Shown: in pieces, positions 1 through 26,204 of the stretch | Position numbering within the stretch: position 1 is the first letter of the stretch | Layout of the letters: the number at the start of each line of letters is the position of its first letter | NCBI GenBank assembly: GCA_964373565.1 | Contig: CAYJVF010000002.1 | Coordinates: 1 to 26,204 of the forward strand | From: an uncultured Candidatus Saccharibacteria bacterium | GTDB lineage: Bacteria > Patescibacteriota > Minisyncoccia > Minisyncoccales > Staskawiczbacteraceae | Length of the DNA: 26,204 nucleotides | Reading direction: 5' to 3' | Made by a program: the position numbers and the translations under genes | The notes under the pieces: model-generated | What the model was told of the DNA's origin: nothing | The model's database searches: none | What the model saw: the letters and a program-made list of their open reading frames with translations, nothing else

Positions 1-95
1 TCAAACCAAATACCAAGACACTCGGAGCAGTAGTCAACTTCCACGTCATGGAACATCATTTTTTCTAAATTTTTATGGTTGTTAGGGCAATCCAT
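1..95 (-). CDS. zf-TFIIB-like zinc-ribbon protein, N-terminus only (runs off the window start)
   Basis: Not in the ORF track. Manual translation from ATG at 95 gives MDCPNNHKNLEKMMFHDVEVDYCSECLGIWF(D/E), matching the CP..(V)EVDxCxxCxGxWFD pattern of the zf-TFIIB family. Confidence 0.7.
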   Translation of the reverse strand, partial: MDCPNNHKNLEKMMFHDVEVDYCSECLGIWF

Positions 96-133
96 GTTTT
101 AATCTTTTATAAACTCTTTTAATAATAATGTGC

Positions 134-838
134 TCAAGGTATTGTTTTTGAATTTTTTAATCTTTTTATTTCCATTTCAATTTCCTTCAAAACTTTTTTG
201 TTGCCAATTTCTCCATCTAAACTAAAAATAATAAATACCTTTCCTTTATATTTTTTCTCAAAATCCATAAAATTTTGCTTCATTCTTTCTGATATAGAAT
301 AGTTGCCAAAATTTGCTTTTGCCGTAATTGGTTTAATCTGTATTCCGAAAGCGTTTTTATCAACAAATCCTAAATAATCTATATCGCCAGTATGATCTAA
401 GTCAGTTTCACTTTCAACAAACTTTACTTCTGGAAAATACTTTTCTAAACCATCATTTACTACGGATTTCTCACGAATAAAACCATCGTAAGTACGATTT
501 ATTGTTAAATTGTAAATATACTCCCTACAATCTTGTAAAGATAAATCTTCAAATGCCGCTTTCCATTCAGGAATTACAATTACATTAATTTTTTCATATA
601 AACGTTCGCCCAATTCCTTTAAAACTTCCTGTGTTACTTTTACAGGTTCTTTATTTTCAGAATATGCTTTTTCAAAATACCATTTCTCCCATTCATCGAT
701 GGTCTTTGGTTGACATTCTCTAATAAGTTCCATAACTGCCCCGACTTTATTGGGTCGAGATAATTGATAAGTTTGACAAGCATAATTTAAAACTTTTTCT
801 TTTTTACCAAAATCTTTTGATAATTTTTTATTTTTCAT
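134..838 (-). CDS. Type II restriction endonuclease, MjaI-like (PD-(D/E)xK)
   Basis: LSRPNKVGAVMELIRECQPKTIDEWEKWY N-terminus and D..GDIDY..GIQIKP catalytic-type motif. Start moved to MKNKKL (838), which overlaps the MTase stop by 11 nt. Confidence 0.75.
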   Translation of the reverse strand: MKNKKLSKDFGKKEKVLNYACQTYQLSRPNKVGAVMELIRECQPKTIDEWEKWYFEKAYSENKEPVKVTQEVLKELGERLYEKINVIVIPEWKAAFEDLSLQDCREYIYNLTINRTYDGFIREKSVVNDGLEKYFPEVKFVESETDLDHTGDIDYLGFVDKNAFGIQIKPITAKANFGNYSISERMKQNFMDFEKKYKGKVFIIFSLDGEIGNKKVLKEIEMEIKRLKNSKTIP

Positions 839-2117
839 AAATATCTTGAAATAAGTTACTAAATTTAGCCTTATATTTATACTCCATTTCAGTATCGGGG
901 AAAGCGAATCCATCTTTAATTATATGTGCATTAATAAAAGTTTTATTTTGTAAATAGAGATAACATAATAAATTATTATATTTATCATATTTTAAAGAAT
1001 CAAATTTCATAAAAACTTTCTGTCCTTTAGTCTTACTAATTAAGTATTCTATTGCCTTTCCGTTAATTTTGGGGTTCTCTTTTACTCCAAGTAAACGAAT
1101 TATTAAGCCGTTAGTTAGTTTTATTTTTTGTGGGTCTAATATTTCTTGAACAGTATAAAATTCATTTTTTTCTTCGTAACTATTTTTATCTATTTTTGAA
1201 CCAAACTGCAGTTTTTTAATATCTATTTTTTTATCTAATTTATGAGGGTCTTTAAATATATATGATAACCGACTTATATCTTCATCAAAATTAATATCTT
1301 TTTGGCTATCAATAAATTCAAAATCATTATTTAAAGAATCTCCAGCTCCAATTTTAGCTTTAATAATCGGTAAAAATTCAGCATTAATCTCATAACCAAT
1401 CGAATTTCTATCAAGATTTTTTGCGACTAAAGAAGTTGTCCCGCTTCCTAAAAATGGATCTAATATCGTATCTCCCACAAACGAAAACATTTTTATTAAC
1501 CTTTTTGGTAGTTCTTCGGGGAACATTGCTATATGTCCATCTTGCCTTGCCCCGCCAAAATTCCAATGACCTTGAAAATATTGATTCCACTCTTCTTTAC
1601 TCATTTTAGATTTTTCTTTTAAATCCCTATCAACTTTTGGCGCAATCCCTTGTTTCTTAAATATTAAAATGAATTCATAATCTAACTTTATAATTCCGTT
1701 TCTTGGATAGGGAAAACTTCCCATTATTGTAGCCCCTCCGGTAGTGTTCATGGTGGTAGCTTTTTGCCAAATGATTGAACCCATATAATCAAAACCTATT
1801 GTTTCGCAGAATTTTATTATTTCCGTTCTGATTGGAATAACTTTATAACGCCCGTAATAAACAGCGCGAGCAAATTGATCACCGATATTAACACAGAGAC
1901 GACAACCATTTTCTAAAACTCTATAACATTCGTTCCAAACTAAATTTAAGTGGTTAATATATTTTTCATAACTATCGTTAAAACCAATCTGATTATCAGA
2001 ACCATAATCCTTTAATTGCCAATATGGAGGTGATGTAATAATTAAGTGAACACTTTTATCTGACAACCCTTTCATTATCCGAGAATCACCATTGATAATT
2101 TTATGTTTTGTTTGCAT
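828..2117 (-). CDS. Beta-class N4-C/N6-A DNA methyltransferase with C-terminal SNase-like (thermonuclease) domain
   Basis: Motif IV TSPPY comes before motif I DPFLGSGTT, with H..MFPEELPKRLIKMFS between them. The last ~110 aa carry IRLLGV / DKYNNLLCYLY / FINAHIIKDGFA, an SNase-like pattern. Confidence 0.9.
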   Translation of the reverse strand: MQTKHKIINGDSRIMKGLSDKSVHLIITSPPYWQLKDYGSDNQIGFNDSYEKYINHLNLVWNECYRVLENGCRLCVNIGDQFARAVYYGRYKVIPIRTEIIKFCETIGFDYMGSIIWQKATTMNTTGGATIMGSFPYPRNGIIKLDYEFILIFKKQGIAPKVDRDLKEKSKMSKEEWNQYFQGHWNFGGARQDGHIAMFPEELPKRLIKMFSFVGDTILDPFLGSGTTSLVAKNLDRNSIGYEINAEFLPIIKAKIGAGDSLNNDFEFIDSQKDINFDEDISRLSYIFKDPHKLDKKIDIKKLQFGSKIDKNSYEEKNEFYTVQEILDPQKIKLTNGLIIRLLGVKENPKINGKAIEYLISKTKGQKVFMKFDSLKYDKYNNLLCYLYLQNKTFINAHIIKDGFAFPDTEMEYKYKAKFSNLFQDIYEK

Positions 2118-2126
2118 TTCAATTTA

Positions 2127-2155
2127 ATTATAACAAAAAATCCCCAATAAAACAA
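2127..2155 (-). promoter_or_regulatory. sigma70-type promoter of the R-M operon
   Basis: TTGTTT-N17-TATAAT with a TGn extension. The -10 box ends 9 nt before the ATG. Confidence 0.5.
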
Positions 2156-2174
2156 TGATAAATTTTAGGACAAG

Positions 2175-2207
2175 AAAAAAGCCCTCGACGAAGACGCCGA
2201 GAGCTTT
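2175..2207 (-). terminator. Intrinsic terminator of the alpha-CTD gene
   Basis: The minus-strand hairpin is fully paired once G-U pairs are allowed (loop UCUU) and is followed by a U tract. Confidence 0.7.
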
Positions 2208-2223
2208 GGGATTAAGGACGAAA

Positions 2224-2589
2224 TTAGTCACTCCTCAGTTTCAAACCAAGTTCGGCTAGTTTTTCCTTGATTTTACGCACAGAACACTCACCAATACCAT
2301 TTATTCGGAAAAGATCACCTTCTGATCTTTTAACCAAATCCCCGACCGTATTGATTCCACACGGTTTCAAATACGTTCTTGTGTTGGGTGGCCATAAATT
2401 CAAGGCCTTAATGGTTTTAGAAAGGATATGTTCTCCTGTTGTTTGAACTACTACTGGCACATTTCTAATCATTAAGGAAAACTGAATCCATTCACCGGGC
2501 TCTAGAATATTATTCTGACGAGCCCAGCCTTCAAGTTGCTGACGAATTTCATCAGCCTTCTTTTGAATGACGATATCTCGATTTTCCAT
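2224..2589 (-). CDS. Stand-alone RNA polymerase alpha-CTD-like protein with an unknown N-terminal domain
   Basis: C-terminal I..LNL....YLK..GINTVGDLVKRSEGDLFRINGIGECSVRKIKEKL..LGLKL fits the RNA_pol_A_CTD pattern. AGGAG SD upstream. Confidence 0.75.
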   Translation of the reverse strand: MENRDIVIQKKADEIRQQLEGWARQNNILEPGEWIQFSLMIRNVPVVVQTTGEHILSKTIKALNLWPPNTRTYLKPCGINTVGDLVKRSEGDLFRINGIGECSVRKIKEKLAELGLKLRSD

Positions 2590-2639
2590 GTTATTTTCTC
2601 CTACAAAAAACTAAAAGAACAGTAACCAAACGTAATATC

Positions 2640-2668
2640 ATACTATATAACTTTTTAAATTATGTCAA
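2640..2668 (-). promoter_or_regulatory. sigma70-type promoter of the alpha-CTD gene
   Basis: TTGACA-N17-TAGTAT, immediately after the groEL terminator. Confidence 0.55.
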
Positions 2669-2671
2669 CTC

Positions 2672-2696
2672 AAAAGCGGCGCTTCGCGCCGCCTTT
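2672..2696 (-). terminator. groEL intrinsic terminator
   Basis: GCGGCGC-GAA-GCGCCGC stem followed by UUUU. Confidence 0.75.
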
Positions 2697-2728
2697 ATAA
2701 ATTAGGAATTGGAAATTAGAAATTTCGC

Positions 2729-4504
<1,776 letters not shown>

Positions 4505-4511
4505 GATTTAT

Positions 4512-4802
4512 TTACTCAATTATTGCGAGAATATCCTCCTCTTTGGCAATCAAATACTCCTTGCCCTCAACTTTTATTTCGTTTGGCCCGTATTTCGTAA
4601 ATAAAACTTTACTGCCAACTTTAACAGAAACGGGAATGATTTTTCCGTCTTCTGTTTTTTTTCCTTCGCCTACGGCAATCACAACACCCTGTTCTGATTT
4701 GTCTTTTTCAACCGTGTCGGGCAAAAAAATTCCGGACTTAGTTTTTTCCTCTTCCCTTATTGGCTCAATTAAAATGTGATCTGAAAGCGGTTTGATGTTC
4801 AT
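4512..4802 (-). CDS. groS: Co-chaperonin GroES
   Basis: MNIKPLSDHILIEP..KTKSGIFLPDT..G.VIAVGEG..EEDILAII; located upstream of groEL. Confidence 0.98.
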   Translation of the reverse strand: MNIKPLSDHILIEPIREEEKTKSGIFLPDTVEKDKSEQGVVIAVGEGKKTEDGKIIPVSVKVGSKVLFTKYGPNEIKVEGKEYLIAKEEDILAIIE

Positions 4803-4826
4803 ATTTTTATAAATTAATTTTATAAG

Positions 4827-4853
4827 TTGGCAGTATAATTATTCCACTGCCAA
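4827..4853. promoter_or_regulatory. Divergent CIRCE-like operator (HrcA site)
   Basis: TTGGCAGTA-N9-CACTGCCAA has the 9-9-9 geometry of CIRCE (TTAGCACTC-N9-GAGTGCTAA), 6/9 identity per arm, and lies between the groES promoter and start codon. Confidence 0.7.
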
Positions 4854-4869
4854 TCAATCTTGATAATAC

Positions 4870-4898
4870 AATTTAATGCATTTTTAATTTCTTGTCAA
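4870..4898 (-). promoter_or_regulatory. groESL promoter
   Basis: TTGACA-N17-TAAATT. Confidence 0.65.
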
Positions 4899-4914
4899 CA
4901 TTTCAAAAAATATT

Positions 4915-4943
4915 TTGACAGTAGAGTTAATTTGATGTACCCT
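4915..4943 (+). promoter_or_regulatory. Divergent promoter for the small Cys-rich ORF
   Basis: TTGACA-N17-TACCCT. Confidence 0.45.
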
Positions 4944-5051
4944 AAATTACAAAATGGTTTCTAAAAAATCTTTTACTATGGCCATTGCGTAATTCAAGGG
5001 ATGTAAATTAATTGCCATACCATCTTGCGCTCATTAAAAAAGGAAACCACT

Positions 5052-5243
5052 ATGTCAACTTTTCAGTGCCAAGCTTGCCGACGCTTGTACACTAGCAACG
5101 AAAAAGATGCCCTTTGTCCATTCTGTGGCAAGACGGGAGATTTGAAATCCAATTGCACTTGCCCCAAAGGGCCAAAGAAATTTGTGGGACTCAATAGGCG
5201 GATTGGCACCGATCCAAAATGCCCATATCATGGAATAAAATAA
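5052..5243 (+). CDS. Small Cys/His-rich putative zinc-binding protein (63 aa)
   Basis: AAGGAAA SD before MSTFQCQAC. Contains CxxC, CxxC, CxC and CxxH motifs and has its own terminator. Confidence 0.6.
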   Translation: MSTFQCQACRRLYTSNEKDALCPFCGKTGDLKSNCTCPKGPKKFVGLNRRIGTDPKCPYHGIK

Positions 5244-5244
5244 T

Positions 5245-5271
5245 AGGAGCACAGACCGCTCCTCTTTTTTT
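5245..5271 (+). terminator. Intrinsic terminator (+)
   Basis: AGGAGC-N7-GCTCCT followed by a T7 tract. Confidence 0.65.
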
Positions 5272-5280
5272 ACAGAAAAT

Positions 5281-5306
5281 AAAAAGTCCGTTGCGCTCAC
5301 GGACTT
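5281..5306 (-). terminator. Intrinsic terminator (-)
   Basis: AAGTCCGT-N7-ACGGACTT with an A5 tract on the plus strand (U tract on minus). Confidence 0.65.
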
Positions 5307-5313
5307 ATTCGCA

Positions 5314-5664
5314 TTATATGCCATACAATTTAACCTGTTTTGGAAAATTCGCCTCCAACAAATAGTACAGCTTTGAAAAGCTTCGGCTTGTTGACTGGCT
5401 GTGAAATTTCAGACAAGCGTCTTGGATGTAGCGAAAATTTCCCCCCTTGATTTGAATTGAATCCAACTTACAATCTTCGCGCGTGTTCATTGCTTCACAA
5501 AATCTCATAAATCTTTCTACGTAATCATCTCCAAGGCAAATATCTACTCTATTGCCCCGGTTGCGATGATTCGTAAATACAATTGCAAAATCTCCGAAGT
5601 CAAAGGTAAGAAATCTCTTTGGCTTGCAAAGAGTCTCCACAAAACATTTCGTAGTTATGGCCAT
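5314..5664 (-). CDS. Hypothetical protein (116 aa)
   Basis: AAAGGAG SD and a dedicated terminator; no recognisable family. Confidence 0.65.
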   Translation of the reverse strand: MAITTKCFVETLCKPKRFLTFDFGDFAIVFTNHRNRGNRVDICLGDDYVERFMRFCEAMNTREDCKLDSIQIKGGNFRYIQDACLKFHSQSTSRSFSKLYYLLEANFPKQVKLYGI

Positions 5665-5694
5665 GGTATTCTCCTTTCAAGGAACTATTAGCGC

Positions 5695-6540
5695 CTAAAT
5701 TCCAAATAAACTTTTTGCGTTTTCGGTGGTTTTTTGGGAAACTTCTTCAAAACTAATTCCTTTTAATTCTGCGATTTTTTGAATTGTGTGTTTTATAAAT
5801 ATCGGTTCATTTCTTTTATTTCCTTCTGGCAGGGGTGTAAGGTATGGGCAGTCCGTTTCAACCACCATATTTTCTAGTGGGCAATTTTTAACAACTTCAT
5901 TTAAGTTAAGCTTAAAAATAATGCCATTCATTCCAATGAAGAAGCCTAAAGCAATATATGCTTTCATATCTTCTATCGTCCCAGTAAAGCAATGAGTGAC
6001 GCCAGTGAGTTTGTAGTTTGTAGTTGGTAGTGAGTAGTTTTTGAGAATTTCTAAAACATCTTCATGGGCAACTCTGCAATGAAGGATTACTGGCAAGTTT
6101 AACTCTTTTGCCAAATCTAATTGTTGTAAAAAAACTTGCTTTTGTTTTTCTTTAAACTGATTTAGTTTTGCCGCAGTTTTGGGTTTGTAGTAATAATCTA
6201 AGCCAATTTCGCCGATTGCCACCACCCTTCGACTATCGCTCAGGGCAAGCCTTTTATACGCCTCTTTATCAAAACTTTGCTCGTTAATTAAAAACTCCCC
6301 TTCGTCGGGGTCGGTTTTTGTTTTCATAAATTCAGCCGCTGCATAAATAGGATGCAAACCCACTGCCGCATAAACGCCTTCCGGATATTTTTCTGCCAAT
6401 TTAACCGCGCTGAGACTGGTTTCATATTTGGTACCCACATTTACCGTCCAAATGTTCTGGCTTAAAGTCCTCTTTATCACTTCATCTCGGTCATCTTTAA
6501 ACGCATTGAATTGCAAATGGCTGTGAGTGTCTATAATCAT
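5695..6540 (-). CDS. tatD: TatD-family deoxyribonuclease
   Basis: IDTHSH, GLHP, AIGEIGLDYY, LPVILHCR, HCFTG and ETDCPYLTP motifs. Confidence 0.97.
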   Translation of the reverse strand: MIIDTHSHLQFNAFKDDRDEVIKRTLSQNIWTVNVGTKYETSLSAVKLAEKYPEGVYAAVGLHPIYAAAEFMKTKTDPDEGEFLINEQSFDKEAYKRLALSDSRRVVAIGEIGLDYYYKPKTAAKLNQFKEKQKQVFLQQLDLAKELNLPVILHCRVAHEDVLEILKNYSLPTTNYKLTGVTHCFTGTIEDMKAYIALGFFIGMNGIIFKLNLNEVVKNCPLENMVVETDCPYLTPLPEGNKRNEPIFIKHTIQKIAELKGISFEEVSQKTTENAKSLFGI

Positions 6541-6570
6541 GTGTCCATTTTAACTTATTTTTTTGAATTG

Positions 6571-6603
6571 AAAAAGCGCGAGAACAGATGGTCTTCGCGC
6601 TTT
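6571..6603 (-). terminator. csrA intrinsic terminator
   Basis: AAAGCGCGA-N13-TCGCGCTTT with a U tract on the minus strand. Confidence 0.65.
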
Positions 6604-6628
6604 AGTTTTTCGGAGATGCCTTTAAGCA

Positions 6629-6844
6629 TCATTCAGCCGGTTTCGCGGCAACTATTTTCTCTAGCTCATCGCCTCCGGGCTGTTTGCCATGGATAGCCTC
6701 AAAGACTTCATGGCGATGCACCGGCACCTCTTTGGGGGCAACGATGCCGAGGCGGACTTTGTCCCCCCGGATTTCCACCACCGTTATGGTGATGTCGTTG
6801 TTGATGACGATGCTCTCATTCTTCTTGCGTGACAGGACTAGCAT
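6629..6844 (-). CDS. csrA: Carbon storage regulator CsrA/RsmA
   Basis: MLVLSRKKNESIVI..DITITVVEIRGDKVRLGIVAPKEVPVHRHEV is a canonical CsrA sequence. AAGGAGG SD. Confidence 0.95.
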   Translation of the reverse strand: MLVLSRKKNESIVINNDITITVVEIRGDKVRLGIVAPKEVPVHRHEVFEAIHGKQPGGDELEKIVAAKPAE

Positions 6845-6852
6845 AGCTAGAC

Positions 6853-6885
6853 CCTCCTTAAAAGTGTGGATAGGCCCTCCAGACC
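6853..6885 (-). promoter_or_regulatory. Putative CsrA autoregulatory GGA sites in the csrA leader
   Basis: GGUC-UGGAG-GGCC mini-hairpin with GGA in the loop, plus a second GGA inside the SD. Confidence 0.4.
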
Positions 6886-6931
6886 CATGTGGAGCGTGCT
6901 AATTATTCTATAGCAAAATATGTCAGCTATG

Positions 6932-8371
6932 TCAATGCTTTTTTAGTCTGGGAAACAGAATTTCTGATTTTTTACTCTTAATCACTTTTTTCATTTTTTC
7001 TGAAGTTTCTGGTAAAAATGGCGCAAGCAATTCTGAAATTTCATTTAACGTAAAAAGGACATCGGAAATAACTTGCGACGCATTCTTTTTACCCTCCCAC
7101 GGTTTTTCCTGATTGATATACTTGTCGCAAAAAGAAATCAGCTCCCAAATTGATTTTAATGATTCATTGAATTTAAATTCTTCTAACGCAACATTGCACG
7201 CTTTTTCCGTTTTTTTAATTTGCAATTTTAAATTTTGATCTGTCACTTTGATTTTTGATTTTTGCATTTTGAATTTTTCTGCCAGGGTTACCGTCCTTGC
7301 CAGCAAATTCCCTATTCCTCCAGCCAAATCAGAATTGTATCGCTGTTCAAATTTTTCAATCGTAAAATCACCGTCTTCTGTTGGCGTTATTTCACGTAGC
7401 AGGTAATATCTAACAGCATCAACTCCGTATTTTTTTACCAATTCAAAAGGGTCTACTATATTACCCAAAGACTTAGACATTTTTTGGCCACCAACAGTTA
7501 TAAAACCATGGGTAAAAATTATCTTGGGCAATGCCAACCCCAATGACAAAAGCATGGCGGGCCAATATAAAGCATGAAATTTTACAATATCTTTTCCAAT
7601 ATAATGGACATCGGCCGGCCAGTATTTTTTAAAATTTTTAGGATTATTCGCATAGCCAATCGCTGAAATATAGTTTGGCAAAGCGTCCGCCCAGACATAA
7701 ATGATTTGTGACGGATCGCCAGGCACTTGGAACCCCCAGTATTTATCTTTTGAACGGGAAAAACTGATATCCTCCAATCCGCTTTTTATCATGCCAATGA
7801 CTTCCTCTTTTCTTCGCGCAGGAATAATTTTAAGGATATCTTTTTCTATTAGTGTCTTAATTTCTGGCAAATATTTTGAAAGTTTAAAGAAATAATTTTC
7901 TTCTTCAGTCTCTTCAACCGGCTTTTGATGAATAGAACATCGGCCTTCGGTCAACTCTTTTTGAGTTTTAAATGACTCGCACCCCACACAATAAAAACCT
8001 TTATATTTTTTCCTATAGAGGTCTCCGCTTTTTTCTAAGGCCTTCCAAAGCTTTTCAACGGCTGGCCAGTGACGATTCTCATCGGTTGTCCTAATAAAAT
8101 CATCATTCGATAAATTTAGCAGTTGTTTTAGATCTTTAAACTTTTGAGAGATTTCTCCAACAAATTGTTCCGGGCTTTTGTCTGCCGCCTCCGCTGCCCG
8201 CATGGTTTTTAAACCATGCTCATCTGTTCCGGTCAAATAAAAAACATCCTCTCCAAGAGAGCGATGGTAACGGGCAATGACGTCAGACCCTATAATTTCT
8301 AAAGCAAAACCAATATGCGGGGAAGAGTTCGTGTAGGGAATAGCGTTGGTAATATAAAATTTCTTTGCCAT
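6932..8371 (-). CDS. metG: Methionine--tRNA ligase (short form)
   Basis: KFYITNAIPYTNSSPHIGF (HIGH), GTDEHG and KMSKSLGN. Start moved to MAKKFY (8371). Confidence 0.97.
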   Translation of the reverse strand: MAKKFYITNAIPYTNSSPHIGFALEIIGSDVIARYHRSLGEDVFYLTGTDEHGLKTMRAAEAADKSPEQFVGEISQKFKDLKQLLNLSNDDFIRTTDENRHWPAVEKLWKALEKSGDLYRKKYKGFYCVGCESFKTQKELTEGRCSIHQKPVEETEEENYFFKLSKYLPEIKTLIEKDILKIIPARRKEEVIGMIKSGLEDISFSRSKDKYWGFQVPGDPSQIIYVWADALPNYISAIGYANNPKNFKKYWPADVHYIGKDIVKFHALYWPAMLLSLGLALPKIIFTHGFITVGGQKMSKSLGNIVDPFELVKKYGVDAVRYYLLREITPTEDGDFTIEKFEQRYNSDLAGGIGNLLARTVTLAEKFKMQKSKIKVTDQNLKLQIKKTEKACNVALEEFKFNESLKSIWELISFCDKYINQEKPWEGKKNASQVISDVLFTLNEISELLAPFLPETSEKMKKVIKSKKSEILFPRLKKH

Positions 8372-8500
8372 TATAGAACTATATAGCATCTTAATAATAT
8401 TTCCAATACCTACAAATACGCATATTTATAGCAGTATTCACACATATTCGCGCATTTACAAACGGTCACAAATACAAAATTAGAACAACCTTAATATTTT

Positions 8501-8548
8501 TAACCCAGTCTTACAAAATAAAAGCTTTTATTTTGTAAGACTGGGTTA
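8501..8548. repeat. Perfect 48-bp palindrome downstream of the PaaX/Cas2-like gene
   Basis: TAACCCAGTCTTACAAAATAAAAG|CTTTTATTTTGTAAGACTGGGTTA. Confidence 0.95.
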
Positions 8549-8561
8549 GTTTTTTTAGTTT

Positions 8562-9101
8562 TTATAGTTTTTCTATTAAAAATACCTTTACATAATTATC
8601 TAAAGAGTACCATTGCAACAACTCTTCTGTTTTTTCAGACACATCATAGGGAGTCACCCATACGCTTTGTTGAAACATTTTATACCCCATATTCTGCAAA
8701 ACGCTTCTCAATAAATTGCGCGCTTTTTGATGTCTTTGAGGAATGTCAAAAATAATCATAATCCATTTGCCGTCCCTTCGTTTTGTTTTTTTTGAATCTT
8801 CAAACTTAAATCTTGCCCGCATTGCCTTATCTGCCCCCTTTTTAGTTAACATAACAGCCTGATTTCCCTGCAAATTTTTGACTCTGATAAAATTATTTCT
8901 TTTCAAATAGTGAATAAGATTGTTAAATGCCCGCTTATTTTTCATTTTTCTATAGCGTTTGAAAATTGGGTTCTCAAATCCAAAAGGCTCGCCATAACTC
9001 CTTTTACGCTGGACAAAGGGACGGACAATATCTCCTGCCTTTTCGAAAAAACTATACAAGTCCCAGAGCAACTGATCTGTAATGTTTGTTTTAATTGCCA
9101 T
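8562..9101 (-). CDS. PaaX-like protein: winged-helix plus Cas2-like/ferredoxin-fold domain
   Basis: LIHYLKRNNFI..VMLTKKG (wHTH wing), then DGKWIMIIFDIP..RNLLRSVL..GY..QQSVWVTPYD. Confidence 0.8.
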   Translation of the reverse strand: MAIKTNITDQLLWDLYSFFEKAGDIVRPFVQRKRSYGEPFGFENPIFKRYRKMKNKRAFNNLIHYLKRNNFIRVKNLQGNQAVMLTKKGADKAMRARFKFEDSKKTKRRDGKWIMIIFDIPQRHQKARNLLRSVLQNMGYKMFQQSVWVTPYDVSEKTEELLQWYSLDNYVKVFLIEKL

Positions 9102-9162
9102 TTTACATTAATTTTTTTAGTTTTTACTTTGCAGAATGTAAAATCCCACATACTTTCATTTT

Positions 9163-9212
9163 AATCCATAGTCTTAGAAATTAAAAGCTTTTACTTTCTA
9201 AGACTATGGATT
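9163..9212. repeat. 50-bp palindrome (one mismatched pair) upstream of the PaaX/Cas2-like gene
   Basis: AATCCATAGTCTTAGAAATTAAAAG|CTTTTACTTTCTAAGACTATGGATT. Its 36-bp core is 32/36 identical to 8507-8542. Confidence 0.95.
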
Positions 9213-9314
9213 TAATTACTTTTTTTGTTTTGTTTTATTGTATTTTGTTTTTTATTTTATTTTTTGCAAGAAAAAAGCCGTTGAAGTTATCTTTGGTTTT
9301 ACGGCAGCCGATCT

Positions 9315-9560
9315 TTAATCAGAAAAGTTATCTTCCATCTCCGGATATTGCTTGAGGTATTCTCGTACTTGAACAATAAGGTGACTTTTGGAATCAGCAA
9401 TATATTCACGAACTTCTTTGGACAGAGTCTCTTGACTATTTAATATTTTTTCTGCTTGCTTAGCGAGCTTGTTAATACTCCTAACTCTATCCAATTCTAT
9501 CATCTGTCTTTGAATTTCAAATCCACTAACTTCTCCTCTTTCTCTGTTTTCTTCTGACAT
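9315..9560 (-). CDS. Hypothetical helical protein (81 aa)
   Basis: AAGGAG SD before MSEENRERG (9560); no family recognised. Confidence 0.6.
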   Translation of the reverse strand: MSEENRERGEVSGFEIQRQMIELDRVRSINKLAKQAEKILNSQETLSKEVREYIADSKSHLIVQVREYLKQYPEMEDNFSD

Positions 9561-9667
9561 ATTTTTCTCCTTTTTTATTAGAACCGACCTTTTCACCCTA
9601 ACTTCATGTTACTCCCCCCGCAAAAGTCAATAGCGCTCATACTTAAAATTTGCTAAGATTATAAAAT

Positions 9668-10135
9668 ATGATTTTACTGGCACACATGCTATTCGGAGCG
9701 GCTATTGGTTCAACTATAAACAGTCCTTACTGGGCGGGGTTTTTGGCCCTACTAAGCCATTATTTTTTAGACCTTTTCCCCCATGTTGAATATTTACGGT
9801 CCACCGAAGCTTCAATTGAAAATATAAAAAGCAAATACTTTAAAATATATTTGTTTGACTTGGCCAAAGTGGCATTGGACTTTGGTCTTGGAATTTTTTC
9901 TATTTTTATGATTTTGGGAAACCAGCCGATTATTTACGCATGCGCCCTAATAGCGATACTGCCCGATTTTATGACCGTAGTAACATTGCTTTTCCCCAAC
10001 AAACTACTCCTATGGCATCACAAAATTCATACCGTATATGTGCACTACCTCACCAAGCAAAAAAAATTCTCCTTGTTTTGGAGAATTTTCACACAAGTAT
10101 TAGTTGTTTTTATAAGCATCTTTATTGTTCAATAA
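9668..10135 (+). CDS. Membrane-bound metal-dependent hydrolase-like protein (YdjM-like)
   Basis: Hydrophobic segments with AH, SHYFLD..PH, LPD and HHKIH motifs. Confidence 0.65.
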   Translation: MILLAHMLFGAAIGSTINSPYWAGFLALLSHYFLDLFPHVEYLRSTEASIENIKSKYFKIYLFDLAKVALDFGLGIFSIFMILGNQPIIYACALIAILPDFMTVVTLLFPNKLLLWHHKIHTVYVHYLTKQKKFSLFWRIFTQVLVVFISIFIVQ

Positions 10136-11153
10136 CTCCCTGTTCGCTGTTTTTTTCTAAAAATTCCTTGGTAAATTCGTATATTATGCCGCACACAGGC
10201 ACCATAAATATCATCCCAAGCACTCCAAAAATAATTCCGCCAACCAGCAAAGATATCAAAACCAAAATTGGCGGCAAATTCAAGAATTTTTTCATTAATA
10301 ACGGAGTGACAACGCTATTTTCTATTTGCTGTAGCACGGTTAAGGCAACTATCATGTAAGTAGCCAATAACCACGAGTTTGACATGCCTACAAACAAAAG
10401 CACTAAAATAGCAGTGGCAAGCGGCCCTATAAAAGGCACAAAAGTTAAAACTCCCGAAATTAAAGCCAGTATAAAAGCGTATTTTACATTAAAAATAAAG
10501 AAAATGGCGAAAGATGCCACTCCCACAAAAAGACAGGCTAAAAGCCTCGCGCCAAACCAACCTGCCACTTTATACTGCGCCGTTTCAAAAAGTTTAACCG
10601 CAAAGCCTTCATATTTTTTAGGAGTTAAAAGGGCAATAACTCTTTCTGTCCCCTTGTCTTCTATGGAAATATAGAAAGCAAAAATAAAAATAAGTATTGT
10701 TGAAGCAATCCCCCCAAAGAAAATAGTAATGGCTGTAATGATACTTTTTGAGCTTTCTTTCAATCCCAGAATCAGGCTCGAAACAAAATCTTCAAAATTT
10801 TGGGCGACATCAACGCCAAAAGTTTTCAAAAGAGGATTAATTCTTTCAAAATAATTTGGGATTGCCTTGGCTAGTTGATTCAATTCAAAAATAAAAATTG
10901 GAGCAGCCAGATAAATCAAAAGTCCTATAACGCCAAAAATTGCAAGATAGACTAAAATTACAGCTACTATTTTAGGAATAAATAATTTTCTTAAAACTTT
11001 TATCAACGGCTCAACTAAAATAGAAATCATTAAGGCAAAGAAAAACCAAACAACAATATCTCTCACCAAAAATAGAACATACAGGATAAAACCAGCCAGA
11101 AAAATTTTGGCTATTGTTGACCATGAAATATCTAAAGTTTGGTTCATAATCAT
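10122..11153 (-). CDS. AI-2E (PerM/UPF0118) family transporter
   Basis: Multi-TM protein with FVPFIGP and QQIENSVVTPLLMKK.LNLPP motifs. Start at 11153 or 11147. Confidence 0.9.
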   Translation of the reverse strand: MIMNQTLDISWSTIAKIFLAGFILYVLFLVRDIVVWFFFALMISILVEPLIKVLRKLFIPKIVAVILVYLAIFGVIGLLIYLAAPIFIFELNQLAKAIPNYFERINPLLKTFGVDVAQNFEDFVSSLILGLKESSKSIITAITIFFGGIASTILIFIFAFYISIEDKGTERVIALLTPKKYEGFAVKLFETAQYKVAGWFGARLLACLFVGVASFAIFFIFNVKYAFILALISGVLTFVPFIGPLATAILVLLFVGMSNSWLLATYMIVALTVLQQIENSVVTPLLMKKFLNLPPILVLISLLVGGIIFGVLGMIFMVPVCGIIYEFTKEFLEKNSEQGVIEQ

Positions 11154-11241
11154 GGCGACCCTAATATACGAATAACACACTAATCTACGAATACGAAATC
11201 GTATTAGTAGATTCGGATGAGATTAGTAGATTGGTGTCGCC
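11154..11241. repeat. Imperfect inverted-repeat element filling the M16 peptidase-AI-2E gap
   Basis: Terminal GGCGAC/GTCGCC. Arms are built of TACGAAT/CTAAT units with complementary ATTAGTAGATT units. Confidence 0.75.
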
Positions 11242-12512
11242 TATAACTTGAGTAATTTTTCCAACTGCAATTTCTCTTTCTCGCCTATTGGCCCTATCAC
11301 AGACAAATTAAGCTTATCGTCCCTAAAAATGTCTTTAGCTACTTTATTTATATCATTTATAGAAACCTTATCAATCATTTTCATTTTTTCTTCCGGTGTC
11401 AAAAGTTCCTTGCCCATAACTTCCTGATTAGCATAAAAAGAAGCTTGCGCGTCGGTAGCGTCTAGCGATAAAGCCATGCTTCCCCGCACAAAATCTTTAG
11501 CCTTCTTTAATTCTTTGACAGTAATTTTCTTATCACGCAAATCTCTGTACTCATCCAACACCAAACCCACTGCTTTTTTCAAGCTGTCATTTTTAATTCC
11601 CGATTGGGTCACCAAGTATCCTGTATCGGTGGTTGCATCAACTGAAGTGTGAACATAATACCCCAAGCCATTGCGTTCACGCACGGAAATAAACAAGCGC
11701 GAACTCATATTTCCGCCCAAAATAACTGACATTAAGGTTAACGCGTGCCTTCGCGGGTCAAACATATCGTAGGCCCGCACCCCAAGGCAAAAATGGGTTT
11801 GATCGGTTTTTTTATGGTGCAATAAAACTTCCGGCTGGCTTTGAAATTCCTTTACGGCTAACTTTGGCGAAGCTTGTTGATTTTTTGACTCGCCAAAATA
11901 CTTTTCCATTTTTGGGACGACTTGGGCGGGGTTAATGTCCCCGGCAATACAAATAACCGTATTTTGGTTTGAATAATGGGTTTTATAATAATCCACTACT
12001 TTTTCGCGGGTAAAACTATTAATATATTCTTTTTCACCTATAATTCTCCAACCGGCTGGCTGGTCTTTATACAGCAAATCTTCAAATAATTCGCTGACAT
12101 AACTAGATGGGGTATCCAAATACATATTTAACTCTTCAATCACTACGCCTTTTTCACGGTCAATTTCATCGGCTTTAAATGTGGCATTCAAAAACATGTC
12201 GGAAATCCAATCCAGCGCCACATCCGTGTGTTTTTTATCCACTTTTGCCCAAAACCCGGTGGTTTCTTTTGAAGTAAAGGCGTTGTACTGCCCGCCAATT
12301 TGGTCCAAAGTTTCTGAAATTTTTAGTGTGGTTGGCCGCTTTTTCGTTCCCTTAAAAAACATGTGCTCTAAAAAGTGCGAAATTCCATTTATATCTTTGG
12401 TTTCGTATTTTGACCCCGTGCCCACCAACACTAAAACGGTAACGCTGTTGGCATTTTTCATCGGCACCGAAATTATCCGCAGCCCATTTTTTAATTTAGT
12501 TTTTTTGAACAT
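11241..12512 (-). CDS. M16-family zinc peptidase
   Basis: GISHFLEHMFFKGT (inverted HxxEH), NAFTS, EKGVVIEE and SSRLF..VRE. Confidence 0.95.
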   Translation of the reverse strand: MFKKTKLKNGLRIISVPMKNANSVTVLVLVGTGSKYETKDINGISHFLEHMFFKGTKKRPTTLKISETLDQIGGQYNAFTSKETTGFWAKVDKKHTDVALDWISDMFLNATFKADEIDREKGVVIEELNMYLDTPSSYVSELFEDLLYKDQPAGWRIIGEKEYINSFTREKVVDYYKTHYSNQNTVICIAGDINPAQVVPKMEKYFGESKNQQASPKLAVKEFQSQPEVLLHHKKTDQTHFCLGVRAYDMFDPRRHALTLMSVILGGNMSSRLFISVRERNGLGYYVHTSVDATTDTGYLVTQSGIKNDSLKKAVGLVLDEYRDLRDKKITVKELKKAKDFVRGSMALSLDATDAQASFYANQEVMGKELLTPEEKMKMIDKVSINDINKVAKDIFRDDKLNLSVIGPIGEKEKLQLEKLLKL

Positions 12513-12533
12513 CTTAATATAAATTACAAATTA

Positions 12534-12590
12534 TCCCGATAAAAATTTACAGCTGTAAATTTTGATACGGGATCCCGTATTCCATCGGGA
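12534..12590. repeat. Branched (two-hairpin) REP-like element
   Basis: TCCCGAT/ATCGGGA stem enclosing two perfect palindromes of 22 bp (12542-12563) and 16 bp (12565-12580). Confidence 0.8.
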
Positions 12591-12613
12591 CAATATACAA
12601 ATTACAAATAATA

Positions 12614-13354
12614 TCAAAATTCTAATTTCCAAAATTCAAAACTATTTTTTCCCAAACCTACCGATGAAATCTTCTTTTGATATAACGCCCCCATTGAATG
12701 AAGTGTTTCCCCCTTCACCAATGTAAAGCCGAGCCCTTCCATCCGATCAGGATGCTTCTTGATGAGCCGCGAATCTGCGTGAATGTGAGTGATGGTTGGG
12801 TAGTCTTCAATAATCTCAGCCAAGTCTTTGAGCCCTCCCATAAATAATTCCTCGAGCCTAGAAAGTTCTATCCCTGTCGTCGGAAAGTGTAACTCAATAG
12901 TGTTTCTTTTTACTTCACAATGCACCGCTTGGTTGACTATTATTTTCTCAATATGCTTCCCCTCCGCATCCCTCATGCCAAGTTTATAAATAGGTTTTAA
13001 AATAGAAAATGCCCTGTCAATGAATTCTCTTCTATTCTTTATACCCACAAGTTCTAATAAACGATTTTTAATATCTTCACGATTCACGACTCCAGACCTG
13101 AAAAATGGCTCTAAACTATCAAATAATTTTTCAACTCTTTCGACACCATCTTCGGAATAATCGAAATAATCACCTATTGTGCCCCTTCTTCTTTGTTCAT
13201 CTCTTCGCTCTTTTAATTCTAAATCTTCTGGCTCTATAGCAAGATCGGTTGTCCGCTTTTTGCGCGGCTGAATTTCCATCGGCACCGGATTTGGAATTTC
13301 TACTTCATCTTTTCCTACTTCCGGTTCGTTGGTTGGAAACTGATCTGGCTTCAT
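12614..13354 (-). CDS. Hypothetical protein (CPR-type), possibly frameshifted near its C-terminus
   Basis: 246-aa ORF with an acidic Pro-rich N-terminus. An alternative frame after the G5 run at 12709-12713 ends VISKEDFIGRFGKK* at 12642. Confidence 0.65.
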   Translation of the reverse strand: MKPDQFPTNEPEVGKDEVEIPNPVPMEIQPRKKRTTDLAIEPEDLELKERRDEQRRRGTIGDYFDYSEDGVERVEKLFDSLEPFFRSGVVNREDIKNRLLELVGIKNRREFIDRAFSILKPIYKLGMRDAEGKHIEKIIVNQAVHCEVKRNTIELHFPTTGIELSRLEELFMGGLKDLAEIIEDYPTITHIHADSRLIKKHPDRMEGLGFTLVKGETLHSMGALYQKKISSVGLGKNSFEFWKLEF

Positions 13355-13363
13355 GCTTACTTT

Positions 13364-13633
13364 TTATTTATAAATATCGTGGTCATCAATATCGCAATAG
13401 ACAACTTGGTTATCTTTTAAAAATTTAAACAAGATTCTATGGCTTTTTGTGACTGAAAATGCCCAAAAATCAGCTAAACGCCCATGGAGTTTGTGGGTAT
13501 GCAAACCTGGATGCAAAAAGTTATTCTCAAAAACTGCTATTTTACGCATAGCGGTTTCCTGCATTTTCTTATCAAGGCTATAGAGTTTAGGTTCAAAATT
13601 CGGAGCAGTATAGGACTTATTTATTTTTGGCAT
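13364..13633 (-). CDS. RelE/ParE-superfamily toxin (mRNA-interferase-like)
   Basis: 89 aa with HP.LHTHKLHGRLADFWAFSV...RILF..IDDHDIY. Confidence 0.85.
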   Translation of the reverse strand: MPKINKSYTAPNFEPKLYSLDKKMQETAMRKIAVFENNFLHPGLHTHKLHGRLADFWAFSVTKSHRILFKFLKDNQVVYCDIDDHDIYK

Positions 13634-13826
13634 GCCATTCCTTTAAAAAATCTTTGAAGGGTCGTATTTTGCCTTCGCGAATTGCCCTTTCTCCAGCCAA
13701 AATAGCATCCATGGCTTGCTGTGTTTCCCATAGTTTTTTTTCCATTTTCTGCCATTTTTTCAAGGGAATAATCACCGAGCCATCTTGCACTTTTACCCTT
13801 GAGAATATAATACTTTTTTGAGTCAT
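13617..13826 (-). CDS. Putative cognate antitoxin
   Basis: 69 aa upstream of the toxin and overlapping it by 17 nt; VIIPLKKWQKM..AILAGERAIREGK. Confidence 0.7.
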   Translation of the reverse strand: MTQKSIIFSRVKVQDGSVIIPLKKWQKMEKKLWETQQAMDAILAGERAIREGKIRPFKDFLKEWHAKNK

Positions 13827-13831
13827 ATTTT

Positions 13832-15154
13832 TTACTTTGATAATAGCACACTTATGTGACGTTTCAAATCAGAAACTTTTATTCTTTCTTGTTTAGTGGT
13901 ATCCCTATCCCGAACGGTTACCGTGTCACTTTCCAATGTTTCGAAGTCGACTGTAATTGACGCCGGTGTGCCGATTTCGTCTTGGCTGTAATATCTTTTC
14001 CCAATATTTCCGCGGTCGTCCCAAGCTGTCATAAAGTCTTTTTTCAAATCATCATAAATTTCGCGCGCTTTGGCAACCAGTTCCGGCTTATTTTTAAGTA
14101 AAGGGAAAACCGCCGCTTTGTATGGCGCGATTTTGGGATGTAATTTCAATACAATTCTTTCTTTTTCTTCAGTATAAGCATCGCAAAGCACGGCTAAAAC
14201 AGACCTGTCTACGCCAAAAGTGGGCTCTACCACATGCGGATAAAATGATTCTCCCGTTTCTTCGTCTCTGTATGGCGCTTCCTTATAATGATTCTTTAAA
14301 TCAAAATCGGTGCGGTAAGCTAAACCATATAATTCTTCTATACCAAAGGGAAATTTATAATCAAAATCTATTGTTCTTTTAGAATAATGGGCAAGCTCAT
14401 CATTTAAAATTTCTGTTTCGCGGATATGAGATTTTTCCAATCCAAGCACATTAGTCATCCAATCCCACATTTCATTCTTCCAATATTCAAACGATTTTTC
14501 CCAATCAGCCTCCTTGATAAAATATTCAATTTCCATTTGCTCAAACTCGCGAGTGCGGAAAATAAAGTTGCCGGGAGTAATTTCATTCCTGAACGCTTTT
14601 CCAATTTGGGCAATGCCAAACGGAATTTTTTTGCGCGAAGTTTCTAAAACATTTTTAAAATCCACAAACATTGCTTGGGCAGTTTCGGGCCTGAAATACA
14701 CAACCGAATCTTTATCTTCCACTGGACCCAAAAAAGTCCTCAACATTAAGTTAAATTGTTTTGCTTCTGTAAGTTGATATTTTGCATTACAATTTGGACA
14801 CTCTACGTCTGCAGTTTTTATACCTGTCTGGTTTTCTCCCCAAACTAAAGAACGAAATCGGTGGTGGCACTTTTTGCATTCTACCAGCGGGTCCGAAAAT
14901 TCTTTCAAGTGCCCCGATGCCTCCCACGCTTTTGGGTTCATGATCAAGGCCGCATCAATGCCCACCATATCATCTCGTTCATGGACAAATTTCTTCCACC
15001 AAAGTTGCTTGATGTTGTTTTTCAGCTCAACGCCAAGAGGACCATAGTCCCAGGAATTAGCCAACCCCCCATAAATTTCAGAGCCGGGGAATATAAAACC
15101 CCGCCTTTTGCAAAGGGAAACTACTTTTTCCATTAGGTCGGCTTCTTTTTTCAT
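13832..15154 (-). CDS. glyQS: Glycine--tRNA ligase (alpha2 type)
   Basis: SLCKRRGFIFPGSEIYGG, RPETAQ, FRNEITPGNFIFRTREFEQMEIE and IGKRYYSQDEIGTP. Confidence 0.97.
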   Translation of the reverse strand: MKKEADLMEKVVSLCKRRGFIFPGSEIYGGLANSWDYGPLGVELKNNIKQLWWKKFVHERDDMVGIDAALIMNPKAWEASGHLKEFSDPLVECKKCHHRFRSLVWGENQTGIKTADVECPNCNAKYQLTEAKQFNLMLRTFLGPVEDKDSVVYFRPETAQAMFVDFKNVLETSRKKIPFGIAQIGKAFRNEITPGNFIFRTREFEQMEIEYFIKEADWEKSFEYWKNEMWDWMTNVLGLEKSHIRETEILNDELAHYSKRTIDFDYKFPFGIEELYGLAYRTDFDLKNHYKEAPYRDEETGESFYPHVVEPTFGVDRSVLAVLCDAYTEEKERIVLKLHPKIAPYKAAVFPLLKNKPELVAKAREIYDDLKKDFMTAWDDRGNIGKRYYSQDEIGTPASITVDFETLESDTVTVRDRDTTKQERIKVSDLKRHISVLLSK

Positions 15155-15202
15155 GTTTCTTTATTCTACATTTAAAAGCCAAAAAATTCAATTTTATTTA
15201 AG

Positions 15203-15227
15203 AAAAAACCCAAGGTGTTGCCTCGGG
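15203..15227 (-). terminator. Cupin gene terminator
   Basis: CCCGAGG-N5-CCUUGGG with a G-U pair and a U6 tract on the minus strand. Confidence 0.6.
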
Positions 15228-15238
15228 CATTAGTTGTT

Positions 15239-15772
15239 TTACTTCCAGTAGTCCATTAGGGGACCATATTTTCCAAAGAGCAAGTCGGCAACGGGCAAGG
15301 ATACCTTTTTTATTCTATCAACAGAGCCGTTGAAATTCCTTTTCCACGGCCTGCGCAAGTCCCATTTCTGGTCCTTTGGGTAAAGACCAAAAACGGTAAA
15401 ATCCCCCGTATAGCTTACCGCCTGATGGCCAAGTCCGGCGGGGATCAACACCACATCACCCGATTTAACTTGGTAATCGGAGCCGATGTTTTCACCCCCG
15501 AGTTTTAGAGTTGCCTCACCCCTAAAAACTACGAGGGCTTCGTGGGCTGTGCTGTGGTAGTGAGTCCATGAATAGACTTTGTCAGTCCAATCCAGCCACC
15601 ATTCATTCTTATCAGCCAAACTTTTCAGTTCTTGTTCGGATTCTCTTTCCGCAAAACTTCCAAAGGAAACGGCTTTCTTAAAAATCACCGCGGGCAGGAC
15701 AGAGTTTGGTAAGGCTCCGTCTCTTGAAAAAGTCCTGGAAATTACAGTTTCTTTCGGGTAGAGATTCAACAT
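15239..15772 (-). CDS. Cupin-domain protein (YjlB-like)
   Basis: HYHSTAHEAL and GDVVLIPAGLGH motifs. AGGAG spacing favours the second ATG (15772). Confidence 0.85.
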   Translation of the reverse strand: MLNLYPKETVISRTFSRDGALPNSVLPAVIFKKAVSFGSFAERESEQELKSLADKNEWWLDWTDKVYSWTHYHSTAHEALVVFRGEATLKLGGENIGSDYQVKSGDVVLIPAGLGHQAVSYTGDFTVFGLYPKDQKWDLRRPWKRNFNGSVDRIKKVSLPVADLLFGKYGPLMDYWK

Positions 15773-15816
15773 TGGCATCTCCTTAAGTGTTTGCCTTACT
15801 TTTCGAAACTTTCCTT

Positions 15817-15845
15817 AATCTAATCTTTTTCTACAATTTTGTCAA
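15817..15845 (-). promoter_or_regulatory. Cupin gene promoter
   Basis: TTGACA-N17-TAGATT, overlapping the upstream terminator's U tract. Confidence 0.55.
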
Positions 15846-15881
15846 AAAAAACGGCTCTCCGACCGTGGTCGGAGAGCCGTT
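15844..15881 (-). terminator. Strong intrinsic terminator
   Basis: Perfect 15-bp arms AACGGCTCTCCGACC/GGTCGGAGAGCCGTT with an A8 tract on the plus strand. Confidence 0.85.
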
Positions 15882-15898
15882 GAGTCCTTGAGTTTTTT

Positions 15899-15930
15899 CT
15901 ACTCACTACAAACTACTCACTACAAACTAC
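15899..15930. repeat. Tandem 14-mer (CTACTCACTACAAA)x2 plus CTAC
   Basis: Directly visible next to the stop codon at 15931. Near-identical unit inside tatD. Confidence 0.8.
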
Positions 15931-17583
15931 TTACCGAACCACCCCTTTCCCGGAATTTTCCGAATCATCGGGAATATTTGTGTTGATACCCACAGCCATT
16001 CCTTGAATTAATTTATCTGTTGACTGGTCTTCGCCCGAAGCTGTTGCCTGACCAATTAACTGCACCACACCCCCTTTTTGAAAAGCTTGGGGTGTTAACG
16101 CAACTTTAAAATAAAGATTGATTGTAGACTGGCCTGCCTTTGCGTCTCCTGCTGACCACAAAATTTCGCGACTGACAGAATCATATGAGAATTTACCCGC
16201 CTCGCTTTCTGGCGCCATTTCGTCAACTAACCCCATCCCTTGGCCTAATTTAGCCCTCACTTTTATATTTTTAACATCATTCAAGGAATTTTTAACTTGC
16301 CATAAAATTATGTAAGTTGTCGTTTGGCCGACAGAAGGTGGCACGGGGCCTAAGTTTTGCATTCCACCCGTATTTTGAAAATAGGCTTTCTGAACAACAT
16401 CCAACCTTGAACTGATTTTTGTCTGAAATTCTTCTGAAATATCAAAAATATCAATTTTATTCTTAATTAACATATTGTTTTTTTCCGCTTCCGAAAAATC
16501 CAAAAATTCTTTTAATTTTATTGAAAATTCAACCTTGGCTTCTTCGTTGGGGTAAAGAGTTTTGAGGCGGGATAATTTTTTATAATCAAAAATAATCAGA
16601 TTGTCATTGGGCTTTGCCTGCCCGTCAACAGAATTTAGAGTAGATAAATCAAAGACATTTTGGTCAATTCTATATATGGCGAATAAATCAGGAAATTCAG
16701 TAGAGCCTATGTTTCTAAAAAATATTTCGTATTTTAAAGTCTCGCCGGGGGTGGCAACATAGTCTGAAAAACCGTTAACTTGCTGGGAAATAAAAAGTAA
16801 GGGTTGTATGACTTTAACTTCTTTTTGGGCTTCTTTTATTACAACAAAAGTTCCGTCCTGCCACATGCCTAATTTAGCAGAAAAAATCAATTGATTTTCA
16901 GTTGTTGAACTTAAAGCTCCCCTGATTCTTATTCTTCCGCCCTGCGCCTTTTTCAACAAATTCAGTTTCCATTCCGCATCGTCTAAAGAAGTGGGCTCTG
17001 AAGATTTAAAAACAAATCCCTCAACCGGCTCAACTTTTACGCTTAAATTTTCCAAAGGATAATCTATGCTGGAAAAATAATTTATTGAATAGCTTATTTC
17101 TTTGTTTTTTTCCAGTTTGGTGGGAATGTCAAAATCCAAAGTAATCGGCACGGTTTCAATTTTAGTAGTGTAGGTGGTGTTTGACTCGTATCTGGCTGAT
17201 AGATTTTTAGGTATGTAAGAAAGCCATGCTTTGGCAACTTTTAAATCTCCCTCCTTTCCCAAGATTACGCCCGAAAACTTCATAAAATTTTCTTCGCCCG
17301 GATAAATGTCTTTTAAAGTTTGTATAAATCTGATTTTTCCGTCTTCGGTCAAGGAATTTTCAGGCAGTTCAAAAGTAATTCTGGGATCTTGCAAAACAAA
17401 ATTTCCATTGTTTTTATATTTTACGGTGTATTCAACCCTATCTCCCGCTTTAGCCGATTCCGGACCCAAAATTTCAAGGCGCAAAATTTCTTTTGAAAAA
17501 ACTCTTTCCCGCCAAAGCCAAAAACCGGCAGCTCCCAAAACTACCAAAACCGCCAATAAAATAACAGTAATTTTCTTTTCCAT
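15931..17583 (-). CDS. Membrane-anchored beta-rich (Ig-like/DUF11-like) hypothetical protein
   Basis: N-terminal TM helix and repeated G..Y...Y.N.G motifs (GDRVEYTVKYKNNG, GETLKYEIFFRNIG). Confidence 0.75.
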   Translation of the reverse strand: MEKKITVILLAVLVVLGAAGFWLWRERVFSKEILRLEILGPESAKAGDRVEYTVKYKNNGNFVLQDPRITFELPENSLTEDGKIRFIQTLKDIYPGEENFMKFSGVILGKEGDLKVAKAWLSYIPKNLSARYESNTTYTTKIETVPITLDFDIPTKLEKNKEISYSINYFSSIDYPLENLSVKVEPVEGFVFKSSEPTSLDDAEWKLNLLKKAQGGRIRIRGALSSTTENQLIFSAKLGMWQDGTFVVIKEAQKEVKVIQPLLFISQQVNGFSDYVATPGETLKYEIFFRNIGSTEFPDLFAIYRIDQNVFDLSTLNSVDGQAKPNDNLIIFDYKKLSRLKTLYPNEEAKVEFSIKLKEFLDFSEAEKNNMLIKNKIDIFDISEEFQTKISSRLDVVQKAYFQNTGGMQNLGPVPPSVGQTTTYIILWQVKNSLNDVKNIKVRAKLGQGMGLVDEMAPESEAGKFSYDSVSREILWSAGDAKAGQSTINLYFKVALTPQAFQKGGVVQLIGQATASGEDQSTDKLIQGMAVGINTNIPDDSENSGKGVVR

Positions 17584-18299
17584 TATTTGTCCGTATAACT
17601 TAAATATTCTGCGTATTCTTTTGACAAGCTTTCCAGCTCTAAACTTAAAACTGGTTCAAACTTCAGCTTCGGCAAAATATCCCATTCTCTATTTAAAATC
17701 AATCTTAATACTTTTACAATACCCGCGCTAACTTTTATACCGTTCTTTTGGGCGGTTTGGCAATTTTGACATAAAATTCCACCTTCTTTGCAGGAAAAAT
17801 AAAGGCCGTCTTCTTTTAATTTATTATTGCAAATTGCACAAGCAGATAATCTGGGCTTATATCCCAAAGTTGCAAGTAAATTCCAAAAAAAGTATTGCCA
17901 GCATACGAAATGTTTTGGTTGGTCGTTTAATTTTTCAAAAGTTTCCTCAATCAGACTGAAAATTTCTTTATCCTTTTCCTGTCCTTTTATAAAATGCGAA
18001 AGACTATCTGAAATTCTGTGGGCAATTTCCAGTTTCTCGGGCGAATCGGTCAAAAAATTGAATTTTTTTTCTAAAAAAGCGTCTGTGAGAGTTTTTCTGT
18101 TTTTGCCCTGCACAAATTCAATTTCTGAAAATGAAAATATTTCCATCGCGGACTTTAACTTTGAATCAATTTTCCTGATAGCCTTTCCAAAAATTTCCAC
18201 CCTGCCAAAATCCCGCGTAAATACTGAAAAAACCCCGTCTGCGTCGTGCCTATCTTCTTTTTTAAATATAAAACCGTTGGTATTATAATATAACGCCAT
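17583..18299 (-). CDS. recO: DNA repair protein RecO
   Basis: D.VFSVFTRDFGRV..GKAIRK..SKL OB-fold and a CAIC..GGILCQNC zinc finger. True start MALYY (18299). Confidence 0.92.
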   Translation of the reverse strand: MALYYNTNGFIFKKEDRHDADGVFSVFTRDFGRVEIFGKAIRKIDSKLKSAMEIFSFSEIEFVQGKNRKTLTDAFLEKKFNFLTDSPEKLEIAHRISDSLSHFIKGQEKDKEIFSLIEETFEKLNDQPKHFVCWQYFFWNLLATLGYKPRLSACAICNNKLKEDGLYFSCKEGGILCQNCQTAQKNGIKVSAGIVKVLRLILNREWDILPKLKFEPVLSLELESLSKEYAEYLSYTDK

Positions 18300-18306
18300 T
18301 ATAATT

Positions 18307-19278
18307 TTACAGTTCCGAAACCACAATAATAATGATATAGAGAGCGTAAAGACAGACAAATAAAAACCCCTGCCAGCGCTCAAGCAAGTGACGCCTGCCA
18401 ATAAACATAAATAGAAAAAGAAGGAAAGTTGTGATGATTGCAACGACAACATCCCTCATAAGAATAGTTGAAAAGGGTAGCGGCGCAATAAGAGAGCTGA
18501 CTCCCAGTATCCAGAAGATATTAAAAATGTTAGAACCGACAATATTCCCTACGGCGATATCAGTATTTTTTTTATAAGCTGCTACGGCAGAGGTTGCCAA
18601 TTCTGGCAAAGAAGTGCCAACTGCCACAATAGTAAGCCCGATGACCGCTTGGCTCATGCCAAGGTCAACAGCAAGTTTTACGGCCGAATCCACAATCCAT
18701 TTGCCCCCAACAGTCAAGCCAATAAGTCCCAGAATAATCATGCCAATTGAAACTAAATTAGATCTTTCTTTTACAACAACATCATCGCTGACGCTACCCT
18801 CCACTTTTATAATGCCGTATGTGTAGTATAAAAAAATTATAAAAAATGAAACGAGGATGAGCCCGTCTATTCTTGTCAGCCCGGAAAAAAAGCCGCCGTC
18901 AATAAACATATCATTGGCCATAAATCCAACCACGATGACCGCCAGAAGACTTAGGGGAATTTCCTTCCAAACCGTGCCTTTCGTCACTGCTAAAGGATAA
19001 ATAAGCGCCGAAATTCCTAAAATTAAAAGTATATTGGCAATGTTGCTGCCTAAAATATTGCCTATGGCGATATCGGTATTGCCCTGAACTGAGGCGAAAA
19101 TATTTACAATTAATTCGGGAGCTGAAGTTCCAAAGGCAACAATGGTAAGTCCTATTACCAAAGCTGAAATTCCAAATTTTCTGGCTATCAAAGAAGCTCC
19201 TTTGACCAAAAAATCCGCGCCCTTAATAAGAAGTCCAAATCCCGCAATTAAAAACACATAAGTAAGTAAATCGGGCAT
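18307..19278 (-). CDS. Calcium/sodium antiporter (YrbG, CaCA family)
   Basis: Two alpha repeats, GLTIVAFGTSAPEL..GNILGSNIAN and GLTIVAVGTSLPEL..GNIVGSNIFN. Confidence 0.95.
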   Translation of the reverse strand: MPDLLTYVFLIAGFGLLIKGADFLVKGASLIARKFGISALVIGLTIVAFGTSAPELIVNIFASVQGNTDIAIGNILGSNIANILLILGISALIYPLAVTKGTVWKEIPLSLLAVIVVGFMANDMFIDGGFFSGLTRIDGLILVSFFIIFLYYTYGIIKVEGSVSDDVVVKERSNLVSIGMIILGLIGLTVGGKWIVDSAVKLAVDLGMSQAVIGLTIVAVGTSLPELATSAVAAYKKNTDIAVGNIVGSNIFNIFWILGVSSLIAPLPFSTILMRDVVVAIITTFLLFLFMFIGRRHLLERWQGFLFVCLYALYIIIIVVSEL

Positions 19279-19281
19279 GAT

Positions 19282-19626
19282 TTATTTATCAAGTTTTTCT
19301 AACATTTGCCTTTTATTCTTGAATTCATCTGCGGCTCGCGAGTCTTTGACTGGTCCATACCTCATAGAACTCTCAAGTTGTTTTAGTTTTCCAATTTCTT
19401 TTTTTACTTCTTCGGGACTAAAATCGTAACCATAATTTTTAAAAATTTCCTTTTTATACGTCTCTTTCTCGCGCAGACCCATATTATAAGAACCTTGAAA
19501 TCCCGTTGTCGGATCTCTGTACTGACTAAAACTTTTTTTCAGATCTTCAGGTCTTTTGGATTTAATGGGCTTGAAGTCTTTACTAATTGGTTTTGGCGAT
19601 GGCCTGGTGGGTTCAAAAAATCCCAT
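19282..19626 (-). CDS. Hypothetical protein (114 aa, charged)
   Basis: Packed with 3-4 nt gaps between ileS and the antiporter. Confidence 0.7.
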   Translation of the reverse strand: MGFFEPTRPSPKPISKDFKPIKSKRPEDLKKSFSQYRDPTTGFQGSYNMGLREKETYKKEIFKNYGYDFSPEEVKKEIGKLKQLESSMRYGPVKDSRAADEFKNKRQMLEKLDK

Positions 19627-19630
19627 ATTA

Positions 19631-22522
19631 TTATATTTTCTTTAATTTTATCAATAATTTTTTATAGTCGACCGATAACTCTTTTTCTAAAAAACCATCT
19701 TGGGCAAATTCTTTTCCCTCCGATTCCTTAGCCTTAATTTCCGGAAAAATATCTACCCTATGCTTATGCAATATATTAACAATAGTTTCGTCTCCTGCAA
19801 TATGCAATAAAATTTCGTCTTGGGGTTTTAACCCCGCCTCTTTTCTCATTTCTTGAACTGCCCGCACAACTTCGCGCAAAATACCCTCTTCCCTCAACTC
19901 TTGGGTAATTTTTAAATCTAGCTCAACTTCATCTTTGATTTTACCGTCAAAAACAATTTCTTTCACATTCACCTCGTCTTTTATCAAATCCAGCAGCTCA
20001 TTTTCATTTTTTAATTTTGATTTTTGATTTTTAATTTTTAATTTTGCCAATGGTTGTCTTACTTTCGTCGCATTTGACTGCCTTTGCGCCAAAGCCAAAG
20101 AAACAATATGCCTGACTTCATTCATTTTCTCTATTAGAGAAATTTCAGATTTAGAAACTTTAGAAACCTTCGGCCAATTTGCCAAATGAACGCTTTCTGG
20201 CTCATTTTTTTGTCGAACTGCCCCAAAAAGGTATTCGGCAAAAAACGGCATAGCCGGAGCCATAGTCAAGGAAAGGTTGCCTAAAACATATCGCAAAGCG
20301 TTCAAAGCCATTTTTTTGTCATTACTTTCTTCTTTAAAGCGATATCTGCTTCGCCTTAAATACCAAACAGAAAGGTCTTCAATAAAATCTATTAACGGGC
20401 GAACAGCCAAATCAACTTTGTAATTTTCGTACCCTTCTGTTGAAACGGCAATCAATTGCTTTAATCTTGCTAAAATCCAAATATCCAAAATATTTTTGCT
20501 TTTGTTATCAGCTTTTGAGTTATTGTCATACAACTTGTAAAACTCCAATACATTATATAGTCTGCTGATGTTCTTTTTGGCCGCTTCATCAACGCCTTTT
20601 TCTGAAAAAGACAAATTTTCCGCCTGCACAACCTGCGAACTTAACATATAAAACCTCATGGCGTCAGCGCCGTATTTTTCCATAACTTCAGAGGGATCGG
20701 GATAATTTTTTAATTTCTTTGACATTTTTTTTCCGTCTTCGGCTAAAACAATTCCCGTCACGATGCAGTTTTTAAAGGCCTGCGTGCCGAATAAAGCGCC
20801 GGTTAAAACATGCTGGTAGTAAAACCATGCCCTAGTTTGGTCTTGGGCTTCGCCAATAAAATCGGCCGGCAATCGCTTTTTTAGCTCTTTTTCATTTTCA
20901 AAAGGATAGTGCAAAGAGGCAAAAGGGACAGAACCAGAGTCAAACCATGTATCTAAAACTTCAGGCACTCTTTTCATTTTCCCGCCACAATCACAATTAA
21001 AATTAATTTCATCAACAACTTCTTTATGCAAGTCATTTACCAATTTTCCGCTTACCTTTTCCAATTCTTTTGCCGAACCAAAAACTTTTTCTTTTTTACA
21101 AATTTCGCACCGCCAAACAGGAATGGTATTTGCCCAAAAACGCTGGCGGGAAATAGACCAGTCTCTGGCGCCCTTTAGCCATTGGCCAAATCTTCCTTCC
21201 TTTATATGGCTTGGCACCCAATTAATTTTTCGGGCGGTTTTTTGCAGTTTTGCCTTTATTTTTTCTACGGCCACAAACCAAGAACTTGTTGCGTAATTTA
21301 AAAGCGCCGTGTCGCATCGCCAGCAATGAGGGTAGGCGTGCTCATATTTTTCTGCCAAAAACAATAATCCTTTTTGGTCTAAATATTTTTTAATATCCAA
21401 ATCAACTTCTCGCACCTCCTCTGGAATATTTTTTGCTCTAAGAGAAATATCTTGCAGGAGAAAATCGCGAACCTCCGGCTTAAATTTCCCGGCCATAGTC
21501 ACATGCTGAACAAATGGCAAATTTACTTTTTTCAACAATTCCCAGTCGTCGGCTCCAAAAGCCGGGGCCTCATGGGCCAGACCGGTTCCTTCTTGGTCGG
21601 TAACAAAATCGGCCGCATAAACTTTCCATCCGTTTTCGCGGTTCTTTAAGTTTTTATCGTTAGCGTAATAGTCAAAAAGCGGTTCGTATGCCAACCCAAC
21701 CAATCGTTTTCCCTTTAAAGTTTCAACTACTTGGTAATTTTTATCTTTTAACACTTGGCCCAAACGATTTTCAGCTAAAATAAAAATATCGCTGCCAATT
21801 TTAGTCTTTGCATATTTAATGTCTGCCCCCACGGCAAGAGCTACATTTGAAGGAAGCGTCCAAGGCGTTGTTGTCCAAGCCAAAAAGTAAGTGTTTGTCT
21901 CTCCAATCAGCTTGAACTTTATCGTTACCGACAAATCTTTTATTGTTTTGTACCCTTCGGCCACTTCTCCTTGGCTTAATGTCGTTTCGCACCGCGGGCA
22001 AATATGAAGCGACCTGTGGTCTTCGTAAATCAACCCCTTGTCATACAAAGTTTTAAAAGCCCACCATTCTGACTGCATATATTCAAAATCCATAGTGCGG
22101 TAAGCATGAGCCATATCCGCCCATCGGCCAAATCTGGAAATAATCCTTTCCCACTCATTTATAAAAATAAAGATTTTCTGACGGCACAAGTCGTTGAATT
22201 TTTTGACGCCCATAACAGCAATGTCTTTTTTAGACTTGGTGCCAAGTTCCTTTTCAACGATATTTTCAATTGGAAGACCATGACAATCCCATCCCCATTG
22301 ACGAGCAACAAAATAGCCCCGCATAGTTTTATATCGGGGAATGGCGTCTTTAATAACGCTTTGAAGTAAATGGCCATAATGGGGAGTGCCTGTGGCAAAA
22401 GGCGGGCCATCGTAAAACACAAAAGGTTTTTTATCTTTCGTTAATTCAAGAGATTTGGCAAAAATATTTTTGTCCTGCCAGAATTTTAAAATTTTCTGCT
22501 CTTCTTGTGAATAATTATACAT
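19631..22522 (-). CDS. ileS: Isoleucine--tRNA ligase (type 2)
   Basis: FYDGPPFATGTPHYGH, GWDCHGLPIE, WTTTPWTLPSN, DWSISRQRFW and GKKMSKKLKNYPDP. Confidence 0.98.
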   Translation of the reverse strand: MYNYSQEEQKILKFWQDKNIFAKSLELTKDKKPFVFYDGPPFATGTPHYGHLLQSVIKDAIPRYKTMRGYFVARQWGWDCHGLPIENIVEKELGTKSKKDIAVMGVKKFNDLCRQKIFIFINEWERIISRFGRWADMAHAYRTMDFEYMQSEWWAFKTLYDKGLIYEDHRSLHICPRCETTLSQGEVAEGYKTIKDLSVTIKFKLIGETNTYFLAWTTTPWTLPSNVALAVGADIKYAKTKIGSDIFILAENRLGQVLKDKNYQVVETLKGKRLVGLAYEPLFDYYANDKNLKNRENGWKVYAADFVTDQEGTGLAHEAPAFGADDWELLKKVNLPFVQHVTMAGKFKPEVRDFLLQDISLRAKNIPEEVREVDLDIKKYLDQKGLLFLAEKYEHAYPHCWRCDTALLNYATSSWFVAVEKIKAKLQKTARKINWVPSHIKEGRFGQWLKGARDWSISRQRFWANTIPVWRCEICKKEKVFGSAKELEKVSGKLVNDLHKEVVDEINFNCDCGGKMKRVPEVLDTWFDSGSVPFASLHYPFENEKELKKRLPADFIGEAQDQTRAWFYYQHVLTGALFGTQAFKNCIVTGIVLAEDGKKMSKKLKNYPDPSEVMEKYGADAMRFYMLSSQVVQAENLSFSEKGVDEAAKKNISRLYNVLEFYKLYDNNSKADNKSKNILDIWILARLKQLIAVSTEGYENYKVDLAVRPLIDFIEDLSVWYLRRSRYRFKEESNDKKMALNALRYVLGNLSLTMAPAMPFFAEYLFGAVRQKNEPESVHLANWPKVSKVSKSEISLIEKMNEVRHIVSLALAQRQSNATKVRQPLAKLKIKNQKSKLKNENELLDLIKDEVNVKEIVFDGKIKDEVELDLKITQELREEGILREVVRAVQEMRKEAGLKPQDEILLHIAGDETIVNILHKHRVDIFPEIKAKESEGKEFAQDGFLEKELSVDYKKLLIKLKKI

Positions 22523-22523
22523 T

Positions 22524-23111
22524 TTAATTCAATTCTTTAATCTGTCCCTTGTGAATCCTCTCTTCTCTCTTAATTCTTTTTAAGTTTTCTTCCAAAGACA
22601 TGCTTTTTACAATGCTTTCTAAAATCCAAAGCGGACACTCATGGCTTACCACTAAAATATTTTTGCCTTTATGCTTTAATTCCATGTCATTTAAAAAATC
22701 TGAAACTCTTTTCCATACTTCCTGATAAGATTCTCCATTTTCCATTTTGTCCGTTATTCTTTCTGCCTCATTCCGGAATTTAATATCTAATTTTTCAATG
22801 GGCCCGCCATTCATTGCTCCAAAACTTATTTCTCTTAACCTTTTATCAAACTTTGGCTTCACTCCGATTGTTTTGCCCATAATTTCGGCTGTTTCTTTGG
22901 TTCTTTCTAAGTCTGACGCAAAAATAAAGTCAATGCTTTTTCCTTCTTTTGCAGTCATTTCCAGTAGTTTCTCGGCCGATTGATATATCATAAACCGGCC
23001 TTTTTCAGTTAAACGATTTTCAAAAGTTTCCGGCCAAGAAGAAGTGACCTGCCTTACGTTAGAAAGAGCCTCCCCATGTCTTAAAATATAGTATTTGTTA
23101 TTTAATTTCAT
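22524..23111 (-). CDS. Histidine phosphatase (phosphoglycerate mutase family)
   Basis: RHGE, SDLERTKETA, LREI and VSHE motifs. Confidence 0.9.
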   Translation of the reverse strand: MKLNNKYYILRHGEALSNVRQVTSSWPETFENRLTEKGRFMIYQSAEKLLEMTAKEGKSIDFIFASDLERTKETAEIMGKTIGVKPKFDKRLREISFGAMNGGPIEKLDIKFRNEAERITDKMENGESYQEVWKRVSDFLNDMELKHKGKNILVVSHECPLWILESIVKSMSLEENLKRIKREERIHKGQIKELN

Positions 23112-23115
23112 AAAT

Positions 23116-23596
23116 GAGTATCGATTCGAATATACTAATTTACTAATGATACAAATAGCAATACGAAAATTTATACGAATCTCTTCTTGTTATCTGTACC
23201 TACTCTGATTATTCTCACTGGTTTTATATAACGATTCCTAAAATTAACAATTAGTCCTAATTTCTTACCGCTCATTTGTAAATACCTTTGTAATTGGTAG
23301 AAATCCCCTCTTGCTATTAATCTTTTTGCCTTAGTTTCAAGAATTAATTTGTCTTCAACAATAAAATCAAGAATATTTTGACCATCGTCCATTCTTTGCT
23401 CTCTTTTATAGTTCACTTTCAATTCTTTTAGTTTTTTTCAATTAAATCACCGTCTTGTTTTTCTTTAGCAAATCTTCCCAGTTTATTGTGAGCTGCAAAA
23501 CAAATACCGTTAACCTTATAAGATAGTTCAGCATAAATTATTTTCGTATCTTTATTTGTATAATTAGTATTCATTTGTATATTAGCATCGATACTC
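23116..23596. mobile_element. Putative IVS-like cassette: GxxExxY gene enclosed by long imperfect inverted repeats
   Basis: Terminal GAGTATCGAT/ATCGATACTC plus three internal 9-bp complementary pairs. Fills the argS-phosphatase gap exactly. Mobility is inferred. Confidence 0.55.
23171..23574 (-). pseudogene. GxxExxY-family protein (PD-(D/E)xK-like), frameshifted
   Basis: MNTNYTNKDTKIIYAELSYKVNGICFAAHNKLGRFAKEKQDGDLIE, then a shift at A7 (23432-23438), then LKVNYKREQ..LDFIVEDKLILETKAK..YQLQRYL..GLIVNF. The span is 404 nt, 1 nt short of in-frame, and the motif Tyr is Asp. Confidence 0.85.
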
Positions 23597-23598
23597 TG

Positions 23599-25311
23599 CT
23601 ACATCTTAGTTGGAGCAGATATTCCAAGCAACCACAACCCATTTTTAATAATAATAGAAAATGCCTGCGTCAACGCAACCTTATGGGGCGAAAACTCATC
23701 ATTTTTGTCTACAATTTTATTATTTGCATAAAAATTATTAAATTCACGCGCCAGTTCGGTCAAATACAATGTAATGATATGTGGCTCATATTCTTCACCG
23801 GCTTTTTGGACAATTTCAGGAAAACGCACCATCATTCTTTCCAAATCACTTGTTTTTTTATTCGTAGATTTGGATGTCATTAGTAAATTAGTATCGCCCT
23901 TAATTTTTTCGTTTTTTGCTTTTCTTACTACCGACTGCGCTCTCGCATAACTATATTGCAAGTAGGGACCGGAGTCACCCTCAAAAGAAATTGACTTGTC
24001 AAAATCAAAAATAATATCGCTTCCAATTGACTGCTTTAAAATGGAATATTTAATTGCGCCAATGGCAATTTTTTCCATATCTTCATTTTCTAAATTTCTA
24101 TCACCTATTTTTCTCTTAATATTTTTCTTAACATTTTCTATAAAGGATTCTACCGGCACTATTGTGCCGGTTCTAGAAGACATTTTCCCGGAAGGCAACT
24201 TTAGCAATCCATGTCCAATGTGTTTAGTTTTTTTGGCTAAACTGGGATTAATTTGATTTAATGCGTCCAACATAACTTGAAAGTATGAATTTTGTTCGTT
24301 CGCAGTAACAATGATGGATGTATCGTACTTAAAATATTTATATTTCTTAATGGAAAGAGCCAAGTCTTTTGCTTCGTAAGTAGGCTGGCCCTCCGAGTTA
24401 ATGAAAACCCTTGTGTGCGATCCAAATTTTTCACCTTTAAAAATTATGGCGTTATTGTCTCCTCTTTCAAATATACCTCTTTTTTCACCCTCTAAAACTA
24501 TCTTTTTCCCATCATTGGCAACTTCTCCCTCAAAGAAATATTTATCAAATCTTGTATTTAATCTTTTATAAATTATTTCAAAATTTAATAAGCTTTCTTT
24601 TCTACCCAAGTCATATAACTTGTTGATTTCCCTATCCGATCTTTCATATATTTTTTTATTGATTTCTGCAATTTCTTGCCTTTGAACTTCATTTTCTTCA
24701 TAAGCTTTGTGCCCAAAGGCGTACGCTTCTTGTAAATTAACTCCTCTTTTTAACGCCCAAACCGCTTTCGCTACATGCATACCAATATCGCCCTGATAAT
24801 TTACCCTTTTTAATTGAGCCTCTGAAAATTCAAAAATTCTGGCAAGAGACTCTCCGATTATATTGGGCATCAAATGGCCAATATGAAACTTTTTGAAGGG
24901 GTTGGGGTCGGTATACTCAATAATTACCTTTTTATTTTTTAAAATACTATTTTTTCCAAACTTATCTTTTTCTTTCAAAACTTTTTTTAAATTATTGGCA
25001 AAAAATTCTTTTGATAAAAAAAAGTTGATAAACCCGGGTGGCACCGCCTCTACTTTTTCCATGCTAACATTCGTACGAATGTTAGCATGGATATTGATAT
25101 TGTTAACGATGTCAATAGCCACATCTAATGGGTTTTTATTCAAATCCTTAGCCAGTGCTAAAGCAACACTGGTAGCATAATCTCCGTGCGTTTTTTCTTT
25201 AGAAATTTCAACCAAAACCTTCGTACTCAAACTTTCGCGGTCGCGAAAGTTTGAGTACGATGTTTTCAATGCCTCTTCAATTATTTTTTTTAGTTCTTCT
25301 TGTATACTCAT
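23599..25311 (-). CDS. argS: Arginine--tRNA ligase
   Basis: HGDYAT, PGFINF, EYTDPNPFKKFHIGH, KMSSRTG and GDSGPYLQYSYAR. Confidence 0.98.
   Translation of the reverse strand: MSIQEELKKIIEEALKTSYSNFRDRESLSTKVLVEISKEKTHGDYATSVALALAKDLNKNPLDVAIDIVNNINIHANIRTNVSMEKVEAVPPGFINFFLSKEFFANNLKKVLKEKDKFGKNSILKNKKVIIEYTDPNPFKKFHIGHLMPNIIGESLARIFEFSEAQLKRVNYQGDIGMHVAKAVWALKRGVNLQEAYAFGHKAYEENEVQRQEIAEINKKIYERSDREINKLYDLGRKESLLNFEIIYKRLNTRFDKYFFEGEVANDGKKIVLEGEKRGIFERGDNNAIIFKGEKFGSHTRVFINSEGQPTYEAKDLALSIKKYKYFKYDTSIIVTANEQNSYFQVMLDALNQINPSLAKKTKHIGHGLLKLPSGKMSSRTGTIVPVESFIENVKKNIKRKIGDRNLENEDMEKIAIGAIKYSILKQSIGSDIIFDFDKSISFEGDSGPYLQYSYARAQSVVRKAKNEKIKGDTNLLMTSKSTNKKTSDLERMMVRFPEIVQKAGEEYEPHIITLYLTELAREFNNFYANNKIVDKNDEFSPHKVALTQAFSIIIKNGLWLLGISAPTKM
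23859..23898 (-). repeat. In-frame half-arm of the intergenic hairpin family inside argS
   Basis: 32/40 ungapped identity to 11154-11193. An exact 18-mer (23877-23894) matches 23132-23149 in reverse complement. Confidence 0.75.
25058..25091. repeat. Perfect 34-bp palindrome inside argS
   Basis: TCCATGCTAACATTCGT|ACGAATGTTAGCATGGA. Confidence 0.95.
25221..25260. repeat. Perfect 19-bp-arm hairpin inside argS
   Basis: TCGTACTCAAACTTTCGCG-GT-CGCGAAAGTTTGAGTACGA. Confidence 0.95.
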
Positions 25312-25985
25312 TGAATTACCGTGCCAATAAAAGGTTTGTCATTTAGAAATTGTTCAAACCGTTCTAAATTTTTCCCGTTTACCATAACCACTTTTATTTT
25401 CAAAATCTCTGCCATCTTTGACGCTCGCGGGTCAAATGGTACCGATAACCCCGGCATCCACTTATTTGGCATTATTTTTCTAAAATCTTTCCAAGAAATT
25501 TCTTTGATTGCTTTAGCCGATGGATATTTTTTGGGATCTTTGTCGTACACATAGTCTATATTAGTCAAATTAATTATTTTTTTAATGCCCATATTTTTTG
25601 CCAGCATCACCGAGCAATAATCCGTTGACCAGCCCGGTTTCCAGCCCGCGGCAATCACCACATCCTTTCTAGTACTAATACTTTTTGTAGGGTTGGTAAT
25701 GATTTGTGAAAATGCCAAATCCCCAAAGGATTGTTTTACTACTCGCGCGTTCAGGCGTGAAACATCAATGCCAATTAAATCTCTTCCATCATTGTCTGCC
25801 CCGAATTCCAATAAGGCTTTTTGGTAATTTCGGCAAATTTTCCCGCCGCCGACAAAAATAAAAAACCGCTTTTGGTTAAGATGTTTTGTTGCCGATTTTT
25901 TAAAACTTTTTAAAAAACTAACATCAATTTCATTTGGTGCAACCAGAGAGCCGCCCAAAGAAATGATGATATTTTCTTTTGCCAT
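25308..25985 (-). CDS. pyrH: UMP kinase (archaeal-type)
   Basis: ISLGGSL, VGGGKICR, GWKPGWSTD, NLTNIDYVYDKDPKK and PFDPRAS. Confidence 0.93.
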   Translation of the reverse strand: MAKENIIISLGGSLVAPNEIDVSFLKSFKKSATKHLNQKRFFIFVGGGKICRNYQKALLEFGADNDGRDLIGIDVSRLNARVVKQSFGDLAFSQIITNPTKSISTRKDVVIAAGWKPGWSTDYCSVMLAKNMGIKKIINLTNIDYVYDKDPKKYPSAKAIKEISWKDFRKIMPNKWMPGLSVPFDPRASKMAEILKIKVVMVNGKNLERFEQFLNDKPFIGTVIQ

Positions 25986-26027
25986 ATTTTCCCATTGTAG
26001 CCTATTTATGGCTTAATTTAAAGTCAC

Positions 26028-26093
26028 TTAAGCAAAAAGCCCCTTCTTATGCACCGCCCAAATTCCATCTACATTCCACGAAATTATTTTCAT
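26028..26093 (-). pseudogene. Exodeoxyribonuclease III (xth/ExoA) N-terminal remnant
   Basis: Manual translation MKIISWNVDGIWAVHKKGLFA* resembles the MKIISWNVNGIRA..KKG signature; stop after 21 codons. Confidence 0.75.
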
Positions 26094-26149
26094 ATTTGGA
26101 TACCAAAATTTTTATCTATTTTTTTACTGCGACCTTTAGAAATTTCTAA

Positions 26150-26204
26150 TGGCGGAGGAGGTGGGATTCGAACCCACGAGACCCGTAAGGGTCGCGGTTT
26201 TCAA
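26150..26204 (-). tRNA. tRNA-Ser(UGA), 3' part (5' end outside the window)
   Basis: Anticodon loop (n)U-UGA-AA, long variable arm GACCC-UUAC-GGGUC, T arm GUGGG-UUCGAAU-CCCAC, G73 discriminator and encoded CCA. Confidence 0.9.

Follow-up and report, generated by a model that had tools for sequence, protein, structure and literature searches.

Gene and palindromes at the locus

The window, by which we mean the whole stretch of DNA analysed (26,204 nucleotides), encodes on its minus strand a protein of 179 amino acids (8562..9101) whose open reading frame, profile matches and fold matches identify it as a winged helix joined to a Cas2-like (PaaX_M) domain. We refer to it as mini-PaaX. The winged-helix part comprises about residues 45-97 (8811..8969, minus strand) and was delimited by the secondary structure of an AF2 model, in which helices 45-51 and 56-68 are followed by a beta-hairpin wing at residues 72-85; the recognition-helix residue N61 is encoded at 8919-8921. 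The Cas2-like ferredoxin-fold domain, residues 108-179 (8565..8780, minus strand), is supported by Pfam, TIGR, Foldseek and the AF2 model and contains an invariant D119 as well as the motifs FDIP and QxSVW. PaaX_M (PF20803) was matched over residues 108-175 with 70.1 bits against a cut-off of 24 (E 1.7e-19), Cas2 (PF09827) with 25.1 bits against 23.8 (2e-5) and TIGR01573 (cas2) with 29.5 bits against 24.5, while the score for the PaaX equivalog TIGR02277 was, with 25.1 bits, far below its cut-off of 264.55. The N-terminal PaaX winged helix (PF07848) gave no Pfam match to the protein at E <= 1; the AF2 model nevertheless contains a helix-helix-wing arrangement, and the Foldseek and hhalign alignments to PaaX span the winged-helix part. 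Pfam also gave no match to the PaaX_C effector domain (PF08223), the protein ending at residue 179 directly after the Cas2-like domain, and none to the Y1 HUH transposase domain (PF01797).

With the AF2 model as query, Foldseek returned PaaX (8A39) first, with 124 aligned columns, and then Cas2 structures. The hhalign alignment to E. coli PaaX has 107 columns and covers only residues 59-165 of PaaX. The quality of the model is mediocre (mean pLDDT 65), with residues 1-46 poorly modelled. Because a PDB sequence search with the family profile gave matches at chance level only, the link to PaaX rests on the fold search and hhalign. An earlier note, made without database searches, had claimed that the protein combines a winged helix-turn-helix with a Cas2-like ferredoxin fold, and this is supported by the AF2 model, Foldseek and hhalign, and for the Cas2-like part also by Pfam.

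Two related palindromes bracket the gene. Palindrome A (8501..8548), located 13 nt 3' of the stop codon, is a perfect 48-bp palindrome without loop; its arms (8501-8524 and 8525-8548) are 100% complementary about a dyad between 8524 and 8525, and it contains a 36-bp core (8507-8542) centred on AAGCTT. Palindrome B (9160..9215) lies upstream and comprises 56 bp with two mismatched pairs. Its arms (9160-9190 and 9185-9215) are 94% complementary, its dyad is located between 9187 and 9188, and its start and the end of its core (9170-9205) are about 58-61 nt and about 68 nt from the start codon of the gene, respectively. The two cores, both centred on AAGCTT, are identical at 32 of 36 positions (89%) and differ at positions 7 and 11 from the dyad. 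At position 11 a C-to-G change is accompanied by the matching change on the opposite arm, whereas the change at position 7 in palindrome B is not. Every position that covaries with the protein (see below) carries the same base in A and B. The outer arms are divergent between the copies and self-complementary within each. Chance occurrences of the degenerate core pattern expected in the window amount to 0.00. This anatomy is shown, and most of what the earlier note had described of it held: the perfect palindrome past the stop, the shared core and the divergent, self-complementary outer arms. The 50-bp palindrome that it had placed about 60 nt before the start is confirmed as a version with one mismatched pair that extends to 56 bp, and the compensation it had seen for a C/G difference applies to position 11 and not to position 7. 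T-rich tails, which it had seen after both palindromes, are indeed present on the plus strand, which is opposite to the genes here; they were rejected as part of the element, since a T-rich stretch follows the downstream site in sense direction in only 6 of 54 family sites. Palindromes A and B do not meet the criterion for an intrinsic terminator, i.e. a G+C-rich stem-loop with a U-run on the transcribed strand, and an Rfam search yielded no family at gathering score, only sub-threshold hairpin look-alikes.

On the gene side, the extended arm of palindrome B ends in a -10-like hexamer, TAAAAT (9158..9163, minus strand), which is adjacent to the core and not inside it. The promoter is inferred and unmapped, and a generic promoter scan found nothing at this position; a leader of about 50 nt is possible in the window. 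TAAAAT starts 25 nt from the dyad, and it is found at the same position in 7 of 56 upstream sites of the family compared with none of 164 control orientations. A -10-like hexamer located 12-30 nt from the dyad on the gene side is present in 42 of 56 upstream sites and in 64 of 164 control orientations (p = 5e-6). This overlap is shown: in 75% of loci the hexamer reaches into, or borders directly on, the arm of the upstream copy that faces the gene, and many loci have the upstream palindrome at or ahead of the hexamer, at a distance of only 6-10 nt from the start codon.

Flank pairing and covariation across the family

The family comprises 303 gathered homologues. Among 114 non-redundant homologous loci, 80 (70%) have a private palindrome common to both flanks, i.e. 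an upstream and a downstream segment whose similarity is above the 99th percentile of mismatched-locus controls; in a smaller set such matching segments were found in 42 of 60 loci. The median identity of centre-anchored half-sites is 0.84 within a locus compared with 0.39 between loci, and the downstream copy follows the stop codon at a median distance of 9 nt. All paralogs of the source genome for which both flanks are assembled show the same pairing. The sites are 83-100% symmetric over positions 1-18 from the dyad, and past this core symmetry decreases, with 0.64 for position 19 and 0.3-0.44 for positions from 20 on. As the central four positions are 94-100% symmetric, the family sites have no loop. 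Flank pairing as such is shown.

The sequence of the palindrome follows the amino acids of the protein it encloses, in order along the site. Covariation was calculated for 66 loci and 2916 residue-by-position pairs with APC correction. All of the top 15 pairs combine either residues 57, 60 or 61 of the recognition helix with positions 14-18 or residues 120, 122, 129, 132 or 145 of the Cas2-like domain with positions 1-6, and no crossed pair (helix with centre, or Cas2-like domain with outer box) is among them. The strongest pair of all is residue 61 with positions 15-16: this residue tracks the outer box, residues 120, 122 and 145 track the central hexamer, and residues 129 and 132 track positions 4-6. 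In the outer box, N61 is found with TCTT (15/17), K61 with TAC[CT] (23/27) and Q61 with [AG]TAG (9/10). Towards the centre, K145 occurs with A at position 1 (11/12), K122 with AACGTT or CAATTG (10/11) and N129 with TA at positions 6-5 (20/24). The protein of the window (N61, I120, Q122, N129, Q145) conforms to this code at its own sites, where I120, Q122, N129 and Q145 match the centre AAGCTT and TA at positions 6-5. Such simple residue-to-base rules are testable by point mutation.

The protein tree is poorly resolved, and each covariation is represented by only 2-5 phylogenetically independent pairs on well-supported branches, so that none is significant alone; nearly all of these independent pairs point in the same direction. 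A Mantel test by protein region was weak (r = 0.08-0.23) and confounded by descent, and the per-column analysis was used instead.

The earlier note had suggested looking among homologues for gene-specific palindrome pairs that co-evolve with the winged helix, and both the pairing and the covariation are positive in this respect. It had also stated that a generic genome-wide repeat unlinked to the family would refute its reading. This does not apply, as gene and palindrome are linked family-wide despite one identical solo copy. Its inference that the palindromes are cognate binding or processing sites is supported by pairing and covariation in the absence of binding data. Of the functions it had offered, the -10 overlap speaks additionally for the operator; a role in DNA looping or as ends of a mobile unit is still possible, neither being excluded.

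Genome context and additional copies

Palindrome A, the mini-PaaX gene, palindrome B and an orphan ORF of 93 amino acids together form a lineage-specific insertion (8390..9667, no strand assigned) between metG and a conserved gene of 155 amino acids. In relatives in which both genes were seen, their distance is mostly 24-93 nt, and two relatives have about 220-235 nt of other sequence there. The insertion is shown: only one of the relatives examined (G001) has a mini-PaaX gene at the metG site, and the empty metG-adjacent sites for which the earlier note had proposed to search are found in the others in the sense that the cassette is absent. Its exact boundaries are not definable because the flanks are too diverged, and the edges of the indel could not be matched to those of the palindromes. 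No homologue of the 93-aa ORF was found anywhere, and it was rejected as a partner in the module for this reason.

Across the genus the copy number of the family is 0-8 per genome. The source genome (0.56 Mb) has seven paralogs with an identity of only about 50-60%. A search for near-identical cassettes at separate positions found none; all identical pairs represent the same locus. Besides the bracketing copies, a solo palindrome on contig C9 (G000:C9:11154-11213) is identical to A over 48-50 bp, which is shown. A clean empty site for it was not found, its position being an intergenic hot spot with different content in every relative. It is the only solo copy for the family of the window; the palindrome families of four paralogs (C36, C26, C46 and C8) have 2-6 each, and these counts are far below typical REP numbers, albeit in a genome of only 0.56 Mb. 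The C36-family palindrome is found in frame in argS, where it is present or absent among relatives. Self-repression of the gene, as proposed below, by itself accounts for neither the C9 solo copy nor the in-frame argS copies.

In total, the genome contains about 110-130 long palindromes of several families. Two further genomes were inspected in this respect. G008, which has no family member, has few palindromes, and of the 14 without loop 11 are terminators with a GC stem; G017, a genome of the genus without close family member, still has many, of terminator and heptad types. The simple classifier used was poor, and palindrome density versus gene copy number in these two genomes was dropped as evidence. 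Metagenome unitigs break within palindrome A (8519-8528), where the depth reaches about 8 times the value of the flanks and additional flanking sequences appear; palindromes of this kind break the assemblies of these genomes. Joints that skip the cassette were not seen in contigs of four public runs, but contigs cannot show absence.

Proposed function, rival readings and known systems

We propose that mini-PaaX is a dimeric self-repressor acting on duplex DNA, with private sites on both sides of its gene, and that gene and sites form an accessory cassette. We consider this reading likely; binding, dimerisation and repression, together with the role of the downstream copy, are inferred. It is likewise probable that the 36-bp palindrome is bound by the protein it encloses, for which there are no binding data. 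The protein lacks an effector domain; according to this model, it most likely dimerises through its Cas2-like domain, placing the dimer on the dyad of the duplex palindrome. Reading of the central ~12 bp would then fall to the pair of Cas2-like domains, and that of the outer boxes, about 15 bp to either side of the centre, to one winged helix each. Since the upstream copy overlaps or abuts the -10 element, its occupation would block this element, and repression of the gene's own transcription by occlusion is the most likely outcome. For the downstream copy, a possible contribution is a loop or roadblock by which the cassette is insulated from metG. Gene and sites would be gained or lost together as an accessory cassette, and the palindrome could also be copied alone to other places, like REP elements.

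The rival that survives best regards the palindromes as processing sites. Mini-PaaX would then nick or cleave DNA site-specifically, in or close to the centre of the palindrome, by means of its Cas2-type acidic residue, the palindromes would be ends or cut sites of a mobile unit, and solo and in-frame copies would be its products. This reading is compatible with binding and differs from self-repression over the purpose of binding. Residues 120 and 122, two of those that follow the central base pairs, are neighbours of the invariant D119, which would bring the Cas2 “active-site” face onto the dyad. Mini-PaaX retains FDIP and QxSVW, the Cas2 motifs, in alignment positions that are occupied by SEGL and APSLM in E. 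coli PaaX. Also in favour are the identical C9 copy, the argS palindrome that is polymorphic among relatives, the raised depth and further flanks at palindrome A, and the presence or absence of the cassette. On the other hand, no near-identical cassette occurs at two places, the paralogs are strongly diverged, the indel boundaries could not be linked to palindrome edges and, as weak evidence from contigs only, cassette-skipping joints are missing. The equivalent residue of PaaX is likewise acidic (E), which leaves room for a structural reason for the conservation, and the -10 overlap already supplies a regulatory rationale for the upstream site. Without cleavage data, we regard this reading as unlikely. 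Equally unlikely is a bolder version, in which the Cas2-like domain is a programmable sequence-reading module that places its acidic residue at the central base pairs, and the proteins are nickases or nucleases and not only repressors, creating, maintaining and spreading their own perfect palindromes, including in-frame copies in essential genes. If true, the system would be a REP-like replicator in which a Cas2 fold takes the place of the HUH transposase, and possibly a relative of the ancestor from which CRISPR adaptation recruited Cas2.

Very unlikely is the possibility that the palindromes are generic REP-like or terminator hairpins that act as single-stranded DNA or RNA, were spread by Y1 (RAYT/IS200-type) transposases of the genome or are kept as transcript ends, and that the mini-PaaX gene merely lies where they landed. 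The genome is rich in long palindromes and yields three matches to Y1_Tnp, of which one lies between REP hairpins of the GTAG type; as single strands, A and B form stable folds (-21 and -19 kcal/mol, z about -10), and G017 is rich in palindromes without close family member. Against this, the palindrome tracks residues of the enclosed protein at three separate zones, the would-be hairpin loop is as symmetric as the arms, and 39 of 69 arm mismatches are not wobble-compatible, with a non-significant excess of G:T over A:C (19 vs 11, p = 0.2). A T-rich stretch after the downstream copy is rare, the repeats linked to RAYT belong to another type, namely short hairpins with a GTAG tag, and most of the zero-loop palindromes of G008, which lacks the family, are terminators.

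Control at the RNA level, in which the protein would bind hairpins in the untranslated regions of its own mRNA and control stability or translation, has equally little to recommend it. Some Cas2 proteins are reported to be RNases. The short distance of the downstream copy from the stop codon makes its transcription probable, the window allows a leader, and, on the sense strand, G:T mismatches are slightly more common than A:C, as mentioned. But as the upstream palindrome coincides with or precedes the -10 hexamer in many loci, it would be missing from the mRNA there, the symmetric, protein-covarying central positions are unable to pair in an RNA hairpin, and no Rfam family was matched at gathering score. 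The recognition helix of winged helices reads bases in the major groove of B-form DNA, and base reading by this helix suits such a duplex.

That mini-PaaX is a genuine CRISPR Cas2, the name given in many homologue records and supported by above-cut-off matches to TIGR01573 and PF09827, is all but excluded by the lack of a Cas1 match in the genome (89% complete), the lack of a CRISPR-like array in the window (as the earlier note had stated), metG and an orphan ORF as neighbours, seven paralogs, an extra winged helix, twice the length of a Cas2 (179 aa compared with ~80-110 aa for the single domain) and PaaX_M as best Pfam match. Hundreds of records titled “CRISPR-associated endonuclease Cas2” represent a systematic mislabel of the mini-PaaX family.

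No paper describing a palindrome-bracketed mini-PaaX cassette was found in the literature searched. Reading of the central bases of a long palindrome, as it appears here, would be a new use of the Cas2 fold, and mini-PaaX would represent a natural, compact two-module DNA-recognition code, with ~180 amino acids for a 36-bp site. It is puzzling that ultra-small CPR genomes of ~0.6 Mb maintain up to eight orthogonal regulators that seemingly regulate mainly themselves, and whose sites also spread alone and into essential genes. In this family, REP-like repeat systems seem to have arisen by a second route that does not involve RAYT.

Among known proteins, mini-PaaX most resembles PaaX, the phenylacetyl-CoA-responsive repressor of E. 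coli and Pseudomonas (PDB 8A39, 3L09; PF07848 + PF20803 + PF08223), a dimer that autorepresses its promoter by occlusion when bound to the long inverted repeat TGATTC-N27-GAATCA (PMC9493321). Both have a Cas2-like middle domain preceded by a winged helix, which for mini-PaaX rests on the model and the alignments, and the scale of the sites is similar, the outer-box centres of mini-PaaX sites being ~28-30 bp apart. In contrast to PaaX, mini-PaaX has no C-terminal effector domain (179 aa compared with 316 aa) and has kept the Cas2 motifs. Its site is symmetric through the whole 36 bp with a centre that covaries with the Cas2-like domain, where PaaX has a spacer of any 27 bases. The sites are found on both sides of the gene, several orthogonal paralogs are present per genome, and no regulated pathway is evident.

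Like REP/REPIN repeats with their RAYT genes (PMC3116915, PMC3337134, PMC5581495, PMC3733652), the mini-PaaX gene is flanked by its own palindromic repeat, several private protein/repeat families exist per genome, and the gene is old and stays where it is, whereas further copies of the repeat are found at other positions, including within genes. In contrast, mini-PaaX is not a Y1 HUH transposase, and no transposition chemistry has been shown for it. REPs are short imperfect hairpins with a GTAG or CGTC tag (PMC3733652); mini-PaaX sites are 36-bp zero-loop palindromes without either tag and of low copy number, with one solo copy for the window's family and 2-6 for its sister families. The genome also contains true RAYT-type genes, which have GTAG hairpins.

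Mini-PaaX has the ferredoxin-like beta-alpha-beta-beta-alpha-beta fold in common with CRISPR Cas2, as well as a conserved acidic residue where strand 1 ends and a motif of the QxSVF/W type. In Cas1-Cas2 prespacer structures the Cas2 dimer spans the middle of the DNA duplex, and covariation suggests a similar mid-duplex position for the Cas2-like domain of mini-PaaX. Unlike Cas2, mini-PaaX is fused to a winged helix and comes without Cas1 or array. Cas2 contacts DNA without sequence preference, whereas mini-PaaX is apparently sequence-specific, although this is not supported by binding data. The controller (C) proteins of restriction-modification systems, like other small autoregulators with palindromic promoter boxes, are small dimeric helix-turn-helix proteins that bind a palindrome overlapping their own promoter, and their specificities diverge between systems, which avoids cross-talk. 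By analogy, mini-PaaX might be a small dimer of this kind with a palindrome overlapping its own promoter. It differs from C proteins by its fold, by the absence of linked cargo such as a restriction enzyme, by the second site downstream of the gene and by the solo and in-frame copies of its site.

The mini-PaaX gene and its insertion beside metG

The mini-PaaX ORF (8562-9101, minus strand, 179 aa) is the sole ORF between two palindromes. Palindrome A, a perfect 48-bp palindrome without loop (arms 8501-8524 and 8525-8548, fully complementary), ends 13 nt past the stop codon, and palindrome B, 56 bp long with two mismatched pairs (arms 9160-9190 and 9185-9215, 94% complementary), starts about 60 nt ahead of the start codon. 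Their 36-nt cores (8507-8542 in A, 9170-9205 in B) are identical at 32 of 36 positions and centred on AAGCTT; the chance expectation of the degenerate core pattern in the window is 0.00. This layout, with the 36-bp core and the gene in between, had been described in an earlier note and held on re-measurement. Positions 7 and 11 from the dyad distinguish A from B. The C/G difference, which the same note regarded as compensated on the opposite arm, is that at position 11 and is indeed mirrored; the change at position 7 is uncompensated in B. The plus-strand T-rich tails it described are indeed present next to both palindromes, but only 6 of 54 downstream copies in the family are followed by a T-rich stretch, and we therefore regard the tails as local composition outside the element. 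A 19-nt T-rich direct repeat (8546-8564 and 9108-9126, 18/19 identical) brackets the ORF more closely than the palindromes do, with one copy over the stop codon and the other 6 nt ahead of the start codon; it could be a low-complexity coincidence.

The gene order in the other relatives examined, of the same genus and order, is tatD, csrA, metG, a 155-aa gene, permease and M16 peptidase. Where both were seen, metG and the 155-aa gene are mostly separated by 24-93 nt, and in two cases by ~220-235 nt of other sequence. At this junction the window carries an insertion of 1278 nt (8390-9667) comprising palindrome A, the gene, palindrome B and an orphan 93-aa ORF. Among all relatives examined, only the genome G001 also has a mini-PaaX gene at this place, there as palindrome, gene and palindrome only. 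A search of 5.8 billion proteins, of the fetched loci and of the rest of the genome gave no homologue of the orphan ORF (9315-9596, minus strand), and its only Pfam match is sub-threshold and coiled-coil-like. In several relatives (loci L072, L075 and L095) the spacer between metG and the 155-aa gene consists largely of tandem TAAATCA-like heptamers, and the window's own spacer ahead of palindrome A (8390-8500) contains TACAAAT- and CACAAAT-like units. Genomes of the genus encode 0-8 members of the family; 7 of 26 have none, one of these being a single contig of 98% completeness. Because the neighbours of other paralog lineages are conserved between species and no near-identical cassettes were found at two different places, we regard the gene as old and stationary once inserted.

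In Pfam, the encoded protein matches PaaX_M (1.7e-19), which is the Cas2-like domain in the middle of PaaX, and Cas2 (2e-5). It passes the NCBIfam cas2 model (29.5 bits, cut-off 24.5), which is why homologues are labelled "Cas2" in databases, and falls far short of the PaaX equivalog model (25 bits, cut-off 264). An AlphaFold2 prediction of moderate quality (mean pLDDT 65, with residues 1-46 poorly modelled) has two helices (45-51 and 56-68), then a wing formed by a beta-hairpin (72-85) and, over residues 113-176, a domain of beta-alpha-beta-beta-alpha-beta topology. The top PDB match in Foldseek is PaaX of E. coli W (8A39, 124 columns, E = 3e-4), ahead of many structures of Cas2, and hhalign places residues 61-170 of the family profile on residues 59-165 of E. 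coli K-12 PaaX.

Co-variation of protein and palindrome across the family

The check suggested in the earlier note, a search for gene-specific palindrome pairs around homologues, was run and was positive. There are 303 homologues at E <= 0.001 (55-68% identity), mostly from Candidatus Staskawiczbacteria and other Patescibacteria. We fetched 58 loci from reference genomes, 20 from close relatives and 80 from metagenomes, and 120 were left once near-identical proteins had been removed. Flanks of 160-200 nt upstream of the start codon and downstream of the stop codon were compared, with the 99th percentile of controls, in which the upstream flank of one locus was paired with the downstream flank of another, as threshold. 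A shared segment exceeded it in 42 of 60 loci and later in 80 of 114 non-redundant loci. The median centre-anchored half-site identity was 0.84 within a locus versus 0.39 between loci, and 105 of 118 flanking palindromes had no loop. Within the source genome, the paralogs on contigs C36, C26 and C8 each lie between copies of their own palindrome, all three palindromes being different. The paralog on C31 has imperfect palindrome copies on both sides, that on C7 only a weak, non-palindromic flanking repeat under the control threshold, and for that on C46 the downstream copy alone is assembled.

Across 64 cognate sites from 32 loci, the arms are complementary in 83-100% of sites at positions 1-18 from the dyad. 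The complementary fraction is down to 0.64 by position 19 and lies at 0.3-0.44 further out (position 20 onward), so that we define the functional unit as 36 bp. Symmetry is 94-100% at positions 11-17 and loosest at positions 5-10.

A clear half-site was available for 66-67 non-redundant loci, and in these every protein column was compared with every site position. Of the 2916 pairs, the 15 that rank highest once APC-corrected form just two groups, with none crossed: residues 57, 60 and 61, in the helix before the wing, pair with site positions 14-18, and the Cas2-like residues 120, 122, 129, 132 and 145 pair with site positions 1-6. Residue 61 and position 15 covary most strongly (raw MI 1.02; 99th percentile of all pairs 0.58). 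N61 occurs with TCTT (15/17), K61 with TAC[CT] (23/27) and Q61 with [AG]TAG (9/10). Towards the dyad, K145 accompanies A at position 1 (11/12) and K122 an AACGTT or CAATTG centre (10/11), V120 with E122 goes with CG(G/A) centres and I120 with Q122 with AAGCTT, while at positions 6-5 N129 goes with TA and D129 with TC. The protein tree, built from a short sequence, is poorly resolved, and the 7-15 changes that it gives per trait are upper bounds. Row pairs split only by well-supported branches nearly all change in the same direction, but each rule has just 2-5 of them, and none of the rules is significant by itself once kinship is allowed for.

The window protein carries N61, I120, Q122, N129 and Q145, and the corresponding places in its own sites read TCTT, TA and AAGCTT. 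A, B and a solo copy elsewhere in the genome agree at all covarying positions and differ only at 7 and 11. In the positional orthologue in G001, also adjoining metG, residue 61 is R and the outer box differs; thus, protein and site have diverged jointly at one chromosomal place.

Overlap with a putative promoter and proposed mode of action

Starting at the upstream copy's dyad and moving towards the gene, we scanned for hexamers matching TATAAT at five or more of six positions, including A2 and T6. Such a -10-like hexamer starts 12-30 nt from the dyad in 42 of 56 loci versus 64 of 164 in three control orientations (p = 5e-6), with sharp peaks at 15-16 (26 loci versus 28/164 controls, p = 3e-5) and at 25 (7 loci versus 0/164, p = 5e-5). 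In the 15-16 class the outer box tracked by residue 61 supplies the first -10 bases, and the start codon follows 6-10 nt later. The window belongs to the position-25 class, with TAAAAT (9163-9158, minus strand), where the extended arm of B ends, as part of an inferred promoter; a generic promoter scan upstream of the gene found none. If TAAAAT serves as -10, the leader would be ~50 nt, an inference from sequence alone without transcript data.

We propose that a mini-PaaX dimer would sit on duplex DNA, the Cas2-like pair on the dyad reading ~12 central bp and one winged helix lying on each outer box. Such a dimer would lie over or next to the -10 element, and over or next to the presumed -35 inside the site, and may thereby repress the gene's own promoter. 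PaaX represses its own Px promoter likewise, with the operator TGATTC-N27-GAATCA (PMC9493321). Given the family-wide pairing, the site shape, the covariation and the promoter link, this is the simplest account. Specific binding to the duplex site is likely, in the absence of binding data; repression of its own transcription we favour only by a modest margin, without transcript data. The downstream copy might form a loop, act as a roadblock insulating metG or mark the end of a mobile unit, each being possible.

One alternative, less likely but still possible in the absence of activity data, is that mini-PaaX cuts or nicks its sites. In its favour, the invariant D119 adjoins the residues covarying with the central bases; however, PaaX has a glutamate at the aligned place, so that conservation of D119 alone proves nothing. 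A second alternative is selection on a hairpin. An RNA or single-stranded DNA hairpin cannot pair its central three or four bases, and selection on the hairpin alone would therefore leave the centre free. The central four positions are 94-100% symmetric. Arm mismatches show no significant wobble bias (G:T 19 versus A:C 11, p = 0.2), and 39 of 69 are wholly unable to pair. Identity as a CRISPR Cas2 is rejected, since no Cas1 match was found in the genome (89% complete), seven paralogs of the gene are present there, and the window has no array, as the earlier note had stated for the array.

Solo palindromes and relation to known systems

A solo copy of A on contig C9, 48/48 identical and extendable to 50, lies between gatB and a 472-aa gene. 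Identity over 48-50 bp cannot be convergent, and the DNA must have been copied. The content of this spacer differs in every relative examined, and it is possibly a hot spot for small insertions. In one of them, G006, this spacer (locus L124) holds a solo palindrome that has the same architecture and is also centred on AAGCTT. Palindrome A is covered ~8x as deeply as its flanks in metagenome unitigs, where additional flanks are also present, which indicates that the community holds more copies. Each sister family has 2-6 solo copies.

Assemblies break at the palindromes: unitigs of four metagenome runs end at the dyad of A (8519-8528). Two G001 contigs, C34 and C50, overlap by ~110 nt across the downstream palindrome with a few differences (L100:1-120, L071:1-120). 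The records L015 and L271 (metagenome or genome) are 100% identical from the mini-PaaX start codon onward and differ upstream, possibly by rearrangement or by an assembly chimera at the upstream palindrome.

Palindromes also occur within argS of the window. One of the C36 family, in frame in the N-terminal part (25215-25266; CGATCG-type centre, here CGGTCG), encodes about YSNFRDRESLST; this insert is lacking in several genus orthologues, and a similar one is found in G013 and G007. A second in-frame palindrome (25056-25093, CGTACG centre) encodes about NIHANIRTNVSME in a variable linker that is ~9 residues shorter in most relatives. A distant paralog (31% identity, G000:C8:2848-3669) has three flanking palindrome copies with a 2-nt asymmetric centre (CTCCAG or CTGGAG) and at least six further copies on other contigs, the most REP-like family in the genome.

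No paper with "PaaX" and "Cas2-like" together came up in our full-text literature search, nor anything on palindromes of this kind in Patescibacteria. New in this analysis are the spatial order of the covarying pairs, the quantified -10 overlap and the clean insertion site by metG. With PaaX the family shares the DGKW motif. In contrast to PaaX, which has SEGL and APSLM, it keeps the Cas2-type FDIP and QxSVW, and the protein ends where the PaaX effector domain would start. Like the palindromes of REP/RAYT systems (PMC3116915, PMC5581495), those of mini-PaaX also occur as solo copies, some of them in genes; unlike RAYTs, the protein has no HUH domain. The genome has three matches to the Y1 transposase family PF01797 (C1:354-1210, C65:24-665 and C75:1696-1944), and the gene on C1 (449-1171) has short GTAG-tagged hairpins with the core AAGGCTTAGCCTT on both sides. 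Thus, alongside the mini-PaaX palindromes the genome has a classical REP/RAYT-type system, with hairpins of another kind. We infer, without binding or transcript data, that the module may be a PaaX-type autoregulator with a REP-like side.

Follow-up and report, generated by a model that had tools for sequence, protein, structure and literature searches.

The 487-nt spacer between argS and a histidine phosphatase gene in the genome of an uncultured Candidatus Saccharibacteria bacterium contains a small gene for a GxxExxY (PF13366) protein, enclosed between two inverted arms that are built from repeated short words. We consider it somewhat probable that this spacer holds one copy of a family of selfish cassettes acting at the DNA level, comparable to an IS with its MITEs or to a nuclease-plus-repeat system of the REP/RAYT kind. 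The unit of the family would be a gene of about 130 codons for a protein with a restriction-endonuclease fold, lying inside its two inverted arms. The family looks like a widespread selfish DNA element, and we found no description in print of a cassette-plus-hairpin element of this kind. The source assembly is of Patescibacteria type, 0.56 Mb in size and 89% complete; all positions given here refer to the window, which is the whole 26,204-nt stretch of DNA that was analysed.

The cassette lies on the minus strand, downstream of argS (23599..25311) and in the same transcription direction, and is followed by the histidine phosphatase gene (22524..23111, also on the minus strand), which in six congeners abuts or overlaps the argS stop codon. 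Its proximal arm (23520..23597, minus strand), a type A word array, starts 2 nt past the argS stop codon and takes in the beginning of the GxxExxY gene (its ATG and first codons, MNTNYTNKDTK); its distal arm (23116..23185, minus strand) includes the stop codon of that gene's frame, and 4 nt separate the end of this arm from the start codon of the phosphatase gene. The arms are inverted arrays of three to five short words of 8 bases, here ATAC-N-AAT, and as terminal inverted repeats they form a stem around the gene. Four blocks pair between them: GAGTATCGAT at 23116 with ATCGATACTC at 23587, ATACTAATT at 23132 with AATTAGTAT at 23562, ATACAAATA at 23149 with TATTTGTAT at 23553, and ATACGAAAA at 23161 with TTTTCGTAT at 23541. 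A repeat search returned two arm pairs, 23141-23170/23540-23569 (87% complementary) and 23116-23139/23573-23596 (88% complementary). Gapped local alignment of the cassette flanks scored 64, against a maximum of 29 after shuffling, and the complete spacer (23112-23598) folds with the arms paired at a minimum free energy of -103.9 kcal/mol. When the flanks of 409 genes of the genome were scored for inverted repeats as a control, the median was 18 and the 95th percentile 27, placing the cassette arms far beyond chance. A sequence-only reading of the window had already pointed to complementary arms around the GxxExxY gene, and the four pairings and the folding confirm them.

The enclosed gene (23171..23574, minus strand) belongs to the GxxExxY family (PF13366/TIGR04256), which has a restriction-endonuclease-like fold, and is split into two frames, 23438-23574 and 23171-23434. 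Only with the frameshift bridged, in a translation with X at the break, does it match PF13366 (52.3 bits, cut-off 22), its sole Pfam match, and TIGR04256 (52.8 bits, cut-off 35). The frame is broken at an A7 run (23433..23439, minus strand), where the sense strand reads GAA AAA AAC TAA (A_AAA_AAC and then a stop codon); the frame beyond the break is -1, and what is left are frames of 56 and 88 residues in place of one intact frame of about 125-135 residues. The length of the run was identical in contigs from two independent metagenome runs, among the contigs of four runs that were examined, and these contigs also confirm the high copy number of the arms. The closest homologue is 58% identical and has a single frame of 136-142 residues. 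The D...E-x-K motif is retained, its D (in LDFIV) and its E-T-K aligning with D76 and K88, which are among the invariant residues of the family alignment, and E37 is present as well. The tyrosine of the E-x-x-Y motif, found in 20 of 22 other sequences, is an aspartate in this copy. The argS-side copy is thus decaying, with a frameshift and a conserved Tyr replaced by Asp, and with its gene frameshifted it could be active as an autonomous element only if the shift were bypassed. The structures nearest to a model of the protein were the restriction endonucleases BpuSI (Z 8.3) and BglII (Z 8.0), and also Cas4, a Z of about 8 being within the range that the comparison tool calls common. Searching the PDB by sequence yielded a single hit, which was not meaningful (E 0.94), and Foldseek gave weak generic PD-(D/E)xK matches only.

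Arms of this design are the rule around such genes in the genome, in the genus, and in relatives from two phyla. Inverted word arrays flank all five PF13366 and all three PF05635 genes of the genome, bearing out at eight of eight loci the enrichment of GxxExxY and four-helix-bundle genes within the arms that the sequence-only reading had put forward for testing; across the genus they are present at 24 of 25 GxxExxY loci, and among related loci from other genomes, including Flavobacteriaceae, at 38 of 46. Related cassettes occur in cultivated Flavobacteriaceae, with homologues in strains such as Mesoflavibacter zeaxanthinifaciens DSM 18436, Bizionia algoritergicola APA-1, Gelidibacter sediminis DSM 28135 and Olleya aquimaris DSM 24464. 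The three sister cassettes of the genome that encode the S23p/four-helix-bundle family (PF05635) have the same design, and gene-less derivatives or look-alikes too, but encode no nuclease; it is therefore possible that the arms are the vehicle and the genes only cargo. The number of hairpins per genome rises with the number of GxxExxY genes (Spearman 0.58), yet two genomes, G007 and G019, have about 16 type-A-like hairpins and no PF13366 match. At about 15 of 15 junctions the cassette gene is co-directional with the upstream gene.

Further copies across the genome, which the sequence-only reading had led us to expect, do exist, as a family of gene-bearing cassettes and gene-less hairpins that share their arms. 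Ten type A hairpins lie on other contigs, 85-95% identical to the proximal arm of the cassette (38/42 to 51/59 identical positions against the argS-side copy), and six of the ten retain the ATG and the first 7-8 codons, M(N/S)TNYTN. The gene-less hairpins are internal-deletion derivatives that kept the arms. They occur in either orientation, inserted in frame where a protein loop tolerates them or placed within operons, in the few nucleotides that separate two genes. Target-site duplications were looked for and not seen, the flanks of the ten type A copies and of the cassette sharing no direct repeat. Small perfect hairpins occur just outside the arms, with stems of at least 8 bp in 12% of flanks compared to 0.8% in the background; they stand out at the recG copies and exceed the background overall, but we rejected them as a general trait of the family.

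The window itself contains two gene-less hairpins and one single arm. A type B hairpin (4378..4506) fills the 139-nt gap between groES and groEL, and its arm best matches a cassette of a congener (L047, 37/41). A type B' hairpin (11154..11241) occupies the spacer between an M16 peptidase and an AI-2E transporter gene, with its outer base overlapping the M16 stop codon, and its arms match B' cassettes, including the intact C46 cassette of the same genome (35/40). The single arm, also a type B' word array, is in frame within argS (23859..23898, minus strand), where it encodes GDTNLLMTSKSTN at the junction of the catalytic and DALR domains; this segment is extra relative to most orthologues, and its version in G018 is only a few substitutions away. 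The best B/B' matches of these hairpins and the argS arm (37/41 to L047, 37/39 to L037, 35/40 to C46, and 39/43 to L036) place all three with this different type, of which C46 is intact; they are not derivatives of the argS-side cassette. A stretch of 18 nt in the argS arm is perfectly complementary to 23132-23149; we rejected this as evidence of an interaction, since both are family words and the arm differs little from its G018 version. An Rfam search of the window gave no match.

Much of this arrangement had been read correctly from the letters alone: the hairpins filling the groES-groEL and M16-AI-2E gaps, the in-frame position of the argS arm, and the identities of 24/30 between 4381-4410 and 11155-11184 and of 32/40 between the argS arm and 11154-11193, which are exact. 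The further idea of an autonomous element paired with non-autonomous ones stands as far as the family of cassettes and gene-less hairpins is concerned, which is real. It needs correcting for the window, where the gene is frameshifted and the hairpins match type B/B', the type A derivatives lying elsewhere.

The word sequences are under constraint. Word cores are invariant; the base in the middle of a word is free to vary, and the two arms often disagree there. In an alignment of the ten type A copies all 30 paired columns are essentially invariant, with variation at the spacers and at that middle base, positions that often fail to pair between the arms. The covariation between arms that had been proposed as a signature was not found within the genome, with 0 of 30 pairs changed on both sides, because the paired columns never vary. 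Between species, the arms at junction J1 are 77-94% identical compared to 22-54% at four-fold sites, and the J1 protein is 75-83% identical compared to 62-73% for the neighbouring gene; the word cores are conserved far beyond neutral expectation. Word type also tracks protein clade across phyla: in this protein clade the flanking words are AC(G/T/A)AAT all the way from Patescibacteria to Flavobacteriaceae, and other protein clades carry CGCTGAT, ACGCAGAC or CGCGGAA words. We looked at J1 for concerted evolution of the two arms of one cassette and found it unsupported, as left and right arms behave as orthologues (own left-to-right identity 0.75, cross-species left-to-left 0.73, with only one of six left arms nearest to its own right arm).

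Comparison between species revealed that junctions gain, lose and swap hairpins. Full, gene-less and absent alleles at orthologous junctions, for which the sequence-only reading had proposed to look, were all found, together with footprints. At the 3' junction of argS the hairpin is absent in six species, a GGTATCGATAC footprint is present in two, and three have hairpins of other words. Of 20 genus loci, 12 have a word hairpin in the groES-groEL gap, no two of them of one type, the hairpin in G015 matching the cassette of G015 itself; in five species the spacer is 8-37 nt long without a hairpin. Copies that are in frame and read through were found in argS and uvrC, and as a whole cassette in recG. 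The in-frame arm of argS occurs in four non-monophyletic species (AU p 0.0001); the segment is an insertion and not ArgS sequence conserved at the protein level in relatives. The whole cassette in recG occurs in five non-monophyletic species (AU p 3e-50), and by four-fold sites the insert looks younger than the host gene (0.49 vs 0.33). Type A hairpins have changed very little from one species to another, many species have hairpins at conserved operon junctions (groES-groEL and both sides of rpsS), and the J1 cassettes look vertically inherited over long times, which fits retained function as well as selfishness. Within one strain, no movement was seen in the metagenome contigs of the four runs. 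Apparent skips in these contigs were considered as excision at the argS-phosphatase locus and rejected, being other hairpin loci or related organisms.

These observations can be read in other ways. One is that the elements are operon RNA elements similar to the 23S intervening sequences, in which RNase III cuts the double-stranded stem and removes the loop with or without a gene, the protein being irrelevant to spread. That three sister cassettes encode the four-helix-bundle family of the rRNA intervening sequences speaks for this reading, as do the presence of RNase III in 22 of 25 congeners and the co-direction of cassettes with upstream genes, which suggests read-through transcription. We nevertheless consider it unlikely. 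The elements lie outside rRNA and have no Rfam match, and a search of the assembly, which is 89% complete, found no RNase III, an absence that is probably due to incompleteness given its presence in most congeners. The strand that folds better with G-U pairs is the transcribed one in only 5 of 10 type A hairpins, so that this test for structure in the sense RNA gave no signal. Paired positions are invariant and not compensatory, with regular mismatches at the word middle base, and cutting would destroy the message where cassettes or single arms are in frame in recG, argS and uvrC. Moreover, an RNA-level process offers no means of spread at the level of DNA.

The conserved operon junctions, and the long conservation of arms and genes at J1, could instead indicate host regulatory hairpins that tune operon expression through processing, stability or translational coupling, the small genes being passengers in pre-existing loops. 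We regard this as improbable: hairpins are missing from the argS junction in six species and from the groES-groEL spacer in five, the word type at a given junction differs in nearly every species and matches copies of the same genome, both orientations occur, in-frame copies have no such role in coding sequence, and an association of genes with arms at 24 of 25 loci is too tight for passengers. The resemblance of hairpins at orthologous junctions to other copies in their own genome, often with different word types between species, could also arise without any transposition, if old hairpins at fixed junctions were homogenised by gene conversion, and the near identity of type A hairpins across species agrees with this concerted evolution. 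This seems to us slightly more improbable still. Homogenisation is not evident at J1, where the arms behave as orthologues; absent alleles with spacers of 0-15 nt require outright gain or loss; and the recG carriers are scattered on the host tree, with an insert that looks younger than its host gene.

Under the selfish-cassette reading that we favour, the nuclease would bind, as a multimer, both the word arrays in its own arms and those in gene-less copies, and would then cut at or near the outer clamp. Such cutting could mobilise the elements or permit homing; parallels would be RAYT with REP, Ssn with NTS, and a transposase with its inverted repeats and MITEs. At the RNA level, the two arms may pair into a long stem beginning at the upstream stop codon, so that the cassette gene and the host gene after it would depend for their translation on ribosomes coming from upstream; the stem might also serve as an RNase III site of the kind seen in 23S rRNA intervening sequences. 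More tentatively, GxxExxY proteins in general may be endonucleases specific for arrays of clade-specific 7-8-nt words, serving as the transposase or homing enzyme of an unrecognised class of bacterial mobile elements that settle, as gene-less hairpins and as in-frame copies, in the essential genes and operons of ultra-small genomes. We know of no activity for any protein of this large family, to which no function is assigned, and the literature that we found on it, in which the term GxxExxY is rare, does not deal with the hairpin-arm architecture.

If the arms are the substrate of the protein, GxxExxY would gain a function, and a new nuclease-plus-repeat mobile system would stand beside REP/RAYT and Ssn/NTS; rRNA intervening sequences could then be the rRNA-resident members of a much broader class of cassettes. 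Genomes of 0.6-0.9 Mb, usually considered poor in mobile DNA, would carry tens of elements, situated within operons for ribosomal proteins, chaperonins and tRNA synthetases and inside recG, uvrC and argS. Recognition of clade-specific word arrays could be of interest for the design of sequence-specific nucleases, and the related cassettes of cultivated Flavobacteriaceae make bench work feasible.

The cassettes share features with several known systems. ORF-bearing intervening sequences occur in 23S rRNA, in helix 45 of Coxiella burnetii and in Leptospira (PMC4990558). In these, too, terminal inverted repeats form a long stem whose loop holds a small and often decaying gene, heptamers repeated in tandem and in variable number adjoin the start codon, and the encoded family is the S23p/four-helix-bundle family (PF05635) of our three sister cassettes (PMC4990558). 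Unlike them, the cassettes lie between or inside protein-coding genes and not in a 23S rRNA helix, the argS-side copy has a gene for a PD-(D/E)xK GxxExxY protein, gene-less copies are many, and excision by RNase III would harm the in-frame copies.

REP/RAYT systems likewise pair a small nuclease-type gene with a repeat type of its own, inverted copies of which lie on both sides of the gene; the repeat is also dispersed in intergenic spacers as gene-less hairpins, with a sequence particular to each protein clade (PMC3733652). RAYT, however, is a Y1/HUH transposase whereas the cassette protein has a restriction-endonuclease fold, and REP is a single palindrome of 20-40 nt with a GTAG or CGTC tag whereas cassette arms are three to five words over about 40-70 nt (PMC3733652). 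The Ssn/NTS-SRM system also has a gene for a small site-specific nuclease, flanked on both sides by the hairpin-forming repeat on which the enzyme acts and which is multicopy in the genome, as is the case for 42% of Ssn homologues (PMC11893778). Ssn is a GIY-YIG enzyme with demonstrated cleavage of single-stranded DNA, whereas the cassette gene has a PD-(D/E)xK and no GIY-YIG domain and its nuclease would act on the arms by our proposal; the Ssn repeats are single hairpins, and the gene is not enclosed in one large stem (PMC11893778). With IS elements and their MITEs the cassettes share a gene within terminal inverted repeats and internally deleted non-autonomous copies, which, as in Rickettsia palindromic elements (RPEs), fold as RNA hairpins and insert between genes, and with RPEs they share in-frame insertion inside genes, where the inserted copies are translated (PMC10969869, PMC2229807). 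Unlike IS and MITEs, the cassettes come without a target-site duplication or a recognised transposase family, and unlike both these and RPEs their arms are made of repeated words, and single arms, not only whole palindromes, are found in frame.

The GxxExxY gene of the window (23171-23574, minus strand) lies between argS (23599-25311, minus) and a histidine phosphatase gene (22524-23111, minus), enclosed by inverted arms of short tandem words at 23116-23185 and 23520-23596, as delimited by gapped alignment of its flanks. This alignment scored 64, compared with a shuffle maximum of 29; a repeat search of the window found two pairs of arm segments to be 87-88% complementary, and the arms pair in the predicted fold of the 487-nt argS-phosphatase spacer. 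An earlier sequence-only reading had quoted four pairs of arm words, all of which we found in place. Its identity counts, 24/30 between two hairpins without an enclosed gene and 32/40 between one of these and an arm lying in frame within argS, were exact on recount, and these gene-less hairpins do fill the groES-groEL (4378-4506) and M16-AI-2E (11154-11241) spacers.

The source assembly (559 kb in 83 contigs, 89% complete; the window is contig C2) encodes five PF13366 and three PF05635 genes (23S-IVS protein, a four-helix bundle). The proposed link of both gene families to such arms was borne out: inverted arms of tandem 7-9-nt words, each gene having its own word, enclose all eight, and arms occur at 24/25 GxxExxY loci of the genus and at 38/46 relatives from other genomes, cultivated Flavobacteriaceae included. 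Among 409 control genes of the source genome the flank inverted-repeat score had a median of 18 and a 95th percentile of 27, and the few high scorers were these cassettes, genes with a hairpin on either side, or members of a further gene family flanked by palindromes.

The same genome, several contigs of which contain runs of N, also holds other palindromes. Another gene, of 179 residues and with a domain like PaaX_M/Cas2 (window 8562-9101, minus), has its own palindrome on either side (TAACCCAGTCTTACAAAATAAAAG..., 8501-8548 and 9160-9215), and each of four similar genes, on contigs C36, C26, C8 and C7, is flanked by a palindrome of its own, making this a second system of a gene plus its own repeat. 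The palindrome of the C36 gene also occurs in frame in the argS N-terminal domain (…AACTTTCGCG|CGCGAAAGTT…, 25215-25266), where it encodes NFRDRE; ArgS of two other species has similar peptides (NFRDRE, DLRDRA), and the segment is missing in most. Further abundant palindromic families of 150-340 nt (TTGAATTACGAAATGC... and TGAGATGGTTGCAAAAGTCC...) occur on many contigs (examples at C45:32-375, C3:15473-15656 and C4:19183-19363).

To match PF13366 and TIGR04256, the window's GxxExxY gene has to be read across a frame break. The break lies at an A7 run, where the sense strand reads GAA AAA AAC TAA. Two metagenome runs, independent of each other, gave contigs that cover the stretch and leave its length unchanged, so the break cannot be put down to an error of this assembly alone. 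A single frame is seen in the nearest homologue (58% identical), and in the alignment the window's copy is short of only one residue at the break, keeps D...E-T-K and has Asp for the family's conserved Tyr. From these features we read the gene as a recent pseudogene; it is possible that -1 slippage on A_AAA_AAC could rescue its frame.

Gene-less hairpins with the word class of this cassette (type A; AGTATCGAT..AATATACTAATTTACTAATGATACAAAT...) number at least 10 on other contigs by word and hairpin scans. They are 85-95% identical to its proximal arm, and 6/10 keep its ATG and M(N/S)TNYTN; this cassette type appears to have given rise to them through internal deletion. Also on other contigs, the same scans gave at least nine arms or hairpins of other word classes (type B/B'; GCGATCC... 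or GGCGACAC...AATCTACGAAT...). The window's own two hairpins and in-frame argS arm are not type A; their arms match B/B' cassettes best (37/41 at locus L047, 37/39 at L037, 39/43 at L036, and 35/40 at C46, the genome's own intact cassette). The autonomous/non-autonomous pair of the sequence-only reading thus exists, with a pairing other than the one it drew: type A derivatives sit elsewhere, and the window's hairpins belong to B/B'. Four-helix-bundle cassettes also have gene-less look-alikes (e.g. C5:5003 and C22:5437).

Further copies are indeed found: a covariance model of type A recovers about 20 elements in the source genome and tens more in many congeners, with near-identical copies in five (G003, G010, G014, G017 and G004). 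Hairpin count per genome rises with GxxExxY gene number (Spearman 0.58, uncorrected for kinship); two genomes without a GxxExxY match have about 16 hairpins each. Two complete type A hairpins bracket rpsS (ribosomal protein S19; C6:14209-14299 and 14642-14740, L058), 4-8 nt from co-directional neighbours in what is presumably a ribosomal-protein operon. Beside one end of several type A hairpins, immediately ahead of the downstream start codon, is CGCGAAGC(N)ATG (C28:37-141, C57:2380-2481, C6:14204-14304). In DNA, GCGAAGC folds into a very stable mini-hairpin.

Full, gene-less and absent alleles, as anticipated, are seen at the argS 3' and groES-groEL junctions. In six congeners the phosphatase gene abuts or overlaps the argS stop. 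Two others (G008 and G006; L008 and L018 compared with window 23112-23598) have only GGTATCGATAC(TC), a type A clamp in closed form and what loss of the interior between the two palindromic ATCGAT clamps would leave behind. In three more the junction holds gene-less hairpins built of other words (CACGAAT, ACGCGGAT, CGCGGAA), and in others unrelated palindromes. The groES-groEL spacer holds a word hairpin in 12/20 genus loci, with different words in each, and in five is only 8-37 nt long and hairpin-free; in one species (G015) the hairpin arms are those of its own GxxExxY cassette. At some junctions five species share related cassettes, a sign of vertical persistence; other junctions bear unrelated types from species to species.

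The argS arm was expected to be an insertion and not conserved protein, and about 20 orthologues lack it. Four species, not a clade (AU p 0.0001), carry one at the same codon position (GDTNLLMTSKSTN, SDTNLRMTSEFTN, SDPNLRIHPNDPN, SNTNLRMHPNATN), which as DNA is in every case a B/B' word array. Except in the window, no complementary partner was found near the arm in these carriers, and shared words can account for the window arm's match to the distal cassette arm. In uvrC (L072:115-1560 = C7:14314-15759, plus) a single type B arm in frame encodes SDPNIRMTSESTN, almost the peptide of the argS insert of G018. In 5/24 species the recG frame continues through a complete GxxExxY cassette with its arms, sited between helicase motifs II and III (source genome: L068:606-3269 on contig C14, minus; ACGCAGAC word arms plus gene, 153 codons); in the other 19 the motif spacing is fixed at 28 residues. 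On the RecG tree the carriers do not form a clade but are dispersed (AU p 3e-50), and identity at four-fold sites is higher within the insert (about 0.49) than for the host gene (about 0.33), which favours spread between lineages over many precise losses. In 5/5 carriers the host coding sequence to either side of the insert has perfect small hairpins of 8-10 bp with compensatory differences.

The covariation between arms that the sequence-only reading proposed to look for did not appear: the 30 paired type A columns show no compensatory change within the source genome, because they hardly vary. Variation is located in spacers and at the middle base of each word, where the arms often mismatch. 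At a cassette-bearing junction compared between species (J1), arms are 77-94% identical against 22-54% for four-fold sites, left and right arms each keep their own differences, and the cassette protein is 75-83% conserved against 62-73% for the neighbouring gene. AC(G/T/A)AAT words are kept by this GxxExxY clade across phyla, and other clades have quite different words. Together the invariant columns, arm conservation and clade-specific words indicate a constraint on word sequence, beyond pairing alone, and a functional link of the word to the protein clade.

Do these elements act as DNA or as RNA? Gene-less hairpins occur in both orientations, and the better-folding strand, judged by G-U pairs, agrees with the transcription direction in only 5/10. 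RNase III is present in most congeners. The predicted GxxExxY structure (pLDDT 84.6) is nearest to restriction endonucleases and Cas4, and scores lower against tRNA-splicing endonucleases. At about 15/15 distinct junctions the cassette gene runs in the same direction as its upstream neighbour, and the proximal arm begins at the upstream stop codon. This suggests that the cassette genes are expressed by read-through and, by inference, that their translation is coupled to the upstream ribosome. The picture with most support is a DNA-level selfish cassette family that has derivatives lacking the gene; the enclosed putative nuclease is the most likely reader of its word arrays. The main weakness of this reading is that four-helix-bundle cassettes have the same design without a nuclease. 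Within a single strain no element was seen to move.

This proposed family has analogues in REP/RAYT (PMC3733652), Ssn/NTS (PMC11893778) and IS/MITE pairs (PMC10969869); the Coxiella 23S intervening sequence (PMC4990558) shares the hairpin-plus-gene layout and heptamer repeats.
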